Positions 1-64,000 of a stretch of DNA of 64,000 nucleotides are shown here, piece by piece (position 1 is the stretch's first letter; each line of letters opens with the position of its first letter). Under the pieces are notes generated by a model. That model searched no databases and had not been told where the DNA came from. It saw nothing but the letters and a program-made list of their open reading frames with translations. The DNA lies in the NCBI GenBank assembly GCA_963711565.1, contig CAVQEQ010000003.1, forward strand, positions 672,001 to 736,000, written 5' to 3'. Made by a program: the position numbers and the translations under genes. Source of the DNA: an uncultured delta proteobacterium. GTDB taxonomy: Bacteria; Desulfobacterota; Binatia; Binatales; Binataceae.

Positions 1-104
1 TTACCGCGTTCCATCACGATGTTCATGAACTTCGCGACGGTGCGGTCGTGATACTTGGGATCCGCCGGAATTTCGCGGACGCGTATTTGTCCTTTGCGCG
101 ACAT
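1..104 (-). CDS. rpsG: 30S ribosomal protein S7, N-terminal part (runs off window)
   Basis: Manual translation from ATG at 104: MSRKGQIRVREIPADPKYHDRTVAKFMNIVMERGK, a typical S7 N-terminus; directly downstream of rpsL. Confidence 0.93.
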   Translation of the reverse strand, partial: MSRKGQIRVREIPADPKYHDRTVAKFMNIVMERG

Positions 105-127
105 ATAACTCTACTATTCGGGTTGCT

Positions 128-499
128 TCACTTGGGTTTCTTCGACCCGTATTTCGAGCGGCCCTTGCGCCGCTCCTGCACGCCAATGGAGTCCAGCGTG
201 CCGCGAATGACGTGATAGCGGACGCCCGGCAAGTCGCGCACGCGACCGCCGCGAATCAGCACCACGGAATGCTCTTGCAGGTTGTGGCCGACGCCGGGGA
301 TGTAGGTGTTCACCTCGATCCCGTTGGACAATCGCACACGCGCAACTTTGCGGAGTGCGGAGTTCGGCTTCTTGGGCGTCGTCGTTTTCACCTGGGTGCA
401 TACGCCGCGCTTTTGCGGCGAACCTTCGAGCGCGCGCGCCTTGGTCTTGAAGCTCTTCTTCACGCGCGCTCTTCGGATCAACTGGTTTATCGTCGGCAC
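128..499 (-). CDS. rpsL: 30S ribosomal protein S12
   Basis: MPTINQL...[10 protein letters not shown]...[11 protein letters not shown] signature. Confidence 0.99.
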
Positions 500-649
500 G
501 TTACAATATTCTCAATCTAGCCACTCTCGTTCGTTTACGCTCGCGAGGCGCACCTGTTCCGCGCTCGCCCATTCTCAAAGACCGCTCGGCGCCGGCGTCA
601 TGCCCGGCCCGGTTTTTCGCCGGATTGCCCCCGTTGGGGCGCGGTGTTC

Positions 650-690
650 AAACAAACCCCCCAAGGACAACTTATGCCCTTGGGGGAAAC
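650..690 (-). terminator. Putative intrinsic terminator after rpoC
   Basis: CCCCCAAGG/CCTTGGGGG stem followed by GTTTGTTTG on the minus strand, about 30 nt after the rpoC stop. Confidence 0.55.
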
Positions 691-720
691 ATCATTATGT
701 ACGGGACCCAGCCCGCCGTG

Positions 721-4992
<4,272 letters not shown>

Positions 4993-5013
4993 CTCTTTAT
5001 AACTCCCTGGCCC

Positions 5014-9123
<4,110 letters not shown>

Positions 9124-9313
9124 CAGCTACCTCACCGTGCGTGCGCCACCTACTTCGGCGCGCCGTGAAGCAAAAGAGGACGCGGGCGCAGGAGTCTCCC
9201 CCGTGCCCACGGCTTCATCGATAAAGACCGTTTGAAATTCCCGCGCGCCTATACGTCCCGCGCCAGTTGAATTTCCCGACCCTTTGTTATGCGTCAAAAA
9301 GACTAAATCCTTC

Positions 9314-9703
9314 CTACTTAAGCTCCACGCTGCCACCGGCCGCTTCGAGCTTCTTCTTGATCTCTTCGGCTTCGGCCTTGTTGACGCCTTCCTTGACTGC
9401 CTTGGGCGCGCCGTCAACCAGGTCCTTGGCCTCTTTGAGGCCGAGTCCGGTCAATTCGCGGACGACCTTGATCACCTGGATCTTCTTGTCGCCGGAGCCC
9501 GTCAGCACGACGTTGAACTCTTCCTTCTCGGGCGCCGCCGCGGCAGCACCGCCGGCCGCCGGAGCAGCGGCCACCGCGACCGGAGCCGCAGCGGATACGC
9601 CGAGCTCGGCCTCGAGTTCCTTGACGAGAGCCGCTGCGTCGATCAGGCTCAGGTTCTTCAGATAATCCTTCACCTGATCGCGGCTGAGTTGTGCTTCTGA
9701 CAT
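9314..9703 (-). CDS. rplL: 50S ribosomal protein L7/L12
   Basis: Ala-rich hinge; [23 protein letters not shown]. Confidence 0.99.
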
Positions 9704-9836
9704 GTTACCTTCTCTCCTTGTTCACGCATCCGGGGAGATTGTGGGAGCGCCCCAGGATTCTAATTTTTCACTCGACGGGATCGTTTAACTTAATCATTCG
9801 CGCGCGTTCTGCACGCGACCAAAATCAACCTTCTCT

Positions 9837-10433
9837 TCAAGCCTCAGGCGGAGCAGCCGGAGCCGCCGGCGCTTCAGGGGCCGGTTCCGATGAAGCCGCC
9901 GCTGGAGGCGGAGCGCCAGCGCCGTTCTTTTTTCCAATCGCGTCGATCACGCGCGCCAGGTACGAGCCCGGCTCGTTGAGCAGGCGGACTAATTGTGTCG
10001 CCGGCGCATTGAGCAACCCGAGCAACTGGCCGAAAATCACTTCCCGCGACGGCAGTTTCGACAGCGCCTCGACTTCCGCCGGGGTCAGCGCCTTGCCGTC
10101 GAGCACGGCGCCGCGCAGTTTCAGCTTGTCGCCGAGAGGCCCGAACGACGTGAAGGTCTTCGCCAGTACGACGGGATCCTCGTAACTGAGGATCAACCCG
10201 ACCTGACCGCCGAGGTTGCTGTCGAGCGCCTCGAACTTCGTGCCCTTGATCGCGTGGCGCACGAGAGTGTTCTTGGCAATGCGCATCTCGCCGCGCACCG
10301 CGCGCAGCCGCTTGCGCATCTCGGTCGATTCCGCCGCGGTCATCCCGCGGTACTCCGACACGAGCGCGATACTGGCGCGGTTGAAACTGCCCGCGAGATC
10401 TTCGACCAGCGCGGTTTTCTCTGATTTCTTCAT
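9837..10433 (-). CDS. rplJ: 50S ribosomal protein L10 with Pro/Ala-rich C-terminal tail
   Basis: YRGMT..LR..KNTL, LSKLPSRE motifs; located between rplA and rplL. Confidence 0.97.
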   Translation of the reverse strand: MKKSEKTALVEDLAGSFNRASIALVSEYRGMTAAESTEMRKRLRAVRGEMRIAKNTLVRHAIKGTKFEALDSNLGGQVGLILSYEDPVVLAKTFTSFGPLGDKLKLRGAVLDGKALTPAEVEALSKLPSREVIFGQLLGLLNAPATQLVRLLNEPGSYLARVIDAIGKKNGAGAPPPAAASSEPAPEAPAAPAAPPEA

Positions 10434-10477
10434 TATACTGATCCAGCCCCAACGAACGAAAAACCAATCATCTTATG

Positions 10478-11191
10478 TTATGCCGCTGCCGCGAGCGCCT
10501 TGGCCGCCGCCTGCGCCGTGTCGATACGGACGCCGGGGCCCATCGTCAACGACAGGGCGAGGCTGCGAACGTAGTTGCCCTTGGCGCTGGCGGGCTTGGA
10601 GCGAACGATCGCACCGAGCAGCGCGCGCACGTTGTCTAGCAGCTTCTGATCGCCGAAACTCAGTTTGCCGACGCGCGCGTGCACGACGCCGGCCTTGTCC
10701 ACGCGATAATCGACCTTGCCGGCCTTGATTTCGGCGACGGCTTTCGCCACGTCGAAGGTGACGGTGCCGACCTTGGGATTGGGCATCAGGCCGCGGGGTC
10801 CGAGAATTTTGCCGATCCGTCCGACCTGGCCCATCATGTCGGGCGTCGCGATGACGCGGTCGAAGTCGAGCCAGTTCTCTTCCTGAATCTTTTTGATGAT
10901 CTCTTCGCCGCCGACGAAATCCGCACCCGCCTCGCGAGCCTCGCGCTCTTTCTCACCCTTGGCGACGACCAGCACGCGCGCGGTCGAGCCGGTGCCGTGC
11001 GGCAGCACGATTGTGCCGCGGACGTTCTGGTCGGCCTGGCGGGGATCGACGCCGAGCCGCACCGCAATCTCGACGGTCTCGTCGAACTTGGCGAGCTTAT
11101 TATCGACCACGAGCTTGACCGCTTCTTCGAGGGTGTAGCGCTTTTCGCGATCGATCTTTTTCAGCGCTTCCTTGTATTTCTTGCCAGCCAT
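10478..11191 (-). CDS. rplA: 50S ribosomal protein L1
   Basis: [29 protein letters not shown]. Confidence 0.99.
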
Positions 11192-11204
11192 TTTTTTCAG
11201 AGCC

Positions 11205-11630
11205 TCAGTCGGAAACTTCGATGCCCATGCTTCGCGCCGTGCCGGAGACCGTGTTGACGGCGGCGGCGAGATCGGCCGCGGTCAGATCTTTCAGTTTGGT
11301 CTTGGCGATTTCCTCGACCTGTGCGCGCGTGACCTTGCCGACTTTGTTCTTATTCGGCATCGGCGAGCCTTTTTCGATCCCCGCCGCGCGCAGCAGCAGG
11401 ATCGACGCGGGCGGGCTCTTGGTGACAAACGTGAACGAGCGGTCGGCATAGACGGTGACGATTACCGGGATGACGAGGCCGTTCATGTTCTGGGTCTGCG
11501 CGTTGAAGGCCTTGCAGAACTCCATAATATTGACGCCGCGCTGGCCCAGCGCCGGTCCCACCGGCGGCGACGGGTTGGCCGCGCCGGCCGGAATCTGCAG
11601 CTTGATCGATCCGACTACTTTCTTAGCCAT
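11205..11630 (-). CDS. rplK: 50S ribosomal protein L11
   Basis: [27 protein letters not shown]. Confidence 0.99.
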
Positions 11631-11731
11631 TTTTCAGTGAATCCGCTTTGTGCTCGATTTTCGACGGAAATTTCCTTAGATGTCCGCTTTGGGCAGCCTG
11701 CAGCGCGCATCAGCGATTCGATTGGTTGTCG

Positions 11732-12295
11732 TTAGGCCTTCTCTACCTGCACAAAATCGAGCTCGACCGGAGTTGCGCGGCCGAAAATCGAGATGAGAAC
11801 ACGCACTTTGCCCTTCTCCGGCTTGACTTCCTCGACGGTGCCGTTGAAGTCCTGGAACGGGCCGTCGACGACTTTGATTGCCTCGCCGACTTCGAACAGC
11901 ACTTTGGGTTTCGGGCGGAGGGCGCCCTCTTCCATCTGCTGCTCGATTTCTTGAACTTCGGACATCGGCACTTCGGGCGGGTTGGTGGAATGCCCGACGA
12001 AGCCCGTAATTTTCGGCGTATCCTTGATTACGTGCCAGGTCTCGTCGTCGAGCACCATCTGCACGAAAATATATCCGGGAAAAAATTTGCGGCTCGACAC
12101 CTTGCGCGCGCCGCCTTTGCCGAGCTCCTGCACACGCTCGATCGGGACCAGCACCTTGCCGATTTTTTCTTCCTTGTGGAGCGAGCGCACCCGCTCTTCG
12201 AGCGCGGCCTTGGCCTTGTGCTCGTAGCCCGAGTAGGTGTGGACGATATACCACTTCATCGCAGGCTTGGCGGTTTCGGTAATCGGTTCAGTCAT
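11732..12295 (-). CDS. nusG: Transcription termination/antitermination factor NusG
   Basis: WYIVHTYSGYE, FFPGYIFV, KOW motif GPFQDFNG, IFGRATPVEL; start placed at ATG 12295. Confidence 0.97.
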   Translation of the reverse strand: MTEPITETAKPAMKWYIVHTYSGYEHKAKAALEERVRSLHKEEKIGKVLVPIERVQELGKGGARKVSSRKFFPGYIFVQMVLDDETWHVIKDTPKITGFVGHSTNPPEVPMSEVQEIEQQMEEGALRPKPKVLFEVGEAIKVVDGPFQDFNGTVEEVKPEKGKVRVLISIFGRATPVELDFVQVEKA

Positions 12296-12331
12296 CGAAG
12301 TCAGCAGGTCCACGTCCCCGGTCGTTGTTCC

Positions 12332-12535
12332 CTAGCGGAGCAGCATCTGCACGCCGCGCACCGCGAAAAAATCGATCACTCCAAGCCACAAAGCCATCAC
12401 AAACGTCAGACCGACAACCACCACCGTGGCCTGCATGGTCTCCTTGGGCGAGGGGTAATGGACCTTGGCAAGCTCCGTCCACGCTTCTGTGACGAAACTT
12501 ACGCCCTGATTGAAGTAACTTTTCAGACTATTCAT
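12332..12535 (-). CDS. secE: Preprotein translocase subunit SecE
   Basis: ELAKVHYPS motif plus a single TM helix; between tRNA-Trp and nusG. Confidence 0.93.
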   Translation of the reverse strand: MNSLKSYFNQGVSFVTEAWTELAKVHYPSPKETMQATVVVVGLTFVMALWLGVIDFFAVRGVQMLLR

Positions 12536-12589
12536 TTTTCGTGCCTAACGCAAGAACCGCTTAATTGTTTCGAAAATCATCGTAAATTT

Positions 12590-12666
12590 TGGCGGGCCAG
12601 CCAGGGGTCGAACCTGGAACCCTCGGATTTGGAGTCCGATGCTCTGCCAATTGGAGCTACTGACCC
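12590..12666 (-). tRNA. trnW: tRNA-Trp (CCA)
   Basis: GGGTCAG/CTGGCCC acceptor stem, anticodon loop CT-CCA-AA, GGTTCGA T-loop, encoded 3' CCA. Confidence 0.96.
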
Positions 12667-12729
12667 GGTTTTCAATGTACTGTCGCGCGTCGAGGTTTAG
12701 TCGACCCCGAACACATGAACCTCACACCA

Positions 12730-12885
12730 TCAGGTGACTTTTCCTTCTTTGTGTACGGTGTGGGCGCGGCATTTCGAACAGAATTTTTTGATCGCAAACT
12801 TGTCGGTCTGCGTCTTCTTGTTCTTGGTCGTCGTGTAGTTGCGCGATTTGCAGGTGTCGCACGAAAGCGAAATCAGATCTCTCAT
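12730..12885 (-). CDS. rpmG: 50S ribosomal protein L33, Zn-binding (CxxC...CxxC) type
   Basis: Not in the ORF track; manual translation MRDLISLSCDTCKSRNYTTTKNKKTQTDKFAIKKFCSKCRAHTVHKEGKVT. Confidence 0.96.
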   Translation of the reverse strand: MRDLISLSCDTCKSRNYTTTKNKKTQTDKFAIKKFCSKCRAHTVHKEGKVT

Positions 12886-12960
12886 TATGATACGCCTCGA
12901 AAAAAATTAGCTCACTTCCAAAAAACTTCGTTGCGCTGAATCGTCTGCACAAATCTGGAA

Positions 12961-13033
<73 letters not shown>

Positions 13034-13083
13034 ATTTCAATTCATCACTCAACCGGCGCACGTTCGTGTTTCACTGAAAAATG

Positions 13084-13159
13084 TGGAGCGGGAAACGGGA
13101 CTCGAACCCGCGACCCCGAGCTTGGAAGGCTCGCGCTCTACCAACTGAGCTATTCCCGC
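13084..13159 (-). tRNA. trnG: tRNA-Gly (TCC)
   Basis: GCGGGAATAGCTCAG...CT-TCC-AA...TTCCCGCTCCA, 76 nt. Confidence 0.96.
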
Positions 13160-13186
13160 TCTCCCCATCCGAACCCATCATTATAC

Positions 13187-13272
13187 TGGTGGAGAGGGAA
13201 GGATTCGAACCTTCGAAGGCATAAGCCGGCAGATTTACAGTCTGCTCCCTTTGTCCACTCGGGAACCTCTCC
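13187..13272 (-). tRNA. trnY: tRNA-Tyr (GTA)
   Basis: GGAGAGG acceptor stem, CT-GTA-AA loop, long variable arm, encoded CCA. Confidence 0.96.
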
Positions 13273-13295
13273 CGCCAAGGCGATAATGCCGACCA

Positions 13296-13367
13296 AGCCG
13301 ATGGCGAGAATCGAACTCGCAACCACCTGATTACAAATCAGGTGCTCTTCCGTTGAGCTACATCGGC
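13296..13367 (-). tRNA. trnT: tRNA-Thr (TGT)
   Basis: GCCGATG/CATCGGC stem, TT-TGT-AA loop, GTTCGA; no encoded CCA. Confidence 0.94.
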
Positions 13368-13393
13368 AAACAACGAAACACGTTAAGAAGGAA

Positions 13394-13422
13394 AAGCTAT
13401 TCGGCGGCGGTACGACTGTCAA
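13394..13422 (-). promoter_or_regulatory. Sigma70-type promoter of the tRNA/ribosomal operon
   Basis: TTGACA-17 bp-TAGCTT, 26 nt upstream of tRNA-Thr(TGT). Confidence 0.75.
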
Positions 13423-13658
13423 GCTGAACGGGTTTTGGGGTCTGCTTCTTGCATTGCTGTGGGCCGATTCTCGACGCCTGCGCCCGGGCCTTCCCGGTCC
13501 CACCGTGCGGGCGATCGCGCGCGAGGATTCCTGAAAAGTCCAGAGGGGCCCGCTCACGATCGCGGTTGACAATAACGGCGACAAGACTCAGCCTGAAAGT
13601 TCCCTACGTAACACCGCGATACTTGCGGCTATGCACGTCAATCGGGAACAGTGATTCT

Positions 13659-14015
13659 ATGCCGAAAGCCAAACCTACCAGCAGCACCCTGATGGATCTC
13701 GAATGGGCCCGGGTCTATGCGGACCGGATCAAGGACGAGCTGAAGCTGATCGCCAAGACGCTCTCAGACCTAAACGCGCACGCGATGCATCCGCATCTCG
13801 TCAAGGGCGCGGTGGCGTTGAAGGCGCAGATGAAAGAGGCCAGTCAGCAGGTTGGCACGATGAGAAAAATCGCGGGCCAATACGAATCCAACTGGATGAA
13901 CACGATCAAGAAGGCGCTGGCCAGGAAATATCCCGGTTTCAACGACGGTAAACCCGGGCGAGCTGCGCCGTCAACAAAAAAAACGGCGAGATCGCGGCCC
14001 GCGCGCAAATCTTAG
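13659..14015 (+). CDS. Hypothetical basic, helical protein (118 aa)
   Basis: ORF with coding-like codon use and a Lys/Arg-rich tail; converges on the patatin gene with a 4-bp overlap. Confidence 0.6.
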   Translation: MPKAKPTSSTLMDLEWARVYADRIKDELKLIAKTLSDLNAHAMHPHLVKGAVALKAQMKEASQQVGTMRKIAGQYESNWMNTIKKALARKYPGFNDGKPGRAAPSTKKTARSRPARKS

Positions 14016-15529
14016 GAGTTGCCAGGCCACCGCCCCGGGTCGGGACAGACAATCTTCTGCGCCGCCATCGGATTGGAAACCTTGGTCGGGTCGTTGCAGG
14101 CTGAGGCCGAATCGGGGTGGCCGGCGGCCTCATTTTCGATATCCGCAAGCATGCATCGGAACTCGGGATCGTTCTTGAGAAGAACGCAGCCCATGTTGAT
14201 CAGCGCCTTCACTTGATCGGACGGTAAGTCGAAGTTTGTGCCGATGCCGTAAAAATCCTGGCGCACGCGTGGATCGGGAATTGCCTCGAAGCTGAGCTCG
14301 ATCACGTACGGAACGGGGGCATGAAGTTTCAGCTTTCCTCCCGATTGTGCGCTGACCTCCTCGGCTTGCTTCAACTCGTCGGCCAACTCGTTTGTGAAAT
14401 CGACAGTGTCAAAGCTGTAGTTGTCCATCGCGATCGTTGCGGTAGCCATCGCGACCGTCGGGATGATGTGCGGCGTATGACGGCTGTTGCTGATCGTGTC
14501 GTTCGACTGCGTTCTTGCATTCACGGCGATGACTACGAGGCGGTCGATATCGGGAATGTTGCGACTGATGAAGCCGTTGCTTTGTTCGTATGCGTTGATG
14601 ATCGATCTAAGTCCTATGTTGTCCGCGAGGCCCCCGTCCATCAGATGGACGTACGGATGAGGCGTATCGACATAGGCTAGCTGGGCTTGCGACCAGTAAT
14701 AGCGGCTGCGATTGATGTAGTAGTCCTGTAACCCGGTCTGATATTCGGTCAACACAGGGAATCCTTGAAGCGGCTGATAGTTCTCCAGCGTTATAGGACT
14801 AAGCAGGAACGGAAAGGCCGAGGATGCGGCCACGGCGCGCGCAACCGGGTAAGGACCCAGGTCGGAACCTATCAAATCGAATTGATCCTGGGTGAATGGG
14901 AATCGATTACCCGAACCGATATTGGTCGCGTTGAAAATTACGAACGGACGGCGCTTCTGGCTTATCAACAGGTTGTAGCTCGAGTGATCGAACAGAGCGT
15001 CGTCGTACATATCGGCAGCCAGATCTATTCTGCTGTAGTAGGGAGACAGCAGCCAGGGCCAGTTCCATGGAGAGAGAGCCTTGAGGAGAAGGCCGCCTTC
15101 GATGTTGCGATAAAGGAAGCGGCTCTCGAAGTCCTGGAAGATCCTGTCGTGATAAAGAGCGTAGTATGCGGCAGGAAAAGACCCGCCGGAGACCGATGAG
15201 ATGCAATCCACCTCGCCCAGCAGATTTTCGCCCTTGTGCGGCCAATCGATGTGCGTTTGACGCAGCGCCAGCATCGCACCATAGGCAAGCGCGGCAGCCC
15301 GCGTGCCGCCGCCCGAGAACGCCAGGCATACAAAAAGCTTGTTCTCGTCCTTGCCGCCTGCCAGGTTTTCGAACCTATAGCCCTGACCGTCGCCACCCGC
15401 AGTGGGAAGCTGATCGGTGCGCAATTTTGTGGTCGCCGTCGCGCACGAAATTGCAGCTATCGAAAGACATAGCGAGGCGAATCGCACTATGCCGGAGCGC
15501 CAGCTTGGGAGGCACTCGACGGCGCTCAT
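14012..15529 (-). CDS. Patatin-like phospholipase, probable lipoprotein
   Basis: SGGGTRAA oxyanion motif, SVSGGS nucleophile, DGGLADN; N-terminal LSIAAIS-C lipobox-like signal. Confidence 0.88.
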   Translation of the reverse strand: MSAVECLPSWRSGIVRFASLCLSIAAISCATATTKLRTDQLPTAGGDGQGYRFENLAGGKDENKLFVCLAFSGGGTRAAALAYGAMLALRQTHIDWPHKGENLLGEVDCISSVSGGSFPAAYYALYHDRIFQDFESRFLYRNIEGGLLLKALSPWNWPWLLSPYYSRIDLAADMYDDALFDHSSYNLLISQKRRPFVIFNATNIGSGNRFPFTQDQFDLIGSDLGPYPVARAVAASSAFPFLLSPITLENYQPLQGFPVLTEYQTGLQDYYINRSRYYWSQAQLAYVDTPHPYVHLMDGGLADNIGLRSIINAYEQSNGFISRNIPDIDRLVVIAVNARTQSNDTISNSRHTPHIIPTVAMATATIAMDNYSFDTVDFTNELADELKQAEEVSAQSGGKLKLHAPVPYVIELSFEAIPDPRVRQDFYGIGTNFDLPSDQVKALINMGCVLLKNDPEFRCMLADIENEAAGHPDSASACNDPTKVSNPMAAQKIVCPDPGRWPGNS

Positions 15530-15753
15530 GATTGTGTAATCTTGCTAAAATAAATTTCGCAGGGTTGGAGCACCGTCGTATTATCCAATTGGATCCCGGT
15601 AACTCCCGGCGGCGCGTAGTCCGATGGCGGCGCGAGCGAGATATCATAAGTACCGGCTTCAAGCATCAGAATTTGGTTGGTCATCCATGCTCCGGGCGCA
15701 GAATTTACTATCACGCCGCGATCTTCATCGAACCAAACAATCAGGTATTCCAC
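15526..15753 (-). CDS. Small hypothetical beta-rich protein (possibly PEGA-like)
   Basis: AGGAG RBS, ATGA overlap with patatin, LEAGTYDISL segment. Confidence 0.65.
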   Translation of the reverse strand: MEYLIVWFDEDRGVIVNSAPGAWMTNQILMLEAGTYDISLAPPSDYAPPGVTGIQLDNTTVLQPCEIYFSKITQS

Positions 15754-15861
15754 GCAGGTCTCCTATCGGGCCCCATGCGATCGAACTATGCGCAAATTCC
15801 GACCTATCGGACCGACGGCTTCAATTCTAAGTGAGATTCAAGTGCGCCGGGCGGCGTCATC

Positions 15862-16347
15862 CTAGCCAGACTGGAGCATCTGCCATACTGCGCTGAAAGC
15901 CTGCTGGACGACCGCTGCGTCGATCTGATCACATTGCACATTCACTGTCGCGTCTGTGGACAGATCGCCGGAATAGGACTTGCCGTCAGGGTAAGCCACC
16001 GTCAGTCCCGCACCGCAGAGCGCATCGGTGGCCGGATCCGCCATTTGGAGATACTCCTGATTTTCCGGGCCTACCGCGATCTCGACGATTTTCGTCTTCG
16101 GCGGAATATCAGGATCTGCAACTCGTTCGATCGTGTCGAAGCCGGCAGCCACAAACCCTGCTCTTACCCGCGGAGCGTTAGCCGGATCGCATTGGACTTC
16201 CAGTGAACCGCCGTCCGCCACGTCGCCTCGCGACGGTAGACCGCCCGGGAAGGGCTGCGTTAGGCCGGCCCCGCATATTGCGGTGGCCGCAATTCCGGCG
16301 AGTTGGAGATCCATTTCTTTGTCGCGGATTACCGTAAGAATCATCAT
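15862..16347 (-). CDS. Hypothetical protein with an internal two-fold repeat
   Basis: AAGGAG RBS before ATG 16347; two copies of CGAGLT...GD...VQCD. Confidence 0.7.
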   Translation of the reverse strand: MMILTVIRDKEMDLQLAGIAATAICGAGLTQPFPGGLPSRGDVADGGSLEVQCDPANAPRVRAGFVAAGFDTIERVADPDIPPKTKIVEIAVGPENQEYLQMADPATDALCGAGLTVAYPDGKSYSGDLSTDATVNVQCDQIDAAVVQQAFSAVWQMLQSG

Positions 16348-16443
16348 TTTGCGACTCCTTCGCCCAGTTTGAACAGATCGGCGCCGCGCGGTGACCGTTT
16401 GTAAGAATGCCCTATCAAATGGGCAGGCGAGCGCCAATCGATA

Positions 16444-17376
16444 TCAGATGGAAGCGGGCCTGAGACCGTTTTCTAGGAAGGGAGTTTCGCGGCGGCGGGC
16501 GATTTCGAACAGCGCTACCGCGGCGGCGACCGATACGTTGAGCGAGCCGACTTTGCCGCGCATCGGGATGTCCACGACGAAGTCCGCGCCCTTCCTGACG
16601 ATGTCGCGGACGCCGCGCCCCTCGGAACCGACGATGATCGCGAGCTTGCGCGAGGTGTCGAGCGCGTAGATCGATGTCTCGCCGCCGGGCGCGAGCGCCG
16701 CGGTCCAGTAGCCCGCCTCCTTAAGTTGCTCGATCGTGCGCGCGACGTTGCCGCATCGCGCGATCTTCAAATGTATCCACGCGCCGGCCGACGACTTGAC
16801 CGCCGCGGGCGTGATGCCCGCCGTGCGGTCCTTGGCGATCACGATCGCGCCGACGCCGGCGCCTTCCGCCGATCGCATCAGCGCGCCCAGGTTGCGCGGA
16901 TCGGTGACGCCGTCAACCAGCACGATCGGGTCGGGCTGATCGGCGAGAATCTGTTCGAGCGTCATGTATTCGTACTCGCGCATCAGAGCCGCGATTCCCT
17001 GATGGCGCGCGGCCGGTCCCGCGAGCCGCTCCAAGCCGGCGTCGTCGGCGAACTCGACGCGGCCGCCGCCGGTTCTGACCAGATCGATCTCGGCTGAGAA
17101 GCGCCGCTCATCGCCGGATTTCACATAGAGCACTCGAATCGAGGCGGGCGCCGCGGCGACCAGCTCGCGGATCGGCTCGACGCCGTAAACGATCTCGCGA
17201 TCGTTGCTGCTCGTGCGACGCGGCTCGCGCGCGTCAGCGTCGGGGCGTCGATAATCGCGCGCGGGGGCCGGCGCTGGCGCGGGTTTGGGCGATGATGCAG
17301 GCGAATCCCGTCGTGGCGGACGCGGTGCGTTGCGGTTGAAGCGCGGATGGCGGTCCTTGTCGCGAAAGTCTCTCAT
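16444..17376 (-). CDS. rlmB: 23S rRNA (G2251-2'-O)-methyltransferase RlmB (TrmH/SPOUT family)
   Basis: HQGI, DGVTDPRNLGALMRSA, GSEGRG, IPMRGKVGSLNVSVAA; start placed at ATG 17376. Confidence 0.92.
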   Translation of the reverse strand: MRDFRDKDRHPRFNRNAPRPPRRDSPASSPKPAPAPAPARDYRRPDADAREPRRTSSNDREIVYGVEPIRELVAAAPASIRVLYVKSGDERRFSAEIDLVRTGGGRVEFADDAGLERLAGPAARHQGIAALMREYEYMTLEQILADQPDPIVLVDGVTDPRNLGALMRSAEGAGVGAIVIAKDRTAGITPAAVKSSAGAWIHLKIARCGNVARTIEQLKEAGYWTAALAPGGETSIYALDTSRKLAIIVGSEGRGVRDIVRKGADFVVDIPMRGKVGSLNVSVAAAVALFEIARRRETPFLENGLRPASI

Positions 17377-17510
17377 TGGAGGCGATAGTAGCAGAGCGGC
17401 GCGCGAGTAGCGCGCAGAACGCGGGCACGGCGGCCCGCGCCACTTGGAAGGACGGCCCGCGCCACTGGAAAGAAATCCCCCGCCGCTGGGAAGGAGTTTC
17501 AATCTCGCGT

Positions 17511-19817
17511 CTATGACGCGGCGCGGGCGGGCTCCGGTTCGGCGTTGGTTGACAAAGCCGGGCCTCGCCGGAGGTTTGCGTAGGTTTTGAGTGCGGCGAT
17601 CACGAGCGGCACGACGCCGAGAAAAATGAAGATAAGATCGCCGGGCAGCCGCGCCCATTCGAGCGAGTGCATCAGCGTGCTGTGTCCGAACGCTTCGCTG
17701 CGTGCGTGCCAATAGCCGTTCTGCAGCACGTCATAAAGTTGCAGCACGCCGCCGGGGAACAGATTGGTAACGATCATCAGCAGGAGTCCGAGGTTCAGTC
17801 CTACGAACGAAACCCGGATGTATTTTTCAGTGTCGCGCCAATCCTCGTCGGAAGAGACCTGCCGAAAGGCGAAGACCATCAGCGCCACCGCCAACATTCC
17901 GAACACACCCATGAAGGCGGCGTGCGCGTGATTTGGCGTGAGCATGGTCCCGACCTCGAAGTAGCTCACGATCGGCATATTGATAAGGAAGCCGAACACG
18001 CCGGCGCCGACAAAGTTCCAGACTCCAACCGCCATCAGGAAGTAAAACGTCCATCGATGCGGCACGGAAATATCCTCGCCGCAGGTATCGCATCGCCCCT
18101 GGGTCAGCGCGATGAAATCCCACGCGTCGAGCGTCAGCAGCGTGAGTGGCACGACCTCCATCGCCGAGAACACCGAGCTCAGCGCCATCGCAATCTGCCC
18201 CTGGCCGGTGAAGTACCAATGATGCCCGGTGCCGATGATCCCGGCGCCGAGATAAAGCAGCGCGTCGAGATAGACGACGCGCGCGGCGGTCGTGCTCGAG
18301 ACGATTGCGAGCTGATAGAAAATGATCGCGACCGCGCAGGTGACGAACAACTCGAGAAAGTTTTCGACCCACAGATGGATGATCCAGAATCTCCACAGAT
18401 CGACGATCGTGAAGTTGGTCGCGGTGTTGTAAAAGAACGCGGGCACGTAGAAGACCGGAATCGTGACGGCGGCAGCGATGAAAAGCCATGAAAGCTCGCT
18501 CGATTCGTGGCCGCTAAGCCGCGGCGCGATCGCGCGATAGAGGAGCACAACCCATAGCGCCAAGCCCGCTGCGAGCATCATCTGCCACGCGCGTCCCAGG
18601 TCCAGATACTCCCACCCCTGGTCGCCGAACCAACTCCAGAATCTGCCGAACCATTGATGTACTCCGGCGAATTCGCCGAGCAGGCTGCCGACGACGACCA
18701 GTACCAGCGCCGCGAACAGGACGTTCACCCAGCGCGCCTGCCCGCGCGGCTCCGCGCCACCGATGACCGGCGCGAGGAACAGTCCGCCGGCTACATAGGA
18801 TGCGGCGATCCAGAAGATCGCGAGCTGCAGATGCCAAGTGCGCAGGATCTGGCTGGGCAAAATCGCCGAGAGATTAAATCCATAGAAGCTGCCGGAGTTG
18901 GCGCGGTAGTGCGCCGTGCCGCCACCGACCAGGGCCTGCGCAAGGAACAGCAGCGCAATCACCGCGAAGTACTTGATAGTTGCGCGCTGACTCGGCGTCG
19001 TCACACCGGCGAGCATCTTAGGATGCACATGCCCGCGCTGCCGGCGCCATCCAAGGAAGTCGAAGCGGCCGAATGCGAACAGCACCGCCGCAGTCGCGCC
19101 GAGCAGCGTGATCACGCTGAGCGCGCTCCATAGCACCGCGCCGCTGGTCGGCAGATTGCCCGCCGAGGGATCGTAGGGAAAATTGTTGGTGTACGAGTAG
19201 TTCAGTCCGGGCCGGTTCGCGACCGAAGCCCACGCCGCCCACGCGAAGAACGAGGTCAGCTCGCGCAGTTGAGCGGGATCGCTGATGTAATCGCGCGGAA
19301 GGCCGGCATCCTGCGACGGATTGGTGAAATATGCCGTCCATAAAGCGATCTGATGCTGATAAGAAGCGGCTTCCGCCTCGGTGAACGTGAGAGTCCCGGA
19401 GGCCGGGTCGTAGCGATTGCGCTTGAGCATCCGCGTGACTTCCGCGTTGACGATCAGGCGCCGGTTCGGCGCAATCTGCGCCGGCATCACGAAGCCGTGG
19501 CGTTCGCTGACGGTCTGTTCACTGTCGATTGCGAGCGTGTGCAGATACTGGGCCGAAAAATCGGGGCCGAGATAGGCGCCGTGTCCCCAGATCGTGCCGT
19601 TCTCCATCAAGCCGTAGCGCAGAAAGACCTGTTGACCGGCGGCGACATCGGCGGCGGTGAACAATACCGCTCCGTCGGGGCCGACGACACGTTCAGGAAT
19701 CGGCGGCGCGTCTGAGTAGGTCAGCTTCGCGAGCCATCCGAGCACGCAGAAGCACACAACGATCGTGACAATCGCGCAGCGTCGCCACCAGGGTGAGAGG
19801 GTTTGATCGTCAGGCAT
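17511..19817 (-). CDS. norZ: Quinol-dependent nitric oxide reductase (qNor)
   Basis: GTIWGHGAYLGPDF, YTNNFPYDP, RTWHLQ, HLWVENFLELF, GTGHHWY, NHAHAAFMGVFG, RLPGD. Confidence 0.93.
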   Translation of the reverse strand: MPDDQTLSPWWRRCAIVTIVVCFCVLGWLAKLTYSDAPPIPERVVGPDGAVLFTAADVAAGQQVFLRYGLMENGTIWGHGAYLGPDFSAQYLHTLAIDSEQTVSERHGFVMPAQIAPNRRLIVNAEVTRMLKRNRYDPASGTLTFTEAEAASYQHQIALWTAYFTNPSQDAGLPRDYISDPAQLRELTSFFAWAAWASVANRPGLNYSYTNNFPYDPSAGNLPTSGAVLWSALSVITLLGATAAVLFAFGRFDFLGWRRQRGHVHPKMLAGVTTPSQRATIKYFAVIALLFLAQALVGGGTAHYRANSGSFYGFNLSAILPSQILRTWHLQLAIFWIAASYVAGGLFLAPVIGGAEPRGQARWVNVLFAALVLVVVGSLLGEFAGVHQWFGRFWSWFGDQGWEYLDLGRAWQMMLAAGLALWVVLLYRAIAPRLSGHESSELSWLFIAAAVTIPVFYVPAFFYNTATNFTIVDLWRFWIIHLWVENFLELFVTCAVAIIFYQLAIVSSTTAARVVYLDALLYLGAGIIGTGHHWYFTGQGQIAMALSSVFSAMEVVPLTLLTLDAWDFIALTQGRCDTCGEDISVPHRWTFYFLMAVGVWNFVGAGVFGFLINMPIVSYFEVGTMLTPNHAHAAFMGVFGMLAVALMVFAFRQVSSDEDWRDTEKYIRVSFVGLNLGLLLMIVTNLFPGGVLQLYDVLQNGYWHARSEAFGHSTLMHSLEWARLPGDLIFIFLGVVPLVIAALKTYANLRRGPALSTNAEPEPARAAS

Positions 19818-19980
19818 TGCGACTCCTTGTTCTGCGGTGAGTTCGAGAGACCGAACACCTTCGCCTTCGCGCGATAAAGCAGGTCGATGCCGTTCGGAAC
19901 TATGTAATCTAAAATCGCAAGTTTCAATCGCTCGGACGAATGTCTAAACTTGGTTGCTGCATTCGGTCCGGATCGAAACA

Positions 19981-21171
19981 ATGAGACTGGCAATTCCAGG
20001 GTTTGCGATTATCGATCGCTACGTCGCGCGCGAAGTGCTCGCGCCGTTCGCGGTTGACGTCGGCCTGCTGACCTTCGCGCTGGTCACCGGCAAATTGCTC
20101 AAGCTGATGGACATGGTCGTCAATCACGGCGTCAGCCTCGGCGAGGTCTGCGGGATAATCGGGTACATCATGCCGGCCTTTCTTGAGCTGACGTTTCCGA
20201 TGGCGGTGCTGCTCGGCGTGTTGATGGGCTTCGGGCGGATGTCGAGCGACCAGGAGATGACCGCGGCGCGCGCCTGCGGCATCAGCCTGTACCGGCTGGC
20301 GGTGCCGGTGATGATCGTGGCGCTGGGGGTGTACGCGATTTCGAGCTACTTCGCGTTCTCGCTGCGGCCGTGGGCGAATTCCAATCTGCGCAACAAGCTC
20401 TACGAGCTCAGCCAGACCCGCACGAGCGCCGGGTTGAAGGAAAAAATCTTCAACAGCAATTTTCCCGGCCTGGTCGTTTACGTTAACGAGATGTCCGACA
20501 CCGACTCGAGCATGAAGGGCGTCATGATCTCGGACGCGCGCGATCCGCATAACCAGAACACGATAATCGCCAAGCGCGGAGCGATGATCCCCGATACGAA
20601 GAACAAGTCGATCACGCTGCGGCTGTTCGACGGCTCGATTTTCGGGGTCGAGCCGCAGGACAACTCGACACACGTCACCAGCTTCAAGACCTACGACCTC
20701 AGCGTCAATTCCGAGGAGTCGCTCGGCGTCGCCGACGTGGAGCCGGACGAAATGACGTACGCGGTCCTGCGCGCCGATATCGCAGCCGCGCGCGCCAAAG
20801 GCAAGCCGGACTACGACGCCGAGACCGAGATGGCGAGCAAGTTTACCGTCCCGTTCGCGACGATGCTGTTCGCGCTGCTCGGTATCTCGCTCGGCTTGAA
20901 GCCGGCGCGCGGCGGGCATTCGGAGCGCTTCGGCGTGAGCGTCGCGCTGTTCTTTCTTTATTATTCGCTGATGCGCGTGGGCGAGACGTTGGCGCAGCGC
21001 GGACGGCTCAACTCTTGGATCGCGATGAGTATCCCGGACATCGTGTTCATGGCGCTGGCGTTCTGGTTCTTCTATCGCGCGGCGTCCGACAGGGCTGACC
21101 AGGGGCGCGGCCCCGGCGACATCATCTGGGACCTGGTCGAGCGTTACGAACGCAGCAGGCAGGCAGCATGA
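19981..21171 (+). CDS. lptF: LPS export ABC permease LptF
   Basis: YjgP/Q pattern (IIDRYVARE, RMSSDQEMTAARACGISL); first of a tandem pair. Confidence 0.9.
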   Translation: MRLAIPGFAIIDRYVAREVLAPFAVDVGLLTFALVTGKLLKLMDMVVNHGVSLGEVCGIIGYIMPAFLELTFPMAVLLGVLMGFGRMSSDQEMTAARACGISLYRLAVPVMIVALGVYAISSYFAFSLRPWANSNLRNKLYELSQTRTSAGLKEKIFNSNFPGLVVYVNEMSDTDSSMKGVMISDARDPHNQNTIIAKRGAMIPDTKNKSITLRLFDGSIFGVEPQDNSTHVTSFKTYDLSVNSEESLGVADVEPDEMTYAVLRADIAAARAKGKPDYDAETEMASKFTVPFATMLFALLGISLGLKPARGGHSERFGVSVALFFLYYSLMRVGETLAQRGRLNSWIAMSIPDIVFMALAFWFFYRAASDRADQGRGPGDIIWDLVERYERSRQAA

Positions 21172-22268
21172 GACTTCGACCGCGCCTGTCGCCGGTGATG
21201 GATCGCTTTATCGCGGGCCAGTTCTTCGGCCCGTTCATGGTCTGCCTGGCGGCGTTCACGGCGGCCTATCTGCTCGGCGATATGTTCGATCGGTTCGACG
21301 ATTTGATCCGCTACGGCGGGCTAGGACTGTTGGGCCTCGAGTACTTCGCGCTCAAGCTGCCGCTGATCGTCTCGCAGGTGCTGCCGGTGGCGTGCCTGGC
21401 CGGCGTGCTGCTCGGCTTCGCGCTGCTCAATCGATCGGGCGAGGTGCTCGCATGCCAGCAACTCGGTATCAGCCGGCTCGAGATGGCGGTGCCGGTGCTG
21501 CTGGTCGCGATTTTGATTTCGGGTTTCGATTTCCTGATCAGCGAGACCGTGGTGCCCGCGGCGACGCGCCAAGCGAAGTACATCTACTCGGTGGAACTCA
21601 AGAAACGTCAGCTCAGGGCGATGTTCGCCAACCGGCGCATCTGGGTGCGCGTGCGCGACGGCTTCGTTTCAGTCGACAGCTTCGACAAGAAGCAGGAGCT
21701 GCTGACGGGAATAACCCACTACCAACTCGATGGCGCGTTCGGGCTTAAAGCCCTCGAACATGCGGCGAGCGCACGATGGGACGGTCACAATTGGGTCGAG
21801 GTGGGGGAGAATTCCTACCAGGTCGCCGAGGGCGGCGTCGTGACCAAAACCGGCGCCACGCAACTCGAGCTCGGATTGACGCCCGCCGATTTCGGCCTGC
21901 TGCGCTTCGACCCCGAGGAGTTCAGCCTGTGGGAGCTCGACCGCTATATCGCGGACCTGCGCAGCAAGGGGCTGGACCCCGGCGGCTACGTCGTCGATCG
22001 CGATTTGAAATACGCGATGCCGCTGGCGTGCGTGATAATGGTCGCGCTTGGGATGGCGCTCAGCCTCGATCCGCTGCCACGTAACATGAGTCTCGGCCGC
22101 AGCTTCGGGCTGGCAATCGTGATCGGCTTCGCCTATTGGACCGCGTTGGGAATCACCTCGGCGCTGGGCCGTTCAGCTCTGCTGCCGGCGGTGGTCGCCG
22201 CGTGGATTCCGAACTTCATGTTCGCGATGATCGCGATCGCAATCTTCCTGTTCGGCGAAGAACGCTGA
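21168..22268 (+). CDS. lptG: LPS export ABC permease LptG
   Basis: LNRSGEVLA..GIS, AAWIPNF; ATGA overlap with lptF. Confidence 0.88.
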   Translation: MRLRPRLSPVMDRFIAGQFFGPFMVCLAAFTAAYLLGDMFDRFDDLIRYGGLGLLGLEYFALKLPLIVSQVLPVACLAGVLLGFALLNRSGEVLACQQLGISRLEMAVPVLLVAILISGFDFLISETVVPAATRQAKYIYSVELKKRQLRAMFANRRIWVRVRDGFVSVDSFDKKQELLTGITHYQLDGAFGLKALEHAASARWDGHNWVEVGENSYQVAEGGVVTKTGATQLELGLTPADFGLLRFDPEEFSLWELDRYIADLRSKGLDPGGYVVDRDLKYAMPLACVIMVALGMALSLDPLPRNMSLGRSFGLAIVIGFAYWTALGITSALGRSALLPAVVAAWIPNFMFAMIAIAIFLFGEER

Positions 22269-22294
22269 CGACAGACATCTGCCCCTCGCGACGC

Positions 22295-23179
22295 TCAGTT
22301 GTGCGTATAGGTCATCGAGAATCCGACGTTCACGGTATTCGTTGGCACGAGAGTCGGATCGGCGTACGCGATTACAGTTGCATATGCGCCGGCGGGAACG
22401 CCCGTGTTGCTCCCAGTGGCACTGCATTGCACCGCCGAGTCGGCAATCGAGCACAGGCTGGCGCAGCTGAGCAGACTCAAATCGGGATTGAAGACGCATA
22501 TCTCGAAATCATAGGCTCCGCCCAATCCCGGGTTGGAACTGATCAGTGCCTGAAAATGTCCCAACACGCCGCCCGCGTTGCCAAAAAGGCCGCCAAGCAG
22601 CGGCGTCAACGCAATGTTCAGAGGTTTTGCCGGTGGTGGCGAGAGGGGAGTAGCAGCGGCAAATGATACGCCTCCGAATGGCATATAAAGCCCGTTGGTG
22701 GGGAGCGTGTTGAGGGGGGTCAACTGAGCGACTTGAAATTCGGCAACCTTTGAGCCCTGTGTGCCTCCCGTAAGCATCACCGCGTTAACGGTATTGAGTC
22801 CGTTGATACCAGAAGCCCCCGCCACGCCCATTGATCCCGGGGCCCCCGTCGGTCCGACTGGGCCGCGAATTCCCTGCGGTCCCTGTGGCCCTGTCACTCC
22901 CCCCAAACCTACAGTTCCGACATCGCCATTTGGACCTTGCGGTCCCTGCGGCCCGGTCGGTCCTGTCGGTCCCGTAGCTCCTGCCGGTCCGATATTCACC
23001 CAAGTCAGCGAGGTCTGATCCGGCTCGCAGGCCGTGTTAATGCCCTTTATGAGACCCTTTTTGGTGACGCAAATCGAGGTCGTCTGCGCGCGCGCGCCTG
23101 ACGGGAAGACGAGCGCAATGATTGCACTCGCCGCCATCGCTCCCAGCCATATCAGTGCCTTGCTCTTACAATAACTCAT
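22295..23179 (-). CDS. Secreted collagen-like protein (paralog 3): 22 Gly-X-Y triplets plus Cys-containing C-terminal domain
   Basis: GGAGG RBS, signal peptide ending ARA-Q, uninterrupted GXY run. Confidence 0.85.
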
Positions 23180-23259
23180 GCCCAAGGTCCTCCTGCGGTT
23201 GCGCCTCGGGTTTGCGAACTGCACGTCGAGTCGATCGCCTTGAGCATCCATCGCTGCCC

Positions 23260-24078
23260 TCACTGCATGGCCAGATTGAGCGACCAGGTGACCTGCGCCA
23301 AACCGTCCCCCGATGTATCTGTAGTGGAGGTTTGTATCGTCACTCTGTCACCCTGGTTGATCTGAATGACGTCCTCTATGTCCTCGCAGGCAAAATCGCC
23401 CGCTGCAATTGTGCATGTCACGGGCGTGCCACCTGCGGGGCAAACGTCGTTGACACACACGTCAAAAGTGTCGGTCTGACCCGCAGGCGGCGGGTTATCG
23501 ACAAGGATTGCCAGGTTCGTGAGCGATCCGGCGGGCAGGGGGGTACTTTCCGAAGCGAGTGAATTTGTATCCGAGACAGAGCATGAATTGCTGGGGCCCA
23601 GATAGCCGTTAAAGAACGGCATCACACACCAGGCCCCCGTTATGTACGTGGCATAACTGCTTCCGGTAAGCGTAGCGAGATTGTCGCCTGTGGTGCCGAC
23701 GGTGCCTGGAGTCCCAGGCGTGCCCGAGGCGCCGACCGGGCCTTGCGGACCTTGACGGCCCTGCAACCCTGTCGGTCCGGTCATACCAATCGCACCTTGG
23801 GGACCTTGCGGACCCAGCGGACCCTGCGCACCCGTCGGACCTTGCACACCCTGCACTCCGATCGGGCCGGAGGGTCCGGTCGGTCCCTGGATGTTCCATG
23901 TCAGGTTGACCTCCAGGAATTTGCAGGGAACGTTGATGCCGGAGATTTTTCCCTTCCGGCTCACGCAAATCTCGATTGGTTGTGACTGGGCGCTTACCCT
24001 CGAGGCCATCGCCATCGAGGTCGCGGCAGCGAAAATCGCAAGGAGCACCGGCCGCGATTGCCTAATCAATGCGAGCAT
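23260..24078 (-). CDS. Secreted collagen-like protein (paralog 2): 23 Gly-X-Y triplets
   Basis: GGAGGGG RBS before ATG 24078, signal peptide ending VSA-Q, GXY run, GDRV motif near the C-terminus. Confidence 0.85.
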
Positions 24079-24145
24079 CGTGGTCCCCTCCCGTTCGTTA
24101 GGCATTCGAATTGATCCTTCAGAGCCTTCGCCAGTTCCTCGTCGA

Positions 24146-24979
24146 TCACGGGCTCGACTGGGTAACGGTGTGTTCGAGCGAGTAGGTAACGTCGGTAGAA
24201 TTCGTGCCGGTGGTGGCACGCCCGACGATGGCGACCCGGTCGCCGTCATTCACGCTCACGTTGTCGATTGTGTCGTTGCAACTGGTGGTCGGATCGTTGA
24301 TGGTGCATGTCAGCGGCGTTGAGCAGTTTTCATTCACGCAGAGAACGAACACGTAAGAGCCCGTGGTGTCGCTGGGGCTGCCGGGATTCATGTCGGTTTG
24401 GACCAGCAACTCGCTGAGCGTTCCCGCCGACACCGGCACTTCGACGTTGGCGAGCGTGGTATCGGCGCCATTGCCGGGACCCATGTACAAGGTCTTGTTC
24501 CCGGGACTGCCCATGCCGCCAAGCACCAGGTTGAAAGCGAACCCCACGTCCTCGCCCGACGTTCCTCCAGCGATTATCTGAGTGTTAGTCCCATTGAGGC
24601 CGGCAGCTCCCAAAGCGCCCGTCGGACCCTGAACTCCCATCGGTCCCTGTACGCCAGTCAGACCCTGCGGTCCCTGCGAGCCGGCAGGTCCGACAAAACC
24701 TTGCGCTCCCGCCGGTCCGGTCGGTCCGATACTTCCCACGGCACCGATAGGTCCCTGCAATCCAATGGGGCCGGTCGGGCCCTGGACTCCAGCAGCATTC
24801 CAGGTGAGCGTCACCTGCGGCTTGGTGCAGGCGATGTCGATGCCTTTGATTCTGCCTTGCCGATTGACGCAGAGGGTGATGGTTTGGCCGGAGCTTGACG
24901 GTACGACAGCCGCGAGCATCGCGATACCTGCCGCGGCCGAAAGAGCAACCCGCAGTCCACGGCGTACTAAAGACTGCAT
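24146..24979 (-). CDS. Secreted collagen-like protein (paralog 1): 23 Gly-X-Y triplets
   Basis: GGAGGGG RBS, signal peptide, GXY run, GDRV motif. Confidence 0.85.
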
Positions 24980-25181
24980 CTTTCCCCTCCCCGAAAGTAC
25001 TTACCCCGCCAGGCCGCGCAGCCGGCTCTCGGATGCGTCACCTTCGTTCGCACTTCCTGCGCACGGGAGTACATCGGGCACAGAGTTGCGTCAATCAGTA
25101 AGCGTCCGAAACGTAGCAAGAGCACAAACTTTTAGAGTCAATTATGAACTTTGGCCTAGCGACCGATTTGGTGCACAACCG

Positions 25182-27116
25182 TTACTTCCGCACGCCGCGC
25201 CTTACCGTCCTTGTCGGCGGATCGATCTGATTGCCGACGATCGCATTGGTGATGTCGAAGCATCCGGCGTCGCCGTCCGGGTTCCTGAGTATCAGCGCGA
25301 ACGGCCCATCACCAAGCGGCGTCAAGTCGACACCTGTGAACTCAAGGTTGATCGTCCATTCCCCACACGCCGGTGCCGCCGGCGTCGGCAGCTCGACCAT
25401 CCTGACCGTGAGGTTCTCGGGTGGATCTATAGAGGACAGAGTTCCATAGATCTGGTGATTGACCGTCTGTACCGCCCAGGAATTCAGAAAAAACCCTATT
25501 GCGTCAGGGCCAGACGCGGCACAACTGCCCGGCTCAATAGCTACATCGATGCCATTGAACGGATCATCGCCCGCGTCGCAGGCCGGGAAGCCAAGCTCGG
25601 TGAAGGTAAACGACGTGTTGAGCAGATTTCCGGATGGAGTACTCGAATGGACTATCTGCAGCCTCTCGCCGCTCGCTGAGATCACAATCGGCGTCGTTTG
25701 CAACTCGAATGCACCGGCGTCGCAGAAGTTGGGATTGCCGGGGTCTGGGCGCGGGAAGCCGCGCTGGTCGGTCGTCAGCTGCATCGGCGGCGATTCCTGG
25801 TCGGTGCAATCGAGGACCGGAATAAAATGGACAGCTTCGCTATCGTCTTCGAGCGCGATGGTCTGGGTCGGTCCGCCGTTGTTCTGCAAGCCCGCCGGGT
25901 CCAGATTCAGAGTCGTGCTGCCATTGATGCTCTTACCGCTGGGCGCCTCGGTGAAGTCGCACGAGGCGTCATCGGAGATGTTGTAGTCCGCGTCGCCAAT
26001 CGGGCCATCGCAGTTCCCGCCGTCTGGTTCGGCGGCCAGAATCGTGCCCTTGAGCGTTGCAGTAGCGCCGTTTCTAATGCCGCCGCCGCCAGTACCCGCG
26101 CTGTTGCCGGAGAACGTGCTGTTGGTGACCGTCAGCTTGTCGAAGTTCGCAATACCGCCGCCGATGTCGCCAGCGCCGTTGCCGGAGAAGGTGCTGTTGG
26201 TGACCGTCAGCGCGCCGTCCTCGTTCGCGATGCCGCCGCCTTGGCTCGCGCTGTTGTCTGAGAACGTGCTGTTGGTGACCGTCAGCTTGTCGAAGTTCCC
26301 GATGCCGCCGCCAACGTCGCCAACGCCGTTGCCGGAGAAGGTGCTGTTGGTGACCGTCAGCGCGCCGTCGTTGTCGATGCCGCCGCCTTCGTTCGCGGTG
26401 TTGCCGGAGAAGGTGCTGTTGGTGACCGTCAGCGTGCCGCCGAAGTTCTCGATGCCGCCGCCGCCGCCGTGAGCGCTGTTGCCGGAGAACGTGCTGTTGG
26501 TGACCGTCAGCGTGCCTACGTTCTCGATGCCGCCGCCCTCACCGGCCAACACACTGTTGCCGGAGAAGGTGCTGTTGGTGACCATCAGCGTGCCGCTGTT
26601 GTAAATGCCGCCGCCGTTCTCGTCAGAGGTGCGGTTGTCGAAGAACGTGCAGTTGGTGACGGTCAGCGTACTGGTGTTCTCAATGCCGCCGCCGTTGCCG
26701 CCGGGGAATGAGCCGTCGGCAATGGTCAAATTCTGCAAGAGCGTGGCACCCCCGCCCACCTCCATAACTTGCACGTTGCCCCCGCCGCTGATCGTGATGC
26801 CCGGCGCGCCGGTCGGCCCGGTGATGGTCAAGTTGCTATCGGTAATCGTAGGCAGGGTGCTCTCCAGCGTGATCGTGCCGGTGAGGCCGGGCTCAAACAC
26901 GATGCTGTCGGTCCCGCTGCCGGCCGCGCACCCATTGGTTGCCGTCATGCTGTTAGCCGCGGTGATCGCGTCGCGCAGGATGCAGATGCTTGTAGCGCCG
27001 ATATCGCTCAGGCTTGTCACCGTGATGGTGTTAGCGCGCGCCATCCCCGACATCACCAGAAACAAAACCGGCAGCGCAACTGCTGCGGGCGCAATGCGTC
27101 GAATTCGATCTGCCAT
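25182..27116 (-). CDS. Secreted beta-helix repeat protein (CSLREA-like N-terminus, Pmp-type GG repeats, choice-of-anchor-Q-like region)
   Basis: Signal peptide; CILRDAITAAN; repeats GGGI.N.G.LTVTNSTFSGN; LQNNGGPTQTIAL...TDQRGFPRP...CDAGAFE. Confidence 0.85.
   Translation of the reverse strand: MADRIRRIAPAAVALPVLFLVMSGMARANTITVTSLSDIGATSICILRDAITAANSMTATNGCAAGSGTDSIVFEPGLTGTITLESTLPTITDSNLTITGPTGAPGITISGGGNVQVMEVGGGATLLQNLTIADGSFPGGNGGGIENTSTLTVTNCTFFDNRTSDENGGGIYNSGTLMVTNSTFSGNSVLAGEGGGIENVGTLTVTNSTFSGNSAHGGGGGIENFGGTLTVTNSTFSGNTANEGGGIDNDGALTVTNSTFSGNGVGDVGGGIGNFDKLTVTNSTFSDNSASQGGGIANEDGALTVTNSTFSGNGAGDIGGGIANFDKLTVTNSTFSGNSAGTGGGGIRNGATATLKGTILAAEPDGGNCDGPIGDADYNISDDASCDFTEAPSGKSINGSTTLNLDPAGLQNNGGPTQTIALEDDSEAVHFIPVLDCTDQESPPMQLTTDQRGFPRPDPGNPNFCDAGAFELQTTPIVISASGERLQIVHSSTPSGNLLNTSFTFTELGFPACDAGDDPFNGIDVAIEPGSCAASGPDAIGFFLNSWAVQTVNHQIYGTLSSIDPPENLTVRMVELPTPAAPACGEWTINLEFTGVDLTPLGDGPFALILRNPDGDAGCFDITNAIVGNQIDPPTRTVRRGVRK
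26100..26670. repeat. Coding tandem repeat, period 72-78 bp, about 8 units
   Basis: Core GTGCTGTTGGTGACCGTCAGC at 26116, 26191, 26266, 26341, 26413, 26491; variants at 26569 and about 26646. Confidence 0.9.
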
Positions 27117-27276
27117 GGACCCCTCCCCGCGGCGCCATTCGGCCGCATCGGCAAATTTCGGCTAGTAAGCCGACTTTAGAGCGTTCGGCACAATCTCGCA
27201 TCACGTCAAGCTACTGTCAATTTATAAAAATCGACAAAATGGCAGGATGTACGCGGAACTGCGCTGAGGCGAAGTG

Positions 27277-27843
27277 TCAGGCGCGGATGCGGGCCACGCG
27301 GGCGCGGGCGACGATTTCCTCGACGACTGCGGTCTTGGCGTCGGCGTAGTTCTGCACGTATTTCCAGGTCTGATTCGCCAAGCCGCGCTTGGTGCGCTCG
27401 TAAAGCTCGCGGTCCGCATCGTTGGTCCGCAGCCAGTCGCGGAACATCAGCATCTTGTCTATCTCGGGGCATCCGAACGAGTAGACGTGGAGATTGATGT
27501 CGGCGTCGGGACCCTTGAACAGCCGATGCTGATGCCAATCCGGCTCGCGGATGTGGAGCACATATCCCGCCGATTCCATCGCGGGGACGTATGCCGGCTC
27601 GTCGGCGGAATCTGCGACGGCGAGAATCATGTCGACGATAGGCTTGGCGGCGAGCCCGGGCACCGAAGTCGAGCCGACGTGCTCGAGCATCAGGGCGCGT
27701 CAACCAAGCGTCGCGCGGACGCGATCGGCCTCGCGGATGAAGGTCGCAGGCCGTTCGGCGCTGTACGCGATCAGCCGAATCGGAGCGTTATGCGGACGCT
27801 GCCCGCCAATGTGCACGGCCTGGATCTGTTCTTCAGTAGCCAT
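27277..27843 (-). pseudogene. GrpB/UPF0157 family nucleotidyltransferase-like protein with an in-frame TGA at 27700-27702 (possibly a sequence error)
   Basis: EHVGSTSVPGLAAKPIVD, NLHV, FRDWLR, Y..AKT; the upstream ORF is in frame (TLG*RALMLEH). Confidence 0.8.
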
Positions 27844-27992
27844 GTCGTGGTTCCATTCGTTCAGGTCCGACAATACGGTGCGCCGAACTCGAAAATGCAG
27901 CAAGAGTCCAGCTTGGCCGCCGATAGGGCGCGGGAGACGTTTTCATCCTCGCCGCGTCGCGCTACGCTGGTGCCCGCAAAGGAGACCTCATC

Positions 27993-29231
27993 ATGCAAAT
28001 GAATGTGAAGCCGATCCCGACGCTCAACCCCCGCATCAACGAGATCCGCGCGCTCACGGCGCAGATCGTCAATCGCGATATCCTGCCCAATGAAAAGAAG
28101 CTGTGGGCGGGATACCGCGAGGGCGGAACAGACGACGAGCGGCGCAGCTCGCGCGAGTTGCGGGAGTCGGTCAAGGAGAAGGTGAAGAAGGCGGGCCTGT
28201 GGGCGCCGCATCTGCCGCCCGAGTACGGCGGCTCCGGCCTCGGTTTCCTCGAGCATGCGTACATGAACGAGGTGCTCGCCTACAGCATGGGAGCTGCGGC
28301 GCTGTTCGGCGTGGTCGCGCCCAATTCGGGCAACCAGTCGATACTGCTCAAGTACGGCACCGAGGAGCAGAAGCGCAAATGGCTGGTGCCGCTCACCGAA
28401 GGCAAAATGGAATCCGGCTTCTCGATGACGGAGCCGGACTCGGCCGGATCCGATCCGCGGTCGATCAAGACGACGGCGGTCCGCGACGGCGACCAGTGGG
28501 TGATCAACGGGCACAAATGGTTCACGTCGAACGGGTTTCGCGCCGACTTCCTGATCGTCATGTGCCGCACCGGCGGCAGCGGCGCCGATAACGGGCGCAT
28601 GACTCAGATAATCGTGCCCAAGAACACGCCGGGCCTGCGCATCGTGCGCGGCGTCGAGGTCTGGGGGCATCGGAGCGACCATTGCGAGATCGTGTACGAC
28701 GACGTGCGGGTGCCGCTCAGCAATCAGCTCGGCCAGGCGGGCTCGGGGCATCAGGCGGCGCAGGATCGCCTCGGCGCGGGACGCGTCTATCACTGCATGA
28801 ACTCGATCGGTCAGATGTGGCGGGCCTTCGACCTGATGGTCGAGCGCGCTACGATGCGCGAGGTGCACGGCGGCAAGCTCGAGACCAAGCAGTTCATCCA
28901 GGGCTTCATCGCCGATTCGTATATCGACATTCAGGCGGCGCGCCTGATGACGATCCACTGCGCTGAGCGGATGGACAGCAACAACGACCCGCGCACCGAC
29001 ATCTCGGCAATCAAGGTTTTCGTCCCTGCGGCCTTCGAGCGGGTGGTCGATCGGGCAATCCAAGTGTGGGGCGCGGCGGGCGTCTCAGGCGACCTGCCAC
29101 TGGCAGGAATGTACCAGGGCGCGCGCACGCTACGGCTCGCCGACGGCCCCGACGAGGTGCATAGGATTCTGATCGCGAAGAACGTTCTGTCGCATTATCA
29201 CAATGGGGAGGGCTGGGACTTCGGGAATTGA
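27993..29231 (+). CDS. Acyl-CoA dehydrogenase family protein
   Basis: FSMTEPDSAGSDP, INGHKWFTS, AIQVWGAAG, RLADGPDEVH. Confidence 0.95.
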   Translation: MQMNVKPIPTLNPRINEIRALTAQIVNRDILPNEKKLWAGYREGGTDDERRSSRELRESVKEKVKKAGLWAPHLPPEYGGSGLGFLEHAYMNEVLAYSMGAAALFGVVAPNSGNQSILLKYGTEEQKRKWLVPLTEGKMESGFSMTEPDSAGSDPRSIKTTAVRDGDQWVINGHKWFTSNGFRADFLIVMCRTGGSGADNGRMTQIIVPKNTPGLRIVRGVEVWGHRSDHCEIVYDDVRVPLSNQLGQAGSGHQAAQDRLGAGRVYHCMNSIGQMWRAFDLMVERATMREVHGGKLETKQFIQGFIADSYIDIQAARLMTIHCAERMDSNNDPRTDISAIKVFVPAAFERVVDRAIQVWGAAGVSGDLPLAGMYQGARTLRLADGPDEVHRILIAKNVLSHYHNGEGWDFGN

Positions 29232-29332
29232 GGGGGTCGGCGCGGGGGATACCGAATTTCATGGTTCACGATGATCGCGGTCGGTCTTTTCATGTTCGGC
29301 GAAGGACGCTAAGTCATGCAGGCGGGTGAATC

Positions 29333-29348
29333 TGGCACCGATGATGCT
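29333..29348 (+). promoter_or_regulatory. Putative sigma54 (-24/-12) promoter
   Basis: TGGCAC-CGATGA-TGCT with canonical 10-nt GG..GC spacing, 27 nt upstream of ORF 29376. Confidence 0.55.
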
Positions 29349-29375
29349 TCGTACTACGATTAGGAGGGAGTTCGC

Positions 29376-29717
29376 ATGAAACTCAAAGCAAAGCTGATTA
29401 TGACCTTGTTGGGTGGTACGATTTTGGCGTTGCCACTGACGCCGCCGGCATTTGCCGAGCCGTCGTACGGCACGAATTCCAACTATATCGAGCGCGTCGA
29501 TTGGTGGTGGGATAATCATGGCCACGACGCCAACGACTACGCGAATTATGGTTGGCATCACGGGTCCTACGAGTACCACGGTCATAAATATGCCTGCCGA
29601 CGCGCGCGCGGGCTCCAGACCCAGGTCTGGCAAGATCGGCACTCGGGACATCCTGCCGCGGCAAACGATGTAGCGGAAGAAGCGGCAGCCGCGCGAGCCG
29701 CCTGCTATAACCGATAG
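29376..29717 (+). CDS. Small secreted His/Trp/Tyr-rich hypothetical protein
   Basis: AGGAGG RBS, signal peptide ending AFA, two Cys. Confidence 0.75.
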   Translation: MKLKAKLIMTLLGGTILALPLTPPAFAEPSYGTNSNYIERVDWWWDNHGHDANDYANYGWHHGSYEYHGHKYACRRARGLQTQVWQDRHSGHPAAANDVAEEAAAARAACYNR

Positions 29718-29867
29718 CGGTAGCGTCCTGGTTTGATTTCCGAGCGCCTCGCTTCAGCGCGAGGCGCTTGGATTTCCGTTTTGCGACTGGTAGCGCACCG
29801 CCCCGAGGCTGTCCTGTTTCATTACGCGCCGCGGTTTGCAGACGCCGAGGGTTGGGTTCGCCGAGGA

Positions 29868-30863
29868 TCAGCCGCCGATTTGGTACATCGACCTGTCCTG
29901 CGTCGAGCGGCCTTCTAGCAGGTGGTGGCCGGTCGGCTTTAGTTCGACCGCGCGTTTCAGGATTCTTGCGACATCCGCGATCACATCGGCTGAATTCGAG
30001 CGCAGGGCTTTGCGGACGTCGAGTTCGTCGTCGTTGAGCAGGCACAGGTGGAATTTTCCGTCCGCCGTCAGGCGCATCCGGTTGCACGTGCCGCAGTAGG
30101 GCTCGCTGACGGGGCTGATGAAGCCGACGACGCCGCGCGCGCCTCGCAGATGATAGTTGCGCGATTCGTCGGCGAGGTTCTCCGACGGCATTTCAGTGAG
30201 CGGGCCCAGCGCCGACTCGATTCTGCGCCGCGTCTCGATATTCGAGACGTAGCGCTTCATCGACAGCCGCGCACATTCGCCGCCGCCGAGCGGCATCAGC
30301 TCGATAAACCGCACGTGCCAGTCGCGCTCGACCGTCAGCCGAGCCAGCTCGATGACGTCGGCTTCGTTGTAGCCAGCCGTCACCACCGCGTTGAGCTTGA
30401 TCGGCGTCAGCCCCGCCTCTTCGGCCGCGACGATCCCGCGCCAGATTTTCTCGAAGCTGCCCCATCGCATCTGCCGCTCGACGGTCGCGGGGTCCAGGCT
30501 GTCGAGATGCACGTTGATACGATTCAGCCCGGCGCGTTTTAGCGGACGCGCCAATTCGGTGAGCAGGAGCGCGTTGGTGGTCAGCGCCAGGCCGTCCACG
30601 CTGGGCACGCGCGCGAGCCGCTCGACGATTTCGACGAGATCGAGCCGCAATGTCGGCTCGCCGCCCGTCAGCCGGAATTTCCGAAAGCCCACGCTCACGG
30701 CGGCGCGCGCGACGGTTTCGAACTCAGTCGGCGTGAGCAGCTCGTCCTTGGGGATAAAGCGCAAGCCCTCGAGCGGCATACAGTAAACGCAGCGCAGGTT
30801 GCATGCGTCGATTACCGATAACCGCAGGTAGTCTATTTCACGATTGAACGAGTCGCGGGGCAC
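29868..30863 (-). CDS. moaA: GTP 3',8-cyclase MoaA (radical SAM)
   Basis: YLRLSVIDACNLRCVYCM, CGTCNRMRLTADGKFHLCL, C-terminal IGG; GTG start assumed. Confidence 0.95.
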   Translation of the reverse strand: MPRDSFNREIDYLRLSVIDACNLRCVYCMPLEGLRFIPKDELLTPTEFETVARAAVSVGFRKFRLTGGEPTLRLDLVEIVERLARVPSVDGLALTTNALLLTELARPLKRAGLNRINVHLDSLDPATVERQMRWGSFEKIWRGIVAAEEAGLTPIKLNAVVTAGYNEADVIELARLTVERDWHVRFIELMPLGGGECARLSMKRYVSNIETRRRIESALGPLTEMPSENLADESRNYHLRGARGVVGFISPVSEPYCGTCNRMRLTADGKFHLCLLNDDELDVRKALRSNSADVIADVARILKRAVELKPTGHHLLEGRSTQDRSMYQIGG

Positions 30864-30988
30864 AAGCCCATAGTTATCGGAGCATCCCGCGCGAAACAAC
30901 TTGGGGCGCCAGGCGGTGCAGGCTCAATCTTGCCAATTCGCCCGCGGCGCTTATTATCATTGGTATCGTGACAAACAATTGCGTGAAT

Positions 30989-31648
30989 ATGATTTGTCGA
31001 ACGCGCGGGAAATCGCGAGTGAGCCTGGCGCTCGCAATCGCGATCGCCGCGTTGGGAACCCTCGCGATCGGATCGTCGAGCTATGCCGCTGAAGCCGATC
31101 GCGCCGAGTCCGACGCGGTCGTTGCCGAGGCGGAAAAGCTCGTGATGCAGGCCGGGCAGGCCGATCCGGTCAATACGAATTTGATTCACCAGGCAATGGA
31201 CAAGCTGCATCTGGCGCTGAAAATCGATCCGCACAACGACGCGGCCTACGTGGACCTCGGCTTCTGCTACGGCGTTTTGCGCGACGGCGCAACCGCGATC
31301 GACATGTACCGCACGGCGACCGAGCTGAATCCGTCGGGCAGCAACTTTATCGAGCTGGCGGACATTTATATGCGGGTCGGCGACTCTGAAGATGCGTTGC
31401 TGGCGGCCAACGCCGGACTCGTCAAGGATCCTTCCAACGCGCGGCTCTACAACGCCAAGGGCATGGCGCTGAACGATTTGCAGCGTTTCGACGAAGCCGA
31501 AGAAGCATGGGAGAAAGCGCTGCGGCTCAATCCCAATCTGAAAGTCGCGCAGGCAAATCTAGACGCGCTAAACGGCGGCCCGAACGGCCGCGGCAGCATC
31601 AGCAAGCATCCAGCGCAAGCGCCGCCGCAATCCAGCCCGCTGCAGTGA
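30989..31648 (+). CDS. Secreted tetratricopeptide repeat protein
   Basis: Signal peptide and TPR-like helices (AYVDLG..., YNAKGMAL...ALRLNP). Confidence 0.85.
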   Translation: MICRTRGKSRVSLALAIAIAALGTLAIGSSSYAAEADRAESDAVVAEAEKLVMQAGQADPVNTNLIHQAMDKLHLALKIDPHNDAAYVDLGFCYGVLRDGATAIDMYRTATELNPSGSNFIELADIYMRVGDSEDALLAANAGLVKDPSNARLYNAKGMALNDLQRFDEAEEAWEKALRLNPNLKVAQANLDALNGGPNGRGSISKHPAQAPPQSSPLQ

Positions 31649-31676
31649 GAACGCGCGACGGCGAATCCCGAGATGT

Positions 31677-31708
31677 GAAAGGCCGAGCGATCGCGGCCCG
31701 GCCTTTTC
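31677..31708. terminator. Putative bidirectional intrinsic terminator
   Basis: AAAGGCCG...CGGCCTTTT hairpin between convergent genes. Confidence 0.55.
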
Positions 31709-31728
31709 AATTTCCAATAGACCGTTTA

Positions 31729-31875
31729 TCACCTGTAAGCGGCAGTGCGCTCAGGTCCGGCTTCTCGGCGGTCGCGCGCGACTCGAAGCCTAGAGCGGAT
31801 GACGGAAACGATTCCCACGATCGCCACGAACAGCGCGAATCCAGCAGGAACCGCAAAATCTCTGAGTGCTTCCAT
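31729..31875 (-). CDS. Small single-TM hypothetical protein (48 aa)
   Basis: MEALRDFAVPAGFALFVAIVGIVSVIR, immediately downstream of the DUF971 gene. Confidence 0.45.
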   Translation of the reverse strand: MEALRDFAVPAGFALFVAIVGIVSVIRSRLRVARDRREAGPERTAAYR

Positions 31876-31883
31876 CTTCAGAT

Positions 31884-32219
31884 CTAGCCGCCGGTGATTG
31901 GGCGCTCGGGCTCCGCCACGCAGTACGCACATCGGCAGAGGCTTCTGAGCTGCGGCATCGTGTAGATAGTCTCGTGGCCGTCAACCCATCCGATAAACAC
32001 CGCCGCTTCGCCCAACCGCGATAGCTGCCGCATCCGGAGCGACGCGGGCGGCACGTCGCCGTTGACGTTGCCCTTGCACGCGTCGCACAGACATCCGCGG
32101 CGCAAATTTTCCAGCGGGAAAATGCTGTCGTGACCGTCAACCCATTGCACGCCGACGGCGTAGCGCCCCACTTCGTGCAGCCCTTTGATCTTCGGAGTCT
32201 TTGACTTTATCAACGCCAT
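31884..32219 (-). CDS. DUF971/GBBH-N-like protein with two CxCxxC motifs
   Basis: VGRYAVGVQWVDGHDS..LRRGCLCDAC and WVDGHETIY..LRSLCRCAYC. Confidence 0.8.
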   Translation of the reverse strand: MALIKSKTPKIKGLHEVGRYAVGVQWVDGHDSIFPLENLRRGCLCDACKGNVNGDVPPASLRMRQLSRLGEAAVFIGWVDGHETIYTMPQLRSLCRCAYCVAEPERPITGG

Positions 32220-32300
32220 CCGTGCAGTCTCTGCTTGAGTATAACCCTCGCTCCGCCCAGTGTGGAGACGCTGTATTTTGGAAAAAGGAGAACTCGATCC

Positions 32301-32777
32301 ATGGATGAAAAAGCAAAAAAGCAATCGCTGTTGATGATTCCGTACGGCGTGTTCGTGCTCGGCGCGGCTCACGGCGGCACGGCCACCGCGGCGACCGTCA
32401 ACTGGGTCACGCAAGCCAGCTTCAACCCGCCGCTGGTGGTGGTCGGGATCAAGAAGGATTCGGGCTCGCATGCGATGGTGAAAGAATCGAAGAAGTTTGC
32501 GCTGTCGATGCTCGCGTCGGGACAGAAAGGGATCGCGGGCGCGTTTTTTCGACACGTCGAGCCCAAGGACGGCAAATTCGGTGACTTCGCGTTTGAGACG
32601 GGCGCCAACGGCGCGCCGATCATCAGCGACGCGCCGGCGTCGGTGGAATGCGACGTCGTCGGCTTCTACGAGCTCGGCGATCACAGCGTCGTCGTCGGCA
32701 AGGTCACCGAGGCGCACGTCAAGCGCGACGCGGACGCGCTGACGATGAAAGAGACCGGATGGAACTACGGCGGCTGA
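32301..32777 (+). CDS. Flavin reductase-like (FMN-binding split barrel) protein
   Basis: WVTQASFNPPLV, GDHSVVVGKV, WNYGG; AAGGAG RBS. Confidence 0.9.
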   Translation: MDEKAKKQSLLMIPYGVFVLGAAHGGTATAATVNWVTQASFNPPLVVVGIKKDSGSHAMVKESKKFALSMLASGQKGIAGAFFRHVEPKDGKFGDFAFETGANGAPIISDAPASVECDVVGFYELGDHSVVVGKVTEAHVKRDADALTMKETGWNYGG

Positions 32778-32812
32778 GCGGGAGCAGCGAAGGGAAAATC
32801 ACGCTATCGAAT

Positions 32813-32835
32813 GTGAAACCCACCGTGGGTTTCAC
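32813..32835. repeat. Perfect 11-bp inverted repeat, possible operator
   Basis: GTGAAACCCAC-C-GTGGGTTTCAC. Confidence 0.6.
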
Positions 32836-32877
32836 GCTTCCTTGGGCAGGGGTGACCCCTGCACCCAGTATCAAGAA

Positions 32878-33948
32878 ATGACGCGGGCGGATTTTACCCT
32901 CGACGAAGTGCGCGACGCGCTCGAGCGGCTGACCGCCAATGCCGGCCGCGAGCTGCTCGCCAAGCGGCCGCATTGGGGCGACGCGATCCTGTGTGACGGG
33001 CTCCTCTATGCGGCTCGCGTGCTGAAATCCGATGTACCTGTCGAGGCGGCTGAGCGATGGTTCGCGCCGAAGCTGGCGGCCGGTCCGCGCACCAGCGGAT
33101 GGTTCTGGTTCTGGGCAGCCGAAGCGCTGCCGGCGCTCGACCTTTATCTGAAGACGAGCGATCCGCGCTGCCTGGAATATGCGCGCGCGATCGTAGATTT
33201 CGTGGAACATTCGGCGGCGCGAACTCCCGACGGTGCTTTCGTGCCGCATCCGCCGGCGCTCGAAGTCTGGATTGACGTCTGCTATTTCACCGCCCCCGCA
33301 ATTGCATTGCTCGGCCGGATCTCGGGCGACGCTGCGATGCTCGAAGCTGCGGCGGATCAGATGATCCTGCATCGCGATCATCTGATCGATCCGGCCAGCG
33401 GACTTTTCTGGCACGTCGCATACGTTGACCAAAAATCGCATTCGCAATGCTTGTGGGCGCGCGGCAATAGCTGGTTCTCGATTGCGGCGCCGCAAGTGCT
33501 CGCCGAAATCGAGGCTGGAGGCGTGACTCAACGACTCGCAGCAAAGGTCGAGAAGATTCGCGACGCTCTTGCGCGTCAGCTCAACAAGATCGTGTCGCTG
33601 CAGGATGATTCCGGACTGTGGCATACCGTAGTCGATCGCGAGGATTCGTACCTCGAGGCGTCGGCGGCGGCAGGATTCGCACTCGCGCTCGGGCGCGCGC
33701 TTCGGACTCGTCTGCCCGGTCTCGACGAGGCGCGCGCACGTGCCGCGTACTCACGCGCGCTTGGCGCGATTTGCGCGAAGATAGATGCGCGCGGCGCATT
33801 CACCGGCGTGTCGCAGCAAACGCCGCCGGGCGACTTTGCTTTTTACAATTCGATCGAAATCGGAACGGCGCCGTTCGCGACCGGCGTATGCATGATGGCG
33901 CTCAGCGAGGCGCTTGAGACAGGAACATGGCCAACAAGAAAGTCGTAG
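32878..33948 (+). CDS. Glycoside hydrolase family 88/105-like protein
   Basis: VWIDVCYF, GLFWH, WARGNSW, GLWHTVVD..SYLEASAAA. Confidence 0.82.
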   Translation: MTRADFTLDEVRDALERLTANAGRELLAKRPHWGDAILCDGLLYAARVLKSDVPVEAAERWFAPKLAAGPRTSGWFWFWAAEALPALDLYLKTSDPRCLEYARAIVDFVEHSAARTPDGAFVPHPPALEVWIDVCYFTAPAIALLGRISGDAAMLEAAADQMILHRDHLIDPASGLFWHVAYVDQKSHSQCLWARGNSWFSIAAPQVLAEIEAGGVTQRLAAKVEKIRDALARQLNKIVSLQDDSGLWHTVVDREDSYLEASAAAGFALALGRALRTRLPGLDEARARAAYSRALGAICAKIDARGAFTGVSQQTPPGDFAFYNSIEIGTAPFATGVCMMALSEALETGTWPTRKS

Positions 33949-34982
33949 TGATCCCGGGCGACGATGCGGCGCCGGAGGCGATGGGCGCGACGATGGACGT
34001 GCTGCGCGCGCTGAAACTTCCGATCGATTACGTCGAATTTCCGCCCGGCGAAAAATGGGTGCGCGGCGAGACCGACGCGGCCGCGCGCAAAGCAATCGAC
34101 GCGTCCGACACGACGCTGTTCGGCTCCACGTCGGGCAAGACCACCGCTATCAACTACTTGCGATGGGGCAAGCAGACGTTCGCCAATGTGCGGCCAGTGC
34201 GCTACTCGAAGGGATTCCACAGCCCGCTCGCCAAACCTGACGGAATCGACTTCGTAATTGTGCGGGAGAATCTCGAGGACCTCTACCTCGGGCTCGAAGG
34301 TCCGCTCGAAGCGCTCGCGCCGCTGAAGCTGATGAGCAAAATTCTACGCGCGCCGCTCGATACGTCCGAGCGCGGCGTCTATGCGATCAAAGTGATCACC
34401 GAGCGCGCGACGCGGCGCGTCGCCGAGTTCGCGTGCCGGCTTGCGATCAAGCGCAAGCGCGCGGGCGGGATGGGCAAGCTCACGTGCACGTCGAAGTACA
34501 ACATGCTGCGCGAGTCCGACGGGCTGTTTCGCAAAATCGTCGAGGAGACGGCGAGTAAGTATCCCGAAATAAAGTACGAACAGTTCATCGTCAACGACTT
34601 CGCGCGACGCCTTGTGCAATCGCCGCACGATCTGGACGTGGTGGTCGCGCCGAATCTCTACGGCGACATCCTGTCCGACGCGGCCGCCGGTATTATCGGC
34701 GGGCTGGGGCTGGCGCCGAGCGGATGCTACGGCGCCGACTACGCCTACTTCGAGTCGGTGCACGGCACCGCGCCCGACATCATGGGGATGGGAATTATAA
34801 ATCCTTCGGCGACGATGCTTTCGGCCGCATTGATGCTCGATTACCTCGGCTTCAGCGCTGACGCGTCGCGACTCGATGCCGCCGTGCGCAAGGTTTACGC
34901 CGACGGCCGCGCACTGCCTCCCGACCAGGGCGGCAGCGCGAAGACCGCGGAGTTCACGCGCGCGGTAGTCGCGAATCTGTAG
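33927..34982 (+). CDS. Isocitrate/isopropylmalate dehydrogenase family protein
   Basis: VIPGD, IVRENLED, PNLYGDILSD, FESVHGTAPDI. Confidence 0.9.
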   Translation: MANKKVVVIPGDDAAPEAMGATMDVLRALKLPIDYVEFPPGEKWVRGETDAAARKAIDASDTTLFGSTSGKTTAINYLRWGKQTFANVRPVRYSKGFHSPLAKPDGIDFVIVRENLEDLYLGLEGPLEALAPLKLMSKILRAPLDTSERGVYAIKVITERATRRVAEFACRLAIKRKRAGGMGKLTCTSKYNMLRESDGLFRKIVEETASKYPEIKYEQFIVNDFARRLVQSPHDLDVVVAPNLYGDILSDAAAGIIGGLGLAPSGCYGADYAYFESVHGTAPDIMGMGIINPSATMLSAALMLDYLGFSADASRLDAAVRKVYADGRALPPDQGGSAKTAEFTRAVVANL

Positions 34983-34994
34983 CTACCGGCCCGA

Positions 34995-35252
34995 TCAATC
35001 GCCGTGCTGTTCATTCTGAATGTGGTTGCCGACCGCGAATCCTGTCGCGCCGCCGGCGACGCCGCCGATAGCCGCACCGGCGAGAGGAGCACCGACTGCG
35101 GAACCGACAACCGCTCCTCCGACGGCGCCCACGCCGGTGCCGACCAGAGTTCCTTTCTCGCGGGTCGAGAGCGGCTGCCCATAGCATCCCGCCAACGAAG
35201 CAGTCAGCGTCATCGCGCCGATAACGGTGGTAAATGTTTTATTCAGCTTCAT
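34995..35252 (-). CDS. Glycine-zipper lipoprotein
   Basis: Lipobox LAGC, GxxxG glycine zipper. Confidence 0.8.
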   Translation of the reverse strand: MKLNKTFTTVIGAMTLTASLAGCYGQPLSTREKGTLVGTGVGAVGGAVVGSAVGAPLAGAAIGGVAGGATGFAVGNHIQNEQHGD

Positions 35253-35265
35253 GAAGTTAGTAGTG

Positions 35266-35281
35266 TGCATCATCAATGCCA
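35266..35281 (-). promoter_or_regulatory. Putative sigma54 promoter
   Basis: TGGCAT-TGATGA-TGCA on the minus strand, just upstream of the lipoprotein start. Confidence 0.5.
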
Positions 35282-35457
35282 GCTAAAAATCTTGGGCAAA
35301 GACTCGTGAGACGAGGAACCGGTGCGAAAGCGGCAAAAGTTACCGCACTGAGAAAGTGACTGCGCGGCGATACCAATAGTAGGTTAGAACCCCGCCGCCA
35401 ACGGGCATGGGTAGTAACGAATCAGAAGAACCGGTCCGAAACAGAGGCACAATTGAT

Positions 35458-36456
35458 ATGTCCAATTTTACATGGCCGCAGGGCCGCTCGGTAAAGATCG
35501 CGCCGCGTGCGAATCAGCATGCGATAAGTCTTACAATTCACGAAACGGGTGACGGGCCGGCGGTGGTTTTCTGCCATGGATTTCCGGAGCTGGCCTATTC
35601 GTGGCGGCATCAGTTGCCGGTGGTCGCGGCCGCGGGCTTTCGCGCTATCGCTCCCGATCAGCGGGGATACGCGGAGTCGAGTGCGCCGCCCGCGGTCACT
35701 GACTACGGCCTTACCGAGCTGACGGGCGACATGGCGGGGATGCTCGACGCGCTGAAGATCGAGCGCGCGATTTTCGTCGGCCACGATTGGGGCGGCTTCG
35801 TCGCGTGGGCGATGCCGGTGCTGTATCCGGAGCGGACGGCGGGCGTCGTCGGAGTATGCACGCCGTACATGGCGATCCCGCCTACGTCGGTCATGCGCGC
35901 GATGGTCAACGGCAAGGACGAGCGCATGTACATCCTCTGGTTCCAGGAACCCGGGCGGGCTGAGAGCGTGATGGATCGGCAAGCGCGGTTGATCTTCGAT
36001 CGCCTGATGCGCGCGCCGCTCTCACCGGAGGAATCGGCCAAGCGTGCGATGGCGAGCGGCGAGCTGGACATGAACCCGTTTCGGCGGATCGAAGAATTGA
36101 AGGCGGAAACTCCGACGATTGTCACGCAAGAAGAACTCGACACCTACGTGCACGCATACGAGGAGAGCGGGTTTCGCGGCGGGATCAACTGGTATCGGAA
36201 CATCGATCGCAATTCGCGCGAGCATCCTGAGATCGGCGTCGCCAAGCTGACCTTGCCGTGCCTGATGATCACCGCCGAGTGGGACGGCGCGCTGCCACCG
36301 CGGATGGCGGCCGGAATGCCGGCGCTATGCTCGGACCTGGAGATGCACAACGTCGAGCGCGCGGGGCATTGGGTGCAGCAGGAATTTCCGGACGCGGTGA
36401 ATCAGACGATCGTGGATTGGCTGCGGCGGCGGTTCAAGAAGATAGGCTCATCTTGA
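35458..36456 (+). CDS. Epoxide hydrolase-like alpha/beta hydrolase
   Basis: HGFPE, PDQRGY, GHDWG, NWYRN, GHWVQQE. Confidence 0.92.
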   Translation: MSNFTWPQGRSVKIAPRANQHAISLTIHETGDGPAVVFCHGFPELAYSWRHQLPVVAAAGFRAIAPDQRGYAESSAPPAVTDYGLTELTGDMAGMLDALKIERAIFVGHDWGGFVAWAMPVLYPERTAGVVGVCTPYMAIPPTSVMRAMVNGKDERMYILWFQEPGRAESVMDRQARLIFDRLMRAPLSPEESAKRAMASGELDMNPFRRIEELKAETPTIVTQEELDTYVHAYEESGFRGGINWYRNIDRNSREHPEIGVAKLTLPCLMITAEWDGALPPRMAAGMPALCSDLEMHNVERAGHWVQQEFPDAVNQTIVDWLRRRFKKIGSS

Positions 36457-36561
36457 TTGTTGCTTGAGTCGCAGTACCCTCACCGCCGGCCGCGATGCGG
36501 CCAGCCGCCTCTCCCGTGAAATAACGGGCGAGGTAAGACCGGAGCCTCAACGCGCTGGCGA

Positions 36562-36942
36562 CTACCTGGTGTAGTCGAAGATTTCGTGCTCTTCGGTGAA
36601 GAAGATCGATGAGCGCTCGAAATCGATAAACTTCGATTCGTCCTCGAGCAGTGCGCGCGCGGCCTCCGCGCGTTCCTCGACGGCACCGCCGGAGCTGAAA
36701 TCCTCGAGACTGTCCCACCATACCTCGGTGATGCCGTCGTAGGTCTCTTTCATCTTGGGGCGAGTGTTGCGGATTTGCTTGCCCGCGTCTTCGGAGACGG
36801 TGTGACTGTGCACGTATTTCTTCGCGCGCATCGATTTCGCAAAGCCGCGTACCAGCGGACCGTGGTGCTTGAGCCAGTACTCGTGGAAATCTTTTTCGGA
36901 GATATCAGCGCGCTTTCGGACTATGTAAACGAGTTTGAGCAT
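36562..36942 (-). CDS. EthD domain protein
   Basis: FHEYWLKHHGPLV, YDGITEVWWDS, DESKFID; GAGG RBS. Confidence 0.85.
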   Translation of the reverse strand: MLKLVYIVRKRADISEKDFHEYWLKHHGPLVRGFAKSMRAKKYVHSHTVSEDAGKQIRNTRPKMKETYDGITEVWWDSLEDFSSGGAVEERAEAARALLEDESKFIDFERSSIFFTEEHEIFDYTR

Positions 36943-36949
36943 TGCAACC

Positions 36950-38191
36950 TCACATCGCGCGTAACCGATCGAGTATCGTCTCGTCAAACATCTCAGCCGG
37001 CAGGATTTCAGGTCCGACAAAGGTGGCCGGAGTCAGATCGGGGGAATTATTGCTCATCCGTGCTTCGCGGACTTTCAGGCGACGCGCGCGGGCATGGTCG
37101 CCGAATTCCACGCTCAGGATTGAAAAGGTCGAGGCCGTGAGCCTGAGCCGGCGCATCCGCTCGCGCCGCTCCTCCGCGTAGGGGCGAAAGAGGTCCGGCG
37201 TCCAGTTGCGATTTTCTAGCATCAGGTCGCGCACGATGCGCACGTCGCGATAGCTGATCGAAAGCCCCTGCCCGATGATCGGATCATTGTGGCCGGCCGC
37301 GTCCCCGATCAGCACGACCCCGGGAACGTATGGCACGTCGGTCCAGGTGTCCTCGTTGCCGTAGGAATTGCACGGCCCCGACGGAGTGCCATTGGCGAGA
37401 TGCTCGCTGCCGGGGACACTTGCCAGGCGGAAGGCGTCGAGGAACCGCGCCTGGTTGTCGGCGCCCGCAAAGCGGCGCTTGTCGTCGATGCCGTAACAAA
37501 TGTAGAGACGCACGCGCTCCGACGATTGCGGGAACGCGAGAAAGTTGACGCGCGCCTCGGTGCCGAAGATCTGCAAATCCGCCGGCCAACCGGTAGTGCC
37601 ATCGACCAGCATCCCGGCCATCAGGTGATGCGTCGGATCGCGATGCTGATCGATGCCGGCCTGCGAGCGCACGACGGAGTTGCGGCCGTCGGCGCCGATG
37701 ATGATGCGCGGATTGAACTTGCGCTCGACGCCGTCGTGCCGGAATCGCACCTCGGGGGCCAATCCCGGCGTTACTTGCACTTCGGTCACGCCGCGGATCA
37801 GCTCGGCGCCTGATTTTATCGCTTCAGCGTTGAGCAAATCGCACATCACAGGATGCCGCATGCATAGCGGCGGCTTGAAGCCCGCGCCCTCGAAGGCGGT
37901 GAGATCGAGCGGCTGCGATTCCGCGGTGGCGGGGTCAACCTCGTCGCTGTATGCGATGTGACGGCCAAGATGATGCCCACCGGCGGCCAGCAATGTTTCG
38001 TACAGGCCGAGGCGCTCAGTTTCCGCGACGCCCCACGGCGCGAGCCATTCGCCGCGCACGTGGTCGATATGCACGAGCGACTTTTCGAGGAGCGTCACCG
38101 CTATGCCGGCGCGAGCGAGCACCGTCGCAAGCGCGCTGCCGCCGATTCCTGCGCCGACGATCACGACCTCGGGGTTAGTGTGTTTCTCCAT
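36950..38191 (-). CDS. FAD-dependent monooxygenase/oxidoreductase
   Basis: GAGIGG, IIGADGRNS, LIGDAAGHNDPIIGQG. Confidence 0.9.
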   Translation of the reverse strand: MEKHTNPEVVIVGAGIGGSALATVLARAGIAVTLLEKSLVHIDHVRGEWLAPWGVAETERLGLYETLLAAGGHHLGRHIAYSDEVDPATAESQPLDLTAFEGAGFKPPLCMRHPVMCDLLNAEAIKSGAELIRGVTEVQVTPGLAPEVRFRHDGVERKFNPRIIIGADGRNSVVRSQAGIDQHRDPTHHLMAGMLVDGTTGWPADLQIFGTEARVNFLAFPQSSERVRLYICYGIDDKRRFAGADNQARFLDAFRLASVPGSEHLANGTPSGPCNSYGNEDTWTDVPYVPGVVLIGDAAGHNDPIIGQGLSISYRDVRIVRDLMLENRNWTPDLFRPYAEERRERMRRLRLTASTFSILSVEFGDHARARRLKVREARMSNNSPDLTPATFVGPEILPAEMFDETILDRLRAM

Positions 38192-38196
38192 GCGGC

Positions 38197-39681
38197 TCAG
38201 TTCACGAGGGTGTCGAAATATGCGGTTTCGATTTTGTTTGCGCGTTTGAACTGTAGAAAAATCCGGTAGTGACCTGGAGTCGGGAACCCGTAGGGGATCG
38301 AGAGTTCCGGTGAGATTGGGGCGGCATTCGCGCCTGGGTTCATGTTCATGTCGGACATGTTCATACCCGCCATCGAATCGGACGAGTTGGAGCTGACCAT
38401 CATCAGCGCCGCCATCGGGACCGAGCCCGACGGATGGATGTGCGCGAACACTTGCAGGTCGGAGCTGACGATCTCGGCGTGCGCGGCCATTCCCATATAG
38501 GGTTCCACGTCGGTCGCGGGCTTGCCGTTCTGATCCTGCACTTCGAAGCGGAGGATCGTTGGCGCGTTCGCCTTAAGGGTGGAGCTGGCGCGCTGCCAGA
38601 TCACATGCGTGCCGTCGTTGAGTACGTCGAGAGAAGAATTCGACGATGACGTTAGCGGGAGCGCCTGGCCGCCGCTGTCGTCGCCGCTCAGCGGCGTGCC
38701 GTTTATCGCGGGCAAGTCGATCGAGCCGACCAGCGTCCAGGGAAATCCGGTTTGGCCTACGATGTCGGCGAACACGGTGTAGTGGCCGGGCTCGACCGAG
38801 GGGAGCGTGTCCACGAACGAGCCGTCGGGCTGTCGCGCCGGATGCAGATGCCAGATGCGGTCGAGCGCGGGCATGCGCACGAGGAACAGATGCATCAGAT
38901 GGCCGTGGTCGGGCACGATAGTGTCCATGACTCCAAACCGCAGCCAATCCTTATCGTCAGGCGACGGGCGAATCGCGAGGCGGTTGCCATCGACAAGAGT
39001 CAGCGCGAGCTTCGGCGGTTTGAACAGTTTTGTGACGGCGGCGTAGCTCCGCGCGTCGGAGTTCCACCACGCGAACGCGAGATAAAAGATCGCAGCCGTG
39101 ATGACCGACATTAGCGCCATCGCGCGCCATCCGCGCCGCTTGAGCTCAGGCGTGACGAACGCACCGGGAGCGAGGCGCGCTTCGCGAGCTGCCCCGCCGA
39201 CGATCGAAATCGCGCCAAGTGCCAAACCGATCGCGAGCGTCAGCAGTAAGGCGCCGAGCGCCGGCGGCATCGGCAACATCCGGCGCGCTGCCGACGGCAC
39301 GGGCACCGACATTTGCGCTGAACCACGAGCACCGGCGACGTTTATCAGCACTCGCATCGAGCCGTACTCCATCAGCCAGAGGCTCGAGGTGAAAAGATGC
39401 GGGTCGATGGGGGAGCGATTCGCAACGTCGGGCACGGGAGCATACTGCGAGCCCGCGCCGGCGAGCCGCGTCACCGCGGTGCTGACCTGGCGCACGTCGT
39501 TGGAGTCGGCACGAATCTGCACGTCAGCGACGCCGGGGATCACGGCGGGAACGTTGACCGTCACGAACAGGTGATACGGGCCCGCGTCGCCTTCGTAAAA
39601 GACGTTGGGACTGCCGACGTGCGCGTTCGCCGGAACGGCAAACAGCAGCATCGCGACCGCGAGCATCGCGGCGCGCCGCAT
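38197..39681 (-). CDS. Exported His/Met-rich membrane-anchored protein, probable copper-binding
   Basis: Signal peptide ANA|H, two central TM helices, DHGHLMHLF, WHLHP, PYMGMAAH, FAHIHP, Met-rich loop; start uncertain. Confidence 0.75.
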   Translation of the reverse strand: MRRAAMLAVAMLLFAVPANAHVGSPNVFYEGDAGPYHLFVTVNVPAVIPGVADVQIRADSNDVRQVSTAVTRLAGAGSQYAPVPDVANRSPIDPHLFTSSLWLMEYGSMRVLINVAGARGSAQMSVPVPSAARRMLPMPPALGALLLTLAIGLALGAISIVGGAAREARLAPGAFVTPELKRRGWRAMALMSVITAAIFYLAFAWWNSDARSYAAVTKLFKPPKLALTLVDGNRLAIRPSPDDKDWLRFGVMDTIVPDHGHLMHLFLVRMPALDRIWHLHPARQPDGSFVDTLPSVEPGHYTVFADIVGQTGFPWTLVGSIDLPAINGTPLSGDDSGGQALPLTSSSNSSLDVLNDGTHVIWQRASSTLKANAPTILRFEVQDQNGKPATDVEPYMGMAAHAEIVSSDLQVFAHIHPSGSVPMAALMMVSSNSSDSMAGMNMSDMNMNPGANAAPISPELSIPYGFPTPGHYRIFLQFKRANKIETAYFDTLVN

Positions 39682-39725
39682 GATTGCACACGATGCGGAC
39701 AGCATTGGGAGCGTGCGGCGCACAG

Positions 39726-40919
39726 TCAGCGGCGGACGGTGCGCATCCAGTTGCCCAGCGCCATTCCGAGCGAGCAGAAGACGATCGAGATCACGAGTGC
39801 TAACGCCATTCCTCGCGCGAGGGCGGCAGACGTCGGCTCGAGAACGAAACGGTACGGATTGTAGAGCACGACGGCCGGGTCGAAGAATGTGAAATAGTTG
39901 GCGCCGAAGATAGCATTGCGCGCGGCCGGCGAGATGAGGAAATCCCCGAACGGCCACTGCGCCGCAACGAACGCCGCGAGGAAAACGCAGCCGGCAGCAA
40001 CAGCGGATTTCCAGCCGCCCCACTTCGCGCCCATCGAGGCGCGCAGGAGGTCGAGCGCGAATGCGGGCACGATCACCAGCACCGGGAACCACAGCGGAAC
40101 CATGTGCGTGATGTGCTGATAGACGGGACCGAGCTTGGGCGCGGCGGGGAACATCGGGAAAATCCACAGACCCGCGAGAAACAGCGCGGTGTAGATAGCC
40201 GCCATCGTGGTAGCCGGCCAGCGACTCTTCGAGACGGCGGAGATTGCGATGAGCGGAATGGGAAACGCGATCGCCACTGCGCGATAGAAACCGGGGTTGT
40301 GCATGAACTCCATCGGCGTCGATTCGAGGATGAAAGTCGCGGAGCCTGCGACGACGATGCCGCCGATGGCGAGCAGCAGCCAGTCGAGCTTGCGCTGATA
40401 GGCGCCGGTCGCGCGATTGAGATGCGCGCATACTAAGAGCATCGCGCCGAACTCGATCATCAGCTCGCCGAGGCCCAGCATCGAGTGCGGCAGGCTGACG
40501 ATTTTGACATCGAGTCCGTAGGCGTTGTGCCACCAGTTGTCGAATGGCGCCGAGGTAAGCATCGCGAATCCGCCCCACGCCGCCATGAAACATCCGAGCG
40601 GCCCGCGAAATCCCCAGACCGAGATGCCGGAGTCCCGGGCGTCCTGCGAGGAGCCGAAAGTGGTGGACAGAATCGCGTAGCCGCTGGCGACGCCGGCAAG
40701 CACGCCCGCGAGGTAAATCATCATGTGCGCCGGCGTCCAGAAGGTGTCACGGCCGATCGAGATATGCCACGAGATGTCCCAATAGCCACCGGACCAATCG
40801 GCGGCGGTGGCGGCGGCGAGGCACCATACGTACCAGGGAATCGAGGCGGTGCGCTCGGCGGCGACGATCCGGACGTTGGCGCGCTCGCGCAGATCGAAGG
40901 TAGCGGCGGCATTTCCCAT
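39726..40919 (-). CDS. Polytopic membrane protein with PmoC/AmoC-like metal-site motifs
   Basis: WDISWHISIGRDTFWTPAH and FDNWWHNAYGLDVKIVSLPH; many hydrophobic segments; GGAG RBS. Confidence 0.75.
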   Translation of the reverse strand: MGNAAATFDLRERANVRIVAAERTASIPWYVWCLAAATAADWSGGYWDISWHISIGRDTFWTPAHMMIYLAGVLAGVASGYAILSTTFGSSQDARDSGISVWGFRGPLGCFMAAWGGFAMLTSAPFDNWWHNAYGLDVKIVSLPHSMLGLGELMIEFGAMLLVCAHLNRATGAYQRKLDWLLLAIGGIVVAGSATFILESTPMEFMHNPGFYRAVAIAFPIPLIAISAVSKSRWPATTMAAIYTALFLAGLWIFPMFPAAPKLGPVYQHITHMVPLWFPVLVIVPAFALDLLRASMGAKWGGWKSAVAAGCVFLAAFVAAQWPFGDFLISPAARNAIFGANYFTFFDPAVVLYNPYRFVLEPTSAALARGMALALVISIVFCSLGMALGNWMRTVRR

Positions 40920-41084
40920 GGCTGATTCTCCGCGACGATTGTAGCTTTATCCGGCGCGTCCGCCCACAGGCGCGAGGGATAGGGATTTTTCGCTGAAGTC
41001 CCGCTTGAGCGCCATCCTGAGCGCCGGTTTGCCTTCGACGGAAATCCCGGCTAAGCAGGTTGACCGCACGGCAGGGGCGCAATT

Positions 41085-42488
41085 TTGGGGGGAATCCAGC
41101 TTCGACGATTCGTCGCGATAATCGCATCGGCATGCGTTGTTGCCGCATTGTTCTGCAACGTCGCCTTGTCGCAGGATGGCGTTTTGAGCGGAGACGAGGC
41201 GGCGGTGGTGAAAGCTCGCGTCCAGAAGATTCGCGGACTCAAGCTCAAACACGATGTGCCGGTGACCTATCTCAGCGTCGAGGAAACGGAAGCCCGCTTC
41301 AGAACCGAGTTCGCGAAGCAGATAAGCCAGGAGGAAATCGATACAGGCGTCGAGGAGAACAAGATGATTGGCCTCTATCCGCCCGATCTGAAAATCGAGC
41401 GCAAAGACCTGGCCGATATGACGCTCGAGCTGGCGGGCTTCTACGACGCCCATCACAAGGACATCGTCATCATCGATCGGCCGGTCACGATTGCGCTACC
41501 GGATCGATATCGAGATGCCGTGACCGAGATGAAAAAGCTCGACACGGCGGGGACCCTTGGGCACGAGCTGACGCATGCTCTCCAGGACCAGAACTTCGAC
41601 ATCGAAGCCGCGCAAAAGAAGTACAAGGGCGATAGCGATCGCGAGCTCGCCTACAAGGCAATCGTCGAAGGCGACGCGACGCTGTCGGGATTTTCGGTGG
41701 TGACCGGGCGCGTCGATGACCAGACGATCGATTACTTCGATTCGCATCTGCAGGACATCGTGCCGATATTCATGGGACGGATGGAAGGCAAGCCGCGCGC
41801 GATGACTTACCCTTTTATTTTTCAGTACACCGAAGGCGCCCGCTTCGTCGCCGAAGCCTTCCATCGCAAGGGCTGGGCCGGCGTCAATGCACTGTTCACG
41901 GGGCCGCCGTTATCGACGCAGCAGATCATGCATCCCGAACTTTACTTTGATACGCCGACTCCGGCCCTGACCGTCAAGCTGGCCGGCTACGAAAAAGTTC
42001 TGCGCGACTGGAAAAAGGTCGATGAGGATACGCTCGGCGAGCTGATGCTGAAGATCATGATCGAGCGCACGATGGGCGAGGATACGCCGTACGTCGAGGC
42101 GTCCACCAAGTGGGCGGGCGATCGAATCGTCGCGCTGCAAAAGGGAAAATCGCTGACCGTGCTCTGGATGATCGTGTTCCGCAGCGCGGGCGCCGCCGAT
42201 AACTTCGCTCGGCTCTACTCGGGAATCCTCGGCCAGGTGCTGCCGGGCACGACGGCCCGGAAGATCGACCGGCGCGGACCCGCGGTCTTCGTAATGATCG
42301 GCGACGGAGCTATCCGGAACCACGAGTACCTGCCCGAAGTCTGGAAGCAAAGCAGCATCAACGGCGCTCCAGTCGAATCCTACGCGCCCGTCGCAGGCAG
42401 CCAGCAAGCCGCGTCGCCACAATCAGCCGCACAGCAACCGCACCCAGCCCCCACCCCGGAATCGCCTCGCACAATAGAGGCTGATTGA
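41085..42488 (+). CDS. Secreted putative zinc metallopeptidase (HExxH...E)
   Basis: Signal peptide, AGFYD, GHELTHALQDQ, EGDAT, PPLSTQQIMHPE. Confidence 0.78.
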   Translation: MGGIQLRRFVAIIASACVVAALFCNVALSQDGVLSGDEAAVVKARVQKIRGLKLKHDVPVTYLSVEETEARFRTEFAKQISQEEIDTGVEENKMIGLYPPDLKIERKDLADMTLELAGFYDAHHKDIVIIDRPVTIALPDRYRDAVTEMKKLDTAGTLGHELTHALQDQNFDIEAAQKKYKGDSDRELAYKAIVEGDATLSGFSVVTGRVDDQTIDYFDSHLQDIVPIFMGRMEGKPRAMTYPFIFQYTEGARFVAEAFHRKGWAGVNALFTGPPLSTQQIMHPELYFDTPTPALTVKLAGYEKVLRDWKKVDEDTLGELMLKIMIERTMGEDTPYVEASTKWAGDRIVALQKGKSLTVLWMIVFRSAGAADNFARLYSGILGQVLPGTTARKIDRRGPAVFVMIGDGAIRNHEYLPEVWKQSSINGAPVESYAPVAGSQQAASPQSAAQQPHPAPTPESPRTIEAD

Positions 42489-42539
42489 CAACTGGACAGA
42501 CGCGCACTCGAAGTCTTCGCTGAAAACTGCCACTAACAA

Positions 42540-43799
42540 TCACGACAGGAACGACGGAGTCGTGCGGGTGCGGGACAAGACTGCGAAGGCGCGCAGGCCG
42601 TCGGTGAAATACGGATCGCCGGTCAGGTTGTGACGGGGCGCATCGGCGGATGCGGCCTCCACTCCACGGACGAAGCCGAGGCGGGCAACGCGGCGCGAGG
42701 CCAGCAGATCGTCGAGCACGTAGTCGCGCGCTTCATCGACGTTGGGATCGATCTGATGTGTCGTCAGGTTCCAGGTCTTGAGCGTGAAGCGAACGCCGAT
42801 GTCGCGGCTGACCTGGCCGATCCAGACTGGATCACCGCCGAATCGAATCTGCGTACTCCACAATCGCAGATGCAGGCGCTCGTTGAGGCTCGCGCGGGCG
42901 CGTTGCAGCGCGAAGTCTTGCTGACGTCCGCCGAGATACAGCGGACTCACCGGAGAGTATCGGTATTGCGACTCGAGCAGGAACGCCTTGGCGGTTTTCC
43001 ACGACGTGCCGAGCGTGATCGACTCGGTCTCATCCCATTTGTTGAGGCATTCCTGGATACTGGCGCGGTCCCCCACGATTGCCAGGTTGAGCGGATCGCC
43101 CTCGACCGTCCCCGCCGCATTGCCGGTGCATCGCGGCTGCCTTTCAATCCAGGCCCGCACCGCAGCCTCGTCGAGTTGCTCGGCGCCGCTGTCTTCCTGC
43201 GCGGGATGCGGCAGCACCAGGCCGGGCACCTCGACCGTGAATTGGAAATCAAACGCGTGGCTGCGGCCGAGCAGGCGCAGGTCGATGCGTTTGACGCCTT
43301 CGTCCAGCGGGACGAAGACGAACCCGCTGGCCTTCTTCCCCGCCAGGATCATCCCGGTTGGGAATCCAATCGTGCGAAAGAGTCTCCTCATTCGATCGTT
43401 CGCGGCGCGCGCGGAAAATAGCTTGAGCGGCACCAACAGGAGCAGCGGAAGGAACAGCCATCCGAGCACGCCGAACGCCACCAGCCGCGTGCCGATCGCG
43501 AAACGCGTGACGTGCGCGGCCTCGAGCGGAGTGTAGTAGTCCGGGTCGAGCTGGACGCGGTCGAGCCAGAGCGATTCGTCGCCGCCGTTAACCACCTCAA
43601 GCCACACGGCCTGCAGCCGATGGCGTGCGAGCTTTACACCAAATATGCGCTCGCTCTCGCGATCGCTCGGCACGGCGACGGCGGCCTCAACGTCGTTGTC
43701 GCGGCGAGTCTGCACCCGCTCCATGAACGAGCGCTCGTCGGGATGCGGCGAGTAGTCGACGGTCAACCATCGCCGCAGTGATAACACGCTGTCCGACAT
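42540..43799 (-). CDS. LssY C-terminal domain-like protein
   Basis: GDPLNL, PVSPLYLGGRQQD, RLHLRLW, THQIDPNVDEARD, GDPYFTDG. Confidence 0.75.
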   Translation of the reverse strand: MSDSVLSLRRWLTVDYSPHPDERSFMERVQTRRDNDVEAAVAVPSDRESERIFGVKLARHRLQAVWLEVVNGGDESLWLDRVQLDPDYYTPLEAAHVTRFAIGTRLVAFGVLGWLFLPLLLLVPLKLFSARAANDRMRRLFRTIGFPTGMILAGKKASGFVFVPLDEGVKRIDLRLLGRSHAFDFQFTVEVPGLVLPHPAQEDSGAEQLDEAAVRAWIERQPRCTGNAAGTVEGDPLNLAIVGDRASIQECLNKWDETESITLGTSWKTAKAFLLESQYRYSPVSPLYLGGRQQDFALQRARASLNERLHLRLWSTQIRFGGDPVWIGQVSRDIGVRFTLKTWNLTTHQIDPNVDEARDYVLDDLLASRRVARLGFVRGVEAASADAPRHNLTGDPYFTDGLRAFAVLSRTRTTPSFLS

Positions 43800-43810
43800 G
43801 CGCTCGGTAT

Positions 43811-44404
43811 TCAGTCACACACGCAGTTGGAACATAGGCGTTGTTGCTGGGCGCTCGAAAAATTCAGACCGCTTGATGGCGAAACGGGCGAATTGGCTCC
43901 GATTACCCCTTGCACCGCGGCGGCCGAATTGGACCCGCCGGGGGCGCCAAAGGAATTTGCGGCACCCGCGTTCTGCGCCGCTCCCGGCAATCCACCGAAG
44001 AATCTCGCAGCATCGACGCCGCCCGCAGCTCCATAGGAAGGAGCCTTGCCCTGGTTGTAGGAAGCGCACGCGCCGCTCGCGCTATTGCTCGCGCCAAGGT
44101 ACGACGGTGCTGTCACTGTGCCCATCCAGTGCGTAGGCTGACCAGGACCGGAACACGTGCAGTTGAACAATCGCGCGCCGGGTGTCGAGTAGGCGGCGGG
44201 CAGCGACGGTACAGCTACTGGAATCGGCGCGATCGCGGTGCTGATTGGCGCCGGCAGTTGGGCTGGAGGGCTGGGCGGCAGCGCAGGTACTACCAACGGA
44301 TTGGTTGCAGGCAGTTGAGCGAATGCGACGGAGGCCAGCATCAGGGCAATTGCGAGCAGCGCGATAGACTTGAGTGCGGTCATTCTCAGAAGCGCGCGTA
44401 CCAT
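43811..44404 (-). CDS. Secreted Pro-rich, Cys-containing hypothetical protein
   Basis: Signal peptide AFA|Q, CTC and CSNCVCD motifs; overlaps the TolC gene end. Confidence 0.6.
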   Translation of the reverse strand: MVRALLRMTALKSIALLAIALMLASVAFAQLPATNPLVVPALPPSPPAQLPAPISTAIAPIPVAVPSLPAAYSTPGARLFNCTCSGPGQPTHWMGTVTAPSYLGASNSASGACASYNQGKAPSYGAAGGVDAARFFGGLPGAAQNAGAANSFGAPGGSNSAAAVQGVIGANSPVSPSSGLNFSSAQQQRLCSNCVCD

Positions 44405-46263
44405 GGCGGCCGAGTCTGGCTCTGCAGTTGAAAGTCGATGTTGAACTTGTCGAGCAGCGTGCCTTCAGAATGCCACAACGCCAGGCGCGCATTCTCCAAA
44501 CCGACATCGGCCTGAACCTCGCTACCCTGCGCGGTTACGAGATTGCTTTGGTACTGGAGCAGTGTGTTGGTGGTCGCCAGGCCGACGCGGAATTGCGCTT
44601 GAGTATCGTGCAGAGCCTTTTGTGCGTACTTGGTCGCTTCGGCAGTGGCGTCAACCTGCTCCTGGTAGGCGGTCAAATTCGCCAGCGCACTTTTGACCAG
44701 CAAAACCGACTGGTACAGCGCCTGGCGATACTGCATCCGGCTCTGATCGTACGCGACATGAGCCTGCGCGAGTGCGGCCTTCGCGGCGGCATTGTCGAGC
44801 GGCATCGAGAAGCCCAGCACCGCGGCATAGTCGTAAAATTTGAAATCGAAGAGTCCGTTCAACGCCGTGCCGTAGTCGCCTCCGAACGGAAGCAGCGCCC
44901 CGTTGTCAGATCCCGGCGGTACCGTGGGTCCGGACGGGCTGAAGCAGTTGGCGAACGCAGGGACAGTACCCGAGGTGGTGCATTTGGAGTTGCCGGCCTG
45001 TGAGGTCATGCCGAATTGCGCACCGATATTGAGTTGCGGCAATGTCTGGTTCTCGGCGTACTTGACCTGGATCAACGCGCTGCGAATCGCCTCGCGCATC
45101 CCGGCCAGCGCGGGACTGTCTTCGAGCATCGCCTTGAACGCGAAATCGTCCGTCTCGACTGCCCCGTACTTGGTGTCGGGTTGCTGCAACGGTTGTATTT
45201 CCGAGGCGAGCATCGCGCCGGCGTTGTTAGCCGCCACATCCTGGCGCAGCGTGGTGCGGGCGATTTCGAGGCCCGCCTTCGCCGCGGATACGTTCGCCCG
45301 CGCGGTGGCGGCGGCCGACAAGGCCTCCGACAGGTTGACCGCCGCCATCATGCCGAGCCGGACATTGTTGCCGTTAACCCGTACCAGATCGGCGTTGAAC
45401 TTCAGCGCTGAATCGGCGACCTGCAAGTTCTCGACGGCCTGCACCACGCCCCAATAATCGTTACCGATACGCTGGACGAAATCGTTGACCGATGAAGCAT
45501 AGTTCCATTGCGAGGACCGTTGCGCCGACTCGGCCAGGCGAACGTTAATCGTGGCAAACTGCCAGCCAAAATTCTGCAATAGCGGCTGCGACAGCGACAT
45601 CACCATGGTCGGCGTGTATACGGGATTGACCGGGCTGAATCCGGAATTGGTCAATTCGCGATCGTTGTTGAAGGTAATGCCCAAAGTGCCGTTGGTGGCG
45701 GAAAGTACTTTGCTTACCCCAAAGTTCCAGTCGTAGAACTTCGCCGTGTTGGTGATGCTGTTCGGGTTTTGAAACGGCGACGAGACCGGCGTGACCTCCT
45801 TTTCCACATCGATTTGCGAGCTGAGCTGAGGGTCGAACACGGCATTCGCCCCTTTGACGCTCTCGGTCGCCGCCACCGGGTCCAACGACACCGACATCAA
45901 GCCGGGATTATTCTCGAGCGCCAGGTAGATGGTCTCTTTGAGACTGAGCTTCTGCTGCTGATTGTCCTCGATCTGCGGGAAATAGTCGGTAGCTAGATTC
46001 TCGCGGTCGGGGATCCATTGGCGGGCGAACATTTTGGGCAGCGACAGGATCGGATTGGTCTCGAACTGGCGCGCCGCGCGGGAAGGAACGCTGACATTCA
46101 CCGGCGGCGCCGAGTTTTGCGATCCGATCAAGCTGGTTTGATTTGCGGCGCTGGCGCTCGAGCTGGCGGACGGCGCCTGCGCATACGCGAGCGGGATCGT
46201 CGCTGCCGTCAGGCCGACACTAAGGAGCACCGCACCTAAGACAGCAGAGTGCAATTTTTTCAT
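44386..46263 (-). CDS. TolC-family outer membrane efflux protein
   Basis: Signal peptide, ALENNP, SLSQPLL, QTLPQLN, two OEP-like halves. Confidence 0.88.
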   Translation of the reverse strand: MKKLHSAVLGAVLLSVGLTAATIPLAYAQAPSASSSASAANQTSLIGSQNSAPPVNVSVPSRAARQFETNPILSLPKMFARQWIPDRENLATDYFPQIEDNQQQKLSLKETIYLALENNPGLMSVSLDPVAATESVKGANAVFDPQLSSQIDVEKEVTPVSSPFQNPNSITNTAKFYDWNFGVSKVLSATNGTLGITFNNDRELTNSGFSPVNPVYTPTMVMSLSQPLLQNFGWQFATINVRLAESAQRSSQWNYASSVNDFVQRIGNDYWGVVQAVENLQVADSALKFNADLVRVNGNNVRLGMMAAVNLSEALSAAATARANVSAAKAGLEIARTTLRQDVAANNAGAMLASEIQPLQQPDTKYGAVETDDFAFKAMLEDSPALAGMREAIRSALIQVKYAENQTLPQLNIGAQFGMTSQAGNSKCTTSGTVPAFANCFSPSGPTVPPGSDNGALLPFGGDYGTALNGLFDFKFYDYAAVLGFSMPLDNAAAKAALAQAHVAYDQSRMQYRQALYQSVLLVKSALANLTAYQEQVDATAEATKYAQKALHDTQAQFRVGLATTNTLLQYQSNLVTAQGSEVQADVGLENARLALWHSEGTLLDKFNIDFQLQSQTRPPWYARF

Positions 46264-46651
46264 TTTGGTTAGGCTCGCGAGAACTTGCTGAGGTTATCCA
46301 GGCTGCCGCGGAATTGTATTTCGGCTGATATATTTTGAGAAGCGCCACGAACGCAAATCGCGGCAAACTTGCGACCCATTTCGCGCCCGCACTTTCAACA
46401 TACAGCCAGACCGGTCCGAATTAATTAGAGACGTACCGCTGCGGCGAAGGTTACAGCGTTTCGCCCTGCCCGCTCCATCGCAAAAGCGCAGTTGACTCTG
46501 GACGTGTACGCGCGGATATTCTCAGCAACTCCCTGATGGGAGGTGCATGGACGATGAATAGCCACCTTAAAGATCTTGCCGCATCGCACACGAGCGCGCC
46601 TCCGCTGAGCAGTAGTCGCCGGTAAGCATCCGGAAATTTCCCCGACATCGT

Positions 46652-46686
46652 AGCCACGGAGGCGAATGCTGCCGTGGCTTTTTTGC
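46652..46686 (+). terminator. Intrinsic terminator in the leader of the RIO kinase gene
   Basis: AGCCACGG...CCGTGGCT followed by a T run; no long + strand gene upstream. Confidence 0.65.
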
Positions 46687-46829
46687 GTCCGCTTCGCGCG
46701 AGGCTCGCGCGTGCGCGATTCGGCTAATCGACTTTGGAAAATCGCAAATGGAGGACGAAGCCATGACGGAAACCGCTCGGCAGAAAACCAGAGAGGTGCG
46801 AACGCAACTTCTAACTATTGAGGCAAGAA

Positions 46830-47573
46830 ATGACCACTGCTTTAGAGATCGACGAAGGATTACTCGACGCGTTTATCGGTGATGGATCGATAACCAACGT
46901 CCTATACGTGGTGAGGAGCGGGAAAGAGGCTACTGTCTATTGCTGCCGCGGGGCGGACGCGTTCGGCGGCGGGCTCGTCGCGGCGAAACTTTACCGTCCG
47001 CTCGAACGGCGCAATTTTCGCAACGATGCGATCTACCAGACCGGCCGCGACGCGGTGCTCAGCAGCCGCACCAAACGCGCGCTGGCGAACAAGAGCCGTC
47101 ATGGGCGCGATGTGCAATACGGTACCTGGATCAACGCCGAATTTCAGACCATGCGGATGCTCCACGCGGCGGGCGCCGACGTGCCCGAGGTATTCTCGCG
47201 ATCGAATGGCGCAATGCTGATGGAATATTTCGGCGACGAGCAGGCCGCGGCGCCGATGCTCAATCGAGTCACGCTGCCGCGCGAGCAAGCGGAACAATTT
47301 CTGCGCCGGATTATCGACAACATCACGCTATGGCTCGCGAACCATCTCGTGCATGGCGACTTGTCGCCGTACAACCTGCTTTACTGGGAGGATCGAATCG
47401 TCGCGATCGACTTTCCGCAGGCGGTTGACCCACGGATCAATCCAAAGGCGAGGTTGTTGCTCGGCCGCGATCTGGAAAATGTATGCGCGCATTTCGCGAG
47501 ATACGGTATTCGCGCGGATGCGGAAAGGATCGCGAACGCATTGTGGGCGAACTATCAGACGGGAAGGCTGTAA
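46830..47573 (+). CDS. RIO1-family serine/threonine kinase
   Basis: SGKEATVY, AKLYR, LMEY, VHGDLSPYNLL, IDFPQAVD. Confidence 0.9.
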   Translation: MTTALEIDEGLLDAFIGDGSITNVLYVVRSGKEATVYCCRGADAFGGGLVAAKLYRPLERRNFRNDAIYQTGRDAVLSSRTKRALANKSRHGRDVQYGTWINAEFQTMRMLHAAGADVPEVFSRSNGAMLMEYFGDEQAAAPMLNRVTLPREQAEQFLRRIIDNITLWLANHLVHGDLSPYNLLYWEDRIVAIDFPQAVDPRINPKARLLLGRDLENVCAHFARYGIRADAERIANALWANYQTGRL

Positions 47574-47614
47574 GTTCGTCACGAGCTGCGATTAAATGAA
47601 CGCCAGGTTTAGAT

Positions 47615-48535
47615 ATGGCCAGGCAAATCGGGCCCGTTAAGGCCCGCATCGAATATACGGGAATCACCGCCGTCACCGCGGCGCTGCGGGCGATGCCGTT
47701 GGAACGCGCGGTGCGGGCGGGCGCGCGGCTGGGCGGATGGGCGATGAATTTCGATCGACCCAACCGGCCGATCGCGCTTAAAAATCTCGAGATCGCTTTC
47801 CCCGAGATGACCACGACGGCGCGCCTCAACATCCTGCGCAAGATGTATCGCAGTTGGGGCCGTGTGCTGGCCGAATGGACTCACTTGCCCGAGCTCAGCC
47901 GCGCAAACGTCGAGCAGGTCGCCACCTACGAGGGCAAGGAAAATTGGGACGAGGCTGAGCGGCGGTCTAACGGCCGCGGCCTGTTCGTGCTGACCGGCCA
48001 TTACGGAAATTTCGAGCTGATGCAGATTGCGCAATCGATTTACGGCTACCGCCTCGCCATCGTGCATCGCGCGCTGCGCAATCCGCTCATCGACGCCGCC
48101 ATCTCGACCCAGCGCGTCCGCTACGGCAACCGCATCATTGAGCGCAAGGCGGGCGGACGCGAGATGATGCGGATGCTGCGGCAGAACTGGATGATCGCGA
48201 TCGCGCTCGACCTCGACGTGCGCAAGGGCGTGTTCGTCGATTTCTTCGGGCTGCCGGCCTCGACCAGCGACGGTATCGCGCGGCTGTCGATCGCCACCGG
48301 CGCGCCTGTGATGCCGGTGTTCATGGTGCGCGAGGGCGACACGGTTCGGCACAAGATCAAAATCCTGCCCGCCTTCTATCCCGAGAAGCGGCGCGACCGC
48401 GAGGCCGCAGTGCGCGAGTACACGCAGCTCTATTCCAACACGCTCGAGCAGATGATCCGCGAGCATCCCGATCACTGGAACTGGATTCACCGGCGATGGA
48501 AAACGCGCCCGCCCGGCGAGTCGCGCTTCTACTAA
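47615..48535 (+). CDS. lpxL: Lipid A late acyltransferase (LpxL/HtrB family)
   Basis: NLEIAFPE, GHYGNFE, VDFFG, PDHWNWIHRRWKT. Confidence 0.85.
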   Translation: MARQIGPVKARIEYTGITAVTAALRAMPLERAVRAGARLGGWAMNFDRPNRPIALKNLEIAFPEMTTTARLNILRKMYRSWGRVLAEWTHLPELSRANVEQVATYEGKENWDEAERRSNGRGLFVLTGHYGNFELMQIAQSIYGYRLAIVHRALRNPLIDAAISTQRVRYGNRIIERKAGGREMMRMLRQNWMIAIALDLDVRKGVFVDFFGLPASTSDGIARLSIATGAPVMPVFMVREGDTVRHKIKILPAFYPEKRRDREAAVREYTQLYSNTLEQMIREHPDHWNWIHRRWKTRPPGESRFY

Positions 48536-48556
48536 AATCAAAGGATTGTGTCGGCA

Positions 48557-49489
48557 ATGCTCAAGGTGCGCGGACTCAGAAAATGCTTCGGCGAGCGAGT
48601 CGCTGTCGATGACGTGAGCTTCTCGATCGACGCGGGTGAAATCTACGGTCTGCTCGGACCCAACGGGGCTGGCAAGACCACCTCGATCTCGATGATTGCC
48701 GGAATTCTCGCGCGCGACGGGGGCGAGGTAACGATCGACGGCATCGATATCGACGCCGGGCCGCCCGCGCGGGCCATGATTGGTATCGTCCCGCAATCGA
48801 TCGCGCTGTACACCGATCTGACTGCGCGCGAGAACCTCAATTTCTGGGGACGGATGTACGATCTGAGCGGGGACCGGCTCCGTCTGGCTGTGGAAGACGC
48901 CCTTAACGCCGTGGGTTTGACGCCACGCGCCGACGAGATCGCGAGTACTTTCTCGGGGGGAATGCAGCGACGCCTGAACCTCGCCTGCGGAATTCTCCAT
49001 CAGCCGAAGCTTTTGGTACTCGACGAGCCGACCGTGGGGGTCAACCCGCAGAGCCGCAGTGCGATTTTCGATCTGGTAGAGCGCTTGCGTGATAGCGGAA
49101 CCGCAATTCTATACACCACCCACTATATGGAGGAGGCCGAACGCCTGTGTGCTCGGATTGGCATTATCGACGCAGGCAAAATCATCGTCGATGGTACTCG
49201 CGCGGAGTTGGTAGCCGGCCTCGGTCAGGACGCGCGGATCGAAATCGGCCTTGGTCGTGGCGAGGGGCTCACCCGTGCGGTCTCGGTGGTCGATCGGCTC
49301 GAAGGCGTACGTTCCGTGCAGACGCTGGATGACCACATCGTTGTGTTCGCGGACCACGGAGCGCATCGCCTGCCCGCGCTGTTGTCGGCGCTCCTCAACG
49401 CAGGCCTGGTCGCGGAGAGCATCAGAGTCGTCGAGCCTAATCTGGAAGACGTCTTCCTGCGCATGACCGGGCGGGCGCTAAGGGACTGA
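48557..49489 (+). CDS. ABC-2 type exporter ATP-binding protein
   Basis: GPNGAGKTT, FSGGMQRR, LDEPTVGV(N)PQSR, TTHYMEEAE. Confidence 0.93.
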   Translation: MLKVRGLRKCFGERVAVDDVSFSIDAGEIYGLLGPNGAGKTTSISMIAGILARDGGEVTIDGIDIDAGPPARAMIGIVPQSIALYTDLTARENLNFWGRMYDLSGDRLRLAVEDALNAVGLTPRADEIASTFSGGMQRRLNLACGILHQPKLLVLDEPTVGVNPQSRSAIFDLVERLRDSGTAILYTTHYMEEAERLCARIGIIDAGKIIVDGTRAELVAGLGQDARIEIGLGRGEGLTRAVSVVDRLEGVRSVQTLDDHIVVFADHGAHRLPALLSALLNAGLVAESIRVVEPNLEDVFLRMTGRALRD

Positions 49490-49495
49490 AGCATT

Positions 49496-50605
49496 ATGCA
49501 TCACGCGTGGCTGATCTGCCTGAAGGACCTGCGCCAGCGAATGCGCGATCGCACAGCCCTGATCGTCGCAGTCGTCGCACCGCTGGCGCTGACGGCGCTG
49601 GTCGGGATGGCGCTGTCGGGTTCGCAAGGCATTAGCATGCGGCTGGGAATCGCGGACCTCGACGGCTCCGCGCTCTCGCATGCGCTGGTCGCCTTTGTTC
49701 AACGTCCATGGCTCAAAGGAATAATCGAGGTGCGGCAGATTGCTTCGCGGACGGCGGCTCAAGCCGCGGTCGAGCGCCGCGAGGTCGATTGTGCGGTCGT
49801 CATCGATCGGGGTTTCGCCGATGCAGCGAGCGACGACAAGTCCAAATCGATCGAAATTCTTGGCTCTGGAAGCGCACAGTTCGCGGTGCAGGGGACGCGC
49901 GCACTCGTTCAGGATTTCGTTCAGCGCGTTGCCTCCAAACGAGTTGATCAGCTCCCCATCGCCTCGGTGACGCCGCTCTCCCCCGGCGGCTCACTCAGAA
50001 TGATCGACTTCTTCGCCGCGTCGATGACCGTGCTGTTTCTGACTTTTGCCGTACTGTCCGGCGTGCGAGCACTGCAATCGGAGGTTGACAGCCGGACTAT
50101 CTTGCGGCTGATGGCATCGCCCACCGAAGCGACCGCAATACTGGCCGGAAAGTTTGCGGCGCTTCTGCTCATCGGGCTGACCCAGATGAGCGTGATGATC
50201 GCGGCGACATCCATTCTGTTCGGCACCAAATGGGGCAATCCACTTCCGGTTGCCGCGCTGGTTGCGACCAGTGTGCTGATGGCGATCGGCCTGACCGCCT
50301 TCCTCATGAGCCTTGCGAAGAACGCGGAACAGGGAACCGCGTTGGCTGCGATCGTGATCTCCCTGCTCTCGGTCGTGGGCGGCCAGTTTCTTCCACCGCA
50401 GGGGCTTCCGGATGTATTTGAAACTCTCGCCCGCCTGACCCCAAACGGCCAGGCGTTCTATGGCTTCGTCGATCTGTCCGCGGCCGGGAGCAACGGCAGC
50501 ATCGCAACCATCATGCAACCATTGCTGTTCACCCTGGTCGTTGGCGTAGCCGGTATCGCATTCGCCACGTTCAGGGCGCGCGCGGCATTGCAGCGGATAA
50601 CTTAA
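49496..50605 (+). CDS. ABC-2 type exporter permease
   Basis: KDLRQ..RDR start, extracytoplasmic loop, multi-TM C-terminal half. Confidence 0.87.
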   Translation: MHHAWLICLKDLRQRMRDRTALIVAVVAPLALTALVGMALSGSQGISMRLGIADLDGSALSHALVAFVQRPWLKGIIEVRQIASRTAAQAAVERREVDCAVVIDRGFADAASDDKSKSIEILGSGSAQFAVQGTRALVQDFVQRVASKRVDQLPIASVTPLSPGGSLRMIDFFAASMTVLFLTFAVLSGVRALQSEVDSRTILRLMASPTEATAILAGKFAALLLIGLTQMSVMIAATSILFGTKWGNPLPVAALVATSVLMAIGLTAFLMSLAKNAEQGTALAAIVISLLSVVGGQFLPPQGLPDVFETLARLTPNGQAFYGFVDLSAAGSNGSIATIMQPLLFTLVVGVAGIAFATFRARAALQRIT

Positions 50606-50606
50606 A

Positions 50607-51686
50607 ATGCGGATGGGATTAAATATTCTTGCGGCTGCATCCGCGGCTAATGGCGCCAGCGTCGGACGAGACCAGCGCAGGCTTGGCGTGCTGTTTCTCC
50701 TGCCAGTCGCCATTATGGCGATCATTGGAATTGCGATGGGCGGCTACAGCGAACCATCGTTGGTGGTGGGCGTCCTCGATCGCGCCGACACCGGCGCCAG
50801 CCGCGATCTCATCTCCGCAATTGCCAATCAGCACATGCGTGTTCACAGGTACACCGATCAGCAGAAAATGCGCATCGCGGTCTTCCGTGGCCGGCTCAAT
50901 GCGGGGGTGATTATTCCGTCTGGTTGGCGCGGCGTCGGCGATCTCGACGTTTATCTTTCCCAAGCGAGCGCTGGTTCGCCCATCATCCGGGCGGCGATCG
51001 ATGCTGACCTGAGCCGCCTCGCCATCCGGGCAAAACCCTTGGCGATACCGGTTCAGTATCCAGGCGGCGGCGGGGAGGAAGCACTGCCGCTCGGATTTCA
51101 ATATACAGCGCCCGCGAACCTCGTGCTGTTCGTGATGATCAACGGCCTGGTTTCGTCGCTTGCGATAATGCGGCTGCGCAGCAGCGGACTCTCGCAGCGA
51201 TTGCTCGCCACGCCGGCACGAACCTGGGAGCTGTTCGCGATGCTCACCGTCGGTCCGTTTCAGCAGATGCTTGTGCAATCGCTTTTTCTGATCTTCAGCG
51301 CCCGCTGGTTTTTCGGCGTCCATTGGGGAGATTCGATCGGAGTGTTTCTCCTTACGACTGCGGTGATCTGTTTCGGCGTATCGCTGGTCTTCTTGATGGG
51401 GACTATTTTTCGTTCCCCCGAACAGCCCACTTCCCTCGGCCCATGGATCGGCGTGTTCCTGGGCATGTTGGGCGGATGCATGTGGCCACTGGACGTTGTG
51501 CCACCGTTCATGAAGAGCCTCGCATATCTTTCGCCGGCCGCATGGGCGATGCATGGCTACCTGGCGCTCATCTTCAGCCACGCCTCCGCTGTCGCAATCC
51601 TGCCCGACGTGGCAGCGATGTTACTGTTCGCCATAGCCTTCTCGGCTCTCGGCATCCTCCGGCTTCGTCCCCAGCTTTCGAGATGA
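50607..51686 (+). CDS. ABC-2 type exporter permease
   Basis: RLLATP, LGGCMWPL..VP, second permease of an ATPase plus two-permease set. Confidence 0.87.
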   Translation: MRMGLNILAAASAANGASVGRDQRRLGVLFLLPVAIMAIIGIAMGGYSEPSLVVGVLDRADTGASRDLISAIANQHMRVHRYTDQQKMRIAVFRGRLNAGVIIPSGWRGVGDLDVYLSQASAGSPIIRAAIDADLSRLAIRAKPLAIPVQYPGGGGEEALPLGFQYTAPANLVLFVMINGLVSSLAIMRLRSSGLSQRLLATPARTWELFAMLTVGPFQQMLVQSLFLIFSARWFFGVHWGDSIGVFLLTTAVICFGVSLVFLMGTIFRSPEQPTSLGPWIGVFLGMLGGCMWPLDVVPPFMKSLAYLSPAAWAMHGYLALIFSHASAVAILPDVAAMLLFAIAFSALGILRLRPQLSR

Positions 51687-51708
51687 CATTCGAAACTGCG
51701 CTGATATC

Positions 51709-52485
51709 TCAAACGGGAAATAGCTTTGGCGGCGAGGAGGCGAATTCGGCCTTGAGGGCGTCGTAGCTTTTCAGATCGTCCATCGTGCGGAAGTAGCCGG
51801 TGTGGACGTAGCCGAACACCGATTGCGCTCTGGCTACCATCGGAGCGAACAGTCCCTCCATCAAGCTCCACCGCGTCGCCGGCGGAATCAGGTCGAGGAT
51901 TGCGGACTCGGCGACAATCACGCCGCAATACATGAATGGCGAAAGTGACGCGGCGACGGCGTCGTCGAGAGCAGGCGGATAGTCGTCGTATCGGAGCGGG
52001 TCGCGGCTCGCCAGCAGGCGCATCCGGCGAAGTCTTTTGGCGGCATCTATTTCGATGCGGCTGTAGTAATCGAGATTCGCGGGATGGTACAGCGCGATGG
52101 TGGCGAGTGCCGCGCGCTCGCGATGAAACGCGATCATCGCGCTGAGATCGAGATCGAGGATCGTATCGCTGTTGGCGATTACGAACGTGTCGCCGCCGAG
52201 AAAATCGCGCAGGCCGCCGAGCGGACCGCCGGTGCCGAGCAAAACCGGCTCGGGCGCGTACGTGATGCGAAGTCCGAGCGCGGAACCGTCGCCGAGTCCG
52301 CGTTGCACTACCGCGGCCAGGTGATGGACGTTGATTGCGACCTCGGTGATGCCTGCGCTACGCAGCATCGCGAGCGGATAGTGGATCAGCGGATGACCAC
52401 CGAGCTCGAGCATCGGCTTGGGCGTCACGTCAGTCAGCGGACGAAGCCGCTCGCCCATTCCGGCCGCAAGTACCAGGGCCTTCAT
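51709..52485 (-). CDS. Sugar-phosphate nucleotidyltransferase, MurU-like
   Basis: MKALVLAAGMGERLRPLT..PKP, LGTGG, ANSD; coupled to the AmgK-like kinase. Confidence 0.85.
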   Translation of the reverse strand: MKALVLAAGMGERLRPLTDVTPKPMLELGGHPLIHYPLAMLRSAGITEVAINVHHLAAVVQRGLGDGSALGLRITYAPEPVLLGTGGPLGGLRDFLGGDTFVIANSDTILDLDLSAMIAFHRERAALATIALYHPANLDYYSRIEIDAAKRLRRMRLLASRDPLRYDDYPPALDDAVAASLSPFMYCGVIVAESAILDLIPPATRWSLMEGLFAPMVARAQSVFGYVHTGYFRTMDDLKSYDALKAEFASSPPKLFPV

Positions 52486-53537
52486 TGCATCAACGCGGCG
52501 CTGAGTTTGGGGAAGTCGGTGCGCATCTCAGCGAGCATCCGGCGCGCTTGCGCGAGCACGTTCGGGATATAGCGACGGTATCCGGTCTTGCCGATCCGCT
52601 CGAAGTTTTCGAAGCGTCCGATCATTTTGAGCGCGTGCTGCAAAACGCACAGGCGATAGCTGGTCATGAAGTCAGCCGGGTCCAGCATCGGCGCGCCGCG
52701 ACGTGCGAGGCCGGCGCAGTAGAAGTCGAGGATGCGGCGCTCGATTGCCGGCGTAATGACTTCATCGGTATCGCGCGTCGTCAGGAGCACGGCGAGGTCC
52801 TGCGCCGCCGGCGCCATCAGCGCATCCTGAAAATCTATGATGCGAATTCGCGGACCGTCCTGGATGAACAGGTTTTCGCGATGGTAGTCGCGATGCGACA
52901 ACACGCGCGGGAAGCGATCGAGTCGCGCGGCTAGCGTCGCGATCTCGGGCGCAATGGTCAAGAAATCGGCGCCTGGTGCGACGGCGGCGAGGCCGACTTC
53001 CCCAAATTCCTTCAGCTCCCATTCGAACAGCCGTCCGCTGTAGGCAATCTCGTGCGCGATACATCGAGAGTCGATTCGAGCGGTGCCGTCAACGTGGATT
53101 CGGAGTAGTTCGGTGACGGCCAGGCGAAAGAGATCCGCAGCATCGGCACCGGGACGACGGACGGCGTCGAGGAGTGAGAGTTCACCGACGTCTTCGACCA
53201 GCATCGCGCGCCGGGCCGGGTCAGCGTCGTAAAGCGCGGGAACCGGAGAGCCGATCGATTCGAGGAAGCGATGCACGCCTAGCCACGGCGGCTCGGCGAT
53301 GGGCGACTGTAGAAGATTGAGGGCGCGGACGTAGCGCGGCAGGTCGTCGGGGCCGAGATCGACGAGGATGGCGGTGGCGGGTGCGGCCGTTTCGTGGTGC
53401 GTCGCGATCGCGACGCGCCAGAAACGGCGGGTCGAGAGATCGCCGCGAAGCGCGGCGATCTCCGCGAGCCGCGCGCGCGGCCATCGCCGCGCGATGGCCG
53501 TCGATGCCCATGCCTGGAACGCGCCGCTGTCATCCAT
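52482..53537 (-). CDS. APH-family phosphotransferase, AmgK-like anomeric MurNAc/GlcNAc kinase
   Basis: GDLSTRRFWR, HRDYHRENL, IIDFQDA, LQHALKMIGRF, GK.GY..YIP. Confidence 0.85.
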   Translation of the reverse strand: MDDSGAFQAWASTAIARRWPRARLAEIAALRGDLSTRRFWRVAIATHHETAAPATAILVDLGPDDLPRYVRALNLLQSPIAEPPWLGVHRFLESIGSPVPALYDADPARRAMLVEDVGELSLLDAVRRPGADAADLFRLAVTELLRIHVDGTARIDSRCIAHEIAYSGRLFEWELKEFGEVGLAAVAPGADFLTIAPEIATLAARLDRFPRVLSHRDYHRENLFIQDGPRIRIIDFQDALMAPAAQDLAVLLTTRDTDEVITPAIERRILDFYCAGLARRGAPMLDPADFMTSYRLCVLQHALKMIGRFENFERIGKTGYRRYIPNVLAQARRMLAEMRTDFPKLSAALMQ

Positions 53538-53688
53538 CGAAGATGGATTCTAGCGGCGCGCGGCATGCTCGCGCGAGTATCACTCGCGCAACTTCTCTTC
53601 GCTGTATGTACTCGTGTCGATCGTTCCCAAAGAACCGCTTATAGGGTATTCATATGAAGATTAGAGGCAATTGTAGAGCGTCCCGAGA

Positions 53689-54042
53689 ATGACTACCTGG
53701 TTTCCCGTCGCTGTGACCCTGCTCGTCGCCGGCTTGATCGTCGGCGTCATGTGCACGATCAACATGATGATCGGGCCGACGCGTCCCAGCGAAATCAAGA
53801 GTGAAGCCTTCGAATGCGGCAATCCGCCGAGCGGCTCGGCGTGGGGGCGCTTCTCGGTGCGCTTCTACCTGACGGCGATCCTTTTTCTGCTGTTCAACGT
53901 CGAGGTGATTTTCCTGTACCCGTGGGCCGTGGAGCTGCGCTACCTCGGGATGTTCGGTTTCGTCGAGGCGCTCATCTTCATCGCGATTCTCGCCGTCGGG
54001 CTGCTGTACGCATGGCAGCGCGGCGCGCTCGACTGGGATTAG
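53689..54042 (+). CDS. nuoA: NADH-quinone oxidoreductase subunit A
   Basis: FECG, RFYLTAILFLLF(N)VE..FLYPWAV, GALDWD. Confidence 0.95.
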   Translation: MTTWFPVAVTLLVAGLIVGVMCTINMMIGPTRPSEIKSEAFECGNPPSGSAWGRFSVRFYLTAILFLLFNVEVIFLYPWAVELRYLGMFGFVEALIFIAILAVGLLYAWQRGALDWD

Positions 54043-54048
54043 CAATCG

Positions 54049-54549
54049 ATGTTGATAGAAACCATCAAAGCGCGCTTCGGCGCGCAGATTCTTACCGCGC
54101 AAAACGAACGCGACGAGGAGACTTTCACAATCGAGCGCGAACGCGCGTACGATTTTTTCCGCGCGATCCGCGACGAGCCCGATTTCCAATTTAATTTTCT
54201 GACCGACGTGACCGCCGTCGATTGGCTCGAGCGCAAGCCGCGCTACAACGTCGTCTATCAACTGAACTCGCTCAATCTCGCCCATCGCATCCGCGTGAAG
54301 ATCGGCGTCGATGGCCCCGAGCCGTGGGTCAATAGCGTCGTCGGCATCTGGGGCGCGGCAGACTGGCTCGAGCGCGAATGCTTCGACATGTTCGGCATCG
54401 ACTTCAAGGGCCATCCAGATTTGCGGCGCATCCTGATGTACGATTCGTTCGAGGGCCATCCGCTGCGCAAGGACTACCTCTACAACAAACGCCAACCGAT
54501 CGTCGCGGAGATCGACCCGGTCGTGAATCCGATTAGATCCTCGCGCTGA
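54049..54549 (+). CDS. nuoC: NADH-quinone oxidoreductase subunit C
   Basis: WLERECFDMFGI.F.GHPDLRRILM...GHPLRKDY. Confidence 0.95.
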   Translation: MLIETIKARFGAQILTAQNERDEETFTIERERAYDFFRAIRDEPDFQFNFLTDVTAVDWLERKPRYNVVYQLNSLNLAHRIRVKIGVDGPEPWVNSVVGIWGAADWLERECFDMFGIDFKGHPDLRRILMYDSFEGHPLRKDYLYNKRQPIVAEIDPVVNPIRSSR

Positions 54550-54570
54550 CGACACGACGCGACACAAGCC

Positions 54571-55786
54571 ATGTCACTGCCCGTCCGCTGGAAAGATAAA
54601 ATCGTGCCGTCGGATCCGTCCGACGAGATCATGGAACTCCAGATGGGGCCATCGCACCCGGCGTCCCACGGCACCATCAAGTTCAACCTCAAGCTCGACG
54701 GCGAGCGCATCGTCGATTGCAACGTCGAGGTCGGCTTCCTGCATCGCGGCTTCGAAAAGATGTGCGAGCAGGGAACCTGGACGCAATGCTTCCCCTACAC
54801 TGACCGGCTGAATTACGCGTCGCCATGCATCAACAACGTCGGCTTTGCGCTCGCCGTCGAGCGCCTGCTCGGCATCGACACGACCGAGCGCTGCAAGTAC
54901 GTGCGCCTGATCATGAGCGAAGTCTCGCGCATCGCGGACCACCTGACGTGCCTCGGGATGGCGTCGAGCGAAGTCGGTGCGACGACGGTCGCGTTCTACA
55001 TGCTCGAGGCGCGCGAGTTTCTCTACGACTTGATCGAGGCGGTCACCGGCGCGCGGCTCACCGTCACATGGTGCCGCGTCGGCGGCATGACGCATGACCT
55101 GCCCGCTGATTTTCCGGATCGGATGAAGGCTTCGTTTGCGCGGCTCGACCAGGTTCTCAGCGATTGCGACAAGCTGCTCTCGCGCAACCGCGTGTTCATC
55201 GACCGGATGGCGAACGTCGGGAAATTTCCGAAGGAAGAGGCGATCTCGTACGGATTGACGGGGCCTCTCCTGCGCGCGACCGGCGTTTCGTACGACGTTC
55301 CGCAAAGCGCATCCGTACCTGGTGTACGACCGGATAGAGTTCGAGGTGCCGGTGGGCGATCGTGGCGACAACTACGATCGTTTCAACGTGCGCTTCCAGG
55401 AGATGTACCAGTCCAAGCGCATCATCGAGCAGGCGCTCGCGGCGTTGCCCGAAGGGCCAGTCACGATCACCGATCCCAAAGTCGTGCTGCCCGAAAAAGA
55501 GAAGGTGTACAACTCGATCGAAGGCCTGATGAACCACTTCAAGCTGATCATGGAGGGCATCCATGTGCCCGCCGGCGAGGTTTACCAGGCGGTCGAAGGG
55601 GCCAACGGCGAATTGGGATTCTACATCGTGAGCGACGGCAGCGGCCGGCCATATCGCGTGCGGGTGCGGCCGCCGTGCTTTCTCGGCATGGGCGCGCTCA
55701 ACAAGATGCTGATAGGGCGCATGATCCCGGACATCATCACGACCTTCGGCATGATCAACATGATCGGCGGCGAGTGCGACCGCTAG
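54571..55786 (+). CDS. nuoD: NADH-quinone oxidoreductase subunit D, +1 frameshift near 55298 (likely sequence error)
   Basis: MGPSHPASHG, GFLHRGFEK, DRLNY in the first frame; GELG, RVRPP, GECDR in the second; deleting one base restores YDVRKAHPY. Confidence 0.92.
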
Positions 55787-55825
55787 CGGCGCGTTTCCTG
55801 CTCGCCGCCAAACGGTAGCAGCAGT

Positions 55826-56359
55826 TTATGTTTCGCATTTGCAAGGTCCGTCCGGGCCGACGACGACGTGACACCTATCTGCGCGTGCATGTTCGATCGC
55901 CACCCGTGCCATCGCGCCTGTTAGCTTCTTCGGTTCGCGATTCGCTTGCAATAAAACACGCGCAAGTCTCTCCGACTTCCCGCGTTCGTCAATCCGTGCG
56001 TTCCAGTGTCGATCATTCGCTCGTGTGCAAGCTGTTTCTGCGGTTGCTTTGTCAACCTGGATTTCATGCAATTCGGCGGTTTTAATCTCGATATAGAAAA
56101 TATCCTCGTCGAGTTTACTTCTGGTCGAGTTGATCGCCAGACTCACGCGCTCGATGTCAGTCGAGTTTTCGACATGAAACAAACTGAACGTAAGATCGTC
56201 ATCTAGCGAAAAGACTACTTCGGCGATTTTCTTAATTCGATCTTCTTCGGATTGGGCTTCCGGAAACCAAGCACCTCGCCGCGGAATCTTGCGAACGTAG
56301 CAGGGAGGGGTAAATCCCCACCTTTTGCAAATATCGGAATCCGCCTCCCCACATTTCAT
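55826..56359 (-). CDS. Putative ADP-ribosyltransferase-fold toxin (CmdT-like)
   Basis: YVRKI..R..W, TFSLF, ERV..A....R, T....AN..H pattern, recalled from CmdT-type toxins. Confidence 0.55.
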   Translation of the reverse strand: MKCGEADSDICKRWGFTPPCYVRKIPRRGAWFPEAQSEEDRIKKIAEVVFSLDDDLTFSLFHVENSTDIERVSLAINSTRSKLDEDIFYIEIKTAELHEIQVDKATAETACTRANDRHWNARIDERGKSERLARVLLQANREPKKLTGAMARVAIEHARADRCHVVVGPDGPCKCET

Positions 56360-56368
56360 TGTTCAACG

Positions 56369-57448
56369 TCATTCCGAATGTTCGGCAAGAGTCTCACGCG
56401 CGAGCTGACGAATGAATTCGGAGTCGTCGCTAGACGCAAGTTGCTGAAGCATGGCGATTGACGATTTATCAGCCATCTCGCCCAGAGCCTCTACAGCAGC
56501 CTCTCGAATACTGCGGTTCGAATCTTTCACGAATTGGCTGATCAGTGCTCCCTTATGCAACTTTCCTAGCGATCTGACTACACAGTACCAGTACTCGTCC
56601 GTTCGGTGCCGGTCGTACGACCGCGAAGTGAGCGCTTCTGTTGCCAATTGGTCCACCAACTCCCCAGTCTCAACGAGCAAATCGACGGCTTCATCTAACC
56701 GTTCAGAAGCTGGGAAAGTGAATATCGTATCGAGAGCATCCTCAAGCGACTGCCGCGGGAACCTGCTGGACCGAATTTCCCGCGCGACTATTTCACGAAC
56801 GATCTTACGGCGCCGATCGTGGTAGTTTCGAAGGCTGGAAGCGAAGGCGCGAATATCCAGACTAGCGTCGTCACTCGGAGCAAAAGCGGCAACCCCAGTT
56901 CCAAGAAATTCGCTGAAGCTCGGAAGAGGGATCGCGACCGATCTTTGAAGTCCCAACGCCGACAAGAACCCCATTCCAAACTTGCCGATCATAGTGCCGT
57001 ATGCCAGACGATTTTGCTGGCACTGGTAGCATTGAGCTTCAAGATACGCATCGAAAATATAGACCGGTTCCTCTTGAGCATACTTGTTTGTCGCGGCACC
57101 CCAATATCTTTCAAACGGCTCTTTTTCGACGGCCGCAAACGCAACTGTTTCGCGCCGTGTGAAGGGAACTACGAAGGCAACCGCGTTAAGCTTCGCAGTC
57201 GCTTCGCAGAGTCCGAGAAGAAACGCGCTCCCAAGTTTCCCTTCGGATGCAAGGGAGGAAGCGAGTTGCACGGCAGTATAAGCATGGGGCCCGATTGTTC
57301 CCTGAGAACCAACATCCAAATAGAGCGCAAGATGAGGTGGTGCGGTCGAGGAATCCGCGAAATCAAGAAGCACTACCGAATCGCGATCTGAAAACCGTGA
57401 CGGCAAACGAAGAGCGTCGTCCTTTTGCGAAATCCTTTGTTGAGTCAT
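56369..57448 (-). CDS. Hypothetical protein with C-terminal HEAT repeats
   Basis: DSNRSIREAAVEALGEM...DDSEFIRQLARETL; ATGA overlap with the upstream gene. Confidence 0.7.
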   Translation of the reverse strand: MTQQRISQKDDALRLPSRFSDRDSVVLLDFADSSTAPPHLALYLDVGSQGTIGPHAYTAVQLASSLASEGKLGSAFLLGLCEATAKLNAVAFVVPFTRRETVAFAAVEKEPFERYWGAATNKYAQEEPVYIFDAYLEAQCYQCQQNRLAYGTMIGKFGMGFLSALGLQRSVAIPLPSFSEFLGTGVAAFAPSDDASLDIRAFASSLRNYHDRRRKIVREIVAREIRSSRFPRQSLEDALDTIFTFPASERLDEAVDLLVETGELVDQLATEALTSRSYDRHRTDEYWYCVVRSLGKLHKGALISQFVKDSNRSIREAAVEALGEMADKSSIAMLQQLASSDDSEFIRQLARETLAEHSE

Positions 57449-58194
57449 TTGATGTCGCCCTTCTGACTGATTTCCAGCGCCATCGAAACCAACTCTGAAA
57501 AAGCTTTGCTGACCGGTATCGGCAATTCAGACTCGGCACCTGGCTTAGTATTTACGTCCAAGTCCAGACGCGCTCCCCATCCAACGTCAACTGGAACAAC
57601 CTGCGGCCGCGAACCGCCAAGATCTATCTGAATTTGCACGGTTTGAAACTTAACGACTGACCACCGAGAAATCCGATTGACGATAATGTTTCCATGTGTG
57701 GATTGCCGCGGCCTGTTTATTGCGTAAAAGAAATCCTCTGCGTCTTCGAAGTCTAAAGTCCTCAAAAATCCGAGATAGCGCGCGAGATCACGATAACCAT
57801 CAGTTCGCGTTTTCACGGGACGAACCAAAACGAGCCCAGTCGCTAGCCGTCCAAGAGTCGGACATTGAGGAAGCCAGCGTTCGATCACTCCCCGGAAAGC
57901 AGGCACAACGGTATCGAGAGCACCGATGCTGCGGATCTCATTGGCCGGAACGTCGGGAGGCCCGTAGGTCCAATCAAATCTTCCTGGAGAGATTGCGAGC
58001 GTCAGCTTCCCGCTCTCAACGACACCCTGTTCGACGTGCTGACCAACAGGAGGTCGCGAGGTACTAGATTCGGCCGGAGTTTGAGCCGCTTGAGCGAACC
58101 AATTCTTTGTATCGGGAGTGGCACCGGCTGGTACGAATCCGGTAAACCTGCAACTCTCCACGAGCCAAGGCGCGACCGGCGTGACGTCTGTCAT
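57445..58194 (-). CDS. TIGR04255-like hypothetical protein
   Basis: PGRFDW, RLATG, INRPR, LDLDVNT pattern; about 250 aa; start uncertain (alternative 58287). Confidence 0.55.
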   Translation of the reverse strand: MTDVTPVAPWLVESCRFTGFVPAGATPDTKNWFAQAAQTPAESSTSRPPVGQHVEQGVVESGKLTLAISPGRFDWTYGPPDVPANEIRSIGALDTVVPAFRGVIERWLPQCPTLGRLATGLVLVRPVKTRTDGYRDLARYLGFLRTLDFEDAEDFFYAINRPRQSTHGNIIVNRISRWSVVKFQTVQIQIDLGGSRPQVVPVDVGWGARLDLDVNTKPGAESELPIPVSKAFSELVSMALEISQKGDIK

Positions 58195-58276
58195 CTTCGA
58201 TTCTTCCAATATTTCATGCGGGCGCCGCAGGTGGGGTCTCGGACCGTGCCTCCAGCAATGATTGCCGGATATGTTT

Positions 58277-58305
58277 AATATAGCCACGTGTCAGCGTCTA
58301 GCCAA
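58277..58305 (-). promoter_or_regulatory. Putative sigma70 promoter of the three-gene island
   Basis: TTGGCT-17 bp-TATATT in an AT-rich intergenic stretch. Confidence 0.5.
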
Positions 58306-58386
58306 TGCCATTGGCAGCCTATTCTATTGCTGGTCATTTTTTCACAAACTTGTTTAGCTATTTGACTCTATGACTGCCCTACATCG

Positions 58387-60756
58387 CTACCCGTGATCGG
58401 CAGAAGTTTCCTGCTCGCCGCCAATCGCGATCGTCTTTCTCACCAGCGTCGTCGAATCGAAAAATAGAAACGGCGTCGGCATCGTATCGGCCGGCCGCGG
58501 CTTGATCGCGAGTTCCGGCGTATCCGGCAAGCCGTTGGTCTGATCGATGACAGTCACGATGAACGGCGCGGGCGTCGCGAGCTTGAGCGTCAGCTCGAAT
58601 CCTCCCGCCGGCGCGTGCCAGTACCATCCGCTCCATCCGTCGGTGACGCGATCGCCCGGCGACATCCCGTCAATCGAGCAGCCGAGCACTGTGACGCCAA
58701 TCGGCACCGACATCCACACGATCGGCGCTTTGCGCGTCGACGCGATATGCATCTTGACCGTGCGCGTGCCGGCGACCGTCGAGTCGTCGAGAACCTTGAG
58801 CTCGGGCGGCGGCGCGTTGATGAGCGGGGCGTCGCCCTCGGTCGTGCGGCCGTGATTCAGATATGCGAAGTCGCGCGAGATGTTCGCGAGGTCACTGTCG
58901 GGCGTATCTCGAGTCGCGAGACCGGCGAGCTTCGGCAGCCATCCGCCGCGCACGTGATGCTGGAAAAATTGCGAGGTGAACCGGTCGGGCCGCGAATCCA
59001 GGCTGACCCATCGGGCACGCGCGCGGTCGGTGTCCTGAAAATAGAAGATACTGTCGGGATGCGGTTGAGATGCATCGAAATTGCCGGCGGCGTTGCCTTT
59101 GACGATCATCACGAGCGCGAGCACTCCGAGCACGCCAGGCACGATCCAGCGCCGTCCGGCGGTTAGAAAATCGATGTACGGGATGAACAAGCCGAAGAGC
59201 AGGACGGTGGTCAGCGCGCAAAAAATGAGGAAGAGGATCGTGCCGTCGGCGCGCGCAGCGAATGAGGGCGCAAGCATCACAGTTGCCGGCGCTATCGCGA
59301 TCAGTGCGGGAATCGCGAAGCGTCTATCGTTCGCATGCGGCCGGTAGCTCATCGCGATCGCCGCGAACTGCAGCGGCCAAGTGAAAATATAGCTGCCGCC
59401 GGGCATCGCGAAGCTCGCGGCGATCATCATGACAGTCCACACGAGGAGTGCGCCCGCGCCCAGGTTTTGCAGACGGAAGCTGCGGCCGATCAACTCGTAC
59501 GCCACCCACAACGTGCCGAAAATCAGAGCGTCCGCCGCGACCGAAAAGTAGAAGCCGCCGTACGTCGTGTGGACCGGCAGCATCCGCCAGCCCGCGAGCG
59601 CCGCCATCATCCACCACACTCCGCGCGCCTCGGCGACCGCGACCACGATTGCGATCGCATAGATCGCAAATCCAGATGCGACACCGCCGATGCTGAAGCG
59701 TCCGTCGCGGATTCCAATCCAAATGATGCCGAGAACCAGGATCGCCACGAGGATCGCCAGCGGAATCGCGAGCCACGCGGAGTAATGAACCAATTCTCCG
59801 ACGACAACGAAGAAAACAGTGTCGTGGGTTTGCGGCGCGTTCAGATCGATCGAGCCGAACTGCCGCGCCATCGACAGGGCGTACGATCCTTGATGCTGCA
59901 GCGTGAGCTGGTCGAGCAGGTCGGCGCTGTCGAGCGCGGTGTGATAGCGCGTGATGCCGCCGGCCGCCGCGAAGTTCATCCCCGCCGGTCCGGCGTCGAG
60001 AAAAACCGTCAGGTCGGTGTCGTTGGGCATCCGCTTGTAGACGGTTTCAGCCCCCGAGCTAGCGTGAGGAAATGGCGCCGCGGCCGCTAGCTGATCGATC
60101 AGCCACGAATCGTGCGCGCTGGTCTGGAACATCATCGACGGTCCGTAGTCGCCGCGCATCTCGAAGTTCAGCACGACTTTGATCTTGTCGAGCGCCGGGT
60201 AGGTTTCAACGAAACCCTGCGCGCCAAGCATTCCGAGCTCCTCGCCGTCGGTGAACAACACGATCAGATCGTTGCTGAGCGCGGGTCCGGCCTTGAGCGC
60301 ACGCATCGCCTCGAGAATCGCGGCGACAGACGCGGCGTCGTCGCCTGCCCCCGGTCCGCTTGGCACCGAGTCGTAATGCGCGACGATCATAAGCGCGCCC
60401 GTTGGATGCGAACCGGGAATCTTCGCGACCAGGTTGTTCACTTCCGCCCACGTATCGGGCCCGAATGGAGTGTGTCGCGCGACAATCGTGGTCTGCACCT
60501 CGGGATTCGCGCCGAGCTCACGCAAGCGCCCGGCCAGGTACTCGCGCACTCGATCGTTTTCGGCTGAGCCGAGCGGATGTGGCTTCTTCGCGATTTCGCG
60601 CACGTCGCGCATCGCGCGCGCCGCGGAGAATTCCATCGCGGGCGCGTTCTCGTCAGCGGCGGGTGGAGGCTCGATACTGTGGATCGCGAATAGTCCGAGC
60701 AGGATCAACAGCGCGAACGCGATTGGCCCGGCGAGATGGCGCGATTCGCCGGTCAA
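58387..60756 (-). CDS. Membrane-bound M28 family metallopeptidase
   Basis: AHYDSV..GPGAGDD, FTDGEELG, NFEMRG, PNDTD, YHTALD followed by a multi-TM region. Confidence 0.9.
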   Translation of the reverse strand: MTGESRHLAGPIAFALLILLGLFAIHSIEPPPAADENAPAMEFSAARAMRDVREIAKKPHPLGSAENDRVREYLAGRLRELGANPEVQTTIVARHTPFGPDTWAEVNNLVAKIPGSHPTGALMIVAHYDSVPSGPGAGDDAASVAAILEAMRALKAGPALSNDLIVLFTDGEELGMLGAQGFVETYPALDKIKVVLNFEMRGDYGPSMMFQTSAHDSWLIDQLAAAAPFPHASSGAETVYKRMPNDTDLTVFLDAGPAGMNFAAAGGITRYHTALDSADLLDQLTLQHQGSYALSMARQFGSIDLNAPQTHDTVFFVVVGELVHYSAWLAIPLAILVAILVLGIIWIGIRDGRFSIGGVASGFAIYAIAIVVAVAEARGVWWMMAALAGWRMLPVHTTYGGFYFSVAADALIFGTLWVAYELIGRSFRLQNLGAGALLVWTVMMIAASFAMPGGSYIFTWPLQFAAIAMSYRPHANDRRFAIPALIAIAPATVMLAPSFAARADGTILFLIFCALTTVLLFGLFIPYIDFLTAGRRWIVPGVLGVLALVMIVKGNAAGNFDASQPHPDSIFYFQDTDRARARWVSLDSRPDRFTSQFFQHHVRGGWLPKLAGLATRDTPDSDLANISRDFAYLNHGRTTEGDAPLINAPPPELKVLDDSTVAGTRTVKMHIASTRKAPIVWMSVPIGVTVLGCSIDGMSPGDRVTDGWSGWYWHAPAGGFELTLKLATPAPFIVTVIDQTNGLPDTPELAIKPRPADTMPTPFLFFDSTTLVRKTIAIGGEQETSADHG

Positions 60757-60898
60757 CTGGGGAGTTCCTTCGCCATCTCAATGCCATTTATACGCGGATG
60801 CCGACGCCGCGAACAATTGCGCGCACGCTCTTTGCGGCACCGGTCCGCGTCGTTATCATCGAGCGTTGGAGCAGAAGCCGGCCTCGACGATTCTCAAA

Positions 60899-61978
60899 AT
60901 GTCCTCTCCCGAAGCTATCGCCCCGCAAATCTCGCCGCCGCCGCATCGTGTGTTGATCGTGTTGCTCGGCGCAATCGGCGACGTGGTGCGCGCGCTGCCG
61001 TTGCTCGGGCGTATTCGCAACGCATGGCCCGACTCGCATATCGCGTGGGCGGTCGAACCCAAGTCGAAGGCTGTGCTCGAACACCATCGATGGCTCGATG
61101 AGATCATCGTGTACGATCGCGCGCACGCGCCGTGGACGTTCATTCCGTTCCTGCGAAGAGTTCGCAAAGGGCACTTCGACCTGGTCATCGATCTTCAGCG
61201 TCACCTCAAGAGCGGTCTCACCTCGCGAATCTCGGGCGCGCGCGATCGTTTCGGCTTCGCCGCGGCGAACACCAAGGAGTTCAACCATCGGTTTTCGAAT
61301 CATCACATCGCGCCGCAACCGAACATGCGGCTGAAGCTACTTCAGTACCAGGCGTTCGGCGATGCGCTCGGAATCCCGCCGGCGCCGATCGAATTCGGAC
61401 TCGCCGCGACCGACGACGAACGCGCCCGCGCGCTCGCAATGCTGCGCGACGCGCCGCGTCCGATCCTTGCCGTGATTCTTGGCTCGTCGTGGCCGAGCCG
61501 CATCTATTTTCCCGAATCGACGGCCGCGGTGATTCGCGGGGTCGCGCGCGCCGACGACGACAATCCCGCGTTGTTTCCCGTGTTGCTCGGCGGTCCCGAC
61601 GAAACGAAACTGGCCGACGGAGTCATGCGTCATCTCGACGGCGTGCCGGCGCTCAACCTGGCTGGGCGCACCTCGCTGCGCGATCTGATCGCGATCTTTC
61701 CCGAATGCGCCGTCGCCTTCGGACCCGACTCCGGCCCGATGCATATCGCGGCCGCGGTGGGATGCCCGGTGGTGTCGTTGTGGGGCGCCACCGCTGCGGA
61801 GCGGTCCGCGCCGTGGGGCTTTGCCGAGCTCGCGATCAGCGGCGCGATCCCGTGCCATCCCTGCTATCTTCGACAATGCCCGATCGGGCGCGAATGCATG
61901 CGGCGAATATCCCCCGAAGAAGTCGAAGTGACCGTGCGGCGCGCGCTGGCGATGCACCGAGTTGGAGCGGCGCGATGA
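60899..61978 (+). CDS. GT9 LPS heptosyltransferase (WaaC/WaaF-like)
   Basis: LGAIGDVV..LP, FDLVIDLQ, LAGRTSL, DSGPMHIAAAVG, CHPC..CP...CM. Confidence 0.9.
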   Translation: MSSPEAIAPQISPPPHRVLIVLLGAIGDVVRALPLLGRIRNAWPDSHIAWAVEPKSKAVLEHHRWLDEIIVYDRAHAPWTFIPFLRRVRKGHFDLVIDLQRHLKSGLTSRISGARDRFGFAAANTKEFNHRFSNHHIAPQPNMRLKLLQYQAFGDALGIPPAPIEFGLAATDDERARALAMLRDAPRPILAVILGSSWPSRIYFPESTAAVIRGVARADDDNPALFPVLLGGPDETKLADGVMRHLDGVPALNLAGRTSLRDLIAIFPECAVAFGPDSGPMHIAAAVGCPVVSLWGATAAERSAPWGFAELAISGAIPCHPCYLRQCPIGRECMRRISPEEVEVTVRRALAMHRVGAAR

Positions 61979-62841
61979 GCTGGTGGATGGCGGGCTTTGA
62001 CGGGGTGCCGTTGACGCGCGGCGGGTGGACCTTCTTTTTGCCGGACTACGACGCGCGATATTCCGAGGAGCTTCGCGAGCGCCTGATCGATTCAGCATTC
62101 GCTGCGATCGACGGCACGCTGGCGACTCGAGTGCGGCGTTCGCGGCACGCCGAAACGTGGGTCGAGCATTTCGATCAGGTCGGCGGTCCGGCCGCATATT
62201 TCAAGGTGCTCGACCCGATTCGCGGGCTGAATCGCGTCGCGAGGATATTCAAGCGCAGGCGTGCGGCGCACGTTGCGTCGATCTCGGAGCATCTGCGGGC
62301 CGACGCGGTGGGAGTGCCGGAAATTCTGCTGCTCGGCGCCGAGCGCCGCGGCGGCCGCGAGATTATCGTGACGGCGCGCGTCGAGGGATTCAGCATTGCG
62401 CGTCATTTGCGGCGTGCGAAGCTGGCGTCGAGGCGGGTGGTGCTGCGCGCGCTGGGCGCGGAGGTCGCGCGGCTGCATCGCGCCGGATACATCCACGGCG
62501 ACCTGTCGCCGTTTAACGTCTTCGTCACCGCACTCGAACCGCCGCAATTCGTTTTCATCGATCACGAACGCACGCGACGGACGGTCATGAGCCGCTTCGC
62601 GCGACCGCGGATGCGCAACCTCGTGCAGCTCGGTCATCTCGAACTCTTTGACGTCACGAATACGGATCGGATGCGCGTATGGTGCGGCTATGCGGCGGCG
62701 TTTTCGGCGCGACGCCGGCGGGCGGAACGACGCCGCGTCGCCGCGATGCTGCGCGAAAGAATCGCGAAAGACCGCAAAGGTGGAGTCGCCGGTCGTGTCG
62801 CCGCCTCTCTCGGGCCGCGCCGGGAAGCAAAAGGTAGCTGA
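61975..62841 (+). CDS. LPS kinase (Kdo/WaaP/InaA family)
   Basis: YFK, LHRAGYIHGDLSPFNVFV, FIDHE, NLVQL; ATGA overlap. Confidence 0.82.
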   Translation: MSWWMAGFDGVPLTRGGWTFFLPDYDARYSEELRERLIDSAFAAIDGTLATRVRRSRHAETWVEHFDQVGGPAAYFKVLDPIRGLNRVARIFKRRRAAHVASISEHLRADAVGVPEILLLGAERRGGREIIVTARVEGFSIARHLRRAKLASRRVVLRALGAEVARLHRAGYIHGDLSPFNVFVTALEPPQFVFIDHERTRRTVMSRFARPRMRNLVQLGHLELFDVTNTDRMRVWCGYAAAFSARRRRAERRRVAAMLRERIAKDRKGGVAGRVAASLGPRREAKGS

Positions 62842-63533
62842 TGGCGGAGCGGACAAAAATTTCGGTGGTGATTCCCGTGTATAACGAAGTCGCGACGATC
62901 GGCCGCGTGATAGAGCGCGTGCTGGATTGCGGCTTCGACCCCGAGGTCATCGTCGTCGATGACGCTTCGAGCGACGGCACCGCGAAATTTCTGCGCGAGT
63001 TCAGCCATCCGCAGGTTCGCTGTTTTTTTCACAGCGTCAATCGCGGCAAAGGCGCGGCGCTGCGGCTTGGCTTTGCGGCGGCGAAAAATCCCTATGTGTT
63101 CGTCCAGGATGCCGACCTCGAATACGATCCGCGGGACTACGCGGCGATGATCGGGCCGATGCTCGACGGCCGCGCCGACATGGTGTACGGTTCGCGCTTT
63201 CTCTCGGGGCCGCATCGCGTCATGTTCTTCTGGCATTACGTGGCGAACCGCGCGGTGACGCTGCTGTCCGACATGATCAGCGATCTGAATCTGACCGACA
63301 TGGAAACGGGGATGAAGGGTTTCGTCCGCGAGAAGCTGATGACGCTCAAGCTCAGCGCCAATCGCTTCACCTTCGAGCCCGAGATAACCGCGAAAGCGGC
63401 GCGCGCACGATGGCGAATCTACGAAGTGCCGGTGTCGTACTCGGGACGGACGTACGAAGAGGGCAAGAAGATCGGAATGCGCGATGCGCTGACGGCGGTG
63501 TGCGCAATCCTGTATTACAGATTTTTCGATTGA
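62841..63533 (+). CDS. GT2 glycosyltransferase (DPM1-like)
   Basis: SVVIPVYNE, VDDASSDGT, NRGKGAA, QDADLEYDP, GSRF. Confidence 0.93.
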   Translation: MAERTKISVVIPVYNEVATIGRVIERVLDCGFDPEVIVVDDASSDGTAKFLREFSHPQVRCFFHSVNRGKGAALRLGFAAAKNPYVFVQDADLEYDPRDYAAMIGPMLDGRADMVYGSRFLSGPHRVMFFWHYVANRAVTLLSDMISDLNLTDMETGMKGFVREKLMTLKLSANRFTFEPEITAKAARARWRIYEVPVSYSGRTYEEGKKIGMRDALTAVCAILYYRFFD

Positions 63534-63550
63534 TGCGACCGAACCGTGAT

Positions 63551-64000
63551 ATGACGCAGACAGTTCAACAGGACGACGCCAACCAAGTGAATCCCGACGC
63601 ACACAAGGCTGAAGCTCAGGCGCTGAGCGTCGTGGGGGTCGATCCCGAGCTCGGCTTCGGCGGTGGCGAGACGCAGGTGCTCGGGCTGACGCTCGCGCTG
63701 GTGGCCGGCGGGCAGCGTGCGGAACTGATTTGCGATCCGGCGGGACGGCTCTGGGAGCAAGCGGCCGCTACCGGCATAAAATGTCACCCTATTCGCATCC
63801 GCAACGCGATCGACCTGGCGGCCGGCGTCAAGCTGCGCGCGATCCTCAAACGCGAACGTTACGAGGTCGTTCATTTTCATACTTCGCGCGCGCATTCGAT
63901 GGCGCCGTTTGCGCGAGGCTTTGGCAGTACGCTGGTCGTTACGCGGCGGATGGACTACCGGCCTAATCGCGTCTTTGCGCCGTATCTGTACAATCGCGCG
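63551..64000 (+). CDS. GT4 glycosyltransferase, N-terminal part (runs off window)
   Basis: Manual translation: ...GFGGGETQV...YEVVHFHTSRAH...VVTRRMD; alternative start 63533. Confidence 0.85.
   Translation, partial: MTQTVQQDDANQVNPDAHKAEAQALSVVGVDPELGFGGGETQVLGLTLALVAGGQRAELICDPAGRLWEQAAATGIKCHPIRIRNAIDLAAGVKLRAILKRERYEVVHFHTSRAHSMAPFARGFGSTLVVTRRMDYRPNRVFAPYLYNRA

Follow-up and report, generated by a model that had tools for sequence, protein, structure and literature searches.

The window, a 64,000-nucleotide stretch of DNA, carries three co-oriented genes on its minus strand, here called A, B and C (Table 1). They are separated by 67 nt (A–B) and 80 nt (B–C), and each has its own ribosome site; in some databases the start of B is placed 9 codons further upstream. 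The open reading frames confirm that the three are paralogs built on one plan, as a sequence-only reading had described: a hydrophobic N-terminus leads into a short N-cap with two Cys that ends in LTW, followed by three residues, a collagen stalk, three further residues, the motif IAG (A) or LTG (B and C) and a beta-rich head. The signal peptides assigned by that reading stand as hydrophobic segments resembling a Sec signal, on the basis of hydropathy (KD19 1.6–2.15) and inspection. After residue 35 no second strong hydrophobic segment was found in any window chain (maximum KD19 1.0–1.5), so that anchoring, if any, would need a partner. All three proteins score above the cut-off for the collagen family PF01391, and their stalks are Thr-rich and uncharged, with 0–2 charged residues.

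Table 1 Positions of the three collagen-like genes and their parts in the window
Feature	Position	Strand	Description
Chain A gene	24146..24979	−	277 aa; signal-like segment, two-Cys N-cap, stalk, head
Chain A collagen stalk	24584..24790	−	23 Gly-X-Y
Chain A head	24149..24583	−	predicted TNF/C1q-like beta-sandwich; without Pfam family
Chain B gene	23260..24078	−	272 aa counted from ATG; ribosome site GGAGGG
Chain B collagen stalk	23680..23886	−	23 Gly-X-Y, the last being GDN
Chain B head	23263..23679	−	
Chain C gene	22295..23179	−	294 aa
Chain C collagen stalk	22784..22990	−	22 Gly-X-Y plus non-Gly triplet TVN
Chain C head	22298..22783	−	

Each of the three chains spans 78 residues from the N-cap Trp to the head Gly, while in-register X/Y identity is only 14–24% and head identity between chains 26–36%, which bears out the earlier observation that strongly diverged chains carry no stalk indel. 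The equality of the stalk spans thus holds, but the earlier count of 22 triplets plus an xxN triplet does not, since GTN and GDN also fit Gly-X-Y, unlike TVN; the strict runs are 23, 23 and 22. The GDRV strand reported for two heads is present in A and B. Four aligned head Cys had also been reported; three align in all chains (C214, C225 and C234 in A numbering), the fourth occupies a shifted position in C, and two additional Cys are present in B.

The trio is flanked on one side by a convergent lptFG pair, which points to a diderm host, and upstream by a choice-of-anchor-Q gene. The latter (window:25182-27116, minus strand), co-oriented and 202 nt upstream of A, encodes a secreted choice-of-anchor-Q/Chlamydia PMP-repeat protein with paralogs on contigs C1 and C3, and it is not a conserved neighbour of other trios. 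No accessory gene in the same orientation is conserved next to the trios; a 751-aa gene lies directly downstream in six loci only (as at L001:11057-13312) and encodes an unannotated protein that looks secreted and has CxxCH-like motifs. We found no sigma-70-like promoter at the window trio (0 vs 1.6 expected) and likewise no clear internal terminator. Contigs of three soil metatranscriptomes map to the trio, those of X12 and X18 to each of its genes and those of X19 to B only, and such contigs are sparser over a 20-kb control than over the trio, in a comparison where the runs had been selected by this stretch, the thresholds were 90 vs 97% and the contigs carry no strand or co-transcription information. 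Soil metagenomes contain near-identical DNA.

Relatives were sought with the head alignment in a genus set of 47 genomes, a family draw of 151 and a phylum draw of 300 others. The genus set gave matches in 35 genomes and none in the remaining 12 sampled, the family draw in 32 of 151 genomes (5 of 30 genera), and the phylum draw, besides the window genome (G000), in 1 of 300, as a single-gene relative. Loci were then taken from each of the 35 genus genomes with a match and, in the family draw, from the 10 matching genomes that belong to other genera. Trios occur in 32 of the 35 genus genomes (three being cut by contig ends) and a single gene in the other three; in the family, three genera bear trios. 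The order A-B-C is fixed and orthologs are position-specific. Most trios share a syntenic site, and the window trio is a second, non-syntenic copy; the site common to most relatives is occupied in the window genome by another trio on contig C2 (L001:7785-10882, G000:C2:147784-150881), with 30/28/29 triplets in A/B/C, spans of 99/107/99 residues and a Cys-containing neck loop in its B chain. A scan of the genome contigs with chain A as query found no relative, and one locus examined in G086 contains no collagen ORF. G101 carries two complete tandem trios (L060:2-6120), with spans of 69/69/69 and 141/141/141.

Single-gene relatives with the same head were found in G006, G015, G024, G032 and G038, and their stalks vary freely (spans of 204 and 392 residues; runs of 56 and 168 triplets). 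G046 has two adjacent long-stalk genes of 168 and at least 97 triplets, the second split by a contig break (L078:1-3553, L079:5406-6710), and no third gene was seen at this locus; the leader of its second gene product is charged and His-rich, and the Cys cap is missing there. Since such single-gene and two-gene relatives exist, this head type can presumably work outside a trio. The sequence-only reading had named one- or two-gene loci or unmatched stalks, together with chains that form stable homotrimers only, as evidence against its proposal. On the loci the proposal withstands this test: they are overwhelmingly three-gene, in fixed order and with lengths that co-vary, the single-gene and two-gene relatives being the exceptions.

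Whether stalk lengths co-vary within loci across genomes, a question raised by the same reading, was addressed with the Trp-to-head-Gly span in the 36 complete trios among 44 trio-type loci (six of the others are cut by contig ends, G176 has no N-cap, and in G101a an anchor was missed); three anchors had to be placed manually, a placement later confirmed, and for four chains with a frameshift the span was taken from the DNA. They do co-vary. The span ranges from 78 to 267 residues, and A equals C exactly in 28 of the 36 trios and within 2 residues in all of them. B lies within 1 residue of A in 25 trios, is longer by 3 in four, and by 6, 8, 8, 8, 9, 13 and 29 in the other seven; all three spans are identical in 11. 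G101a, the 37th trio measured, has 69/69/69. The excess in B is a non-collagen neck loop or insert, and the summed triplets of the three chains stay within 2 of each other in six of these last seven trios (50/49/49, 37/36/35, 36/36/35, 36/36/35, 60/60/60 and 30/28/29); in the seventh, G174, A and B have 29/29, with C uncounted. The match is fine to one triplet, as in 96/97/96 vs 99/100/99. It recurs at 11 collapsed length classes, and between A and C it was reproduced by 0 of 100,000 shuffles, a significance that is overstated because the classes are related; nor are the related genomes independent of each other. The length match is not due to chance. A rule of 7-triplet steps (spans of 78, 99, 120–121, 141 and 162) was also considered and is not claimed, since steps of 8, 1 and 10 triplets are present as well.

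Comparison of close relatives shows how the lengths change. The near-orthologs of the window trio, at metagenome loci L091–L093, have 30/30/29 triplets, and the heads of L092 are 84/90/88% identical to those of the window (A/B/C). Relative to L092, a single 63-nt block (7 triplets) is absent from each window chain, after triplet 8 in A (positions 5, 6, 9 and 10 fit within 1%) and after triplet 8–9 in both B and C, a co-location with a chance of ~0.03 under random placement. The corresponding values for three other indel events are 0.06, 0.02 and 0.16, and in two comparisons (G174 vs G132, and G178 vs G008) the indels are not co-located. In the expanded clade of G178, G008, G014 and G157, the spans of 147, 171, 171 and 267 residues correspond to 99 plus 2, 3, 3 and 7 units of 24 residues. 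An internal period of 8 or 16 triplets was present in 10 of the 11 chains or chain parts tested (p = 0.003), the exception being a short part. These repeat units are not common to the chains, and their best matches across chains are near background. Three separate mutations would be expected to pass through transient half-changed loci, and no intermediate locus with one chain alone changed was seen among the related loci, which counts against such a course.

The N-cap holds exactly two Cys in 112 of 115 chains and four in the other three. Because of this pairing, an intrachain disulfide appears likelier than interchain bundling in the manner of C1q. Disulfide bundling through the N-terminal Cys, as earlier suggested, is therefore doubtful; in G176 (L075:5241-7986), moreover, the two-Cys N-cap is deleted from all three chains, leaving 87/84/86 residues before the head, and the chains retain their chain-specific signal segments and matched stalks.

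The three chains are old, distinct lineages, as judged from their trees. A quick maximum-likelihood tree of 131 heads groups them by gene position, with 7 label changes vs a mean of 65 after shuffling, and the tree of signal segment plus N-cap agrees (7 position changes vs 54 shuffled). The best match of each window head is the head in the same position of G113, whose trio has spans of 99/99/99, and window B and C pair with the B and C of G113 at SH-aLRT 96 and 100. X/Y identity is 0.22 between paralogs of one locus, 0.21 between paralogs of different loci and 0.56 between orthologs, and at the third codon positions of Gly the values are 0.28, 0.28 and 0.47. Gene conversion would make locus-mates alike, and from these identities it is not supported.

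The necks are also chain-specific. All 41 B chains have an Asp-centred triplet (GDN in 26 of them), whereas 43 of the 44 C chains have a non-Gly one. A short helix interruption, possibly a kink, lies 11–12 triplets before the head in the C chains of L044, L045, L048, L066, L067, L068 and L077, whatever the total length. The heads evolve fast: identity among genus orthologs is 63–73%, vs ~90–96% for a neighbouring SDR, and for one C relative it is 95% over signal plus N-cap but 68% over the head, which fits an exposed recognition or adhesion tip. The C gene is duplicated in G150 (L061:5627-7908) and G005 (L069:5567-7246), with heads 65% and 77% identical, respectively, and both C spans of G150 are 141; these variants are possibly interchangeable C subunits.

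The head family has no match in Pfam, PDB sequences, PHROGs or NCBIfam, where only the stalk matches. The C1q family and the BclA C-terminal domain family of Pfam gave no match in the three window proteins or in 33 heads, and the head profile gave none against PDB sequences at E ≤ 1. The AF2 model of the chain A head is a confident beta-sandwich (pLDDT 92.9). Comparison of this predicted model by Foldseek, which had been suggested with C1q, TNF and the BclA C-terminal domain in mind, is led by 4-1BBL (E 2.6e-4, TM 0.52), C1QL1/3 (E 8.8e-4 for C1QL1), ExsF, BC2L-C and cerebellin, with TM of ~0.4–0.5, and the C1q structures 5hzf/5hkj are among the fold matches. VIA gave Z 8.5 with 4-1BBL (rmsd 3.1 over 114 aligned residues), other jelly rolls being close behind (ExsF, Z 7.3; gC1q 5hzf and the F-BclA C-terminal domain, Z 6.9 each), with the warning that Z near 8 may reflect a common arrangement. 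The head is thus predicted to be a TNF/C1q-like jelly roll, on a moderate match.

A head profile search of 1.84 billion representatives returned 6,561 matches. Among the best 150 of these, 121 distant relatives carry three, six or nine non-identical head copies in one chain (three in 114, six in 6 and nine in 1), and the others two (5), four (1) or one (23); the ranking gives an advantage to proteins with several copies, though none to copy numbers divisible by three. Within one protein, the copies are ~35% identical, which is comparable to the A, B and C heads. The triple-head proteins (P0008-P0157) are unannotated, of ~400–440 aa and without collagen stalk, many have signal-like N-termini, and their nearest clusters in the ESM Atlas are unnamed and mostly viral or phage. 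The model of one of them, P0018, is compact (pLDDT 94, pTM 0.91), and HHalign relates it to the window heads at 99.4%. Its top Foldseek matches are engineered single-chain trimers of C1q, adiponectin and APRIL-BAFF (E 2e-9 to 5e-8). It does not superpose on single-chain C1q-type trimers as a whole (TM 0.22–0.25, rmsd ~21 Å), which could be due to a different order of the domains round the axis, and VIA gave a best Z of 5.3 for one domain only. The models support the view that three unlike heads would form one unit.

These results are best explained if A, B and C form an obligate ABC collagen heterotrimer, an assembly that we infer from sequence with a probability of about 0.84; the earlier suggestion that the length constraint reflects co-assembly of three chains is in this way supported by the length locking. 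The chains would be exported by Sec through their signal-like segments, and the three heads, with the chain-specific necks, would select one another and nucleate folding. The stalks would then zip 1:1:1 into one staggered triple helix, ~19 nm long in the window at the collagen rise of 2.8 Å per residue given in PMC12357932. At one end the helix would be capped by three unlike subunits that make up the predicted TNF/C1q-like head; at the other it would be closed by a small N-cap, with its disulfide formed within each chain. With both ends pinned, a chain that became longer or shorter by itself would no longer be in register at N-cap and head, so that an indel would have to be matched in the other two chains, and selection would fix the matching indels. 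The product is likely a surface or secreted adhesin or recognition fibre with an asymmetric, fast-evolving tip. We also consider probable a wider account, in which this is a natural, hydroxyproline-independent obligate heterotrimer in bacteria, convergent with C1q; its head family would alternate among a homotrimer from a single gene, a heterotrimer from three genes with a collagen stalk and a pseudo-trimer of three fused domains, heads and necks would serve as chain-selection and stagger modules, and length would change in lockstep via chain-specific indels.

Separate homotrimers AAA, BBB and CCC could instead be kept at equal height by side-by-side bundling, or by the need to extend to one common layer, much as the stalks of BclA and F-Anchor are loosely coupled in Bacillus spores. 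Such loose length coupling between separate collagens is reported in PMC12357932, the prokaryotic collagens so far characterised are homotrimers (PMC8968730), AF3 is reported to give no heterotrimers of C. difficile BclA (PMC13188886), and solo genes with this head exist. This arrangement is improbable: the match is fine to a single triplet, indels fall at similar depth in the three chains, the copy number is three in fixed order with chain-specific necks, and distant relatives fuse exactly three non-identical heads.

Equal length would also let any combination of chains fold (ABC, A2B, AAA and so on), yielding a library of tips and no one obligate ABC species. The two diverged C genes of G150 and G005, the two-gene locus of G046 and the fast evolution of the heads would all suit such mixing, which we nevertheless hold to be quite improbable: nearly all loci have one A, one B and one C lineage with position-specific necks, several have the C-specific interruption at 11–12 triplets from the head, and in the two cases with a fourth gene this is an extra C, which would fit an exchange of variants in a single slot. 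That equal length has no structural meaning and results from a recent triplication in tandem or from gene conversion among the GC-rich repeats, to which repetitive tandem paralogs are generally prone, is very improbable and was rejected, since the trees place heads and N-caps with their positional counterparts in other genera, stalks within a locus are no more alike than those of cross-locus paralogs, Gly third positions included, and the extra repeat blocks are not common to the chains.

The obligate heterotrimer would have its closest counterpart in C1q, whose A, B and C chains come from three tandem paralogous genes and combine a collagen stalk with a C-terminal jelly-roll head; each chain has one interchain N-terminal Cys, and 18 chains form a bouquet of six stalks. 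The bacterial trio shares with it the three tandem paralogous genes for distinct chains of matched length, the short Cys-containing N-segment, the stalk N-terminal to a predicted TNF/C1q-type head and, in some loci, chain-specific stalk interruptions. In contrast to C1q, the bacterial heads have no sequence-recognisable gC1q domain, each N-cap has two Cys rather than one interchain Cys, and stalk length varies almost four-fold between species, in all three chains together. The trio gives no sign of an 18-chain bouquet, of hydroxylation or of protease partners. As the trio is bacterial, the resemblance is most likely convergent.

Bacillus BclA, F-BclA and ExsF and C. difficile BclA1-3 likewise have a Thr-rich collagen stalk of variable length and a C-terminal TNF-like head. 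The Bacillus and C. difficile BclA proteins are homotrimers with an exosporium leader and independent or loosely varying lengths, whereas the trio has signal-like N-termini, belongs to a diderm host and keeps its three genes locked in length at the level of the triplet. Streptococcal Scl1/Scl2 and Legionella Lcl share the Gly-X-Y stalk, but they are single-gene homotrimers, and the window chains have no LPXTG anchor and an uncharged stalk; the NCBIfam Scl/Lcl matches of chain A cover the stalk only, at ~37–41 bits vs cut-offs of 325–500. The single-chain triple-head proteins such as P0018 use the same head family, with three non-identical copies as one unit; unlike in the trio, the heads are fused in one polypeptide and there is no collagen stalk.

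Among the matches listed by a literature search, mainly outside subscription journals, none describes a natural collagen heterotrimer from bacteria. If the bacterial ABC system is real, it overturns the generalisation that prokaryotic collagens are homotrimers, and it means that the design of C1q arose outside animals as well. It would also provide small head/neck modules, foldable in bacteria, for register-defined recombinant heterotrimers. With its natural length series (69–267 residues), the system allows direct tests of chain selection, of register control and of how compensatory indels evolve.

Several further features were observed at individual trios. A GT2-like glycosyltransferase gene and apparent membrane glycosyl-/methyltransferase genes, recognised by eye, adjoin trios at L067:6416-9440, L063:8304-12928 and L060:6274-8537, and the Thr/Ser-rich stalks might be glycosylated. 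Single-chain frameshifts in stalk or head occur in L033, L034, L055, L074, L072 and L075, and are probably assembly errors. In the expanded-stalk clade, the C chains of L034, L037, L055 and L074 carry long C-terminal tails rich in Thr, Ala and Pro.
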